Shown here: positions 1-64,000 of the stretch, piece by piece
How the letters are laid out: every line of letters begins with the position of its first letter
Position numbering within the stretch: the first letter of the stretch is position 1
Made by a program: the position numbers and the translations under genes
The notes under the pieces: generated by a model
Seen by the model: the letters and a program-made list of their open reading frames with translations, nothing else
Told to the model about the DNA's origin: nothing
The model's database searches: none
NCBI GenBank assembly: GCA_030390025.1
Contig: CM059432.1
Coordinates: 9,796,001 to 9,860,000 of the forward strand
DNA: 64,000 bases
DNA from: Squalus acanthias
Taxonomy: Eukaryota
Reading direction: 5' to 3'

Positions 1-3000
1 GTCACCAGGACCGGATGGGATGCATCCTAGGATGCTGAGGGAGGTTAAGGAGGAAATCGCGGAGGTACTGGCCATAATCTTCCAATCCTCCTTAGATACG
101 GGGTGGTGGCAGAGGACTGGAGAATTGCAAATGTTAGACCCTTGTCCAAAAAAGGGTGTAAGGATAAACCCAGCAACTACAGGCCAGTCAATTTAACCTC
201 AGTAGTGGGGAAGCTTTTAGAAACGATAATCAGGGACAAAGTTAACAGTCACTTGGACAAGTGTGGATTAATTAAGCAAAGCCAGCACGGATTTGTTAAA
301 GGCAAGTCGTGTTTAACTAACTTGATCGAGTTTTTTGATGAGGTAACAGAGAGGGTTGATGAGGCCAATGCGGTTGACATGGTATATTTGGACTTCCAAA
401 AGGTGTTTGATAAAGTGCCACATAATAGTCTTACCAGCAAAGTTGAAGCCCATGGAATAAAAGGGACAATGGCAGCATGGATACAAATTTGGCTAAGTGA
501 CAGGAAACAGAGTAGTGGTGAACGGTTGTTTTTCAGACTCGAGGAAGGTATAGAGTGGTGTTCCCCAGGGGTCGGTACTAGGACCACTGCTTTTCTTGAT
601 ATATATTAATGACTTGGACTTGGGTGTAAAGGGCACAATTTCAAAATTTGCAGATGACACAAAACTTGGAAGTATAGTGAACAGTGAGGAGGATAGTGAT
701 AGACTTCAGGAAGACACAGACAGGCTGGGAAATTTAACGCAGAAAAGTGCGAAGTGATACATTTTGATAGGAAGAATGAGGAGAGGCAATATAAACTAAA
801 GGGTACAATCCTAAAGGGGGTGCATGAGCAGAGAGACCTGGGGGTTGTAGGGGGTGGTGTTTTTGTGTCAGCTTTACCTCTGACTTCTGAACGGTTCAAA
901 TCGCTCCCACTCCCTTGGTTCTAGACCTTGGACTTATTTGGGGGTTGTGATACAAAAGGTGCAGCAGACAACTGAGTTTGATGAAAGAACTTCAATCTTT
1001 ATTAAAAGGTAAGACACAAATAATAACACTCTTAGCACTTTAAAGGTGGGGAACACTTCGGTACAAGCGAGGGAAATGACAGTAGAACAATACTTCACCC
1101 CTCCCAACCCCACTTTACTAGCTAAGTTAGGTTTTGAAGGACCAGGGATAATGCTCACCAATCCTTTGACGATTGGGCTAAATCGCGGTTTTGGGATTCG
1201 CTGTTTATGGCGGTTAGTGTCTGCCGTAACCCGTACGCGGTAGAGGACTTCACCTAGATCTCTGGTTAGTCTTCGCGAGTCCGCTGATGCGGTAGGATGT
1301 CGTTATGGATTTATCTGGTGAGTACCCAATTTCTTTGGTTTAGCAGTAGGGCTTAGAGTCTTTGGGGAAAATCTTACCCAGGGGTAAGTCAGGAGTAGTT
1401 TGTAGTGTGGAAACTTTGCGATTCTTTGGGTTTTCTTCCCTGGAGTTGGTCTTTGTTGGTCGCGGTGGCCTGCTATTACCCGGTCAGTTGGGGGTAATGC
1501 GCAGTTGTTGGTTTCGTGAGGCCTTTGGTTTCCGCGATGGCTTTAGGCCTTGTCTAGTGTGTCGGTCGACCTCGTGGAGCCGTCGGTGACTGGTTGCTGC
1601 TTGTTGCTCCGGGTGGCTGTGTTGGGGCCGTGGTTGGGGGTCCGTCGAGGTGGTGTTTTCGCGAGCTGGACTCAGGTGTGTCTGAGTGGTGAGCGATGCC
1701 GACTCGCTTCCAGCTCGGGCCTTCTTCTTCTTGCTCTCTCCTCTTCTTGCTGGCTCTCCTTCCTTCTTCTCTCTCCTGCTTCTCCTCGTGTGTGCTTGGT
1801 GGGCCTTCAATTATACAGAATTGAAGTGGTCTTATCTACCCGCCAAATCTGTTTAGTTCATTGTCTAGTTTTGGCGGGCTCGTAAATCGGTAACGATTTA
1901 CTAGCACGTTAACTGGGTTTTAACAGGCCTTCAATCTGACCCATTGAATATGGCCTTATCTACCCGCCAAATCTGTTCAGTTCATTGTCTGAATTTGGTG
2001 GGCCTGCTACCAGTAACTGCTCTGTAAGTGTCAAATGGGTTTTTGGGATGGTTTGCATCCTGTCGATTTTCTTGGCTGATTGCTGGTGATGGGCTTTGTG
2101 TTTTGTGTTCCTAGGCTGATCTATAGCCCAGTCCTGGGTGCTCTGTATTATGCATGTTTCTTGATGGGCCTTGTAATCGGTTTGGGTGTGGCTGTCTTCT
2201 CCTAGGGTCTATTGTCAAAATGTTAATGCATGCTGGGGCTTTGAGTGAGATCATCCCGGTTCCCCAGACAATGCAATTAACTGCAATACCCAAACTGCTT
2301 TTGCAGAGGTCACCCCAACTTCTTACAAAGCCTTTTCTCCCTTTACAGGCCCAGACAGGTTTTTAAAATGCCAAAACTTGGTTTTTGGTCTTAAATTCCT
2401 TATGTTAGGCCCAAATGCTTTTTTATCACTCTGAGGTAGTTCCAAAGTCCCTTTTCCTTAGGTTTTGGGGATCTGTAAATTTTGGAAACCTTACAGGGTA
2501 TATGTGCACAAATCGTTGAAGATGGCAGGGCAGGTTGAGAAAGCGGTTACAAAAGCATACGGGATCCTTGACTTCATAAATAGAGGCATAGAGTACAAAA
2601 GCAAGGAAGTTATGATGAACCTTTATAAAACACTGGTTCAGCCTCAACTCAAGTATTGTGTCCAATTCTGGGCACCGCACTTTAGGAAGGATGTGAAGGC
2701 TTTAGAGAGGGTGCAGAAAAGATTTACGAGGATGATTCCAGGGATGAGGGACTTCAGTTACGTGGATAGACTGGAGAAGCTGGGGTTGTTCTCCTCAGAG
2801 CAGAGAAGGTTGAGAGGAGATTTGATAGAGTTGTTCAAAATCATGAGGGGTCTGGACAGAGTAGAGAGAGAGAAACTGTTCCTATTGGTGGAAGGGTCGA
2901 GAACCAGAGGACACAGATTCAAGGTGATTGGCAAAAGGACCAAAGGCGACATGAGGAAAAACGTTTTTACGCAGCGAGTGTTTAGGATCTGGAATGCACT

Positions 3001-3203
3001 GCCTGAGAGTGTGGTGGAGGCAGATTCAATCGTGGCTTTTAAAGGGAATTGGATAAGTACCTGAAGGAAATTTTATTTGCAGGGCTACAGGGAAAGGGCG
3101 CGGGGAGTGGGACTAGCTGAGGTGCTCTTGCAGAGAGCCGGCACAGGCTTGATGGGCCGAATGGCCTCCTCTGTGCTGTAACCATTCTATGATTCTATGA
3201 TTC
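1..3203 (+). mobile_element. CR1 LINE ORF2 (RT) and 3' UTR, decayed, interrupted by a solo LTR at 846-2495
   Basis: ORF 103-609 (NYRPVNLTSVVGKLLE, QHGFVKGKSCLTNL, YLDFQKVFDKVPH) and ORF 2465-3064 are collinear CR1 RT parts; (ATTCTATG)n tail near 3185-3203. Confidence 0.95.
846..2495 (-). mobile_element. Solo LTR (1650 bp) with 4 bp TSD GGGT
   Basis: TGTA...TACA termini; GGGT at 842-845 and 2496-2499; CR1 resumes precisely across it; AATAAA on the minus strand near 997-1002; internal direct repeat CTTATCTACCCGCCAAATCTGTT near 1831 and 1955. Confidence 0.8.
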
Positions 3204-3717
3204 CAATGTGTGAATGTTGGGAGAGCTGCCCTTCAGTGCTCATGCTTTTTATCAGCTGCGAGACACGAAGCCATGGAGGGATTTGAACACAAGAATGAGA
3301 ATTTTTAAATCAAGCCGTTGTTGGACCGGGAGCCAGTGTAAGCAAACTCGGTGCCAGTTAGGATACGGGCAGGAGAGTTTTGGATGAGCTCAAGTTTACA
3401 TCAATTGTACTCCTCCTGTCCCTGACACCTTACAGACCAGTTTTCAGCTGCTGATTGTGAAGCTAGCCGCCTGCACTCGGTAATGCTGAATTCTAGAGCA
3501 ATTTTGCAGGATTTACCCTTGCCAGTGCAAGGTTAGTCATTTAACTGCTTTCTAATTGCATTTGACAGCTAACTTAAAGGACTAGCGATGCTCCATTCTC
3601 ACTGACTGGCCCAGCCTGGAGGAGAGATAAAGGACATATCAGCACACTGACCGAATACAGCAAAATCATGTGGAAACCAACAGGAATGAGCTCTCCCTCA
3701 AACTTATCCATAGTGAG

Positions 3718-4451
3718 TGTAATGTAGTATCACATGGTTTGTTGCATGGTTTAGCATTATCAAATTTGTTGTCTTATAATACTCCTGTGCTGCGCCTTGG
3801 GATGTTTTACTACGTTAAAGGCGCTATATAAATACAAGTTGTTGCTGTTGTTGAGCATGCTCAGTTCACTCTGGCCTGGTAAACAAGCACCTTGACTAGC
3901 AATTCATCGTGGCTCTGTCCTTCATTTATTCTACCCACATATATTACCTTTTTGGCGACCAGGATGGGATCCTAAAGCCATTTTAGAGATCATGGAAGGG
4001 CACAGTGTTCAACCTTCGAGTGCAAAAGTTTCAGGTGAATTTGTGACACTTAAACTGAATTTTTGCGATGTTTTACTGTTAATGCTGACGCAGAATCGTC
4101 TGTGCTTCGCCTTCGCGTGTATGTATACACAGCAACAGCGGCGTTGATTCACACATGTACACAGGTAGCGTGCTGAGTCACTGTTCAACGGGATCGGGAC
4201 AATCATGGCCGTGCCGACGGGGTTCATCGGAAGCCTCGGCATGTGTGACCAAGCTCGCGAACCGTTCAGTTCTTACATTGAGCGGATGGAGATGTTTTTT
4301 AAGGCCAATAACATTATTGAGACCGAAGGTGCAGATGAGAAAGTTCAAGCTCAAAATAAAGTAATTCGTGAATGTAAAAAAGCTATTTTTCTGACGGAAA
4401 TCGGGCCAGATGTCTACGGAACGTTGACAAACCATGTGATAATACATTACA
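3718..4451 (+). mobile_element. Gypsy-derived unit: LTR, tRNA-Ser-type PBS, gag 5' end, inverted LTR start; 25 bp TIR and 5 bp TSD GTGAG
   Basis: TSD at 3713-3717 and 4452-4456; 3718-3742 is the reverse complement of 4427-4451 (24/25); PBS TGGCGACCAGGATGGGAT at 3953-3970; Gag-like ORF from 4205. Confidence 0.85.
4205..4432 (+). pseudogene. gag: Truncated Gypsy (Mag-like) gag N-terminus
   Basis: FSSYIERMEMFFKANNI...KKAIFLTEIGPDVYGTL resembles Mag-clade Gag N-termini and lies downstream of a PBS. Confidence 0.75.
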
Positions 4452-4477
4452 GTGAGCACCTCCCTTTCCCCGTCACG

Positions 4478-4955
4478 TGTCAGCCGTGGCTCAGTGGGCA
4501 GCACTCTCGCCTCGGAGTCAGAAGGTCGTGGGTTCAAGTCCCACTCCAGAGACTCGAGCACAAAACTCCAGGCTGACACTCCCAGTGCAGTGCTGAGGGA
4601 GCACTGCACTGTCGGAGGTGCCGTCTTTCGGATGAGACATTAAAACAAAGCCCCGTCTGTTCTCTCAGGTGGATGTAAAGGATCCCACGGCACTATTTCG
4701 AAGGAGTGCAGGGGAGTTATTCCCGGTGTCCTGGGGCCAATATTTATCCCTCAATCAACATCACAAAAAACAGATGTTCTGGTCATTATCACATTGCTGT
4801 TTGTGGGAGCTTGCTGTGCTCAAATTGGCTGCCACGTTTCCTACAAAACAACCGTAACAATGCATCAAACTTACTTCATTGGCTGTGAAGCGCTTTGGTT
4901 GGGACGTCCTGTCATTGTGATAGGCGCTATAGAAATGCAAGCCTTTCTTTTTTTT
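4478..4955 (+). mobile_element. tRNA-derived Deu-domain SINE (SacSINE1-like)
   Basis: Box A TGGCTCAGTGG, box B GGTTCAAGTCC, central GGAGGTGCCGTCTTTCGGATGAGAC and TTGTGGGAGCTTGCTGTG motifs, tail AGGCGCTATAGAAATGCAAG. Confidence 0.85.
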
Positions 4956-5467
4956 CTCATATAATGCACAAACAGCAAAATCTAGACCAATACTTTCCCA
5001 CTCATTTCCTTCCCCAGCCCTCTTCTCCTGAGGGTTGCCGGGGTGCAGTCCCCCCGGATGTCAGGCACCTTCAGGCACCTTCAGACCTCCGCTGTTTTCT
5101 TCACAGGTGTCTCCTACGCTGCGATTCATCATTCATTCTCACTGTACGAGAGCCTGTTAGATACACCGCGACTACACACAGTGACGGAACAGATGTTTTC
5201 ACTGCAGAAGTTTCTACTGGTAATGAGGTGGCCTGGCACTTCTTCACACGGAAGAAGCTGACTTAATTTTTTTTTTTTATAAACTGCACTGAAGTGGCAT
5301 GATTAATTTACTGCAAATATCTTCTGACAGAAATCTTTGAAAATTAATATTGCCTCTTAAGCTAATTTTCAGCAAAATAACTCCTGCTTAATCCTCCTGC
5401 GCTGTAATCGTCTGAGATGTGCAAATAGAAATGTAGGCTCGTGGCACCCAGGGTGCATTCTGTTCAA

Positions 5468-5875
5468 AGAAAGAACTTGCATTTCTACAGCGCCTTTCAC
5501 AACCCGAGGACGTCCCAAAGTGCTTTACAGCCAACAAAGTACTTTTTGAAGTGTAGCCACTGTTGTAATGCAGGAAACGCGGCAGCCAATTTGCGCACAG
5601 CAAGATCCCACCAACAGCAATGTGGATAATGACCATTTTAGTGATGTTGGTTGAGGGATAAATACTGACCAGGACACCCCTGCTCTTTTTCGAAATAATG
5701 CCATGAGGATCTATTCACACTCACATGAGAGGTCATCTGAAAGACGGCGTCTCCGACAGTGCCGCGCTCCATCGGGACTGCACTGGGAGTGTCAGCCTAG
5801 ATTTTTATGCTCAAGTCTCTGGAGCGGGACTTGAGCCCACAACCTTCTGAGGCTGAGAGTGTTACCAACTGAGAC
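5468..5875 (-). mobile_element. SacSINE1-like SINE
   Basis: Reverse-complement homologue of 4478-4955. Confidence 0.8.
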
Positions 5876-5884
5876 ACACCTGAC

Positions 5885-6345
5885 ACACATCCAGGACAAA
5901 GCAGCCCGCTTGATCGGCACCCCATCCACCACCTTAAACATTCACTCCCTCCACCACCGGCGTACCGTGGCTGCAGTGTGTACCATCTACAAGATGCACT
6001 GCAGCAACTCGCCAAGGCTTCTTCGGCAGCACCTCCCCAACCCGCGACCTCTTCCACCTAGAAAGACAAGGGCAGCAGGCGCATGGGAACACCACCACCT
6101 CCAAGTTCCTCTCCAAGTCACACACCACCCTGACTTAGAAAGTATATCGCCGATCCTTCATCGTCGCTGGGTCAAAATCCTGGAACTCCCTCCCTAACAG
6201 CACTGTGGGAGCACCTTCACCACACGGACTGCAGCGGTTCAAGAAGGCGGCGGCTCACCACCACCTTCTCAAGGGCAATTAGGGATGGGCAATAAATGCT
6301 GGCCTTGCCAGCGATGCCCACATCCCAGGAACGAATAAAAAATAT
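5885..6345 (+). mobile_element. CR1-clade LINE 3' fragment (second family)
   Basis: IQDKAARLIG...LHHRRTVAAVCTIYKMHC C-terminal motif; the same 3' end recurs near 49395-49705 and 59638-59755. Confidence 0.75.
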
Positions 6346-6368
6346 ATATAATACTTCATATATATAAT

Positions 6369-6605
6369 GGGCCAAAAATTCGGCCCTTCCCGGGTGAGTA
6401 CACAGTCCGTACTCACCCGTACTGCGTCCCGAAGTGCCGGTTTCCTGCATGCACTGCGCATGCACGGGAAATCGGAACTTCCAGTCTGGTGAAGGGGGCG
6501 GTTCCTAGGTGAACCGCGTGCGCGGTAGAGGCTGCGCGCACGCAGCGCACTTAGATTTTTTTTCAGGTTTCTACGCGAGGGTAAGTAGTGAAGAAACTAC
6601 GCTAA
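6369..6605 (-). mobile_element. Partial Harbinger-type MITE end, inverted relative to 7346-8088
   Basis: TIR GGGCCAAAAATTCGG; reverse-complement similarity to about 7865-8088. Confidence 0.65.
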
Positions 6606-6799
6606 TAATTCAAGAATTAATGATGCACGCTAAACTTTGCTTCAGTTTTGTCAAAGATGCTAGAATTTTTCCTGCTTAAATTTGACGTCGGAGGCAAACT
6701 CGTGGAAAGCCGACAAAAATAAATTGCAGAACTTTTTAAAATGGGATTTTTAAAAATTTCTTTTGCAGATTGGCAAATGTTTTGAGGATAATGATCAAA

Positions 6800-7052
6800 C
6801 TACAACAACAGCTTGCATTTATACGGCGCCTTTAACGTAGTAAAACATCCCGAGGCGCTCCACGGGAGCGTTACCAAAAGAGGATGTTGACACCGAGCCA
6901 CCGAAGGAGATATCGGGGCGGGTGACCCAAAGCCTGGTCAAAGAGGTGGGGTTTAAGCAGCGTCTGAAAGGAGGAGAGAGAGAGAGGCGGAGAGGGAGAT
7001 AAGTTTTAGGGAGGGAATTCCAGAGCTTAGGACCCTTGGCAGCAGAAGGCCC
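6800..7052 (-). mobile_element. L2 LINE 3' end
   Basis: Same sequence family as 23808-24225; TAAAGGCGC..ATAAATGCAAG-(TTG)n tail on the minus strand. Confidence 0.75.
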
Positions 7053-7345
7053 CGGTCACAGGTAAAATCAATTGGGGCAAACCCTTTCCCAATCCCAGTG
7101 GATTCTGGAGCCCACAACTGAGGAAGAAGTTGGAATCTGCTCAGGCAAAAAAAAAATGCTTGAGATTCGCTTATTCCAGAACAGCATTCGACCTAATTTG
7201 GCTTGTCATGGTGCAGAGTAACTCTGCAACCCGCACTGTTCAACGCGTCGCTCATTTAATACAGTATCGCTGTGCGGACAGAAAGGTCATGATTACCACA
7301 TCCAAGAAAGAATGTGAGGACCGGGGTGGTGCAATGTGCTACCAT

Positions 7346-8088
7346 GGGGCCAGAAATTCGGTGCTCCGGCTTCCCGCGGCTGCAAGCATCGTGCGCGTAC
7401 TTGCCTACCGCGCCTGCCGTTGTGCTTCGGGCCCGCGTGGACTTCGGCTCCTGGGCCTCCTCCAGCTGCCGGCGCGCAGTGCTTGCGTATCCCAGGGCGC
7501 AGTTAGTTCGAAGCGTCCCCTGGGATCACGTGGGCCATGGAGAGCCAATCGGAGCAGGGAATCTTCATTCATAGATTTTGACAGGAAGACCTGTCAAATC
7601 TATGAATAGAGATCGGCCCCAAAACCTCACTAAAACTTCAAATACATTTTTTTTAAATCACATTTTTAAAATAACTATAAATTACATAAATTAACTACTT
7701 TAAACAAAAATTTAAATTTTTGAAAAAATTAATTACACTTTTTAATGGTGCTAAAAATAAACTTACCTTTCTTTAAAGTATGTAAAAAAGATAAACCTGT
7801 TGAAAAAATGTTTAAATTGTACTTAATTCACCACTTACCTTGTTAAAAGCAGGCCTTGCGCCTCCTTTTTTCCTGCGCAGCTTCTCCATACTTACCCTCA
7901 CGGAGAAACCTGAAAAAAAAAACGAAGTTCGCTGCGTGCGCGCTGCCTCTCCGGCGCACGCGTTCGACCTCTGAACCCCTCCCTTCAGGGGAACGGAAGT
8001 TCCGGTTTCCAGCGCATGCGCAGTGCAGGTGGCCTTACGGGTGAGTACACAGCGCGTACTCACCCGTGGAGACCCGAATTTCTGGCCC
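7346..8088. mobile_element. Non-autonomous Harbinger-type MITE
   Basis: TIRs GGGCCAGAAATTCGG and CCGAATTTCTGGCCC; AT-rich core with GC-rich arms. Confidence 0.7.
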
Positions 8089-8764
8089 AATGTCTTTTCA
8101 CCCTTGAGAACATAATATGACTAGACAGATGGGATAAAGATCTGTTTCTTCTTTGGTGGCTTTTAAGGGTCACGGGTAAAATCAATTGGGGCAAACCCTT
8201 TCCGAATCCCAGTGGATTCTGGAGCCAGGAGGCCAGATCATCCCCATTGACCACAACTGGCATTAAAATGAAAGCCAGTAAGCTGAAATGATATCAATCC
8301 ATAGAGAGGTCTGCCTCGCCAAGCCTGATTTATTCTTTCTCGACCTCTGTTCCTCTCTGAATTAGAAAAGTAGCTTTGTGCTTTGCTTTAAAGATGTTTT
8401 GGGGAGAGGCAGATAGGGGTGGTCAGCTTTGACCCTTCGGGCACCTGACTGGCTGAACACGCTGGTCAGCCTCACATTCCGGCAGCGCGGAGACCCCCAC
8501 TCACCGTTATTTTGAAGCTAAGTTGTGGGGAGGGTGTGTGTGTGTGGGGGGGGGGTGGTGGCGGATGCGGTCACGGACGCGGTTGGTTGGGGGTAACGAG
8601 GCGGCAGGGGCTCAGATTATATTTGTGGGCCCCGGGGGTTCGTTCCTGCTCCTCCAGCGCCCACGAAGTAACGTCAAGACTCACCTTTGCTGGGCCTCTT
8701 CTCTTCCATCGCCCGTGAAAATGGCCAGGGACCTGCTCGGCGCCGGCTTAGACCAGTCCAGACC

Positions 8765-9162
8765 TAATCTCATTGAAACGGATAAAATTCTGACAGGGCT
8801 TGACAGACTGGATGCAGGGAGGATGTTTCCCTTGGCTGGAGGGGGGTCTAGAACGAGGGGTCACAGTCTCAGGATACGGGGTAGGACACTTCGGACTGAG
8901 ATGAGGAGAAATTTCTTCACTCAGAGGGTGGTGAACCTGTGGAATTCTCTACCACAGAAGGCTGTGGAGGCCAAGTCACTGAATATATTTAAGAAGGAGA
9001 TAGATGGCTTTCTAGACACAAAAGGCATCAAGGGGTATGGGGAGAGAGCGGGAATATGGTATTGAGATAGAGGATCAGCCATGATCATATTGAATGGCGG
9101 AGCAGGCTCGAAGGGTCGAATGGCCTACTCCTGCTCCTATTTTTCTATGTTTCTATGTTTCT
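8765..9162 (+). mobile_element. CR1 3' fragment inserted in a GC-rich MITE-like host (about 8415-9365)
   Basis: RTRGHSLRIRG...FFTQRVVNLWNSLP in ORF 8523-9065; (TTTCTATG)n tail. Confidence 0.9.
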
Positions 9163-10176
9163 AAAATGGCAACTGGGGTCCTATTTATCTCATAGGACCC
9201 CAATTGCCATATTAAATGGGGCCTATCACCTGCAACAGGCGGGCGCTCTGGGCACCTGGCGGTAGGCCCCTTTCAAAATGGTGGCGGCCGCATCACCGGC
9301 GTTAACGGGGCGATAAGGCTAGCGAACCCCATTTGAGGCCTCCAACCCAGTCTAAAATTGATAGACTCCCACTGAGCTGACCGTCTGAAACCGGGATCTT
9401 GGAACAGGCGCATAAGTGAAAGCACCATACCTTTCTTCTTCTCTTTATTTTCCTTTCTGTTTTTCTTTATAGTGAATCATAAACAGACTGGCAAATGGCT
9501 ACCTGTGTTTGATTGACACGACTAAGTAATTGGCTGAGGAACACAGGAACAGGAGGAGACCATTCAGCTCCTCGGGCCTGCTCCGCCATTCAATTAGATC
9601 GCGGCTGATCTGCACCTCAACTCCATTTTCCCTCCTTTGCTCCATATCCCTTGATAACCTTACCTAACAAAAATCTACTGATCTCAGTCTAGGAAGCTCC
9701 AATAGTCCCAGTATCCGCAGCCTTTTGGGGGAGAGAGTTCCAAACTTCGACTACCCTTTGTGTGAAAAAGTGTTTCCGATTTTGCTCCTGAATGGCCTGG
9801 CTCTAATTATGACCTAGAAATTCGTTATAGCCAAGGAATGGGCGATGTCAGTAGAAAGTTGGGGGAATTAGCGCCAGCCGCTAATGCTTTAGACTGCACG
9901 CGAAATTCGTGCTCACTGCTCAAAAAAATGATTGGAGTCCTAATTCAAGTCTTAAAACCCAAGCTCATTGGGGTTACACTCAAAGGGTGGAACAATATCA
10001 GGTACAGTCCAATCGCAAGTCATGATTGCCACAGGCTTTTTCCAGTACTTAAAGGGGAGGTTCATTGATGCTGCAGAACCTCATTCTCAGCATTGCTGGC
10101 TGTGCAGCTGCCTCAGCAAGCAAAAGCAGAAGCAGAAGCAAAAATAAGGAGCTGCAGGACTAAAGCAGCTGTACTC

Positions 10177-11228
10177 ATGGTAGATCCACGCCCCAGGGAG
10201 AGAGCCCGCAGATTCTGCGATCAAGCATTGGAGGCGGTGGTTTTCACTGTGGGGAGACAGAGGGCGGTGCTCTACCCGACAAGTGGCAGGAGGCACTCGC
10301 CACAAGTCTTCCGCACCATGTGGAGGGAGGTTGCCCAGCACATCTCAGGCAGCACTGTGGTCCCCAGGACCCACACACAGTGCAGGGAGAAATTTAATGA
10401 CCTCACTCGGGTGGTCAGGGTGAGTGAATGCTTCGACAAATGCTGCACACCACCATCTGTACCACAGTCTTCATACACTGCCCAAAGCACCACGCCCCCA
10501 GCACTCACCCACCAACAATCTCTACCTACCAACACTCACAACCACATTTCACACCTTGCACACAATGACAACTATTCAACCATGGGAGGCACATCACCCA
10601 AACACATTGCTCCACACTCACTCACACACTTTCCTTTCTCTTGCAGGCCAAGGTGGCTCACAACAGGAGGGAGCAGGAGGGGGACAAGCAGACACCCAAC
10701 CACTGTCTTCACTGGAGAATAAAGTGCTGCAGATTATTGGGCGCTAAGTGCTGGGCACCGTGGTCACCGGCGACGTGACCCCCTTGGGAACAATAATGGT
10801 ATGTTCATCCCTACTCCTTCTTCTCATATCCCACTTCCCCCTCACCCCACAAGCGTTACGCAGTTTCCAGCTAATCATGCTGTATGCATGCATTTCTCCC
10901 TTCCTGCCCCCTCCCCTCACCTTAAGCCAACTCTTGTGCCTTTATGCATTCAGATAATCAGCAAGCAGCTGAGCAGCCTGTCCCTGAGGGCACCGTAGAA
11001 AGCGAGGTGGGAGACAAGGAGGAGGAAGAACATACCGCGTCACTGCATCTCTCACCCGCAGACACCAGCTCAGATACTGGCACTATGCATTCTTTAGAGG
11101 CAAGTATAGTCATGAGATCTGCACAGGGTGAGGCACCAGGAATGAGTAGGCTGCAGCAAGGCCAGGGGGAAAGGGTAGCTCGGGAGCCAGCTCCCCGGAG
11201 GGTGAGTTTGCGCGCGAGTTCTACTGCA
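10177..11228 (+). pseudogene. Harbinger Myb/SANT-like DNA-binding gene, spliced (exons about 10177-10419, 10647-10798, 10954-11228), decayed
   Basis: RARRFCDQALEAVV...WREVAQHIS...RTHTQCREKFNDL trihelix motif; GT-AG junctions at the same positions as in copy B. Confidence 0.8.
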
Positions 11229-12110
11229 CTATCTGTTCCCCTTACGATAGAATCCCCTATCACTATTGCTCTCCCACTCTTTTTCCTCCCCTCCTGTGCA
11301 ACTGAGCCACTCGTAGTGCCACGGACTTGGCTCTTGCTGCATTCCCCTGAGAAATCATCTCCCCCAGCAGTAGCCAAAACGGAAAACCTGTTGGAGAGGG
11401 CGATGGACCCAGGGGACTCCTGCACTAACTTCCTAGTTCTTTTACTCTGTCTGGTGGTCACCCATTCACTTTCTGCCTGTGCACTCTTTACCTGCTGCGT
11501 GACCACCTCGTTATACGTGCTATCCACGTAGATCTCAGCCTCGCGGATGATCCACAGTGACACCAGCCGCAGCTCCAAATTCAAAATGCGGATTTCGAGT
11601 AGCTGCAGCTGGAGACACTTCCTGCACATGTGTTTGTCCTGGACACTGAAAGTGTCCCTGACTTCCCACATAGCACAGGAGGAACACTCCATGCTGCCGA
11701 GCTGCCCTGCCATGTCCTACCCTTAATTTACTCCCTTTACTTCCTCTAAATTAAAGAATATTTAATACACTAGGGACCTTACTTCACCTTACACACTACT
11801 TACTCTAAACTAGAGACCTTACTTTTACTTTAACGACTGGACTGTAGAAATACTCACCAGGTCCTACTTACCAATCAGCTCCTTCCCTGGTTGTGATGTC
11901 ACTTTAGCGGTTTTGCAGTTGTTGTTGTTGTTTGACTGCTCCCTCTCTCGGACTTTTTCCTTGGTGTAAAGTAAGAACTAATTCCTACAGGGTGAAAAGT
12001 TAGGAAAAGCAAAGGTGAAGCAACGGAGCTCCGCCTTCCACTTCTCACCTAACTCCCTCACTCACCCAACTCCAGCACTCTGTTCAAACTGCACTCAGTG
12101 CAAATCGCAC
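11229..12110 (-). mobile_element. CR1 5' UTR and ORF1 N-terminal part, 3'-truncated
   Basis: CSSCAMWE...CRKC zinc finger, coiled coil, LSNRFSVL and VIGDSIVRG esterase block I in ORF 10958-11713. Confidence 0.85.
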
Positions 12111-12233
12111 CGCGAAGCCTGTTTTCATAGGCCCTGAAACAAAGGAGCTTCCTGAGCCCTGCTACAGGAAAACCAGTTTAATCTAGTTTCCCTAATTAGC
12201 TGCCTTCAGCTGTTCTGAATTGTAGGCCTTGTA

Positions 12234-12431
12234 CTCTTTTCAGTAAACATAAAACTACTATAAATTAACAAAACTTCAAATAAAACTTATCACATTAAAT
12301 TAAATTAAAATGACATTATCCGGGGAGACGATGCACTCCAGTCCCTGCGGCACCCACCGGTCTCGGATGGTATCAAGTGTGCCGGCGGACACCGCATGCT
12401 CCATCTCCAGGGCCACCCGGGCGCGAACATA
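12234..12431 (-). mobile_element. Short Tx1-like LINE 3' end with 12 bp TSD GTAGGCCTTGTA
   Basis: TSD at 12222-12233 and 12432-12443; minus frame YVRARVALEMEHAVSAGTLDTIRDRW resembles Tx1 ORF2 C-termini. Confidence 0.7.
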
Positions 12432-14195
12432 GTAGGCCTTGTATATCCCTGCTTAAGGCTGGGAAATTTAGATTTTAAACAGTAACAGTAAATGTGAAAC
12501 AAACAAAAGTTTGATTTTTAGAAAACAGTTAAGACTCCCTCACTCACCCAACTCCAGCACTCTGTTCAAACTGCACTCAGTGTGAAGCTGCACTAACCTG
12601 ACGGATCCCTTTAAATAACATCCCTGGAGCCGGATTCCTGTTGCTTCATGCCAGCTCTCCCTGTCACTGTTTACTCCAGGTGCTAAGGTAGGTGGCAACA
12701 ATCAATTTCGCAGATCGGGCATTCAGTGAGCGTTGCACACTCACTGACGTCACCATCCACCTGGCATTGATGTTCCCGGCAATGCTACGGGAGGGGCAGG
12801 ATTTGGTGTGTGCCGTTGGATTCGCCTCGCCCCGGCGATACTGCGCTAGCGTCCCGTTAGCGCCATCTGCTAGCGCTAACGGGAGGCGCTAAAGGGGTGA
12901 CTTTTTCCCCCTATGTCATTTTGTTCTTGATTCCACCACCAGAGGAAATAGGCTCTCCATATCTACCCTATCATATCTTTAGAACTTTTTAAACACCTCG
13001 ATTATATCACCCCTCAATCTCCTATACTCAAGGGAACACAAGCCATGTTTATGCAACCTGTCCTCATAATTTAACCCACTAAATCATTCTGGTGAATCAG
13101 CGCTGCACTCTCTCCAAGACCAATATATCCTTCCTGAGGTGCAATGTCCAGAAGTGAATGCAGATGGGGTCTGACCAAGGCTCGATACAACTGAAACATG
13201 ATTTCCTCTCCTTTGTATTCCAGCCCCCTTGAGATAAAGGCCAACATTCCATTAGCCTTTTTGATTGATTTGTGCACTAGTCCCCAATCTATTTGCTCCT
13301 CTACAGCTCCTAGTTTCACACCATTTATGGAACATTCCGATTGATCCCTCTTTGTTCCAAAGTGCGTGCCCTCACACTTGCCCACGTTGAATTCCGTCCG
13401 CCCTAAAAGTTTGCTGAAAAACTTACCTCAGTCTGAGTCAATGAAAAATAAAATATTGGCACTAATTTTTATGAGTATCCATAACTTCTAGCGTTCTTAG
13501 TAAAGCCTAAAGCAACAATTTTCAAACAGTCCTATGTGGGCGACTATCCTGTAAATATTAATTACCTACCCCCCCCCCCCCCCCCAGGAGTAGCATTCTC
13601 TTGTTTTGAACTTCTTTCAGTGTTCTTTGTAACTCAAGGTTGGTGAAAGGAAGGTTTCAGCCTCTCATAAACTCCACCTGGAGCCGGTCCTACTCAAACC
13701 AGTTGCTGTCGGTACGTTGCCAGATACTGACTGCTCAAGGGAACATGTCCAATTCGGACTTAAACTGATAGAAAACAAGGGCACTCAGCGCTATCATTTC
13801 AGAAAAGCTTTTTTATTATTGATGTGAAGAACAAATACAGAAGTCAATAAAAACAGAAAAACACACGTCTGATGACAGACGGAAAGAAATGGGAGATTTG
13901 GTGGACTCTTTGCCGACCACAGTTTGAAAGTACGTGGGCTGTTTTCATTATAACAGAGGGGATTACAGGGCGATTTGATCGAGGTTGTTTAAAATGACGA
14001 AGGGGATGGGACAGGGCATTTAGGATCAGAGGGGCAGAAATTCGTTGCGGCCCATGTTTGGGCGCCGAACTGACGGCAGGCACGCGGCGAGCGGCTGAAC
14101 TGGGAGGCCCAAGAAGGCCTGAAACTGGGCCTCAGGCTCCATTTTACGGTCCACCCCATCAAATTCGCCTGGTATTCCAATAGTCCCAGTTACAT

Positions 14196-14949
14196 GGGCC
14201 CGGATTTTGCGGTCAGCGGCGAGCGCAGTCACTTCGCCGTTGGCCTCGAAGAAAGCTACCCGCAAAGATCCAGCAATCCCTGTGGCGTCGATTTCAACTT
14301 TCCCGATGTTAACTCCATTCTGGCGCCAACTGTGGGGGATCGATGGCGTCCAGCAACAGTGATGTCATCAAGCAGGCTAAGCAGCCAATCACATTGAAGA
14401 ATTCTCACAGACGGCAAACCAGGAAGTAAAAAGCACTGAATACCCTTCACTTTTTACAAAGAGTGAAATAAAGATTGGGACATAAGGGGTTCAAGGTAGA
14501 AGCTGAAATATCATAAACAAACTTTAAAAAAAATAATTTTTATTAATTTAAAATCTATGGAATTTTTAGCATCATGGAGCAATTTGACATTCCACAAATA
14601 TAACATCAGTGTTTCAAGGCCCAGAGAGGTTGTTCAGCAGTAAGCATGACTTGTTAAAGAATCAGTAACACCTCATTCAACAAAGCTTAACTTTTTCGGT
14701 GTTTTTTACAGTGAGATTCGAGCGTTAAAAAGTGGAAGTTCATATCAGTTCAAGTGATTTCCAAGATTTCCATCTGCGAGGACTTCAACAGCGCACCCTG
14801 TGGAGGAATCGGGAATCACTGACAGCAACTTCTGGATTCCCGCGTTTAACTGCACACGTGCGGACGCCAGACGTTTCTGTCAGTTTCACAGAGTAATGAC
14901 GGCGAGTGCTGACAGTTTCACTGCCATTACAACCGTAAAGTCCAGGCCA
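14196..14949. mobile_element. MITE (TIR GGCCCGGATTTTGCGGT / ACCGTAAAGTCCAGGCC)
   Basis: Imperfect TIRs; an inverted homologue lies at 18978-20070. Confidence 0.7.
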
Positions 14950-14959
14950 AAGAGTCATG

Positions 14960-15694
14960 GGAGGCGATTTTGCCAGGGGAGGCTGGTTTGGGGCGGGCAC
15001 CCATCCCGCCCCCAACCCGCCTCCGTGCCATCTTCCCAGGAGGCGGGTACCCGACCCGCGTCAGGCCCCGTCTCCTGGAGGTGGGAAGAGGGGATTACAG
15101 CCTGTTTTTCCAACAGAGGTGCGGGCTTCCCGACGTCAGGAAACCCCTCCAGGGTCAGCGAGGCGAGCAGTGGGCCTGCAGAGGTGAGAGGGGTCCAAAA
15201 GTGCGCTGTGGAGGTGAGAGATGGGTGCAAGTGTGGAGAGGTAAGTATGTGAGGTGAGTGAAAAGTGTTAGAAAAAGTTTCCTTACCTTTGTTTCTTCCT
15301 GCAGGCTTCAATCGTCGGGGATCCGGAGGCTCCTCATCTCCACGGCAGAGATGACAGAATGGCTGCTGCATTCTCCGATGCAACAGCCATCTGCTTTCTG
15401 CTCAGAAAATAGGTTTGGTGAGCACTGAGTACAAGAACTCACCAAACAACAGAGAATGTCAGTGTTTGACGGCTTCTGAAAGCTGTCAAACGATGACAAT
15501 TCATCTGTCAAAAATTTTTGACGGATGAAACGTCATACGCTGACGTTCTCTGTCACCGGCTTTTCCTGGGCGGGCTTAACAAGGTCAATCAAGGGAAAAT
15601 AGCGTGGGTTGGCCACAAGTCGATGGAGGGGGGACTAAAACCCGACAAGCAGCAGTCCCGCCTCCAACGCGCCCCCATTGGCAAAATCACCCCC
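14960..15694. mobile_element. Harbinger-type MITE
   Basis: TIRs GGAGGCGATTTTGCC and GGCAAAATCACCCCC. Confidence 0.65.
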
Positions 15695-16455
15695 TACAAC
15701 ACAGAAACAGGCCATTCGGCCCAACTGGTCCATGCTGGCGTTTATGCGCCGCACAAGCCTCCTCCCACCCCCCTCTTCATCTAAACCTATCAGCAGAACC
15801 TTTCCCCCTCATCCTTATATTCCTTTCCCCCTCCAGACACAGGCAACAGGAACATCTGCTCCCTTATCTTTCCTCTGCAGCTCTGCTACTAGATGAATCT
15901 CACAAATATTTACATTTACATCATCATTTCTGCCGGGTAATATTAATGAACTGCTGCTATAAGTTGTAGAAAGAGGAATTTGCATTTTTTAAGGCAGTGG
16001 CAGCTCTGAGATGGAGCAATGTCCATAAATTACGTTGGGAAAAACAGGAAGATGTATCTCCACAGTTAATATTTTGCATGTTAACATTTTCAGGGCAAAA
16101 TAATAAAAGCCCTCTGCAATTTAAAATAATTGATAGCCTTTATGATCCCTGTGACAGCAGTCTTTGAAACATCTATTCCAGGCTCTTTTGGTGCAATGAA
16201 TCTTTCTGTACGCTTGCAAAGCTTGCTAGATCATCGCACAACATCTGCAGTTCTGGGAAATCTGAATGCAGCTGCGTCAAATTAATACTGTTAATGCAAA
16301 CAACAAAAAAACAGCCCTAATGCGATTAAACATGTTGCTTTTGACCCAGTTCCTTGTGCAACCTATCCTAACATGTCCCACAACGCATATCTTTCTGGCA
16401 TAGATACTTCACACAGCAATGCAACTGAAATTCACCAGCGATGTGGATACAATCT

Positions 16456-17083
16456 TTCGGTGAAGGTGTTGACGATGGTTTGGAGTTGGACCTCCGAGTG
16501 TGCGCAGACGCAAGCGTCGTCTGCATACTGTAATTCGACGACAGAGGATGGGACGACCTTGGATCTGGACTAGAGGCGACGGAGGTTGAACAGTTTTCTG
16601 TTAGTTCTGTAAATTAGCTCCACTCCAGCGGGGAGCTTACTGAGGGTGAGATGGAACATTGCAGCCAGGAAGATCGAGAAGAGCGTTGGTGCAATGACCC
16701 AGCTTTGCTTGACCCCGGTCCGTACGTGAATTGGGTCTGTGGTGGATCCATTGGTCAGGATCAAAGCCTCCTTGAAAAAGTGCAACATCCCCACTGACAC
16801 CTGGGAATCCCTGGCCCAAGACCGCACAAAGTGGAGGAGAAGCATCCGGGAAGGCGCCGAACAACTCGAGTCTCTTCGCCGGGAGCAAGCGGAAGCCAAG
16901 CGCAAGCAGCGCAAGGAGCGCACGTCAACCCAAGCACCCCACCCACCCGCCCCCTTCAACCACCGTCTGCCCCACCTGTGACAGAGACTGTAGGTCCCGC
17001 ATTGGACTCATCAGTCACCTGAGAACTCATTTTTAATGTGGAAGCAAGTCATCCTCAGTTCCGAGGGACTGCCGAAGAAGAAA
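16456..17083 (+). mobile_element. RTE-clade LINE with 5' inversion (minus part 16456-16760, plus part 16761-17083)
   Basis: Minus strand: GVKQSWVIAPTLFSIF...QYADDA. Plus strand: LKASLKKCNI...WESLAQDRTKWR, C2H2-like end and (GAA)n tail. TSD GGATRCAATCT at 16445-16455 and 17084-17094. Confidence 0.85.
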
Positions 17084-17576
17084 GGATGCAATCTATATAG
17101 AATCATGGAACCATAGAATGATACAGCACAGAAGGAGGCCATTCAGCCCATCATGCCTGTGCTGGCTCTTTGATAGAGCGATCCAATTAGTCCCACGCCC
17201 CTGCTCTTTCTCCATAGCCCGGCAATTTTTTTCTCTTCGAGTGTTTATCCAATTCTCTTTTGAAAGTTATTATTGAAACCGGTGCTGTTACTGAAGACCT
17301 GCCGACCTCAGAACTCACAGCCAATGTTCCCTTTAATTTTTTTTTGAGTGCGCGCGGCCCCTTTAAGGAGCTGCGCGGCCCATTCAAAATACCTCTTGGA
17401 ACAGAGCTTAAGCCTAACCAAAGGACACAGATTTAAGGCGATTGGCAAAAGAACCTGAGGCGTCACAAACATTTTTTTTAACGCAGCGAGTTGTTGCGAT
17501 CTGGAACGCGCTGCCTGAAAGGGCGGTGGAAGCAGATTCAATAGTAACTTTCAGAGGGGAATTGGATAAAGCCTTG

Positions 17577-18323
17577 GGGGGAGAAAATGGATATCGTCCC
17601 GTTAACGTTTGCGGGAGCGCAAAAGTATCGCCGGGCGCTACCCAACTCTAACGGACGGCAACTTCCGGTTTAGCGATCCAGGAGGAAAGTGGCGCGCTAA
17701 ATCGAGCGCTACCACTTCCCTTGGAGCGCTAAACCAGGCAAGAGGGACGGTAGCGGCACAATGTCCAGCGCAGCGCTGCCGGGATCAGAGGCTCATTCCC
17801 TCCCTTAAAGTGAAGGGCCATCGCTGCAGGCTCTGCAAGAAAACGAATCCCCTGATCACCAACGGCACCTCCGATCGGCGCCGATCAGCCCCAAGCTCTC
17901 TAACGGGGTGCAGGGCTGATCAATCGCGGCATCTGAAAAATAGAAAAACGTGCACAGAGTCTTGATGAAACATTTTTCGCCGAGCTCACCGGCCATCCCT
18001 TTAACTGCCGCTCCCCAAGTGGCCATCGGCGGTGACGATGCCTCCTGCAGCTGCCGGTGTTGACGCCCAGTGATGCTGCAGAGGGCGGAAGCCAAGCTCG
18101 CAACCGGGGCGGTACTTGGGCGCTGCGCACCGGATGACATCACGATCTCCGGGGCGCAGGAGATCGTGGCGTTAGGGTCAAATCCGGCGCTAACCTGCAG
18201 GGGAAGTTCGCGGGTGTCGGTACTCTCGCCGCACCCCGGTCGCAAAGCCGGTAGCGCCCCGTTATCGCACCCCCCCCCGCGGCGGAGCTAACGGGAGGCG
18301 CAAACCAGGGGAATTTCTAGCCC
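17577..18323 (+). mobile_element. Harbinger MITE inserted in a CR1 3' end (about 17415-18465)
   Basis: Ends GGGGGAGAAAAT and GAATTTCTAGCCC; subterminal GCTAACGGGAGGCGC; CR1 is collinear on both sides. Confidence 0.75.
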
Positions 18324-18839
18324 TCAGAGCGAAAAGAATTGCAGGGCGATGGGGAAAGGGCGGGGGGAGTGGGATTAATTGGAGAGCTCTAACAAAGAGC
18401 CGGCACAGGCATGATGGGCCGAATGGCCTCCTTCTGTGCTGTATCATTCTATGATTCTGTGATTCTATATAGATTGTATGTAATTGTCCTCGGGGGGGTC
18501 TCCATCTCCAGCGGGCCAAGAAAAGACATCAGAATGACTGACAAAGCACATTGCCTGCTTTAGAGCGACTGGGACAAATAAGGCAATGTTGTGGTCAATA
18601 GAATCATAGTGATTGTATATAAAAAGACATTGATTGACCTCTCAGCTACAAATGATCTCAGTAGCAGACTCTGAGCTGGGAATAGATGGAAATTTGCACA
18701 TGTGATAAGGATAGTGGGAAAAATAAATGAAAAATCCCACTGTATAAAGATAATTAACAAGCCTGACTATCTGCTTGCTCCACCCATATGGCAGTAACAG
18801 TTCTTGTTTAATACTACCAGCATTAGCATTTTTAATAAA

Positions 18840-18970
18840 TTATATACATATAAACATATATGTGTGTGTATCTGTGTGTGTTTATGTGTGTATATGTGTG
18901 TGTATGAGTATGTGTGTGCGTAAGTATGTGTGTGTGTGTGTTTATGTACGAGAGTGTGCGTGTACACACA
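18840..18970. repeat. (TA)/(TG)n microsatellite
   Basis: Directly visible dinucleotide repeat. Confidence 0.9.
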
Positions 18971-18977
18971 GAGACAT

Positions 18978-20070
18978 TGGCCAGATTTTCCGGTGGTAAT
19001 GACGGTGAAACTGTCAGCGAAACCCCTCTGAAATTGACGGCAACTTCAGGATTTAATGTAGGCGCAGATAAACGCGGAAATCCAGAAGCTGCAGTCAGTC
19101 ATTTTCCACCCCTCCACAGGTTGCGCTGTGGAACTCCCTCGCTCCGGCAAACAATTCATATCACTTTAAGGACAAAAACTTTCCCTATTACGTTGGAATA
19201 GCGCTGTTAACCCCGCCCACCACCCCTACCCCGAAAAAGTTAAACCTTGTTGAAAGAGGTGTAATTGAGGTTTGAACAGCGTATTGACTGCTGAACAATG
19301 GTTCTGGCCCTGAAAAACTCATTTTGTATTTGTGGAATGTCAAATCTTTCCATTAATATGATTAAGAATTACATGATTTTTATAATAATAAATTATATAT
19401 ATATAAACATATATATAAACATACATAATAAGGGCAGCATAGTGGCATAGTGGTTAGCACTGTTGCCTCACAGTGCCGGAGACCCGGGTTCGAATCCGGC
19501 CTCGGGTGACTGTCTGTGTGCAGTTTGCACATTCTCCCCGTGTCTGCGTGGGTTTCCTCCGCGTGCTCCGGTTTCCTCCCACAGTCCAAAGATGTGCGGG
19601 TTAGGTTGATTTGGCTATGATAAATTGACCCTTAGTGTTAGGGGATTAAATACGTGGGGATAGGGTGGGATATGTGTCGGTGCAGGCTCGATGGGCCAAA
19701 ATGGCCTCTACCTGCACTGTGGTGATTCTGTTTGTTTATGATATTTCGGCTTCTACCTTAGCCCTGTGTGTATGTCCCAATCTTTATTTCACTCGCTGTA
19801 AAATTTATTTAAAAGTAAAATAGAATCTGTGCATTTTGCTTCCTGGTTTGCTGTCTGTGAGAATTCTTCAATGTGATTGGCTGCTCAGCCTGCTTGATGA
19901 CATCACTGTTTCTGGATGCTGGAGATTCGCTGGGTTTGGCGCCGGATTCAAACAAAGGTCGGGAGAGCTGAAATCGATGCCACAGAGATCCCTAGATTTT
20001 TGCGGGCAGCTTTCTTCGAGATCAGCGACGAGTGCTGCCGCTTCGCCGCTGACCGCAAATTCCGGGTCGA
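18978..20070. mobile_element. MITE related to 14196-14949, containing a SINE
   Basis: Ends GGCCAGATTTTCCGGT and ACCGCAAATTCCGGGTC; shared internal GTGAGAATTCTTCAATGTGATTGGCTGCT. Confidence 0.7.
19432..19730 (+). mobile_element. HE1-like V-SINE
   Basis: tRNA head (TGGCATAGTGG, GGTTCGAATCC), V-domain TTCTCCCCGTGTCTGCGTGGGTTTCCTCC...GGTTTCCTCCCACAGTCCAAAGA, CR1-type tail. Confidence 0.9.
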
Positions 20071-21380
20071 TGTAACAAAAAAATTAACTTAAAAGTTGAT
20101 CATGATGTTGAAAAGTACGAGTCTCTTCCTTTTTAATATAATGTAACATTCTCAATGCAATGAATACAGGATTAGGTCGGTCGTCATTGGGAGCTCTGAG
20201 GATTTCTTGGCTAAGTGGTTCAATTATACCATGCAGGATGAATGTGAACATGGAACAAGAGATAAGAGCAGAACGAGTTACAACCCAGACTGATCCAATT
20301 TTCTATATTCACCACATTTTGAGGATTAAACGTTCTTCTACTGGGAGGGATTGTTACCTTCTGAAAACCAGGATTTGTAGCATTCTTTATTTTTCTTTGT
20401 CATTCTGGGCATCTTCATGTCCCTTGGCTAAGCCTTTAGATAGTTGGGTTGATTTGCATATGAATCGAAACAATAACAAGAGAAACCATAATTCTTAGAA
20501 CAATTCAATGTCAGTGAATTTAATTTTGAAAGAACAAATTATGAAAGCACTGTGGGCTTGCGTAACTGTCAAATAATATGGAACCTAAATATTAAATTTT
20601 TAAGTTTGCACAAGAGATCTATATTCACAACAGCCTAATTAATCAGGACTGATTCTAAATTCTGAAAAGAAACAGAAAGACTTGCATTTCTATAGCGCCT
20701 TTCACAACCTCTGGACGTCCCAAAGCGCTTTATAGCCAATTAAGTACTTTTCGAAGTGTCGTCACTGTTGTAACGATTGTAATGTCGTGACAATTCTAAA
20801 TCCATATCGTTCCACCTATCGGATGTTTTCCGTTAAATCTTATTCTGCACGTGGTTTTATTAACACTTCATTCAAGGTTATCAATGGCGCTCGTTTTTGA
20901 ATGCAAGGTTTGAATGAAGTAAACTACGAATTCAGATTAAATCAGAAATTCCTCACAGTTCATAACTGGTTAATCAGCAATTAAAAAGAAAGAGGAGTTA
21001 ACATTCAGGGTCCCACTTAAGTAGAATTAATCTAACATTCTCTTTCATAACACACACAAATATATATATATATATAAACAAAATGTTTAGACATATATGC
21101 ATAGACATTTATATTTTTGTGTAAAAAAGACAAAAATGCTGGTAATATTAATCAAGAACGGTTACTGCCATATGGGTGCAGGAAGCAGGTAGTCAGGCCA
21201 GTTAATCGTCTTTCTACAGTGGGATCTTTCCTTTATTTTTCCCAACAATCATTGTCACGTGCACATTTCCATCTATTCCCAACTCAGATTCTGCTGCTGA
21301 GATCATTTGCAGCTGAGAGGTCAATCAATGTCTTCTTATACACAATCATGATTGGCATTAACATTTCTTTACCAGTCCAA

Positions 21381-22173
21381 GGGGGAAAAATTCGATTGGT
21401 TAGCGCCTCCCGTTAGTGCCTCCGGGGGGCGCTAATGGGGCGCTAGGCAAGCACGGCGATTTTAGCGCCGCTCGTGAAATTGACCAGTTGTTTTGCAGCG
21501 GTGCTAAAACACTACCGCCATGATCTCCTGTGCCCACAGATCGTGACGTCAGTCGAGCGTGCAACGCCCCAGTAGCGCTCCGGACCGGATATTGAGTCGT
21601 GCCGCCTGCCTTTCCGCCTGCCACTAGGAACAACAGGTAGAGGGGAAAGTTTTCAAGTCGGGAAGGGGCTGGGGGAGCGCTATTTAAAGGCGGGCGCTTC
21701 CTGCCTTGTTGGCAAAATTTTTGTTGGTTTTAACGCTGTCCTAAAGAATTTTGGCCCTCAGCACCACTTTTGAGGTTCCTAAGCGCCGAGCTCTTTCCGT
21801 GGGCCTAGCCATTAGTGCTTCCAACACAATTGCTTTTGAGGTCTCTCTAGGCCAAGATTCAAGTCTGCAATGAGCAGGGTGTGGTTGGCCAGCAGGATGG
21901 CCCCTCCCCTTTAAGAACTGGACGGCACCAGTCTGTCTGGTTTCCATGGTAATTGGCATCGCCTGAGCTTTGGTAGCGTTCTGAGGTAGTGCCTCGCTCC
22001 CCGACGTTTGCGCCTTAAGAGAGGTGTGTAGCGCCTGATTTAGCGCTCAAATCACCTCCAGGGGGCGATAGAGGCGAATTTTGCAGTCTGAGGCGAGAAT
22101 TAGTGGCGGGCGCTGAACTTTGCACCCGGCCAATATTAGCGCCCCAAAATGGGCGATACCGAAATTTTCCCCC
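21381..22173 (-). mobile_element. Harbinger MITE, TSD CAA
   Basis: TIRs GGGGGAAAAATTCG and CGAAATTTTCCCCC; CAA at 21378-21380 and 22174-22176; inverted homologue of 41519-42411. Confidence 0.85.
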
Positions 22174-22856
22174 CAAGCGCCTTGGGACGTTTTACTACGA
22201 CAAAGGCACTCTATCATGGCAAGTTATTGTTGTTGTTCTTCATTTCCCGTAGTATGTGCACTTTCTGATTTTATTTCAAAGTCCTTTTATGTTGGTGTTA
22301 ATGGGGTGACTGTGACATTCATGCCTGAAGCCTGAATGGATGGTCTTATTCGTGCATGGTCTTATTCAACAAACTGTAACCCCAGCTGTCAGATTTTCTA
22401 AATGGTCAGTGAGAAATTTTCAAGATTTTACCTCCTAAATTGGCCTGAATTTTAATTTATTTTTTTCCTCTCCCAGGAGATTACAAGGTTCCGTGTGGGG
22501 TGGGGTGGGGTGGGGAATGTATGTACCGTGACAACACAAGGCATCACAACGGTATGGTGCAGGCTGGATAGACCAGTCGGTCTTTTCCTGTCCGCCAATT
22601 TTATGTTCGTTATAGAGGTTTACATAGATACATAGATACATAGAAGATAGGAGCAGGAGTAGGCCATCTGGCCCTTCGAGCCTGCTCCGCCATTTAATGA
22701 GATCATGGCTGATCCTCCAATTCAGTATCCCGTCCCCGCCTTCTCTCCGTAACCCTTAACCCCTTTTGCCTGTAGAAATATATCTAAATACAGCACAGTG
22801 GGATGCCATTCGGCCCATCGTGTCGGAGCACGCTCTTTGCTGGAGTAATCCAAAAC

Positions 22857-23474
22857 TAAAACTAAAACGGATGCTGAAAATCTGAAATAAAAGCAGAAAA
22901 TGCTGGGAATACTCAGCGGGTCAGGCAGCATCTGTGGAGAGAGTGTAGGGGGTGGTGTTTTTGTGTCAGCTTCACCTCTGACTTCTGAGCGGTTCGAATC
23001 GCTCCCACTCCCTTGGTTCTAGACCTTGGACTTATTTGGGGGTTGTGATACAAAAGGTGCAGCAGACAACTGAGTTTGATGAAAGAACTTCAATCTTTAT
23101 TAAAAGGTAAGACACAAATAATAACACTCTTATCACTCTAAAGGTGGGGAACACTTCCTTCACAGCCTTTTCTCCCTTTACAGGCCCAGACATGTTTTTA
23201 AAATGCCAAAACTTGGTTTTTGGTCTTACAGTCTCTTAGGTTAGGCCCAAATGCATTTTTATCACTCTGAGGTAGTTCCAAAGTCCTTTTTCCTTAGGTT
23301 TTGGGGATCTGCAAATTTTGGAAACCTTACAGTAGAAACAGAGTCAACGTTTCAGGCCGATGACTTTTTGTCAGAACTGTGACGAAAGGGTCATCGAGCT
23401 GAAACGTTAACTCTGTTCCTCTCTCCACAGATGCCGCCTGGCCCGCCGAGTATTCCCAGCACTTTCTGCTGTTC
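22857..23474. mobile_element. Mini Penelope-like insert made of inverted pseudo-LTR halves, 10 bp TSD AATCCAAAAC
   Basis: TSD at 22847-22856 and 23475-23484; GCAGCATCTGTGGAGA arm and its inverse TCTCCACAGATGCCGC; degenerate hammerhead cores near the centre. Confidence 0.75.
22944..23331 (-). mobile_element. Internally deleted copy (388 bp) of the 846-2495 LTR
   Basis: Matches about 846-1058 then about 2320-2495; both TG and CA ends retained; TSD imperfect. Confidence 0.85.
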
Positions 23475-23807
23475 AATCCAAAACGAACCCCACTGCCCGC
23501 CCTCCATAGCCCGTTGCTGTCTTCTTCTGCTTCAGATTATTCAGCTACCTGGATGACCCACTTTACATCCGGTGACCAGATTTTAGTGAATCCGGCAATT
23601 TTATATTGAGGTTGCCAGCGATGAATCCACCTGTGCTTTGGTACCCTGCGGTGCGAAGACCCCACTAACAGCAATCTAACTTCTGATCTCCAGCCGGCAC
23701 AATTCTCTTCTGACCTCTGAAAATGTCAATAGGCTGAGCCAATGTGTGAAGGTCAGGAGCTGCCATTTCTAACAATCCTGGCGTTGTGATTTCTTGGCGG
23801 TGGAAGC

Positions 23808-24225
23808 AACAACAACAACAACTTGTATTTATATAGCGCCTTTAATGTAGTAAAATGCCCCCCCTGGCTCTTCACAGGAGCGATTATCAAACAAAATTTG
23901 GCACCGAGCCACATAAGGAGATATCAAGGACAGGTGACCAAATGCTTGGTCAAAGAGGTGGGTTTTAAAGGAGCGTCTTAAAGGAGGAGAGAGAGGCGGA
24001 GAGGCGGAGAGGTTTAGGGAGGGAATTCCAGAGCTTAGGGCCCAGGCAACAGAAGGCACGGCCGCCAATGGTGGAACGATTAAAATCGGGGATGCGCAAG
24101 AGGGCAGAATTGGAGGAGCGCAGAGATCTCGGAGGGTTGTGGGGCTGGAGGAGGTTACAGAGATAGGGAGGGGGCGAGGAGGTCATGGAGGGATTTGGAA
24201 ACAAGGGTGAGAATTTTAAAATCGA
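23808..24225 (-). mobile_element. L2 LINE 3' fragment
   Basis: PPYLCNLLQPHNPPRSLRSS...GGRAF...LWNSLP...SFKTLL; (TTG)n tail. Confidence 0.9.
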
Positions 24226-24565
24226 GGTGACTCTTAAGTACAACCAAAAAAATGATTTCAGACATTCACAGATCGAAGAGTTCACAATGTTAATATTCGT
24301 TTTGACAGTTTCGGCAGTGAGGTTATTACAGAGCTGCACGTTTATATTGACAGACCTGCCAATCACAGCTTGTGCTGTAAATACCATGGCAGGAATACTC
24401 AGTGATCTTCCACCTGCCACACTGAGGGTGCAAACACTTGAGCAAAGTTAGAAGAGAGTGAAACTTTGGAACACAGGAACTTGAGTGTGAGCTGGACTCA
24501 GATCCAGCTTAAGTGGAAGAGATGCATATCTCCCTTTCTCTCCAACCCCTGTATAGAAACATAGG

Positions 24566-25012
24566 TGAGAGGTCGCACAACACCAGGTTATAGTCCAACA
24601 GTTTTATTTTAAATCACAAGCTTTCGGAGTTACAACTCCTTCGTCGGGTGAAGTGAGGAGATACAGAATCGTCAAAGCATATATAGATAGAGAACAATGC
24701 ATGTGTAACTTACAATTGCAGACAACTTAATTCAATCATCCTGACTGTTTATCTGCCGAGGTGTGATAAAGTTAATCAGGTCAGCCAGGAAGGTACCACA
24801 TCAAAGACATAGCAAGATACAACTGAGACAATGAGGTGGAGTCGCATGGGGTCTAACGTGTCAAAAGCTGCCGTCTGTATGTAAAACGATTAACTTTAAA
24901 ATTTTTACTTTTTTACTGGGAATCACATCTGTGAACAAGCCAACGACGACTCGAGTCCGGATCACGTCATGTATCGTGACATAAACCCAAGATCCCGATT
25001 GAGACCGTCTTC
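24566..25012 (-). mobile_element. Penelope-like 3' fragment with 13 bp TSD ATAGAAACATAGG
   Basis: TSD at 24553-24565 and 25013-25025; minus frame EDGLNRDLGFMSRY (ORF C-terminus); hammerhead-like motif at 24614-24651. Confidence 0.8.
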
Positions 25013-25145
25013 ATAGAAACATAGGACCAGGAGGAGGCCATGCAGCCCCTCGAGCATGTTCCACCCTTCCATTAGATCGTGGCTGATCTGTATCTCAACT
25101 CCACCTACCCGTCTTGGTCCCGTGACCCTTAATACTCTTGCCTAA

Positions 25146-25708
25146 CCTGGAGTACTGTGTGCAGTTTTGGTCTCCTTACCTAAGAAAGGATATACTTGCC
25201 TTGGAGGGAGTGCAGCGAAGATTCACCAGGCTGATTCCTAGGATGGCAGGACTGTCATATGAGGAGAGATTGGGTCGACTAGGCCTGTATTCACTAGAGT
25301 TTAGAGGAATGAGAGGGGATCTCATTGAAATGTATAAAATTCTGACAGGGCTAGACAGACTGGATGCAGGGAGGATGTTTCCCCTGGCTGGGGGCTCTAG
25401 AACGAGGGGTCACAGTCTCAGGATACGGGGTAGGACATTTAGGACTGAGATGAGGAGAAATTTCTTCACTCAGAGGGTGGTGAACCTGTGGAATTCTCTA
25501 CCACAGAAGGCTGTGGAGGCCAAGTCACTGAATATATTTAAGGAGATAGATAGATTTCTAGACACAAAAGGCATCAAGGGATATGGGGAGAGAACGGGAA
25601 TATGGTATTGAGATAGAGGATCAGCCATGATCATATTGAATGGCGGAGCAGGCTCGAAGGGCCGAATGGCCTACTCCTGCTCCTATTTTCCTATGTTTCT
25701 ATGTTTCT
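25146..25708 (+). mobile_element. CR1 3' fragment followed by a 32 bp foreign flank, nested in an antisense CR1 3' end
   Basis: ORF 25138-25611; (TTTCTATG)n tail; short duplication CTAAC on either side of the insert. Confidence 0.9.
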
Positions 25709-26224
25709 AAAATGGCAGTTGGGGTCCTATTTATCTCATAACAAAATTTCTAACAAAAATCTATCAATCTCAGTTTTGAAATTTTCAATTGACCCCCAGC
25801 CTCAACAGCTTTTTGGCTGAGAGAGTTCCCGATTCCCACTACCCTTTGTGTGAAGAAGTGCTTCCTGACATCACCCCTGAATGACCCAGCTCTAATTTTC
25901 TTCATGCATTTTCTTCCCTCCTGTCCTGAAGGCGCTGGTCCAGGCTGGAGCATGACTCACGGGTAGCAGCTCTTTGGTCCTGGTTGTCAATCTTCACGTG
26001 GGAACATAATCAGTGAATGTTGGGAGGCTACTGATTCATGGAGGATATCATAGCCGAGTCTAATGCTGCCCGCGCTCAACATCCACAAACGACATACTTC
26101 CTCCCCCGCCCCCAGGGGGTTACTGACTAGCAATTGGCAGTGGGAAGCTCGTCTGGTTCCATCTTCCTCCCGTGCTCAGGGGACACTAAGGCTGTAACAT
26201 CCCAGCTGCCTCCCTGGCTGATTC

Positions 26225-26552
26225 GTGCCGTCTTTCGGATGAGACGTTAAACCGAGGCCCCGTCTGCTCTCTCAGCCGGACGTGAAACATCCATGGCACT
26301 ATTTTGAAGAAGAGCAGGGGAGTTCATCCCGGTGTCCTGGCCAATATTTATCCCTCAATCAACATCACTAAAAACAGATGATCTGGTCATTATCACATTG
26401 CTGTTTGTGGGAGCTTGCTGTGCGCAAATTGGCTGCTGCGTTTCTGACATTACAACAGTGACCACACTTCAAAAGTACTTCATTGGCTGTAAAGCACTTT
26501 GGGATGTCATGAGGTCGTGAAAGGCGCTATAGAAATGCAAGTCTTTCTTTCT
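26225..26552 (+). mobile_element. SacSINE1-like SINE, 5'-truncated
   Basis: Deu-domain and tail as in 4478-4955. Confidence 0.8.
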
Positions 26553-26859
26553 CTGTGGCAATGACTGAGTACTACAAGCCTATATTTGAAAGGCTACACT
26601 GTTTAAATACTTACTCAAACAGAAACAGAAACAGGGAGCAAGAGTGAGATCGTGGGGTGGTTATCTGTGTTCATGGAGAGTGGAATACAACTGCTCTGAA
26701 GCCAGTTTTAGGCCCGTTCTACAGTAATTTAGCACATTCTATCTCACCCCTGTCATAATAAGCACTTGAAACCTGTGACTTGGTTTAAAGGAAGAAATCA
26801 TTTCAGTGTTTGACATTGTCATCTTTCATTTCAACAACTGCCCAGAGAAAACACACAAA

Positions 26860-27325
26860 AAAGAAAGACTTGCATTTCTATAGCGCCTTTCACGATCTCA
26901 GGACGTCCCAAAGCGCTTTGCAGCCAATGAAGCACTTTTTGGAGTGTAGTCGCTGTTGTAATGTAGGAAACGCGGCCGCCAATTTGCGCACAGCAAGCTC
27001 CCACAAACAGTAATGTGACAATGACCAGATAATCTGTTTTGCTGATGTTAATTGAGGGATAAATACTGGCCCAGAACACCGATGATAACTCCCCTGCTCT
27101 TCTTCGAAATAGCGCCACGGGATCTTTTACATCCACCTGAGAGAGCAGACGGGGCCTCGGTTTAACGTCTCATCCGAAAGACGGCACCTCCGACAGTGCA
27201 GCGCTCCCTCGGCACTGCACTGGGACTGTCAGCCCGGTTTCTGCGCTCAAGTCTCTGGAGTGGGACTCGAACCCACAACCTGTTGACTCAGAGGCGAGAG
27301 TGCTGCCCACTGAGCCACGGCTGAC
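26860..27325 (-). mobile_element. SacSINE1-like SINE, full length
   Basis: Reverse-complement homologue of 4478-4955 including the tRNA head. Confidence 0.85.
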
Positions 27326-27957
27326 AAGGAAACATGCGTTTTTGGCATCTGGGGAAAGAAAATAAGGGTAACATATGCTCAAATAAAATCCACCAATATA
27401 AAATTCTGCAAATTCTGAAAAGGCAAATAAAGTTCAACGCTTGATGAAGCCTTCACTATTTAGTTTCAGGGGAGAAAAATGCTTGAGTTGAGTTTGCAGA
27501 AGAAAAGACAATCTGACACCTGAGACAAGGATTGTGCTGTTACAGAATCAAGCTGTTAATCGGATCAGTCAGCCCCCCAGCTCGTCTGTAAGTGCTATTT
27601 TAGGTAGAACGCGCCCATCCTCCAGATTCCGCTCTCTGCACAGTCCCACTCCTGAAAGTCAATGCGCGGTAAATAACCTGAAGACAGGTTCAATGTGGAG
27701 AAGAAGTCAATTCAATGCGTGTTGGCTTAGGCAGTTTGTATTTATTTTGTGTCGATTGACTGACTTGAAAAGTGGATGTTTTCTTTGCCAGGAATGTAGA
27801 GCACATCATGTTATGAACACAGGAACAGGAGGAGGCCATTCAGCTCCTCGAGCCTGTTCCGCCATTCAATTAGATCATGGTTAATCTGAATCTTAACTCC
27901 ATCTACCAACCTTGGTTCGGTAACCCTTGATGTCCTTGCCTAACAAAAATCTATCAA

Positions 27958-29356
27958 ATATAAAAAACAGAAAATGCTGGAAATACTCCGCAGGTCAGGC
28001 AGCATCTGTGGAGAGAGAAACAGAGTTAACGTTTCAGGTCGATGACCCTTCGTCAGAACTGGAAAAAGTTAGAGATGTAACAGCAAGTGTAGGGGCAGGG
28101 AAAGGGGGGAGGGGAGGAAAGAACAAAAGGGAAGGTCTGTGATAGGATGGAAGGCAGGAGAGATAAAGAGACAAAAGGGATGATGGTGCAAGTCAAAAGG
28201 AGATTGTAATGGGACAAGTTAAGAAACAAAAGATGACTCTAGATGAAGTGTAAATGGCAATGGCAGAATGAAAGACAGCTGCCATGTGAGAGAGAGAAAA
28301 AAAATGAAAAAATGATAGGGGCAGAGGTTATGGACTGAAATTGTTGAACTCGATGTTGAGTCCAGAGGGCTGTAAAGTGCCTAATCGAAAGATGAGGTGC
28401 TGTTCCTCGAGCTTACGTTGAGCTTCATTGGAACAGTGTAAGAGGCCGAGGTATACTAAATTGCAAAAAGTACAAGTAAATCGCTGTTTCACCTGGAAGG
28501 AGTGTTTGGGGCATGTGGGCAGTGGACAGTGGGAAGGGAGGAGGTAAAAGGGTATGTGTTGCATCTCCTGTGCTTGCACGTGAAGGTGCCAGGAGAAGGG
28601 GAAGGGGTTTTGGGGGTGATAGAGGAGTGGACCAGGGTGTCGCGGAGGGAGCGGTCCCTTCACAATGCTGAAAGGGGAGGTGAGGGGAAGATGTATTTGG
28701 TGGTGGGATCACGCTGGAGGTGGCGGAAATGGCGGAGGATGATTTGTTGAATGTGGAGGCTGGTGGGGTGAAAGGTGAAGACAAGAGGAATTCTATCGTG
28801 GTTCCGGGAGGGAGGGGAAGGGGTGAGGGCAGAAGTGCGGGAAATAGAACAGACACGGTCGAGGGCCGTGTCAACCATGGTAGAGGGGAATCCTCGGTTG
28901 AGGAAAAAGGAAGACATGTCGGAAGCACTAGTATGGAAGGTGGCATCGTCAGAGCAGATGCGGCGGAGACGGAGAAAACTGGGAGAATGGAATAGAGTCC
29001 TTACAGGAAGCGGGGTGGGAGGAAGTGTAGTCCAGGTAGCTGTGGGAGTCAGTGGGCTTGTAGTGAATGTTTGTCAATAGCCTATCCCCAGAGATGGAGA
29101 CATAGAAGTCGAGGAAGGGAAGGGAAGAGTCGGAGATAGAACATGTGAAGGTGAGGGAAGGGTGGAAATTGGAAGCAAAGTGAATGAAATTTTCTAGTTC
29201 AGGGCGAGAGCAGGAAGCGGCACCAATACAGTCATCAATGTACCGGGAAAAAGAGGTGAGGGAGGGGACCCGAGTAGGACTGGAAGAAAGAATGTTCCAC
29301 ATATCCCACGAAAAGGCAGGCATAGCTAGGACCCATGCAGGTTCCCAGAGCAACAC
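27958..29356 (-). mobile_element. Penelope-like retroelement, 5'-truncated and decayed (RT C-terminus, GIY-YIG remnant, pseudo-LTR)
   Basis: RYIDDCIG...FHPSLTFT...LPFLD...HYKPTDSHSYLDYTSSHP; RKLEEQHLIFRLGTLQPSGLN at the end; hammerhead motif in the pseudo-LTR. Confidence 0.9.
28024..28060 (-). ncRNA. Minimal type I hammerhead ribozyme motif (Penelope pseudo-LTR)
   Basis: Minus strand AGUU-CUGACGA-AGGGUCAUCGACCU-GAAA-CG-UU-AACU: stem I AGUU/AACU, intact core, palindromic stem III. Confidence 0.75.
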
Positions 29357-30017
29357 TTCAATTTCTACGCCAGCGGATCCTTCCATCTGCAGCAGGAGAC
29401 ACATCTAACATTTCGCAGTTCGCCATCCATTGCTGCATCCGGGAGGTCACGGAGACTCTCTACAGAAGGAGAAGGGACTACATTTCCTTCCCCATCATCA
29501 GAGAGAAGCAGGACGTGCGTGCTTGTGGCTTTGCCAGGACAGTGGGCTTCCCCATGGTGCAGGGCGCCATTGACCACACCCACGTCGCTTTGCGGGCACC
29601 GCATAATAATCCTGACATCTTTCATAACCACAAAGGCTACCATTCACTTAATGTCCAGTTGGTGTGCAACTACAGACAGCAAATCCTCAATGTCAATGCC
29701 CGCTATCCTGGCAGCAGCCACGATGCCTTCATCCTGCGCCAGAGCGGTGTGCCAGCACTCTTCCAGCTACCACGTCAAGCTCACGGCTGGCTGGTCAGAG
29801 ACAAGGGCTATCCGCTCTCCACCTGGCACATGACTCCCCTCCGCAACCCCAACACTCTCATATAATGAGAGCCATGCCACTACCAGGAACATCATCGAGC
29901 AGACCATCGGAGTGCTCAAACAACGGTTCCACTGCCTTGACCGCTTGAGAGGAGCCCTCCAGTACTCGGCTGAGTGGGTGGCCCATTTTGTCGTCGTCTG
30001 CTGCATGCTCCACAAGG
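29357..30017 (+). pseudogene. Harbinger (HARBI1-like, DDE_Tnp_4) transposase fragment
   Basis: GFPMVQGAIDHTHV, NHKGYHSLNVQLVC, YPGSSHDAFIL, DKGYPL; after a frameshift YNESHATTRNIIEQTIGVLKQRF. Confidence 0.92.
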
Positions 30018-30019
30018 AC

Positions 30020-31650
30020 AATGGCAGAGTGGCAGTGGTGGGAGCAGGAATGCTGTCATCCTGAGAGAGGACAGCAGGTTCCTGCTCCACTGACCCACTG
30101 TCACTCCCCCGGGGCAGCACCTCAGCATCCCTAGCAATAAGTTGCAGCACAGATTGCTGATCTGCTGCGACACCGTGGTAGACCCCGTCATGATGGCAGC
30201 AGTCAGAGTTTGCATGGCGTCAAGCTGAGACTGCATGAGAGCAGTCTGAGATTGGATGCCACCAAGCATAGACTGCATTACAGCACTAAGACGTTGCGTG
30301 GCTTCCGCCTGTGCTGCAATGGAAGCTGCCAGATCGCCCATCACAGGTGGCATCAGGTCTGGGTCGCCAGTCTCTCTGGGAGTCTACCATCCTTTGCAGA
30401 TTGGAAATGATGGGCTCCATGGTGTGTGCAGAGCCTTGTGCAATGTTGGAGGTAAACTCCTCCACACTTCTTAACATTGCCGAGAGGCTCTCGGGCACCC
30501 TTGCCATTGCACCTATCACCTCGGTGTGCATGGCCATCACCCTTCTTCTAAACGCCTCCCCATCGAGGTCCTTATCTCAGTCCTGTGCAGCAGAACTCGC
30601 GCGCGAACTCGCCCTCTGGTGAGCTGGCCCCCGAGCTACCCTCTCCCCCTGGCCTTGCTGCAGCCCACCCGTCCCCGGTACCTCACCCTGTGCAGATCCT
30701 GCTACTATACCAGCCTCTAAAGAACGCGTAATGCCAGTGTCTGAGCTGGTGTCTGTGGGTGAGACATGCAGTGATGTGGTGTGTTCTTCCTCCTCCTCTT
30801 CTCCTGCCTCGCTCTCTATGGTGCCCTCTGGGATAGGCTGCTCAGCTGCTTGCTGATTATCTGAAAGCATAAAAGCACAAGCGTCGGTTAAGGTGAGGGG
30901 AGGGGGGCAGGAAGGGAGAAAGGCATGTATACAGCATGATTAGCTGGAAAGTGCGAAATGCTTGTGGGGTGAGGGGGAAGTGAGATGTGAGAAGTAGGAG
31001 TCGGGATGAACATACCATTGTTGTCCCCAAGGGGGTGAACATTGCCAGTGGCCACGGCGCCCACTACCAAGTGCCCAATAATCTGCAGCACTCTATTTTC
31101 CAGCGCAGACAGTGGTTGGGTGTCGGCTTGTCCCCGCCTGTGCGCTCCTGCTCCCTCTTGTTGTGAGCCACCTTGGCCTGCAAGAGAAAGGAAAGTGTGT
31201 GAGTGAGTGTGGTGCAATGTGTTTGGGTGATGTGCCTGCCATAGTTGAATAGCTGCCGTTGTGTGCCAGGTGTGAGCTGTGGGTGTGAGTGTTGGTAGAT
31301 AGAGATTGTTGGTGGGTGAGTGCTGGGGGTGTAGTGCTTTGGCCACTGTGTGCAGATTGTGGTTCAGATGGTGGTATGTAGCATTTGTTGAAGCATTCGC
31401 TCACCCTGACCACCCGAGTGAGGTTGTTAAATTTCTTCCTGCACTGTGTGTGGGTCCTGGGGACCACAGTGCTGCCCGAGACCTGCTGGGCAACCTCCCT
31501 CCACATGGTGCGGAAGACTTGCGGCGAGGGCCTCCTGCCACTTGTCGGGTACAGCACCGCCCTCCGTCTCTCCACAGCGGACAGCAACTCCTCCAATGCT
31601 TGGTCGCAGAATCTGTGGGCTCTCTCCCTGGGGTGTGGATCTGCCATCAT
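30020..31650 (-). pseudogene. Harbinger Myb/SANT-like gene, spliced (exons about 31650-31405, 31177-31016, 30860-30020), decayed
   Basis: RAHRFCDQALEELL...WREVAQQVS...RTHTQCRKKFNNL; GT-AG introns shared with copy A; acidic and coiled-coil-like third exon. Confidence 0.8.
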
Positions 31651-31964
31651 GACACCTGCTTGAGTCGTCTGGCTCCTTGGGCTTGGCCTGCTCCTGCTTG
31701 CTGACACACGTTCACAGCCAGCAATGCTGAGAATGAGGTTCTGCAGCATCAATGAACCTCCCCTCTAAGAACTGGAAAGTGCCTATGGCAATCATGACTT
31801 GCGATTAGACTGCACCTGATATTGGTTAGTGTTTTGAATGTAGCACCACTGAGCTAGGCCATTAGCGCTTGATTTAGCACTTCAATCATTTCTTTGAGCG
31901 ATGAGACTCAATTTTGCGTGCAGCGTGATTCATTAGCGCCTGGCACTAATTTTCAAACTTTTCA

Positions 31965-32868
31965 TAGAACATAGACATAGAAAACATAGAAAAATAGGAG
32001 CAGGAGTAGGTCATTCAGCCCTTCGAGCCCGCTCCGCCATTCAATATGATCATGGCTGATCCTCTATATCAATACCATATTCCCGCTCTCTCCCCATATC
32101 ACTTGATGCCTTTTGTGTCTAGAAACCTATCTATCTCCTTCTTAAATATATTCAGTGACTTGGCCTCCACAGCCTTCTGTGGTAGAGAATTCCACAGGTT
32201 CACCACCCTCTGAGTGAAGAAATTTCTCCTCATCTCAGTCCTAAATGTCCTACCCCGTATCCTGAGACTGTGACCCCTTGTTCTAGATCCCCCAGCCAGG
32301 GAAAACATCCTCCCTGCATCCAGTCTATCTAACCCTGTCAGAATTTTATACATTTCAATGAGATCCCCACTCATTCTTCTAAACTCTAGTGAATACAGGA
32401 CTAGTCGACCCAATCTCTCCTCATATGACAGTCCTGCCATCTAGGAATCAGTCTGGTGAACCTTCGCTGCACTCCCTCTATGGCAAGTATATCCTTTCTT
32501 AGGTAAGGAGGCCAAAACTGCACACAGTACTCCAGGTGTGGTCTCACCAAGGCCCTGTATAACTGTAGTAAGACATCCTTGCTCCTGTACTCAAATCCTC
32601 TTGCAATGAAAGCCAACATACCATTTGCCTTCCTAACTGCTTGCTGCACCTGCATGTTTGCTTTCAGTGACTGGTGTACAAGGACACCCAGGTCCCTTTG
32701 TACATCAACATTTCCCAATCTATCACCATTTAAATAATACTCTGCCTTTCTGTTTTTCCTACCAAAGTGGATAACTTCACATTTATGCACTTTATACTGC
32801 ATCTGCCATGCATTTGCCCACTCACTCAAATTGTCTAAATCTCTTTGAAACCTCTTTGCATCCTCCTC
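31965..32868 (-). mobile_element. CR1 3' fragment inside Harbinger B, flanked by an ACTTTTCA duplication
   Basis: ORFs 32099-32440 and 32401-32877; ACTTTTCA at 31957-31964 and 32869-32876. Confidence 0.9.
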
Positions 32869-33635
32869 ACTTTTCAAAAGTTACTGCCCATTCCTGGGCT
32901 ATAATGAATTTCTCCCCCTAAGACTTGGGGCATAGTCTAAAAGTTAGAGCCAGGCTTTTCAGGAGTGAAATTAGGAAACACACAAAGGGTGGTAGAAGTT
33001 TGGAACTCTCTTCTGCGAACAGCAATTGATGCCAGATCAATTGTTAATTTTAAATCGGAGATTGATACATTTTTGTTAACCAAAGTATTAAGGGATAGGG
33101 GGCAAAGGCGGGTTTATGGAGTTAGGTCACAGATCAGCCATGATCTCACTGAATGGCGGAACAAGCTCGAGGGGCTAAAAGGCCTCCTCCTGTTCCTATG
33201 TTCTTACGTTCTCCTGTTACTCATTGCCCCTTGCTGGAAATGTGCAGACGTTAAACAAGGACACAATCAAGCTCTCACAGGACGCAGTTGGTTGTAACGT
33301 CCCCGATGCTCAAAAAGGCCGACTGATCCTCAAACATCTACGCATGAAAGAATGGGCCCTTTGGCAAGGTGCCAGACGATCGCCAGCACCCACAGAACGC
33401 AATCCCAGCTGGGAGTCGATGCCTTCAGGAGAGAAAAGGAGGGCATTGGAAAAAACAATAAAAATGACTTCGACGAAAAGCACAACACTGCGGATGCTGG
33501 AAACCTAAAATTAAAGCAGATAATGCTGGGAAAACACTCAGCAGGTCAGGTTAGCATCTGTGGAGAGGGAAAGCCAGAGTTAACGTTTCACATCGGAGAC
33601 AAACAACACTTAAAACAGATCATCTGATCATAAGA

Positions 33636-34290
33636 AGGTAAATGGTATGTTGGCATTCATAGCGAGAGGATTCGAGTACAGGAGCAAGGATGTCTTGCTG
33701 CAGTTGTACAGGGCCTTGGTGAGACCACACCTTGAGTACTGTGTGCAGTTTTGGTCGCCTTATCTGAGGAAGGATGTTCTTGCCATGGAAGGAGTTCAGC
33801 GAAGATTCACCAGGCTGATACCTGGGATGGCAGGAATGACGTATGAGGAGAGATTGGGTCGATTGGGCTTATACTCGCTGGAGTTTAGAAGAATGAGAGG
33901 GGATCTCATTGAAACTTATAAAATTCTGACAGGACAGGACAAACTAGATGCAGGAAGGATGTTCCCGATGGTCGGGGAGTCCAGAACCAGGGCTCACAGT
34001 CTAAGGATAAGGGGTAAGCCATTTAGGACTGAGATGAGGAGGAATTTCTTCACCCAGAGAGTGGTGAACCTGTGGAATTCTCTACCACAGAAGGCAGTAG
34101 AGGCCAATTCATTAAATAGATTCAAGAAGGAGTTGGATATATTTCTTAAGGCTAAAGGGATCAAGGGATATGGGGAGAAGGCAGGGACAGGGTACTGAAT
34201 TTGGATGATCAGCCATGATCGCATTGAATGGCGGAGCAGGCTAGAGGGGCTGAATGGCCGACTCCTGCTCCTATCTTCTATGATTCTATG
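33636..34290 (+). mobile_element. CR1 3' fragment
   Basis: ORF 33647-34198 is an open CR1 ORF2 C-terminus; ATTCTATG tail. Confidence 0.92.
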
Positions 34291-35956
34291 AGTGTATGAT
34301 TGTCACATTGCTGTTTGTGGGAGCTTGCTGTGCGGAGATTGGCTGCCGTGTTTCCCACATTACAACAGTGACTACACTTCAGAAGTACTTTATTGGCTGT
34401 AAAGCGCTTTGGGACATCCTGGTGACATGAAAGGCGCTGTAGAAATACAAGGTTCTATTTTGCTTTCTGTTCTTTCTCCACAGATGCTGCCTGACCTGCT
34501 GAGTTTTTTTTCCAGTATTTCCTGGGGTTTTTTTCATTTAATAAAACGACTTGTGCAGAACATATTTTCTTTCAGTGGTACTTTCTTCCCCCCCCCTAAT
34601 AGTCAGTATTGCTACACTCCCATCAATGTAAGTGCAGTGATCTATCTATTATTAATGTCCTTTGACAGTGGATAACCCTGAGCTCTCCTATTTCTTCTGA
34701 CTCCATGCACAAGTTCCCACTACTGTCCTTGACCGGCCCTACCCTCACCCTGGTCATTCTTTTATTTCTCACATAAGAGTAAAAGGCCTTGGGGTTTTTC
34801 TTGATCCGACCCGCCAAGGACTTCTCATGCCCCCTCCTAGCTCTCCTAAGCTCTTTTTTTAGCTCATTCCTTGCTACCTTGTACCCCTCAATCGACCCAA
34901 CTGAACCTTGTTTTCTCATCCTTACATACGCTTCCTTTTTCCTCTTGACTAGACATTCAACCTCTTTTGTGAACCATGGTTCTCTCACTCGGCCATTTCC
35001 TCCCTGCCTGACAGGGACATACCTATCAAGGACACGCAGTAATTGCTCCATGAAAAAGCTCCACTTTTCGTTTGTGCCTTTCCCTGATAGTTTCTGTTCC
35101 CATCTTATACTCCCTAATTCTTGCCTAATCGCATCATAATTACCCCTCCCCCAATTATAAACCCTGCCTTGCCGTATGGCCCTATCCCTCTCCATTGCAA
35201 TAGTGAAAGTTACCGAATTGTGGTCACTATCTCCAAAGTGCTCTCCCACATACAAATCAAACACTTGGCCCGGTTCATTACCCAGTACCAAATCCAACGT
35301 GGCCCCAGCTCTTGTCGGCCTATCCACATATTGTGTCAGGAAACCCTCCTGCACACACTGTGCAAAAACTATCCCATCCGAACTGTTTGACCTATAAAGG
35401 TTCCAATCAATATTTGGAAAGTTGAAGTCACCCATGACAACTACTCTGTGACCTCCACACCTATTCATAATCTGCTTTGCAATTTCTTCCTCCACATCTC
35501 TATTACTATTTGGGGGCCTGTAGAAAACTCCTAACAACGTGACCGCTCCTTTCCTATTTCTAACTTCAGCCCATATTACCTCAGACGGCAGATCCCCCTC
35601 GAACTGCCTTTCTGCCGCTGTTAAACTATCCTTGATTAACAATGCTACTCCTCCACCTTTCTTACCAACTTCCCTACTCTTACTGAAACATCTATACCCC
35701 GGAACTTCCAACAACCATTCCTGTCCCTGTTCTAACCATGTCTCCGTAATGGCCACCACATCGTAGTCCCAAGTACCAATCCACGCTCCAAGTTCTCCTA
35801 CCTTATTCCGGATGCTCCTTGCATTGAAGTAGACACACTTCAAGCCATCTTCCTGTCTGCCGGTACATTCCTGCGACCTTGATACCCTCCTCAGTACCTC
35901 CCTACACTCACCACTGGCTCCTGGACTACAGCCCTTTTTCCCATCCCCCTGACAAA

Positions 35957-36883
35957 TTAGTTTAAACCCCCCCGAAGAGCCGTAGCAAATTTCCCTCCCA
36001 GGATATTGGTGCCCCTCTGGTTCAGGTGCAAACCGTCCTGTTTGTACAGGTCCCACCTTCCCCAGAATGTGCTCCAATTATCCACATAACTGAAACCCTC
36101 CCCGCTACACCATCCCTGCAGCCACGTGTTTATCTGCACTCTCTCCCTGTTCCTCAACTCGCTAGCACGTGGCACCGGCAACAAACCAGAAATTACAACA
36201 TGGTTTGTACTGGCTCTCAGCTTCCAACCTAGCTCCCTAAATTCCTGTTTTAAATCCCCGTCCCTTCTCCTACCTATGTCGTTGGTACCGATGTGTACCA
36301 CGACTTGTGATTGTTCCCCCTCCCCTTTGAGGATTCTGAAAACACGGTCCGAGACGTCACGGACCCTGGCACCCGGGAGGCAACATACCATCCGTGAGTC
36401 TCTTTTGCTGCCACAGAACCTCCTATCTGTCCCTCTGACTATTGAGTCCCCAATAACTATTGCTCTCCTGCTCTCCCCCCTTCCCTTCTGAGCCACAGGG
36501 ACGGACCCAGCGCCGGAGATCCGGTCACCATGGCTTACCACTGGTAAGTCGTCCCCCTCAACAGTATTCAAAGCGGTATACCTGTTACTGAGGGGAACGA
36601 CCACAGAGGATCCCTGCACTGACTGCTTCCTCCTAGCCCCTCTCACCGTCACCCATCTATCTTCATGCTTTGGAGTAATTACATCCCTGAAGCTTCTATC
36701 TATGACCTCCTCTGCCTCCCGAATGATCCGAAGTTCATCCAGCTCCAGCTCCAGTTCCCTAACACGGTTTTCGAGGAGCTGGAGATGGGTGCACTTCCCA
36801 CAGGTGTAATCAGCAGGGACACCTACGGCGTCCCTCACCTCAAAAGTTCTGCAGGAGGAACATTTCACTGCCTCCCCTGCCAT
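35957..36883 (-). CDS. CR1 ORF1p (zinc finger, coiled coil, SGNH esterase), open 308 aa
   Basis: CSSC..CGKC, VIGDSIVRG, CLPGA, HIGTND and DGLHLN blocks are all present with no stop. Confidence 0.9.
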   Translation of the reverse strand: MAGEAVKCSSCRTFEVRDAVGVPADYTCGKCTHLQLLENRVRELELELDELRIIREAEEVIDRSFRDVITPKHEDRWVTVRGARRKQSVQGSSVVVPLSNRYTALNTVEGDDLPVVSHGDRISGAGSVPVAQKGRGESRRAIVIGDSIVRGTDRRFCGSKRDSRMVCCLPGARVRDVSDRVFRILKGEGEQSQVVVHIGTNDIGRRRDGDLKQEFRELGWKLRASTNHVVISGLLPVPRASELRNRERVQINTWLQGWCSGEGFSYVDNWSTFWGRWDLYKQDGLHLNQRGTNILGGKFATALRGGLN

Positions 36884-37077
36884 CCCCTCCAGCTAACTTG
36901 CAGATTAAACTAGAACAAAAAAGAGCTTACCTGATAGTCACTCACCTCCTTTAGGTTAGAGGGGGAGGAAGGGTGGGGGACACTACAAGTGTAGTGTCTC
37001 GGGTTTAGGAACCGCCCAACTTATATACAGGTAAAAATTAATCACCTACCCAGCAACCACTGCGTCCCGCACTTTAG

Positions 37078-37257
37078 CCGCCTCTGTGGGCCTACCTGGT
37101 CGCCGCCGCCTCTTGAGTCCTCCGCCTCACCGCAGCCGCTCCACCCAGGTCCGCCGCCTCTGTGGGCCTACCTGGTCGCCGCCGCCTCTTGAGTCCTCCG
37201 CCTCGCCGCAGCCGCTCCACCCAGGTCCGCCGCCTCTGTGGGCCTACCTGGTCGCCT
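37078..37257. repeat. Tandem repeat, about 77 bp unit, about 2.3 copies, in CR1 5' UTR
   Basis: CCTCTGTGGGCCTACCTGGTCGCC recurs near 37081, 37157 and 37233. Confidence 0.9.
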
Positions 37258-37258
37258 T

Positions 37259-38698
37259 TTTTTCTGTTACACTCTTATTTTTAAACATTCTGTCCCTTCC
37301 TGTTGCACTCTGGCTATTATTTCCCCCTTCTCTAGCCTGCTCTATTGCTTTCTCATTTCTCATTGACTTTTTAAATTCCCGCTCACCTGGATCCTCCCCC
37401 CCACTATTTAGATTAAAGCCCTCTCTACAGCCCTAGTTATTCGATTTGCCAGGACTCTAGCCCCAGCATGGTTCAAGTGAAGCCCGTCCAAATGGAACAG
37501 CTCCCTCTTATCCCAGTACTGGTGCCAGTGCCCCACAAATCGAAACCCATTTCTCCCACACCAGTCTTTGAGCGACTCGTTCATTTCTCTGATCTTATTT
37601 ACCCTATACAAATTCGCTCGTGGCTCAGGTAGTAATCCAGAGATTATTACCTTTGTGGTTCTGCTTTTTAATTTAGCCCCTAGCTGCTCATACTCCCTCA
37701 GCAGAACCTCTTTCTTTGTCCTACATATGTCATTGGTACCTACGTGGACCATGACAACTGGATCTTCCCCCTCCCACTCCAAGTTTCTCTCCAGCCCAGA
37801 GGAGATGTCCTTAACCCTGGCAACATAGCCTTCGGGACTCACGCTCTCGGCTGCAGAGAACAGTATCTATCCCCCAATCACTACAACATTTCTTTTTGCT
37901 CCCCGCACTTGAATGGCTCCCTGTACCACGGTGCTGTGGTCAGTTTGCTCATCCTCCCTACAGTCCCTGGCCTCGTCCACACAGGGAGCAAGAATCTCGT
38001 ACCTGTTGGACAAGGCCAAGGGCTGAGGCTCCTCCACCACTACCTCCTGGATCCCAATACCTGCCTCGCTTGTAGTCACACCCTTCTGTCCCTGACCATG
38101 GGCCAAATTGGAAGTAATTATTCTAGTGGGTGTGACTGCCTCCTGGAACATATTGCTCCCCCTCCCTAATGTGTCGCAGTGTCTGAAGCTCGGACTCCAG
38201 CTCATCAACTCTGAGCCGAAGTTCCTCGAGCAGCCAACATTTGCTGCAGGTGTGGTCGCCTTGGACCTCAATGGTGTCCACGAGCTCCCACATGCAACAA
38301 CAACAACACGTTGCCTGGTCTCCCATCTCAATTAATTAATTGGTTTTAAAATTTGGAACACTTATATCTTTTAATCTACACCAAGGCACTTAAATTTAGA
38401 CGCTCAAATTTGGAAAAAAGCGAGAAATAGAGAAATACTCACCAACCAATCACTTACCTACTTTCTGGTGACATCACACTTCGATTACTTTTTACTTCTT
38501 TACACTCCCCGGTCCTTTGTATCTCAGCGTCTCCCGCTGCTTTTGAACTCTCCCGGGTTTTGGCGCTCTCGCTCTGCTCCCGCTGGTTTTGAACTCTCCC
38601 GGGTTTTGGCGCTCTCGCTCTGCTCCCGCTGCTTTTGAACTCTCCCGGGTTTTGGCGCTCTCGCTCTGCTCCCGCTGCTTTTGAACTCTCTCGGGTTT
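37259..38698 (-). mobile_element. Second CR1 5' portion (frameshifted ORF1)
   Basis: ORFs 37408-37842 (HVGTND, DGLHLNH), 37867-38331 (LSNRYEIL, VVVIG) and 38123-38326 (CSKC, ELESEL). Confidence 0.88.
38531..38698. repeat. Tandem repeat, about 46 bp unit, about 3.6 copies, in CR1 5' UTR
   Basis: CTCCCGCTGCTTTTGAACTCTCCCGGGTTTTGGCGCTCTCGCTCTG repeated. Confidence 0.9.
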
Positions 38699-38959
38699 TT
38701 ACATGAGATAGTGAGAGAAACTCTGCTCTTGCATTCCCAGCATAGGGTTGTCTGGTAGAAATTCACTCTTGGGACAGAGGTAGCCAGTATAATTGACAGA
38801 TCTACTGGCCAACCCCTGGACAGGAAAGTCATGGGGAAATCTAAGAAACCTCCTGTCGCGGGAGAATACAAAACTCACGGGTTGGAGGTCAGTTGGGGAA
38901 ATACAATCTACTGAAGGAGGTAGGTAGGGCCGAGGCCAGTTGACCTAAAGAAAAAGGAG

Positions 38960-39122
38960 AAGAAAGACTTGCATTTATATAGCGCCTTTCACGACCACCA
39001 GATGTCTCAAAGCGCTTTACAGCCAATGAAGTACTTTTTGAAGAGTAGTCACTGTTGTAATGTGGGAAACGCGGCAGCCAATTTGCGCACAGCAAGCTCC
39101 CACAAACAGCAATGTGATAATG
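38960..39122 (-). mobile_element. SacSINE1-like 3' fragment
   Basis: Tail and Deu-domain end as in the other copies. Confidence 0.75.
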
Positions 39123-39529
39123 AAGGAATCCGAGCAGGTCCAGAGGAAACCTCAGCGTGATTCAGAGATAAAGTTGATCAAAAGAAAGTGCTACGTAGCC
39201 CACTGTGTATCAAAACCCTTTATAATTGTAAAAACCTCTATTGAAACTTCTCTGCTCTGGAAATAGCCTTAGAATCTCAAGTTTCTCCTCATAATTATTG
39301 TCCCTCATTTTTGGCATCATTCTTGAACTCAAGTTGATTTATTCTCCAGCTTGGTAATACTGAGGCTAATTGTAGGACCTTCACTTTGCCCCAGCTGAAA
39401 ACAGCAAGCTCAGCACTGACTCGGGATTGAACCTGGGACCTCCTGGTCCATACCATCATTAATGTCACCAGGGGAAGAAAGGTTTCCGGGCAAGTCCATG
39501 CCAGTGGACCCTTGGGTCACCACCTCCTT

Positions 39530-39905
39530 TACAACAACAACTTGCCTTTAACGTAGAAAAACATCCCAAGCTGTTTCACCGAAGCATAAGGAAGAAAATT
39601 TGACGCTGAGCCAAAGTAGGAAATATTGGGAAGGGATGACCAAAGGCTTGGTCAAAGGGTTGGGTTTTAAGGGGGATCTTAAAGGAGGAGACAGAAGTGG
39701 TGAGCTGGTAGAATTCCAGGGAGTGGGCTCTAAGTGGCTGAAGGCACGGCCGTCAACGGTGGGGTGAAGGGAGGGAGAATGCCACAGCCAGAGTAATGGC
39801 GAGTTTAAGGGTGGAGGGTTGTAGGGCTGGAGAAGGTTACAGAGATAGGGGGCAGCAAGGCCATGGAGGGATTTGAAAACACAAAGGATAATTTTAAATT
39901 TGGAG
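39530..39905 (-). mobile_element. L2 LINE 3' fragment
   Basis: FKIILCVFKSLHGLAAPYLCNLLQPY in ORF 39548-40063. Confidence 0.85.
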
Positions 39906-39921
39906 GCATTACTATAATTGA

Positions 39922-40633
39922 TGTTGTGTGGCAGGGCGGAACAGTGCTGCAGCATGCCAATGTGCTGTGCTGTGGGCAGGCTCGACATCTTAATTCCCGA
40001 TCCCTGACACAGCGAATGCCTGATTCCCAACCCGTGGAGGGAGGAGCTTTGTAGCACAGCCAAGGTGAGAGAAATCAGAGATTGAGTCCCCTTAGGCCAT
40101 TCTTACAACAGATCTTGCAGCAGCCACAAACAGGGTGGAATTGGTTACGATATGCCAGCAGACTGTCTGCTTGCAGTTGAGTATGCGGCGTGCAATGTTG
40201 GTGGATCCAGGATCGTATCTTCGTGCTGCATTGCGTGAGGCGACGCCCAGGCCATTACATCACAGCTCACAAGGAAAATACCTCATTGGCACTCAACACA
40301 GTTGGTAGGGCAGGGGGGGGAGATATTTCAAGCATGGCTCGCCTGTAATGATATAGCATGAGCATTTATAGATGTTCCCTTGCTTCAGCAAGTGCTGATG
40401 CTTCACATCAGTTTGAGTGTGGTGTTTAGAGACATTTCCTTCATCAGTACCTGGCAACGCTGCAGTTGAGTAACTAGTCTCACCCAGACTGGGCTAGGCA
40501 GGAAGGCTGAAGATAGAGTTTGTAGAGAAGCATCTGAGTTGCTATATATAAAGTTGTTTTAAACTTTTTAATAAAGATGTTACTTTCTCTATCAGTCTTG
40601 GATACAATACAAGGGAAAATCATCCTCTGCACA
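39922..40633 (+). mobile_element. Possible old LTR
   Basis: TG start, TATATAAA near 40545, AATAAA near 40570, CA end followed by AGTGGC (PBS-like); no TSD or second LTR found. Confidence 0.3.
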
Positions 40634-41289
40634 AGTGGCATTTTGCACTAAATACCTCGAGGCCTCCACTTTTGGCTATGGGGAGCTGTCTGAGCTGAAA
40701 TTCCATGATCTTCCCTTTCCTTTTCTATTTTTCCTGGAACCCCCACCCCACAAGGGAATGCTAGGAATAGGCAGCGTTATCCCAGCTTCAATACAGCGAC
40801 TGTTGGTCCTATAGTTTTCTTTGTCTAGGGGAGTGGTTGGCCTCCACTTGGTAACTGCCCCTTGGCTGTAGTCAAGAACTGACAGCGTGGGGAATAGATC
40901 TGCATTTCATCACTTCAATGGTGCAACGCGCCGCAGTGTTCCTGAGAGTGGACCTCACGCAAGACCATGTTGAGGACTGTTGAGTGAACCTTGCTGCGAA
41001 GTGAATGAGCGACACTGCAATTGGTGAGTGCGCACAGACTGTTTACAAAAAAGTTTCATTAAACATACAAGATTCAGATTTCCAGCATCCGCAGTATTTT
41101 GCTTTTGTATTAGTGTTTAATTCACTGCCACTTCTCTTCTAAGAATGCCCACCTTGAAGAAGTTCTGCTTTTTTCTCCGACGGGATTTCCGTTTGTCTCT
41201 TTTACCTTGTTCATCTTCATTGCTTTCTGTCTCTCTTCTCGTGTTTGATCAGGTCACCATCTCTTAATGTCTCTTAATCTCTCCTGCCT

Positions 41290-42483
41290 TCCATCTAGAG
41301 CCATCTTTTGTTTCTTAACTTGTCCCATTACCATCTCCTTTTGCCTTGCACCATCTCTTAATGTCTCTTAAGCTCTCCTGCCTTCTATCCTATCACAGAC
41401 CTTCCCTTTTGTTCTTTCCTCCCCTCCCCCCTCTCCCTGCCCCTGCACTTGCTTAAAAACCTGTTCGATCTCCAGCTTTTTCTAGTTCTGACGAAGGGTC
41501 ATCGACCTGAAACATTAAGGGGTAGAAATTAGGTCGCGCCCCATTTGGGGCGCAAATATCGTCCGGACGCAAATATTAGCACCTGGCGCTAATTATCGGC
41601 ACTGACAGGAAACTTCACTTTTACCGCCCCGGGAGGTGAGTGGAGCGCTAAAGCAGGCGCTGCACACCTCTCTTAAGGCGCAAAGGGCGAGCAGTGAGGC
41701 GCTAACTCGGAGCGCTGGCGAAGCTCATGTAATGTCAGTCAGCAATGGAACACACACACAATGGCACGGGCCAGTTCTTAAAGGGGATGGTTAATCTTGC
41801 TTTCCATCCACATCCTGTTCATTGCAGCCTTGAATCTCGGCCTGGAGAGACTTGCACATCAAATGTGCTGGAAAGTACAATGGAGAGTACCAGGCAAAGA
41901 GCTCAGAGTGCAGCTCCCACAGTCTCTGCTAAATCGATACAAGGAATGGCAAATCAAAATGAACCTGCAAAGTGCTGCTCAGTACCCAAAACTCCTTCAC
42001 ACAACGTTGAATCTCTCCAGAAGTCTCTCCCTCTCTCTCTCAGAATGCGTAGTTCAAAAATGCCACCAACAATAAAAGACAGGAAGAGGCCCCCTTTAAA
42101 TAGCGCCCCCCCCAGCCCCACAGCGATTGATAGCGTTCCAGTCTTCTGGTCGTTGGAAGCGCCAGGCGGTAAGGCAGGGGGCGCCACTCAATTTCTGCTA
42201 CGGGGCGCCACAAGGGCGTTGCACCATGGAATGACGTCACAATCTGCGCGCGCAGGTGGTCGCAGCGGTAAGTTTTAGCGCCGCCGCACAATCTCAAGTT
42301 AAGTTCTCGAGCGGCGCAAACATCGCTGCGCCCGGGCGTTAGCGGCTTTGCGCCCCATTAGCGCCCTCTTAAGGCGCTAACGGGAGGCGCAACCAAGTGA
42401 ATTTTTACCCCTAACTCTCTTTCTCTCTCCACAGATGCTGCCTGACCTGCTGAGTATTTTCAGCATTTTCTGTTTTTATTTCT
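41290..42483 (+). mobile_element. Penelope pseudo-LTR interrupted by a MITE
   Basis: Inverse homologue of 27958-28250; hammerhead core CTGACGA...GAAAC at 41484-41518 continues at 42412. Confidence 0.8.
41519..42411 (+). mobile_element. Harbinger MITE, TSD TAA
   Basis: TIRs GGGGTAGAAATT and AATTTTTACCCC; TAA at 41516-41518 and 42412-42414. Confidence 0.9.
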
Positions 42484-42843
42484 GAGGGGGGATTGACAGG
42501 GTAGATGCTGAGAGACTGTTTCGCCTGGCTGGAGAGTCTAGAACTAGGGGGCATAGTCTCAGGATAAGAGGTCATCCATTTGGCAAGATGAGGAGGAATT
42601 TCTTCACTCAGAGGGTTGTGAGTCTTTGGAAGTCTCTACCCCAAAGGGCTGTGGATGCTGAGTCTTTGAGTATATTCAAGGCTGAGATCGATAGATTTTT
42701 GGACTCTAGGGGAATCAAGGGATATGGAGATCGGGCGGGAAAGTGAAGTTCAGGTCAATGATCAGCCGTGATCTTATTGAATGGTGGAGCAGGCTCGAGG
42801 GACTGTAGGGCCTTCTCCTGCTCCAAATTCTTATGTTCTTATG
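42484..42843 (+). mobile_element. CR1 3' fragment
   Basis: Homologous to 48885-49246; (TTCTTATG)n tail. Confidence 0.85.
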
Positions 42844-43012
42844 TAATAGTAGTGCAGCCTGCTGTGCAGTACACGATTGACTGTAATTCACCTGCGTTGA
42901 ATGCATGAGTCCAAAAATGTGCGGGTTAGGTTGATTTGGCTATGATAAAAAATAAAAAAATAAATTGACCCTTAGTGTTAGGGGGGGATTAAATATGTGG
43001 GGTTATGGGGAT

Positions 43013-46000
43013 TGTCATAAATCGCAAGTAACAACTCAGGAAGTACTACTGGGCGGCCAGCTGGGGCGCCGTCCAGGGAGTATAAATACTCAGGCATGGG
43101 CCCACCTTGGGCAGAGACAATCTGGAAACAGGAAGCTAGTGACTGCTAACTAGACCTCCATGTTTTGTTACAAGTTGATTAAAGCCTTGCTTTATGTTCA
43201 AGTGCGTAGTGAGTCTTTATTGCGTCAATTTAATCAACTTGGTATCGTCTCCACGCTTTGGGTGATTCGGAACAACCAGCTGCAACTCGAACCACAGAAG
43301 GCAACTTGGGCAAGAAACTGATCCATCATGGAAAAACTCCTTAGACCCGCTCGTCTCGACCTGGACCCGAATGCACCTGCGGCAGCAAAGGTATGGAAGC
43401 ATTGGTTTCGTACCTTTAGCAACTTTCTTGAAGAATGTGGGGTGGATGTCCCTAATAAGTTACGAATGCTTATCAACTACGTGTCTCCTCATGTGTATGA
43501 TTATATTGAGGACTGTATAGACTATGACACTGCTATCGAAATCTTACAGCAGCTATATGTCAAGTCCCCAAATGAAATCTTTGCTCGACACCTACTGGCC
43601 ACAACTCGGCAGCAGCCTGGGGAATCACTCGATGAATTTCTCCAGAAACTTCGCAGGCTCAGCAAGGATTGTAACCTTAAAGCAGTTTCAGCTGAACAGT
43701 ATCAAGAGGAACTAATCCGCGATTCCTTTATCAATGGAATCGCGTCCCCTTTTATACGTCAGCGCCTGCTGGAAAATAAAGCCCTCAATTTACGGGCTGC
43801 TTATGACCAGGCGTGTTCCTTGGACTTGGCCAAGAAAAATGCAGACACTTATCTCCCACCACGTGCACGGGCGGCGGCTATCTCCTTTAATGAGTCTTTC
43901 GGTAGGTCTCGGGCGGATGCCCCCACTGATGTTGACTCTACTCTAACGGACGACGACCCTACCCTAGAGGCCTTCGCTGATGACGACCCCGCCCTAGCAG
44001 CATCCTGGCAATCAGGAAGAAAGTGTTTCTTTTGTGGAGGGGCGTGCCATCACAGAAAATTTTGCCCGGCTCGTAATGTGACCTGCAATCATTGCAGCAA
44101 GAAAGGACACTTTTCCAAGGTATGCCAGTCACGGGCCTTTGCTAACAAGAAAGGCCGCTCCTCTAAAGTATACCGGTCGAGAGCTCCTGTTAGCTTCACA
44201 GCTGCTATCTATGGAGCTGCTCCTCCCCCGAGAACTACTGTTAAGGCTACAGTTGCCGAAGGGAAAATTGCCCCTCCTCCCATCACGGCTGTTTTTCCCC
44301 AAAGTTTGTCCCATGCAGCCACGAAGGTTTCAGTAAATGGGCACACTCTAAGCGCGCTAATCGACTCCTGCAGCTCTGACAGCTTCATTAGTAAGCGGGC
44401 TGTCAACAGGTTAAAGCTGCACATTTATCCCTCGGACAGGGAGATTGCAATGGCTCTGACGACTCTGACCACCAATTCTTCTGGCTTCTGTCTGGTCAAC
44501 CTCATCCTCAACGGCCGCACGTATCGCTCCACCCGGCTCGGAGTACTCGCAAACTTATGCAGCGATGTGCTTCTGGGACAGGACTTCCAGAAGCAGCACA
44601 AGAAGATCACTTTTGAGTTTGGAGGGTCAAGGCCGGAGCTTACCATTTCTAAGGTGCCGTTTTGTGCACTCTCGGCGGCCTTACTCGGTGAACCCTCCCT
44701 GTTTGCCAATCTTCCCCCCCGCTGTAAACCCATAGCCACCAAATCGCGGCGCTTTAGCCAAGATGATCGAGCGTTTATTGAGGCGGAAATCTCTCGCCTT
44801 TTAGTCGACGGTATTATCGAGCCATGTTCATCTCCCTGGCGGGCTCAGGTCGTCATCGTGAGGAATCCCTTAAAACAACATAAAAAACGTCTGTGTATCG
44901 ATTATTCGCAGACTATTAATCTATATACCGATCTGGATGCCTACCCGCTGCCACGCATAGATGACATGGTCAACAACCTTGCCAAATACAAGGTATTCTC
45001 GACCTTCGATTTAAAAAGCGCGTACCATCAGGTGCCACTGCAAGACTCCGACAAGAAGTATACGGCCTTTGAGGCCAATGGTCGGCTTTTCCAGTTTCGC
45101 CGCCTTCCATTCGGGGTCACCAATGGGGTGGCCGTCTTCCAACGGGCCATGGATGGCCTAGTCCGGCAAGAGAACTTGACGGATACCTTTCCGTATTTAG
45201 ACAATATCACTATTGCCGGCCATGATCAAAAGGAGCATGACGCCAATCTTCAGAGATTTTTTGACGTACTCCGCCGTCGCCACTTAACGTTAAACGAATC
45301 CAAATCGGTGAAGTCGGTGCCATCGGTGAACATTCTTGGCTACTGGGTGGGCAACGGTGTTATTAAACCAGACCCAGAGCGACTTCGTCCACTTCAGGAG
45401 CTCCCTCCCCCGACGAACTCGGCTCTCTTCGTCGGGCACTTGGCATGTTTGCTTATTACGCAAAATGGATACCACACTTCTCCGATAAAATACAGCCCCT
45501 GCTCCATGTGAAGTCTTTTCCATTGGAAGCTACGGCTATTTCTGCCTTCAACCTCCTCAAACGACAGCTGGAGAAAGCCACGCTTCGCTCCATTGACGAA
45601 AATCTTCCTTTTGTGGTCGAATGCGATGCATCGGAGGTGGCGATCTCCGCTACCTTGAATCAAGGTGGCCGACCCGTGGCATTCCTATCCAGAACCTTGC
45701 AGGGTAGCGAGCTCCATTACCCCCCCGTCGAGAAGGAGGCTACGGCCATCATCGAGGCTGTACGCCAATGGGGTCATTTTCTTGCTCGGCATCATTTTAC
45801 GCTTATAACTGACCAGCGCTCTGTGGCCTTCATGTTGGATAACCGGAGGCGCACGAAAATCAAAAATAATAAAATTCAACTCTGGAGGATGGAGCTGGCT
45901 GCCTTTGGATATACTATCTGTTACCGACCCGGCAAACAGAACGTGGCCCCAGATACCTTCACACGGGCATTTTGCTCCTCAATGTCAACGTCGACTCTGG

Positions 46001-47514
46001 CGGATTTGCATATGGACTTATGCCATCCTGGTGTGACCCGCATGTTGCACTTTGTGCGCTCCAAAAATCTACCATTTTCAACCGAGGACGTAAAGAAAAC
46101 ATGCTCCTCCTGTAGGATTTGTGCAGAATTGAAACCACAATTCTTTCGCCCATCAGATGGCTTACTCATACATGCAATGCAGCCTATGCAGAGGCTCAGC
46201 ATAGACTTTAAAGGGCCATTGCCTTCGTCGACAAGGAACACCTACCTACTTACGATGGTGGACGAGTATTCACGCTTTCCCTTCGCCTTCCCCTGCCCTA
46301 ATATGCTTACCTCTACGGTAATTAAATGCCTCGATCAGGTCTTTTCCCTTTGCGGGACGGCCAATTTTATCCACACTAATCGGGGTCCCTCCTTTATGTC
46401 GAGTGAACTTAAAAGTTATCTCTCTCAACGGGGAATCGCCTCAAGTAGGATGACACCATATCACCCAATCGGTAACGGACAGGTTGAACGATACAATGCC
46501 ATCATCTGGAACGCTGTCCGTCTGGCACTAAGGTCACGCAACCTGCCGGACCAGCAGTAGGAAACGGTGCTCCCCGACGCGTTACACTCTATCAGGTCTC
46601 TTCTCTCCACATCTACTAATGTCACGCCTCATGAGCGATTCTTCAAATTCCGGCGTCGCTCTACACATGGGACGTCTCTACCGTCATGGTTGGTGGCTCC
46701 AGGCCCGGTGCTACTCCGGAGGTTCGTCCGGTCTGCCAAAAACGACCCTCTCGTTGACGAGGTGGAGTTAACGGAGGTAAACCCCACGTATGCGCACGTA
46801 CGGTACCCTGATGGCCGGGAGACCACCGTCTCGCTCCGAGATCTGGCTCCCTGCCCAACCGGTCACACGGGCCCGAATGATCCCCCGACAATGATATCAA
46901 CACTCCGCACCCCTATGAAAATGACGCCCCGCCTGGGATATCGGGGGATCTGCTGGCAACGCTACCGGATCAACTCAGGGAGCTGGACGCTCCCCGTAGG
47001 ATGGCCACCCGAAACCAGGACGCCGGACAATCTCCAGCCACGACCCGGGATGAGGCCAGCTCAGCACCTGTGGGGACCCGCACCCGGAGTCATGATATTC
47101 CCAGTCCTCCACAGGATGATCAAGATGACGCGGACTCTACTGACTTACCGGTACGGGCCAAGCGACCCAGGGACCAGGACACGGTCCGGGGAGACGTGCC
47201 TTCCAGTCACAAGCAGAGAGCTAAACGTCTGCGGCTATTTCTGGTCCGCCTAGTCCGTTAAAGGAAGACTGGACTTCCAAACCTTTTAGGGAGGAAGAAT
47301 GTCATAAATCGCAAGTAACAACTCAGGAAGTACTACTGGGCGGCCAGCTGGGGCGCCGTCCAGGGAGTATAAATACTCAGGCATGGGCCCACCTTGGGCA
47401 GAGACAATCTGGAAACAGGAAGCTAGTGACTGCTAACTAGACCTCCATGTTTTGTTACAAGTTGATTAAAGCCTTGCTTTATGTTCAAGTGCGTAGTGAG
47501 TCTTTATTACGTCA
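43013..47514 (+). mobile_element. Full-length Ty3/Gypsy LTR retrotransposon (4502 bp), TSD GGGAT, inserted in an HE1-like SINE remnant
   Basis: LTRs 43013-43227 and 47300-47514 (215 bp, TG..CA, one difference seen); TSD at 43008-43012 and 47515-47519; PPT AGGGAGGAAGAA at 47288-47299; TATAAA at 43081; ATTAAA at 43178. Confidence 0.97.
43328..46900 (+). pseudogene. gag-pol: Gypsy gag-pol polyprotein (CCHC, protease, RT, RNase H, integrase) with a frameshift near 45420 and a TAG at 46558-46560
   Basis: CNHCSKKGHFSKVC; LIDSCS; RLCIDY, DLKSAYHQ, LPFGVTN, YLDN; ECDAS, EKEA; H..CHPG..CSSC, SIDFKGP, GNGQVER. The 3' end of the ORF is approximate. Confidence 0.93.
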
Positions 47515-47799
47515 GGGATAGGATGGGATATGTTAGGGGGAATTAAATACATGGGGTTACGGGGGTAGGGTGGGATTTGTGTACTGTGGGGATTAAAACA
47601 GGGACAGGGTACTGGATTTGGATGATCAGCCATGATTGTATTGAATGGTGGAGCAGGCTCGACGGGCCGAATGGCCTACTCCTGCTCCTAGATTCTATGT
47701 TTCTATGTTTCTCTGAAGAGGCTAGATCAGTGCAAGAATTAAATGCGCAGCTTTTCACCACCTTTCAGATATAGGCCCATAAATGAGACCTGAGATCTT

Positions 47800-48290
47800 C
47801 TGTTCGCAACCTCGACGTCCTATTTGACCCTGAGCTGAGCTTCCGACCCCATATCCTCTCCACCACCAAAACTGCCGACTTCCACCTCCGTAACATCGCC
47901 CGTCTCCGCCCCGCCTCAGTCCATCTGCTGCTGAAACCATCATCCATGCCTTTGCTCCACCATTGGAGCAGTGCCATCAGCTGCCTTTGCCCTCAGCTCT
48001 TAAAGCGTCTTAAAGGAGGAGAGAGAGGCGGAGAGGTTTAGGCAGGGAATTCCAGAGCTTACGGCCTCGGCCGCCAATGGTGGAGCGATGAAAATCGGGG
48101 ATGTGCAAGAGGCCAGAATTGTAGAAGCACAGAGATCTCAGGGGGTGGCGGGGGGGGGATTGTGGGGCTGGAGGAGATTACAGAGATAGGGAGGGGCGAG
48201 GCCATGGAGGGATTTGAAAACAAGGCTAAGAATTTTTAAATTGAGGAGTTGCCGGCCTGGGAGCCAATATAGATCAGCGAGCAGAACAGA
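47800..48290. mobile_element. L2 fragments in opposite orientations (plus about 47800-48000, minus about 48001-48290)
   Basis: Plus part encodes LFDPELSFRPHI...FHLRNIAR; minus part matches 23965-24225. Confidence 0.7.
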
Positions 48291-48609
48291 ATTAAATAGC
48301 TTTTATATTTCTATATTGGTCATTTGAAAAATCCAGTTGCTCAATTACTGCAAAAAGCACAATAAATACATGAAAGCTTAAAAAATAATTTACTATAACT
48401 CAAAGTCAATGCAGCCCAGCACAAAGTAAGTTGATTTGCTTAAAAGCATCTTCTTGCAACTGGTTATTATCGCTGCTTTATCTCATTGCTGGGTTTAATT
48501 CAATCTTTCTCGCCTCAAAGGATGTGCATGTGTCCAAACAACTGTTGCCAGGGACTGAGGCAAGTGATCCCCATTCGCTAGTGACCTGAGGTCAGCACAG
48601 TCGACTGCA

Positions 48610-49246
48610 AAAGGGGTTGGAGTACAAGAGTAAGGAAGTCTTGCTACAATTGTACAGGGCTTTGGTGAGACCACACCTGGAGTACTGTGCACAGTTCTGG
48701 TCTCCTTATCTCCGCATCATATCTAAGGAAGGATATACTTGCCTGAGAGGCAGTGCAACGAAAGTTCACTAGATTGATCCCTGGGATGAGAGGGCTGCCC
48801 TATGATGAGAGATTGAGTAGATTGGGCCTATACTCTCTGGAGTTTAGAAGAATGAGATGTGATCTCATTGAAATATATAAGATTCTGAGGGGGATTGACA
48901 GGGTAGATGCTGAGAGGTTGTTTCCCATGGCTGGAGAGTCGAGAACTAGGGGCCATAATCTCAGGATAAGGGTTCGGCCATTTAAGACTGAGATGAGGAG
49001 GAATTTCTTCACTCAGAGGGTTGTGAATCTTTGGAATTCTCTACCCCAAAGGGCTGTGGATGCTGAATCGTTGAGTATATTCAAGGCTCAGATCAATAGA
49101 TTTTTGGACTCTAGGGGAATCAAGGGATATGGGAATAGGGCAGGAAAGTGGAGTTGAGGTCGAAGATCAGCCATGATCTTATTGAATGGTGGAGCAGGCT
49201 CGAGGGGCCGTATGGCCTACTCCTAATTCTTATGTTCTTATTCTTA
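48610..49246 (+). mobile_element. CR1 3' fragment
   Basis: ORF 48753-49157; (TTCTTA)n tail. Confidence 0.9.
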
Positions 49247-49950
49247 TGCCGCTTGCCATTCAAGCTGGTATTATTGGCTGCTGCTCATGTTTGCCTGGTT
49301 ACCTCTTTGGCCAAGGGTACTCCTTCTGGTGTTAATTGGCTGGGGCGCAGCCCATTTCTGAGCCTCCCTTTTGTGATCTTTTCCATGTCACTTCTCTGGC
49401 AGCACCTCCCAAACCTGCGACCTCCACCACCTAGGGCAGCAGGTGCATGGGAACACCACCTCCTCCGAGTTCCCCTCCAACTCACACACACCATCCGGAA
49501 TTGCAACATATATTGGCCGTTCCTTCATCGTCGCTGGGTCAAAATCCTGGAACTCCCTCCCTAACAGCGCTGTGGGAGTACCTTCACCACACGGACTGCA
49601 GCGATTCAAGAAGGCGGCTCACCACCACCTTCTCAAGGGCAATTAGGGATGGGCAGTAAATGCTGGCCTTGCCAGCGACGCCCACATCCCCAGAATGAAT
49701 TTTTTTTAAACTTCCACCAGGTGTCGTAAGCACCCACCCAAATATGGATTGACGCATGCAAATGAGGTGCTGATGATTGAATGACGTCATGTCGCAGTCC
49801 ATTAATTCCCCCTTAGTGACACCGCACGCTCGTCACGCCAGCATTTAACCAGTGTCCTGTGTTGTTAGGGCCGGCTGAACGAATAAAAAAATTTAAAGCG
49901 CCCACCCCCGCAAGTGCATTAGATCATGGGACAATCGATACGCTTTCCCT

Positions 49951-50676
49951 CAGGACAGTCTCAAGGGTGGACGCTCCGGTTGTTGCCCCGATGGTGTGGA
50001 GTGGGACGAGCTGGTTAAAGCCAATCCATCCCAGTCAACAACATCGGGTGAAACCCGGGTACCACTTGTACCGAGGCCTCCCAGGATAGAGGAAGAGTCC
50101 TCCTCTGGCACCAGCTGGTTCGGAGGTGTCCGTGCCTACTGGTGCCAGAATCAGGTGGTTCCCCCAAGCGCCACCAGCTACTGTTGGTGTGTCCTTCACC
50201 AGAGGCATCCGTCCCCTCTGGTGACATCAACGCAGCCACGGGACATTGGTCTCCAGTTGGCGCCAGCTCATTTGGGGGCACCACCCTCGGTGGACTCGAC
50301 CCTACACAGGGTCACCTATGCTGCGGGTGATGTCCACTTTGGTGAGTGCAGCCGCAGATCTCTATTTATAGATCTGTGGCTCCCACCCACCACTGTGGAC
50401 CCACCTTCAGCCGCTCCCTACGACACTCGAGAGGCACTCCCAGGGAGGGTGCGTGCGCTCCAGAAACCAAACTGGGAGCCTGAGTCGACCACGGCTTCCG
50501 TGCGTTGAGGCTTTTCCATGTATTCAAAACAAGGGTGACTTCGAGTCTGAAACTGTGAGTTCCGGAAGTCCCATCACTTGTGGGGGTTGAGTCTTTACCT
50601 GGGGTCTTGCAAAGGCCTCAGGCATCGACCTTTGTTGGAATCCCCCTCCCAATTTCCAAGGCGGTTTGGGCGGAAT
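49951..50676. repeat. Direct duplicate of 54835-55562, family unknown
   Basis: About 727 bp with roughly a dozen differences counted by eye. Confidence 0.95.
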
Positions 50677-52059
50677 AGGTAGTCAATGAGAGTCAGCATG
50701 GATTTGTGAAGGGACGGTCATGTCTGACTGATCTAATAACCTTTCGGAGGAGGTCAGTAACATGGACAAGGGAGTGTCTCTGGATCTTGTCTGTGTGGAC
50801 TTCCAGAGGGTTAAATTATGAGGACAGGTTGCAGAGACCGGGCTTGTATTCCCTTGAGTACAGAATATTAAACGGTGAAAAGGGGCATGAGCTTAAAATT
50901 AGAGTTAGCCTGGTCAGGGGTGATGTCAGGAAGCACTTCTTCACCCAAAGGCTCGCGGAATTGAGGCTGGGGGTCAATTGTAAACTTCAAAAATGAGATT
51001 GGTAGATTTTTGTTAGGCAAGAGTTTTAAGGGATGTGGAAGCAAGGCCGGTAAATGGAGTTAACATACAGGTCAACCATGCTTGAATTGAATGGAACAGA
51101 CTCAAGGGGTTGAAAGGCCTCCTCCTGTTCCTAAGTTGATCAAGGGATATTGATCAAAGACAGGTCAATGGATTTGAGGTGCAGAGCAGCCATGGTCTAA
51201 TTGAATGCTGGAGCAGGCTCGAGGGGCTGAATGGCCGACTCCTGCTGCTTTAAAAGTATACAATGACTTAACATAATTGGTAGAAGGCAAACAATCCCAT
51301 CACTGCCCATCGCCTACGCACCCTGTGCTCTGGGTTGTAACCACATGGAAACCTATTATTGCTTCTAGCGAAACAAGTCAGTGTAAAGTAAAGTAAAGCC
51401 CAATGGTTTTTACCAAATATGGTTTCAAGGTGAGACCCCTGTAACTGGATGGGTCAAACCGTGACATCACAGAGCAAGCCTCACCCTCACACTGCGCATC
51501 ACACTGAGATGTGACATCACAATAGCTTTTTAACTTGATAAATATGAGACAGGAGCCAAAACAGCCAGTTTAAACGAAGGAAAGGCAGCGCACTGACTCT
51601 GGCTAACTGTCTGATATGTTTAGGGCTGAATGCGGTCGGCTCGAACATCTGAACAGCTTTGCTTGGTGAAGACAACACTAATAATGAAAACATCATCAAC
51701 CAGCGGCGTGGACAGAACTTCGTGAACTTTGAAAGGTTTGTGTTAACCTGTTTATCTTGTATTATTAGTGAAAGTCATAATGAGCAATATGAACAGTTTA
51801 TCAGATACAGTAATATTGATGCACAGTCGGGTGGAATAGTTCACTTTGTTATTGGTAGCTCTTCCATAGCGTTGCTGATAGGTAGTCAGAGTGAGTAACA
51901 GCAAAATCCGTGCAGATATAAAGGCTCAAATCCTGGAAACTGAAACCAGGTCAGTACACGCTGGTTGTTCTGATCAGCTTGTCCTGACCCGGGGATAGTC
52001 TGTGGGCCAGCTCAGCCCGACCATTTAAAAAGTCGAGAGCGTCCCTCTTGAAAGTATTG

Positions 52060-53742
52060 AAAGGGGTCAGAGGATCTGGTAAGAGGGAGGAGCTGAGGGA
52101 AATCCTTATTAGTCGGGAAAAGGTATTGGGGAAATTGATGGGACTGAAGGCTGAAAAATCCCCGGGGCCTGATGGTCTGCATCCCAGAGTACTTAAGGAG
52201 GTGGCCTTGGAAATAGTGGATGCATTGACGATCATTTTCCAACATTCCTTAGACTCTGGATCAGTTCCGATGGAGTGGAGGGTGGCCAATGTAACCCCTC
52301 TTTTTAAAAAAGGAGGGAGAAAGCAGGGAATTATAGACCGGTCAGCCTGACATCGGTCGTGGGTAAAATGATGGAAGCAATTATTAAAGATGTCATAACA
52401 GACCATTTGGAAAGTGGCGACATGATAGGTCCAAGTCAGCATGGATTTGTGAAAGGGAAATCATGCTTGACAAATCTTCTGGAATTTTTTGAGGATGTTT
52501 CCAATAGGGTGGACAGGGGGGAACCAGTAGATGTGGTGTATTTGGACTTTCAGAAGGCCTTCGACAAGGTCCCACACAAGAGATTGGTGAGCAAAGTTAA
52601 AGCACATGGGATTGGGGGTAATGTGTTGACGTGGATTGAGAACTGGTTGGCACACAGGAAACAAAGAGTAGGAGTAAATGGGTACTTTTCAGAATGGCAG
52701 GCAGTGACCAGCGGGGTACCGCAGGGTTCGGTGCTGGGACCCCAGCTGTTTACATTATATATTAATGATTTGGACAAAGGGATTAAATGTAATATCTCCA
52801 AATTTGCGGATGACACTAAATTGGGAGGCAGTGTGAACAATGAGGAGGATGCTAGGAGGCTACAGAGTGACTTGGACAGGTTGGGTGAATGGGCAAATGT
52901 ATGGCAGATGAAGTACAATGTGGATAAATGTGAGGTTATCCACTTTGGTGGTAAAAATAGAGAGGCGGACTATTACCTGAATGGTGGCAGATTAGGGAAA
53001 GGGGACGTGCAACGAGACCTGGGCGTCATGGTACATCAGTCACTGAAGGTGGGAATGCAAGTGCAGCAGGCAGTCAAGAAAGCAAACGGAATGATGGCCT
53101 TCATAGCAAGGGGATTTGAGTACAGGAGTAGGGAGGTGATGCTACAGTTGTACAGGGCCTTGGTGAGGCCACACCTGGAGTATTGTGCGCAGTTTTGGTC
53201 TCCTAACTTAAGGAAGGACATTCTTGCTATTGAGGGAGTGCAGCGAAGGTACACTAGATTGATTCCTGGGATGGCCGGAATGACATATCAAGAAAGATTG
53301 GGTCAACTGAACTTGTATCCTCTGGAGTTCAGAAGAATGAGGGGGGATCTTATAGAGACATTTAAAATCCTGACTGGTTTAGACAAATTAGATGCGGGCA
53401 GAATGTTCCCAATGGTAGGGAAAACTAGAACCAGGGGTCACAGTCTAAGGATTAAGGGGAAGCCATTTAGGACTGAGCTGAGGAGGAACTTCTTCACCCA
53501 GAGAGTGGTGAATCTATGGAATTCTCTTCCACAGAAGGTTGTTGAGGCCAGTTCGCTAAATATATTCAAAAGGGAGTTAGATATAACACTCACAATTAAG
53601 GGGATCAAGGGGTATGGCGAGAAAGCAGGAATGGGGTACTGAGGTAGCATGTTCAGCCATGAACGCATTGAATGGCAGGTGCAGGCTCGAAGGACCGAAT
53701 GGTCTACTCCTGTACCTATTTTCTATGTTTCTATGTTTCTAT
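52060..53742 (+). mobile_element. Young CR1 LINE, 5'-truncated, with open 427 aa RT ORF (52359-53642)
   Basis: [13 protein letters not shown] and KFADD motifs; one frameshift near 52320; (TTTCTATG)n tail. Confidence 0.95.
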
Positions 53743-53959
53743 TGGTGTTGAATGAACGGGACTAAATAAGAGGAGAAGAGGCTGACAGGGAGAAAGAACA
53801 ACTGAATAATCAGTTTCTCAAAGTGTTCACCAGTACTGAGAGCTCAGGGTTAAGACTCGAAGACTGTACTCCTGGGCAGTAATGCCACTGGAGCTGTCTT
53901 GACCAGCTTGGTACCTGCCCACACAGCTCGACGCTGGCCCAGGTGTTGACTTTTTAAAG

Positions 53960-54138
53960 TAGCCATGATGTGGAGATGCTGGTGTTGGACTGGGGTGGAC
54001 AAATGTGAGAAGTCGCACAACACCAGGTTATAGTCCAACAGTTTTATTTGAAATCACAAGCTTTCGGAGCGCTGCTCCTTCATCAGGTGAAGTCAAATAA
54101 AACTGTTGGACTAGAACCTGGTGTTGTGCGACTTCTCA
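53960..54138 (-). mobile_element. Mini Penelope-like insert with inverted pseudo-LTR, 12 bp TSD GACTTTTTAAAG
   Basis: TSD at 53948-53959 and 54139-54150; inverted arms about 54006-54050 and 54094-54138. Confidence 0.85.
54054..54090 (-). ncRNA. Minimal type I hammerhead ribozyme motif
   Basis: Minus strand UCAC-CUGAUGA-AGGAGCAGCGCUCC-GAAA-GC-UU-GUGA: stems I and II pair, core intact. Confidence 0.78.
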
Positions 54139-57100
54139 GACTTTTTAAAGGGAATTTGATAAATACCGTTACAGGTTATATGGGTTACTATTCGAGGGGA
54201 GCGATAAAATGCCTGTCGTTGTCCTTGTTGCAATCCAGTGATTTTTGTGTAATTTCTTCTTCTGCCACAGGTACACGGTTGGTGTCAGGATGAGTGAGAG
54301 GAAATGGACGGTTTCATCAAACTACCAACAGACTAAAGTTGTGAGTATCAAAACGACAAAGACAACTGGATCACACATCCTGACCAAAATCACATCAATG
54401 CCAGCAGAAATACCACAAAGAAGTAAACAGTAACACTGAAATACCCCTCATGCCCATCCCCCTGTGTCCCATCCATTTCTTTAGTATCAACTGTACATCT
54501 TTTAATTTCTTTATTTGACGGCCAATAACAGATCCATTTAAATGTGCAGCCAATGATTAGAGATGGTGTTAAACCAACTCTTTCCCTTCTGGCATGTTTC
54601 TTTCCCATTTTAAAAAATTTCCCACGCCCCTCTCCCTCCTCCCTAGTTCTCCCCTGGGCTGGACCTTCACGTCCAGCCCTCAGGTCCCCGCATCGGCATC
54701 AAGCACCAACCCTGCTCCAACTCCAGGCTCAGTTCGGCATTGCTCGGGGTTAACTGCACTGGCACTGGATAGGGCCCAGTCCATACAGTCATCTCCGACC
54801 GATGTCGACCGGCGGTCCAAGTGTTGGGACTGAACAGGACAGTCTCAAGGGTGGACGCTCCGGTTGTTGCCCCGATGGTGTGGAGTGGGACGAGCTGGTT
54901 AAAGCCAATCCATCCCAGTCAACAACATCGGGTGAAACCCCGGTACCACTTGTACCGAGGCCTCCCAGGATAGAGGAAGAGTCCTCCTCTGGCACTAAGC
55001 TGGTTCGGAGGTGTCCGTGCCTACTGGTGCCAGAATCAGGCTGGTTCCCCCAAGCGCCACCAGCTACTGTTGGTGTGTCCTTCACCAGAGGCATCCGTCC
55101 CCTCTGGTGACACCAACGCAGCCACGGGACATTGGTCTCCAGTTGGCGCCAGCTCATTTGGGGGCACCACCCTCGGTGGACTCGACCCTACACAGGGTCA
55201 CCTATGTTGCGGGTGATGTCCACTTTGGTGAGTGCAGCCGCAGATCTCTATTTATAGATCTGTGGCTCCCACCCACCACTGTGGACCCACCTTCAGCCAC
55301 TCCCTACGACACTCGAGAGGCACTCCCAGGGAGGGTGCGTGCGCTCCAGAAACCAAACTGGGAGCCTGAGTCGACCACGGCTTCCGTGCGTTGAGGCTTT
55401 TCCATGTATTCAAAACAAGGGTGACTTCGAGTCTGAAACTGTGAGTTCCGGAAGTCCCATCACTTGTGGGGGTTGAGTCTTTATCTGGGGTCTTGCGAAG
55501 GCCTCAGGCATCGACCTTTGTTGGATTCCCCCTCCCAATTTCCAAGGCGGTTTGGGCGGAATTGATAGGCGCGCCCCAGTTATGGCCAAGGTAGACAGCC
55601 CCGCCACCCTGCCTCACAACTTAAGGTTCGCTGGTACAGCTGGCGAACTTCAGTCGTGAAAGCCTCAGAAGGAAGGGAACTGCCCAGGAAACTAGTCCTG
55701 TTCCACCCACCAGAATCCAAATGGTGGGACATGTGGGTCTGGTGGCCTTCCTGCAGGGTTTGGCGCATATCCCGAATTCCCTGCCATCAAATCCACTGCG
55801 GCTGGCTTCACTGACCAGCAGGTGAGTTGAGGGAGCAATCCCTGCCAGAGAGGACCACCTTCAGAGAGCATCTGCTGCAGCAGCAGGCTGTGTGGATGCT
55901 CTCAATGTAGGAGCAGGATCTATCGCCCAGTGGATCTTGCATCACCACTCAGTTTGTCCTCACACCTTGGGGATCCTTCAGGTACTGCAGATGCCCATTG
56001 GTGCCGAGGGCTTCTTTGGCGAGCAAGTGGAGGAGCTGCTGTAGCAGAACCTTCAGGCATTCCCGAATTGACACACAAGGGTGGGGGGGCACTGCTCACT
56101 TTGTAGCTTAGCCCACCCCATCTATAGGCCCCTTCCACTCGCCAACACCAATCCACTCACCACCTATCCACTATCACCAACGCACTCACCATCACCAATC
56201 CATTCATCACCACCATCCACTCACCACCACCAATCCATTCACCTCCACCAGCCTATTCAAGGCTTTATCCGGAGCACGATGTCCTTTGTATCTTGCTAGC
56301 CCGTCATTCCAGATTAGGACCTGGAATGCAGGTAGTTCGCAACAAGTAACCTTCGAGACCCTGTCCAGCTCCACCAGAGTTGTGTGGGTGGGCTATTTCC
56401 AGTACTTCCCTGTGGAAGTGGATCACTCTGGACGCTTGAGACCATGAGACCAGAAGTAGTGAGTATCCTTTGCATTTGCATCTTGAGCCTCCATGTTTTT
56501 CATAACGTGCTTTGGTTTGACCATCAGAGGAATCATCTACTAGTGGGCATATTGGCAGGTCTTCTACCATCCACACTGAGAGCGAGTGATAGTCATCCAG
56601 AAGGCTCAACTGTTGGGGATATTTCTCCAGTTGAGGCTTCTGGGTGACCATCACTCTGCCAGTAATGTTTCCACAGGTCTCCTTTGTCGCAGGATCTGAA
56701 CTAGAGCTGGTGGTCCTGGGAGCACAGTGTTCTCCAGGGGTTGGTGCTACAGCCATCAGGCTCTTCAGCTAATGCTTTGACATATGGATGGGAGCCACAT
56801 TCAGGATGACTGGTCTTCTCGGCCAGTGATTTCACTTGGCATTTCAACAGGCTCGGGGTGTGAACGGTATAATAGGACATTTCCACTTTCAGACTCGGTG
56901 CGGGGAAAGTCAGTGAGTCTGCAGACAGACAATATGACAAGGGTCCGGTAAGTCAACAAGCAGGGTGGGACCCTCCTTCCTGGGTCCCTCTGTCAGGATG
57001 ACGCGTTGCTTCCCATTGGTGCTTGAACGACGGGGTGACACTCTTGGTGCCACATTTGGCCCGGGGAGGACAACACAACAGTCGGCACACTCAGCTGCTC

Positions 57101-59637
57101 TGTAGTCCACCCTAACTAGTGAATGATCCACACTGAGGTAGTCCAGAACATCTTCAGTTCTTGGAGGGGATAACCAGGTCGATCGACTTGCTCGCATCAC
57201 CGGATAATCACCAATCTGCTGAAGGACCTCAGGCAGTCAGGGCGGAGGCCCGACAGTCTTGCGTTCTTTTGTTTCTGGATTCTGTTGCTCAGGGTTGCCT
57301 GATCTCCAGGATGCTCCAGGAAATTGCAGCAGGTGGTGGTTCTGGTTAACCCTTTGGTTACCTCACAAACCGTGCTTCAGGGACACCCGGGTGTTGAATA
57401 CACACTTTGATTTCAGGAGCCCACGGGAGAAATCCAAGTCAGTTTTAGAGTATAGAGGACCCTACTTTTTTTAGGGAATTTTTCATTCTGACATCCTCCA
57501 CACACTGCTGGACACTGTCCAACTGGTACTCAGGGTGAGAAGGGCGGACCGTACCTGCAAGCGAACAGACTCTCCGGCTCCCAGGACAAACTGATCAAAG
57601 TGGGTGTTATTCACGGGTGCCAGCGCCAGATCCAAACAGTAAGCTGAACCGTCAGGATCTGGATTTGGATCCTGCCAGCTTCTGATTGGTGGCCTGGCAG
57701 TTGAGCTGGAATGCCCGTCAGATTAGGGTAGACCAGCAGTGCGGCACTCATGGGTAATGCTCACTTTATTCTGTCTGTCCTGGTCATTGAAGCCTCTGTT
57801 CCCATACAAGTACCTCCACCCTCCTCGTACTCAGTACTACTTGGTTAGTCGCCAGCAGTGTGTGCAGAATGCCTGAATGAAGATCACAGCACCTTTGTCA
57901 GCTGTTCCCGTGTCAGCTGTTCCCTTGTAAGCTCCTCTTCATTCTTCAAGTGACGCGGCATTTGCCACCCACCTGGTTGTCTCTTGGGTCTAGTGGGGAG
58001 TGTTGGTATGTCTTTTCCTCGTTCTGGGTTGTCTTTGGGTGTCAACAAACTGGGTTCTGGGGCGTGCTAAAAGTTAAGACTGCACGGGAGTCGGGGAGGG
58101 AGGGGAAAAACAAGTGGGTGTGCCCTTCAAAGTGAGGACGTCTTAACAAAATGTCTGAACAGGGGAGGTCATGCCTTAAGAGATTTTCCCCAGGCAAATT
58201 GTGCCGATGCATCCCGGTAATTAGAGCCACATTCCACCCCCCAATTCGGCTTGTCAATGTTTAGGAACGGATGTTCCCAGCAAATTAAACGGTGTCACAG
58301 TTAGCACTTTAAAGAAAAGTTTGGTACAGAACTAGACTGGAGATTGTTGAAGACCGGGACTGAGTTCAATTGATGTTAGCAGAGTTGAAGTGGGAAAGTA
58401 ATTGTCTTTAGAATATTTGCCAGAATGATCTCCTGGACGAGTTTCGATCGCCTAAGGGGGTCGGAGAGGAATTTCCCAGATTTTTTTCCCAAATTGGCCT
58501 GGGTTTTTATGTCTGGTTTTTCGCCTCTCCCAGGAGATCACATGGTCTTGGGTGGGGTGGGGGGTCTATATATTGCGATGGACAAGGCTGGATGGACCAG
58601 AGAGTCTTTTCCTGTCCGTGATATTTCGTATATTACAAGTCATGTTTCAATAACTGAAATGTGAGAAGTTTAACATCTGAAAATAAATGTGGATTGAAAA
58701 TGAACAAACTTACTGTGTGTCTCCTGATTTGTGCACGGATCATTGAAGGGAACAGAAAGGGGAAGAGATGAGTTCTGCCATGGGGGATTGCAGACTGGGG
58801 ATTGTCCCTGGGCTCAGTCACTGACTGGGTGAACTCTCTGAGCCACACACTAGGCTGGACCCAGATTGATTCCCCAGCCTGCTCATAGAAACATATAAAA
58901 AGACAGTCAGTAGATGAAGACCATCAGGCCCATCAAGCTCACCCCATCCAGTAGACAGTATGGCCTCACACGCTGCCGTCCCACCTACCAGTTACACTAT
59001 CTCTGGAAACAGACAAAGAAACATGGCCAATTCAGGAAAAACCTCTGGCCAATTGCTCTCCAACTCCCGACACATGACAATCTAAACTAACCACGAACTC
59101 TCGCTGTAACTGGCAATGTCCTCTCAGGGAATGGTCAAGATCCACTTTAAAGAGCTGTAGTGACCCCACCCTCACCACATGTTGCACACATTTGCTCTCC
59201 AATTAGCCCCACTCTCCCGCTCTTTCCCTGTAGCCCAGCAAATTTTTCCTTTTCAAGTATTTACCCAATTCCCTTCTGAAAGTTACAGTGGATGGAATTA
59301 TAAGTTGGTGGAATTCTGTTATGTGATCCCCAAAGTTCCAGTAACTAAACCGTCAAATCCCCTGTCAGTAAAACCTGGATTGGGCTTATTCAGTCACTAA
59401 AGCACCAGTGGCACTTTCAAAGTCCCAGGCCACGTCAAGGAGCTCCTCCAAACACAATTAAACAACAAAGTTGTGAATTTGTACAAAAACAAATACTAGT
59501 GGGGAAGGGCTGGGGTGAAGAATTGAGTGGGGGAAACAAGACAACACTTGGCATGTACTGAGAGGCAGAGTCGTGTGTTGGGTTTCCAACTCTGCAGGAT
59601 GTCCTGGAGTCTCCAGGAATTTAATCTCCAGGATATT

Positions 59638-60097
59638 TATTCATGTGATGTGGGCATCGCTGGCAAGGCCAGCATTTATTGCCCATCCCTAATTGCCCTC
59701 AAGAAGGTGGTGGTGAGCCGCGGCAGTCCGTGAGGTGAAGGTACTCCCACAGTAGCGGTTTGGTACAACTGAGCGACTTGCTTGGCCATTTCAGAGGGCG
59801 GTTAAAGAGTCAACTACATTGTTGTGGTTCAGGAGTCACATATTGGCCAGACTGGGTAAGGACGGCAGGTTTCCTTCCCTAAAGGACATTAGTGAACTCG
59901 GTGGGATTTTAATACAATCCAATAGTTTCATGGTCATCATTACTGATAGTAGTTTTTTATTCCAGATTTATTTAAGTGATTGAATTTAAAATCCCCAGCT
60001 ACCTGTGGGTGGGATTTGAACTCATGTCTCACAGTATTAGTTTAATCTAAGTTTGTCCCTGGATTACTAGTCTGGTAACATAACCACTATGCTACCA
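59638..60097 (-). mobile_element. tRNA-derived SINE with CR1-clade tail
   Basis: Minus-strand head TAGCATAGTGG...GAGTTCAAATCC; tail matches the 6210-6340 LINE end. Confidence 0.7.
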
Positions 60098-60917
60098 TTC
60101 CCAATTGCAGTTGTGAGCAAACCTGGGATAAAAGTCAACAGGGCACTAAAGAAAGTGATTTTTTTCCCCATTTTCTTTGACCACTTTCGTTCATTTATAA
60201 AAATATTGGAGACGGGGGGGGGAAAGGCGGTTGGATCCAGCAGGTCACGTAATGAAAGCTCCAGAATGACTATTTTGGGAACCACCTTCCCGGTTTAGCG
60301 CCAGGATTCTCCCCAGATAACCTGGGTTTATAACACACTGTTCACATCGTTAGTGCCCCGAGGCACTTTAGAGAGTAGAATGAGATGCCAAATAGCAATA
60401 CTAAGAAAGAAGCAATGGACACAAGTAACACTGCACCTTCACTGGATAGCTGCTGACGATAACCTTCAATCCGCCCTCTCAACAGATGTCAAGCCAGCTC
60501 CATCTTCAAGGTGAGAAATGACCCTGGATGATAATCCTGAGATTTATTCTCCTTTTTGTTTCTTATCCTGCTCCCGACATTAAATTACTTGGTTTTATTA
60601 CCCCATCGTCTTCTATCTGCAAACGTGAGCTATTGGAGCTTGATAGGCAAACATGCTCACACGTGTCACCTAGAAACACAAACAAATTGATACTTTTTTT
60701 GAACAGTGAGGATATTGCACTGCGAGATCCAATCCATGTGCTGCCGTCAAAAATGGGTGAATAGTTTAGGGTCTGGTCATTACAAGGACAATGTTGAAGG
60801 AAAAAGGACCGACTGAAAGGTTGGTGCTGAATTCAGCAAAAACCAACTTTCCAATGTTGATACCAGGTAAACAAGGCAATTTTGATTTACGCCCTCCAAT
60901 TTCTCAGTGGTGCATCC

Positions 60918-61305
60918 AGAACTTGCATTGATAGACCTTTCACAACATCAGGACATCCCAAAGCACTTTACAGCCAATGAAGCACTTCCTTAAAGTGTAA
61001 TCGCTGCTGCAATGTAGGAAACACAGCAGCCAATCTGCGCACAGCAAGCTCCCACAAATAGCAATGAAATAATGACCAGATAATCTATTTTTTTTAGTGA
61101 TGTTGGTTGAGGGATAAATGTTGGCCCAGGAGAACACCCCTACCCTTCTTCGAAATAGTGGCCATGGGATCTTTTACGTCCACCTGAGAGGACAGATGGA
61201 GCCTGGGTTTAACGTCTCATCCGAAAGACGGCACCTCCGACAGTGCAGCACTCCCTCAGTGCGGCACTGAAGTGCCAGCTTAGAGTACGTGCTACCACTG
61301 AGCCA
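60918..61305 (-). mobile_element. SacSINE1-like SINE with internal deletion
   Basis: Reverse-complement Deu-domain and tail. Confidence 0.8.
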
Positions 61306-61631
61306 GGCAGGCACCTAAATCAAACAGCTAGATGATTTTAAAAGCACGGGATAATGGAACAAGAAACCTGAATGAGCTTCAAGAAGGAACTAGACAGGTT
61401 TTTATCAACAAATGGGATTCAGGGTTATTAGAAACGCACCAAGAGAATACAGTTGATAGGTGGGCTCATAAGAACATAAGAACACAAGACGTAGGAGCAG
61501 GAGTAGGTCATTTGGCCCCTCGAGCCTGCTCTGCCATTCAATAAGATCATAACTGATCTGATCTTGGCCTCAACTCCACTTCCCTGCCCGCTCCCCATAA
61601 CCCTTGACTCCCTTATCGTTCAAAAATCTGT

Positions 61632-63473
61632 CATAGAGTTATACAGCACAGAAAGAGGCCCTTCGGCCCATCGTGTCCGTGCCGGCCATCAAGCCCTGTC
61701 TATTCTAATCCCATTTTCCAGCACTTGGTCCGTAGCCTTATATGCTATGGCGTTTCAAGTGCTCATCTAAATGCTTCTTGAATGTTGTGAGGGTTCCTGC
61801 CTCTACCACCCTTTCAGGCAGTGAGTTCCAAATTCCAACCACCCTCTGGGTGAAAACATTTTTCCTCAAATGCCCTCTAAACCTCCTGCCCCTTACCTTG
61901 AAACTATGCCCCCTGGTTATTGACCCCTCTACTAAGGGGAAAAGTTCCTTTCTATCTACCCTATCTATGCCCCTCATAATTTTGTACACCTCAATCAGGT
62001 CCCCCCTCAGCCTTCTCTGCTCTAAGGAAAACAACCCCAGCCTGTCCAGTCTCCCTTCATAGCTGAAAGCGCTCCAGCCCAGGTAACATCCTGGTGAATC
62101 TCCTCTGCACCTTCTCCAATGCAATCACATCCTTCCTACAGTGTGGTGACCAGAACTGCACACAGTACTCCAGCTGTGGCCTAACTAGCGTTTTGTACAG
62201 CTCCATCATAACCTCCCTGCTCTTATATTCTATGCCTCGGCTAATGAAGGCAAGTATCCCATATGCCTTTTTAACCACCTTATCTACCTGTTCTGCTGCC
62301 TTCAGGGATCTATGTACATGCACACCAAGGTCCCTCTGATCCTCTGTCCTTCCTAGGGTCCTACCATTCATTGTGTATTCCCTTGCCTTGTTAATCCTTC
62401 CAAAATGCATCACCTCACACTTTTCAGGGTTAAATTCCATTTGCCACTGTTCTGCCCATCTGACCAACCCGTCTATATCCTCCTGTAGCCTAAGGCTTCC
62501 CTCCTCGCTATTTACCACTCCACCAATTTCCGTGGCATCTGCGAACTTACTGATCATACCTCCTACATTCATATCTAAATCATTAATGTACACTACAAAC
62601 AGCAAACGACCCAGCACCGATCCCTGCGGTTCACCACTGGACACGGGCTTCCAGTCACAAAAACAACCTTCGACCATCACCCTCTGCCTCCTGCCACTCA
62701 GCCAATTTTGGATCCAATGTGCCAAATTGCCCTGGATCCCATGGGCTCTTACCTTCTTGACCAGTCTCCCATGCGGGACTTTGTCAAAAGCCTTACTGAA
62801 GTCCATGTAGACTACATCAACTGCACTACCCTCATCCACACACCTAGTCAGCCCCTCAAAAAATTCAATCAAATTGGTTAGACATGATCTCCCCCTGACA
62901 AAGCACTGCTGACTATTCTTGATTAATCCTTGCCTCTCCAAGTGGAGACTAATTCTGTCCCTCAGAATTTTTTCCAATAATTTCCCTACCACTGATGTTA
63001 GGCTCACTGGCCTGTAATTCCCTGGTTTATCCCTCCTACCCTTCTTGAATAATGGTACTACATTAGCTGTCCTCCAGTCCTCTGGCACCTCCCCTGTAAA
63101 AAATTGAGAGGTCGCACAACACCAGGTTATAGTCCAACAGTTTTATTTGAAATCACAAATTTCAAATAAAACTGTTGGACTATAACCTGGTGTTGTGCGA
63201 CCTCTCAATTTTGTCCACCCCAGTCCAACACCGGCATCTCCGCATCATGACCTCCCCTGTAGCCAGAGAGGTTCTGAAAATTTATGTCAGAGCCCCAGCA
63301 ATCTCCTCCCTTGCCTCACACAGCAGCCTGGGATACATCTTGTCTGGGCCTGGGGATTTATCCACTTTTACACCCGTTAAAACCGCTAGTACCTCCTCCC
63401 TCTCAATAGTAATTTGTTCAAGAATATCACAATCCCCCTGCCTGATTTCGATGCCTGCATCGTCCTTCTCCAG
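61632..63473 (-). mobile_element. CR1 LINE ORF2 RT region
   Basis: ORFs 62057-63088 and 61738-62124; catalytic FADD appears as FADA. Confidence 0.95.
63099..63249 (+). mobile_element. Palindromic mini Penelope-like insert, 12 bp TSD ACCTCCCCTGTA
   Basis: TSD at 63087-63098 and 63250-63261; perfect inverted arms of about 54 bp around a CACAA loop. Confidence 0.88.
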
Positions 63474-63520
63474 AAAAGTTCACTCTATGACACACCTTAT
63501 TTTAGTTATTATGCATGCCA

Positions 63521-63526
63521 GCCGAA

Positions 63527-63559
<33 letters not shown>

Positions 63560-63593
63560 ATAAAGGTCCTTGGTTCAATCCTGGGTTGTGGAG
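63521..63593 (+). tRNA. tRNA-Phe: tRNA-Phe(GAA)-like gene, probably a pseudogene
   Basis: GCCGAAATAGCTCAGTTGGGAGAGCG...CTGAAGA; about nine differences from the vertebrate consensus as I recall it, disrupting the acceptor and anticodon stems; T-run near 63603. Confidence 0.85.
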
Positions 63594-63966
63594 GTGGTTC
63601 TATTTTTGTGTCCCATTATCACCTCCCTTTGCCTTGCAGTATCATCACTTTTTCTGGCTAAATCACTCCTGCACTCCACTTTATCCCTTTGGGTTCCTGA
63701 CTGTCTCCATCCCTTTTTCATTCTTAGATAATAATCAATAATTATTAAAACATTAAGAGGCAAAGTTAAGGAAAGCTGCAAGAAAGAGAAAACTTGTGAC
63801 TTTGCTGTTGCAAGCTTTCTGTTGCATGTTTTTTCAGTGCATGACTTCCTTAATAATTGTGAAAACTTGGGACTTTGTTTTTAACAAACTTTCTCTTGCC
63901 TGTTTCTCCTTAATCTGTACTCATAAATTTGAATAAAAATACTGCAAGAGAAACAAGAAAAACATC

Positions 63967-64000
63967 AGCTGAAACCCGGGATTGAACCAGGGACCTTTCG
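63967..64000 (-). tRNA. tRNA-Phe: 3' half of a second tRNA-Phe-like gene, cut by the window edge
   Basis: Minus strand AAAGGTCCCTGGTTCAATCCCGGGTTTCAGC; T5 terminator at 63958-63962 on the minus strand. The anticodon lies outside the window. Confidence 0.75.

Follow-up and report, generated by a model that had tools for sequence, protein, structure and literature searches.

The window, that is, the whole 64-kb stretch of DNA analysed here, carries a young Ty3/Gypsy element of 4.5 kb (43013-47514) without a chromodomain, sitting among LINE fragments and LINE 3' ends (Table 1). Features that place the element in this superfamily are its TG...CA LTRs, target-site duplication and polypurine tract, the order of protease, reverse transcriptase (RT), RNase H and integrase among its Pfam matches, and its Ty3-like RT. 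The best matches among solved structures were 4ol8 (E 3e-27) and the Ty3-G Gag-Pol structure 7q5b (E 2e-26). The two LTRs are identical at 214 of 215 positions, with the single difference at 43222, and the coding region is present in three pieces, divided by a frame break after RT and by an in-frame stop (46558-46560). The leader between the primer-binding slot and the gag start (43242-43327) measures 86 nt and is shorter in most relatives (about 3-57 nt). Elsewhere in the window, two related frames (10069-10722 and 31093-31764) encode a Myb/SANT-like domain, with a Pfam match for the first; such frames are found in Harbinger-type DNA transposons. CR1-like LINEs are represented by long pieces with ORF1, endonuclease and RT, as read from their translations, at 34623-36892 (minus strand), 52308-53642 and 62057-63142. 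Judged by its repeats, the DNA would come from a cartilaginous fish.

Table 1. Features of the Ty3/Gypsy element and its immediate flanks (window coordinates).
Feature	Position	Strand	Basis or remark
5' target-site duplication GGGAT	43008-43012	.	sequence; same 5-mer at 47515-47519
5' LTR, 215 bp, TG...CA	43013-43227	+	sequence; CA end at 43227
TATA box candidate TATAAATA	43081-43088	+	sequence; 90 nt upstream of arm
Putative self-primer arm CAAGTTGATTAAA, ending in hexamer ATTAAA (43178-43183)	43171-43183	+	cut predicted after 43183
GCC-led segment 3' of arm, weak hairpin	43184-43205	+	folding; pairing probability about 0.5
U5 hairpin, ending 3 nt before slot	43204-43225	+	MFE and centroid folds
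Primer-binding slot TTTAATCAACTTG	43229-43241	+	one spacer base (43228) after LTR
gag (Cys/His-rich zinc-knuckle-like region), protease, RT with YLDN; frame breaks after RT	43328-45511	+	ORF list, Pfam
RNase H and integrase zinc-binding/core, other frame	45367-46560	+	ORF list, Pfam; in-frame stop 46558-46560
Integrase C-terminal part, without chromodomain match	46561-47253	+	ORF list, Pfam
Polypurine tract AGGGAGGAAGAA	47288-47299	+	sequence
3' LTR	47300-47514	+	sequence
3' copy of arm, no slot downstream	47458-47470	+	pattern search
3' target-site duplication GGGAT	47515-47519	.	sequence

The family was found nearly identical across at least six organism codes, with 71-85% of the sampled words present in at least 20 runs from 9 studies. 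Depth over the LTR was several times that over the internal region (window 43013-44199, runs X1-X20), which suggests that many solo LTRs exist in this family. Genomic flanks were present in runs X3 and X9, which are only presumed to be of RNA.

Our analysis confirmed that the slot behind the 5' LTR is the exact reverse complement of a stretch within that same LTR, the arm, at the positions given in the first-pass annotation. The slot/arm pattern matched three times in the 64 kb where 0.10 matches were expected, and none of 100 shuffles reached three. The analytic chance of a complementary 13-mer inside the LTR is about 4e-6, and 0 of 300 shuffled LTRs of the window element reached 13 nt. The slot-arm duplex is present in both the MFE and the centroid fold; for the complete 220-nt leader, shuffled sequences fold equally well (z -0.42). 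No TGG, the usual start of a tRNA-type site, adjoins the LTR, as had also been annotated, and the first TGG is found at 43240, i.e. at slot position 12. This triplet was rejected as a tRNA site: three out of three contig runs read A at 43242 (TGA), so that the TGG is particular to the window copy. ARAGORN detected no tRNA genes in the 64-kb window, and no Rfam match was obtained for the LTR and leader region 43000-43340; a tRNA-like origin of the arm region was discarded on the same grounds, as no Rfam match appeared up to an E value of 5.

For a comparison with relatives we used an RT search, which returned 615 long relatives. Among the 120 relatives listed, most were of the YLDN type and about 30% of the YLDD type, and the named ones derive from a nematode, insects, a prawn, a sea anemone and a ray; cluster members carried no name or were labelled 'uncharacterized'. 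Viral contigs yielded no relatives, either with the single RT query or with an alignment. An alignment of 60 RT relatives led to 80 metagenome loci, which together with the window element gave 81 sequences, 31 of them with a gag start and 25 of these with a usable upstream LTR; L005, L017, L022, L040, L056 and L060 were left out for lack of the latter. The 25 copies were sorted by eye into 17 groups, with intact copies picked as representatives in two groups. RT identity to the window element ranged from 50 to 73% across groups. Since L001, L003, L004 and L055 are close kin, the sample amounts to about ten or eleven independent lineages. The accompanying RT tree covers this clade alone. LTR ends were set by LTR pairs where both were present and otherwise by the CA-spacer-T motif before gag, a rule that fixes the first slot bases and not the pairing. 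Four metagenome contigs (L004, L011, L012 and L026) are permuted, with the polypurine tract and one LTR directly before slot and gag, and resemble collapsed repeats or one-LTR circles. On contig L012 (about 2190-2330) an 18-nt LTR stretch upstream of the arm is directly repeated in the leader, and this repeat overlaps the end of the unusually long (18-nt) slot of that copy.

Of the 25 copies, 19 have a slot with a perfect complement of 13-18 nt in their own LTR; counted by group, this holds for 14 of 17. The covariation check that the first-pass annotation had proposed was thus borne out, with complementarity recurring in relatives well apart from the window copy. In each of the 14 groups 0 of 300 shuffles reached the observed pairing length, which is exactly 13 nt in seven groups and shorter in none of the 14. 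When slots and LTRs were combined across groups, 268 of 272 combinations paired over 10 nt or below, and the four exceptions were groups sharing the same arm. The 14 groups use 12 different slot 13-mers. Columns 6, 7, 9, 11, 12 and 13 of the 13 switch among two or three Watson-Crick pair types, each in at least three groups, and between the sister lineages L006 and L010 (support 96/99) four paired positions differ on both sides. The last two arm bases are AA in all 14 groups and the arm end WAA is invariant. The register is fixed as well: in 14/14 groups the slot sits one spacer nucleotide beyond the end of the LTR, where a primer-binding site (PBS) belongs. The window arm is composed of A or T at 10 of 13 positions; a chance inverted repeat in AT-rich DNA can nevertheless be practically dismissed, given that the pairing recurs, with compensatory changes, across 14 of the 17 groups. 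A link of the pairing to YLDN-type elements, as the annotation had assumed, did not hold, since L026 and L035 show the pairing and are YLDD.

Three groups (L016, L045 and L055) are without perfect pairing in the 5' LTR. Six copies fail: a single mismatch is present in each of L007, L008, L043 and L045, the arm is gone from the 5' LTR of L055 while its 3' LTR keeps a near-match, and no arm was seen in L016. From their near-matching arms L045 and L055 look like decayed copies.

TGG is absent from the first 10 slot bases in 14/14 groups, and in none of the 14 was a TGG-led PBS found within 0-5 nt of the 5' LTR. It is the combination of covariation, fixed register and missing TGG that gives good support to the tRNA-independent self-priming proposed in the first-pass annotation, and the slot-arm duplex of this clade is very probably a signature of self-priming. 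According to a competing explanation, the slot would be used by a host RNA primer (a tRNA, a tRNA half or another small RNA), and its complementarity to the LTR would be secondary. Some arm features extend beyond pairing, with G at position 10 and T at position 8 in 13/14 groups, and the window element shares its slot 13-mer with L010 although the two are not sisters; moreover, the Dictyostelium element DGLT-A is described as having a TGG site without a matching tRNA (PMC5006619). However, we regard priming by a host RNA as very improbable, because no slot starts with TGG in the 14 groups, every one of the 12 slot variants is matched by the LTR of its own element, a change in L009 was followed on both sides within one family (see below), and neither a tRNA in the window nor an Rfam match in the LTR region was found. 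The sharing with L010 is even longer than the slot: window 43171-43186, the arm plus GCC, consists of the same 16 bases as 4426-4441 of L010/L027/L029, a family whose RT is only 59% identical to that of the window element and whose sister family has a different arm. These 16 bases would be either ancestral or constrained by more than pairing.

Two of the relatives bear on how arm and slot might be kept matched. Copy L009 is 97.8-98.8% identical to four sisters, yet its two LTR arms share a G-to-T difference that is matched by a change in the slot. By our own estimate the chance of such a matching second hit is near 0.002 at about 0.6% change per lineage. The double change would be explained in one step by a primer copied into the plus-strand PBS, for which it is suggestive evidence; two-step compensation under selection could also have produced it. 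In L007 a slot base that differs from three sisters extends the LTR match beyond 13 nt, which hints at a primer longer than 13 nt at its 5' side; the same copy has an arm change in both LTRs without a counterpart in the slot. Inheritance of the primer sequence is described for retroviruses, half of the time, and is denied for Ty1 and Ty3 (PMC7472051); copying of the primer is thus no general feature of the superfamily. For Tf1, a DNA copy of the PBS is reported to persist in the cDNA (PMC11042837).

The arm ends in a canonical poly(A) hexamer, AATAAA or ATTAAA, in 7 of 14 groups, and in the other seven it ends in GTTAAA, TTTAAA, TTAAAA or AATTAA. In L002 and L003 a canonical hexamer lies outside the duplex. 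Folding of the window copy left its hexamer 81-100% paired in the 5' context, while in the 3' context it was mostly paired with the LTR alone and mostly open with the flank included. The first-pass annotation had suggested a switch that hides the poly(A) signal in the 5' LTR only. The paired 5' hexamer and the seven groups with a canonical arm end are in agreement with such a switch, but it is not clade-wide, and the freeing of the 3' hexamer depends on the stretch that is folded. Masking of the 5' poly(A) signal is plausible for the window family, at most as a secondary function; it cannot be the reason for a clade-wide duplex and is likely a side benefit where the arm ends in a canonical hexamer. 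A stronger version would see in the duplex nothing but a regulatory hairpin, for 5' poly(A) hiding, packaging or translation, with another primer binding elsewhere or after opening of the hairpin. A hairpin over AAUAAA regulates polyadenylation in HIV-1 (PMC2645353), and the pairing of the 5' hexamer would fit a similar role here. Yet the non-canonical arm ends, the hexamers outside the duplex in L002 and L003 and the 3' hexamer that is not clearly free all argue against this explanation; masking furthermore needs no fixed 1-nt register to the LTR end, and the element would be left without any primer site. We therefore consider a solely regulatory hairpin quite unlikely.

Probably, then, minus-strand synthesis starts from RNA of the element itself, cut after the arm, with the 5' copy of the arm acting in cis. 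The transcript of the 5' LTR carries a 13-nt arm able to pair with the slot one base past the LTR end. Such a duplex would form in cis and close the loop between arm and slot, which measures 20-67 nt depending on the family. RNase H might then cut right after the 3' end of the arm (43183), by analogy with Tf1, in which the PBS is paired to the first 11 bases and the RNase H cut falls between base 11 and base 12 (PMC7175516; PMC4600332; 10.1101/2022.12.06.519325). In relatives the predicted cut site would usually coincide with the junction between the duplex and a small RCCU/AGGY hairpin. The cut would yield a 3'-OH pointing into U5, from which RT could extend through the spacer, U5 and the remainder of R until the cut is reached, and then jump to the 3' R via the stretch from the hexamer to the poly(A) site, perhaps 10-30 nt in length. 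R regions of 11-21 bp are reported to work in retroviruses (PMC3601003). Plus-strand copying of the primer could finally rewrite the slot and thereby keep the arms matched. Because no sequence 5' of the cut would be needed as a template any longer, a cap at the arm and one far upstream of it would both be compatible with this scheme.

The 5' and 3' copies of the arm are indistinguishable by sequence comparison, and the first-pass annotation had considered the copy in the 3' R (47458-47470) as the primer. The end of the RNA would in that case be trimmed or cut to the arm (47470) and pair with the slot in the same or a partner RNA, and strong-stop DNA would run to the cap. The identical arm in the 3' R, the arm ends at a poly(A) hexamer in 7/14 groups, near the natural RNA end, and the short remainder of LTR after the arm in L011 (23 nt) and L035 (20 nt) are compatible with this route. 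However, it would need the same cut plus removal of the tail, and it would have to outcompete a 5' copy lying only 20-67 nt from the slot and presumably able to pair during transcription. We found nothing that favours the 3' copy and consider it an unlikely primer compared with the 5' copy acting in cis. Insertion sites were inspected for 3' flanks resembling the slot, as in integrase-independent Tf1 insertion, and this idea was dropped: only 1 of 13 flanks fell below 5% of the local background. The resembling flanks of L007, L027 and L035 were set aside likewise, some of these copies having ordinary target duplications.

The bases directly 3' of the arm are RCC in 12/14 groups. The motif AGGY occurs at +8 to +15 after the arm in 8/14 groups against 1.9 expected (0 of 2000 shuffles), although this pattern was chosen post hoc. 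Folds stack the RCCU/AGGY hairpin directly onto the primer duplex, and the hairpin is clear in many relatives; a plain test of stem length after the arm was marginal (13/500). The window copy lacks AGGY, and its hairpin after the arm is listed as weak in Table 1. Within the U5 hairpin of the window copy the LTR difference at 43222 keeps its pair; this hairpin is not general across the groups and bears only a partial likeness to the Tf1 pretzel. A pretzel duplex between post-slot and loop sequences received no support, since summed over the 14 groups shuffles were as strong or stronger in 197/200 cases; in the same test, loop folding was matched by 28 of 200 shuffles.

Among described systems the closest likeness is to Tf1 and Tf2 of Schizosaccharomyces pombe, Tj1 of S. 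japonicus and the Tf1/sushi group of chromoviruses, which are Ty3/Gypsy elements without a tRNA site and with a PBS complementary to their own 5' LTR (10.1101/2022.12.06.519325, PMC4600332, PMC7175516). As described there, a Tf1-type primer depends on cleavage where the duplex ends on its 3' side, and the same is predicted for the window clade. The two differ in several respects. No chromodomain was found in the integrase piece of the window element (Pfam), in three full-length relatives (E 0.1) or among the precomputed domains of any of the 120 relatives listed, in contrast to Tf1/sushi. The duplex comprises 13-18 nt in the window clade and 11 in Tf1, and the arm, located at the cap in Tf1, ends at a poly(A)-type hexamer in the window clade, where its place may be 30-60 nt into the transcript. 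Instead of the post-PBS duplex of the pretzel, which is unsupported in the window clade, a local hairpin directly follows the arm. By these sequence features, no chromodomain and no pretzel, the clade is not filed here as a member of Tf1/sushi. HIV-1, which is tRNA-primed, forms its polyA hairpin at both RNA ends, whereas the partner strand in the window element lies outside the LTR, has no counterpart at the 3' end and coincides with the primer site. What HIV-1 and the window element share is a poly(A) signal in a stem near the 5' end (PMC2645353). Self-priming has also been predicted for plant Tcn1 chromoviruses and for TAR (Houba/Osr-1) copia elements from a slot complement of at least 10 bp in the 5' LTR; these belong to another superfamily or lineage and have plant hosts, and plant non-chromoviruses are described in the same source as tRNA-primed (PMC6317226).

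Compared by description only, the window element resembles metazoan non-chromovirus Gypsy clades (Mag A/B/C, Cigr-1, Tor2, CsRN1, MolGy) in its single gag-pol frame, short LTRs, absence of env and wide range of animals. Cigr-1 we take to be a similar element of 4.2 kb, as a lead only. The available text of two surveys of mollusc and annelid Gypsy elements (PMC6238403, PMC8556966) does not mention primer sites, and a motif search in part of the supplements of PMC8556966 gave 0 matches. The available parts of PMC2577118, PMC2774666, PMC3601003, PMC10680173 and PMC5443660 contain no primer data for such a clade. Other unusual cases in the literature are the odd primer sites of Skipper and DGLT-A (PMC5006619) and bivalve TRIMs reported to be without a PBS (PMC6934838). 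In the literature searched, with most subscription papers and Repbase/GyDB entries outside it, we found self-priming described for Tf1/sushi, Tcn1 and plant TAR copia elements only and for no animal non-chromovirus Gypsy clade, though such a description may be in print. Self-priming is treated as a mark of the Tf1/sushi group, to which a few predicted plant cases are added. If our reading is true, a second, chromodomain-less Gypsy lineage across many animal phyla would mean that self-priming arose again. A large class of animal LTR elements would then need no tRNA and would presumably offer no PBS target for silencing by tRNA fragments, a mechanism reviewed in PMC7472051. In annotation, programs that define a PBS by tRNA matches only will score such elements as lacking a primer site.

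Promoter-like motifs of the TATA and initiator types were used for placing the cap relative to the arm; such motifs are weak evidence for a cap. TATA-like motifs were found upstream of the arm at distances of 90 nt in the window element, 62 in L061, 57 in L002 and 32 in L012, and none was found in the last 170 nt of the LTR in ten groups. Initiator-like motifs lie at -58 relative to the arm in the window element, at -32 in L061, and at -15, -7, -3 and -1 in others. The start site of the window element may accordingly be placed near 43111-43113. The first-pass annotation had emphasised that the arm is located far from the expected cap site. The motifs give a mixed picture: in the window element, with the arm 90 nt past the TATA box, and in L061 they would put the start 30-60 nt upstream of the arm, but in L012, L004 and L068 promoter-like motifs coincide with the 5' end of the arm. 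Such a spread fits a cut, and not the cap, as the feature that would define the working end of the primer. For the window copy we slightly favour an internal primer, whose 5' tail would measure about 60 nt, over a cap-proximal one. More tentatively, and with some doubt on our side, these observations might be combined as follows: a widespread animal Gypsy clade outside the chromoviruses would have evolved self-priming on its own, using a hexamer-ended primer cut from inside R at the helix-hairpin junction with its capped 5' tail kept, and one duplex would both block early 5' polyadenylation and start reverse transcription. An internal primer, if true, would mean that R and U5 have to be defined differently in this group, and it would predict a single bond whose cleavage is readable from existing end data on RNA or cDNA. 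In runs X5 and X9, contigs share just the TATA region (43078-43114) with the window element and then diverge, pointing to a possible second LTR family with the same core promoter.
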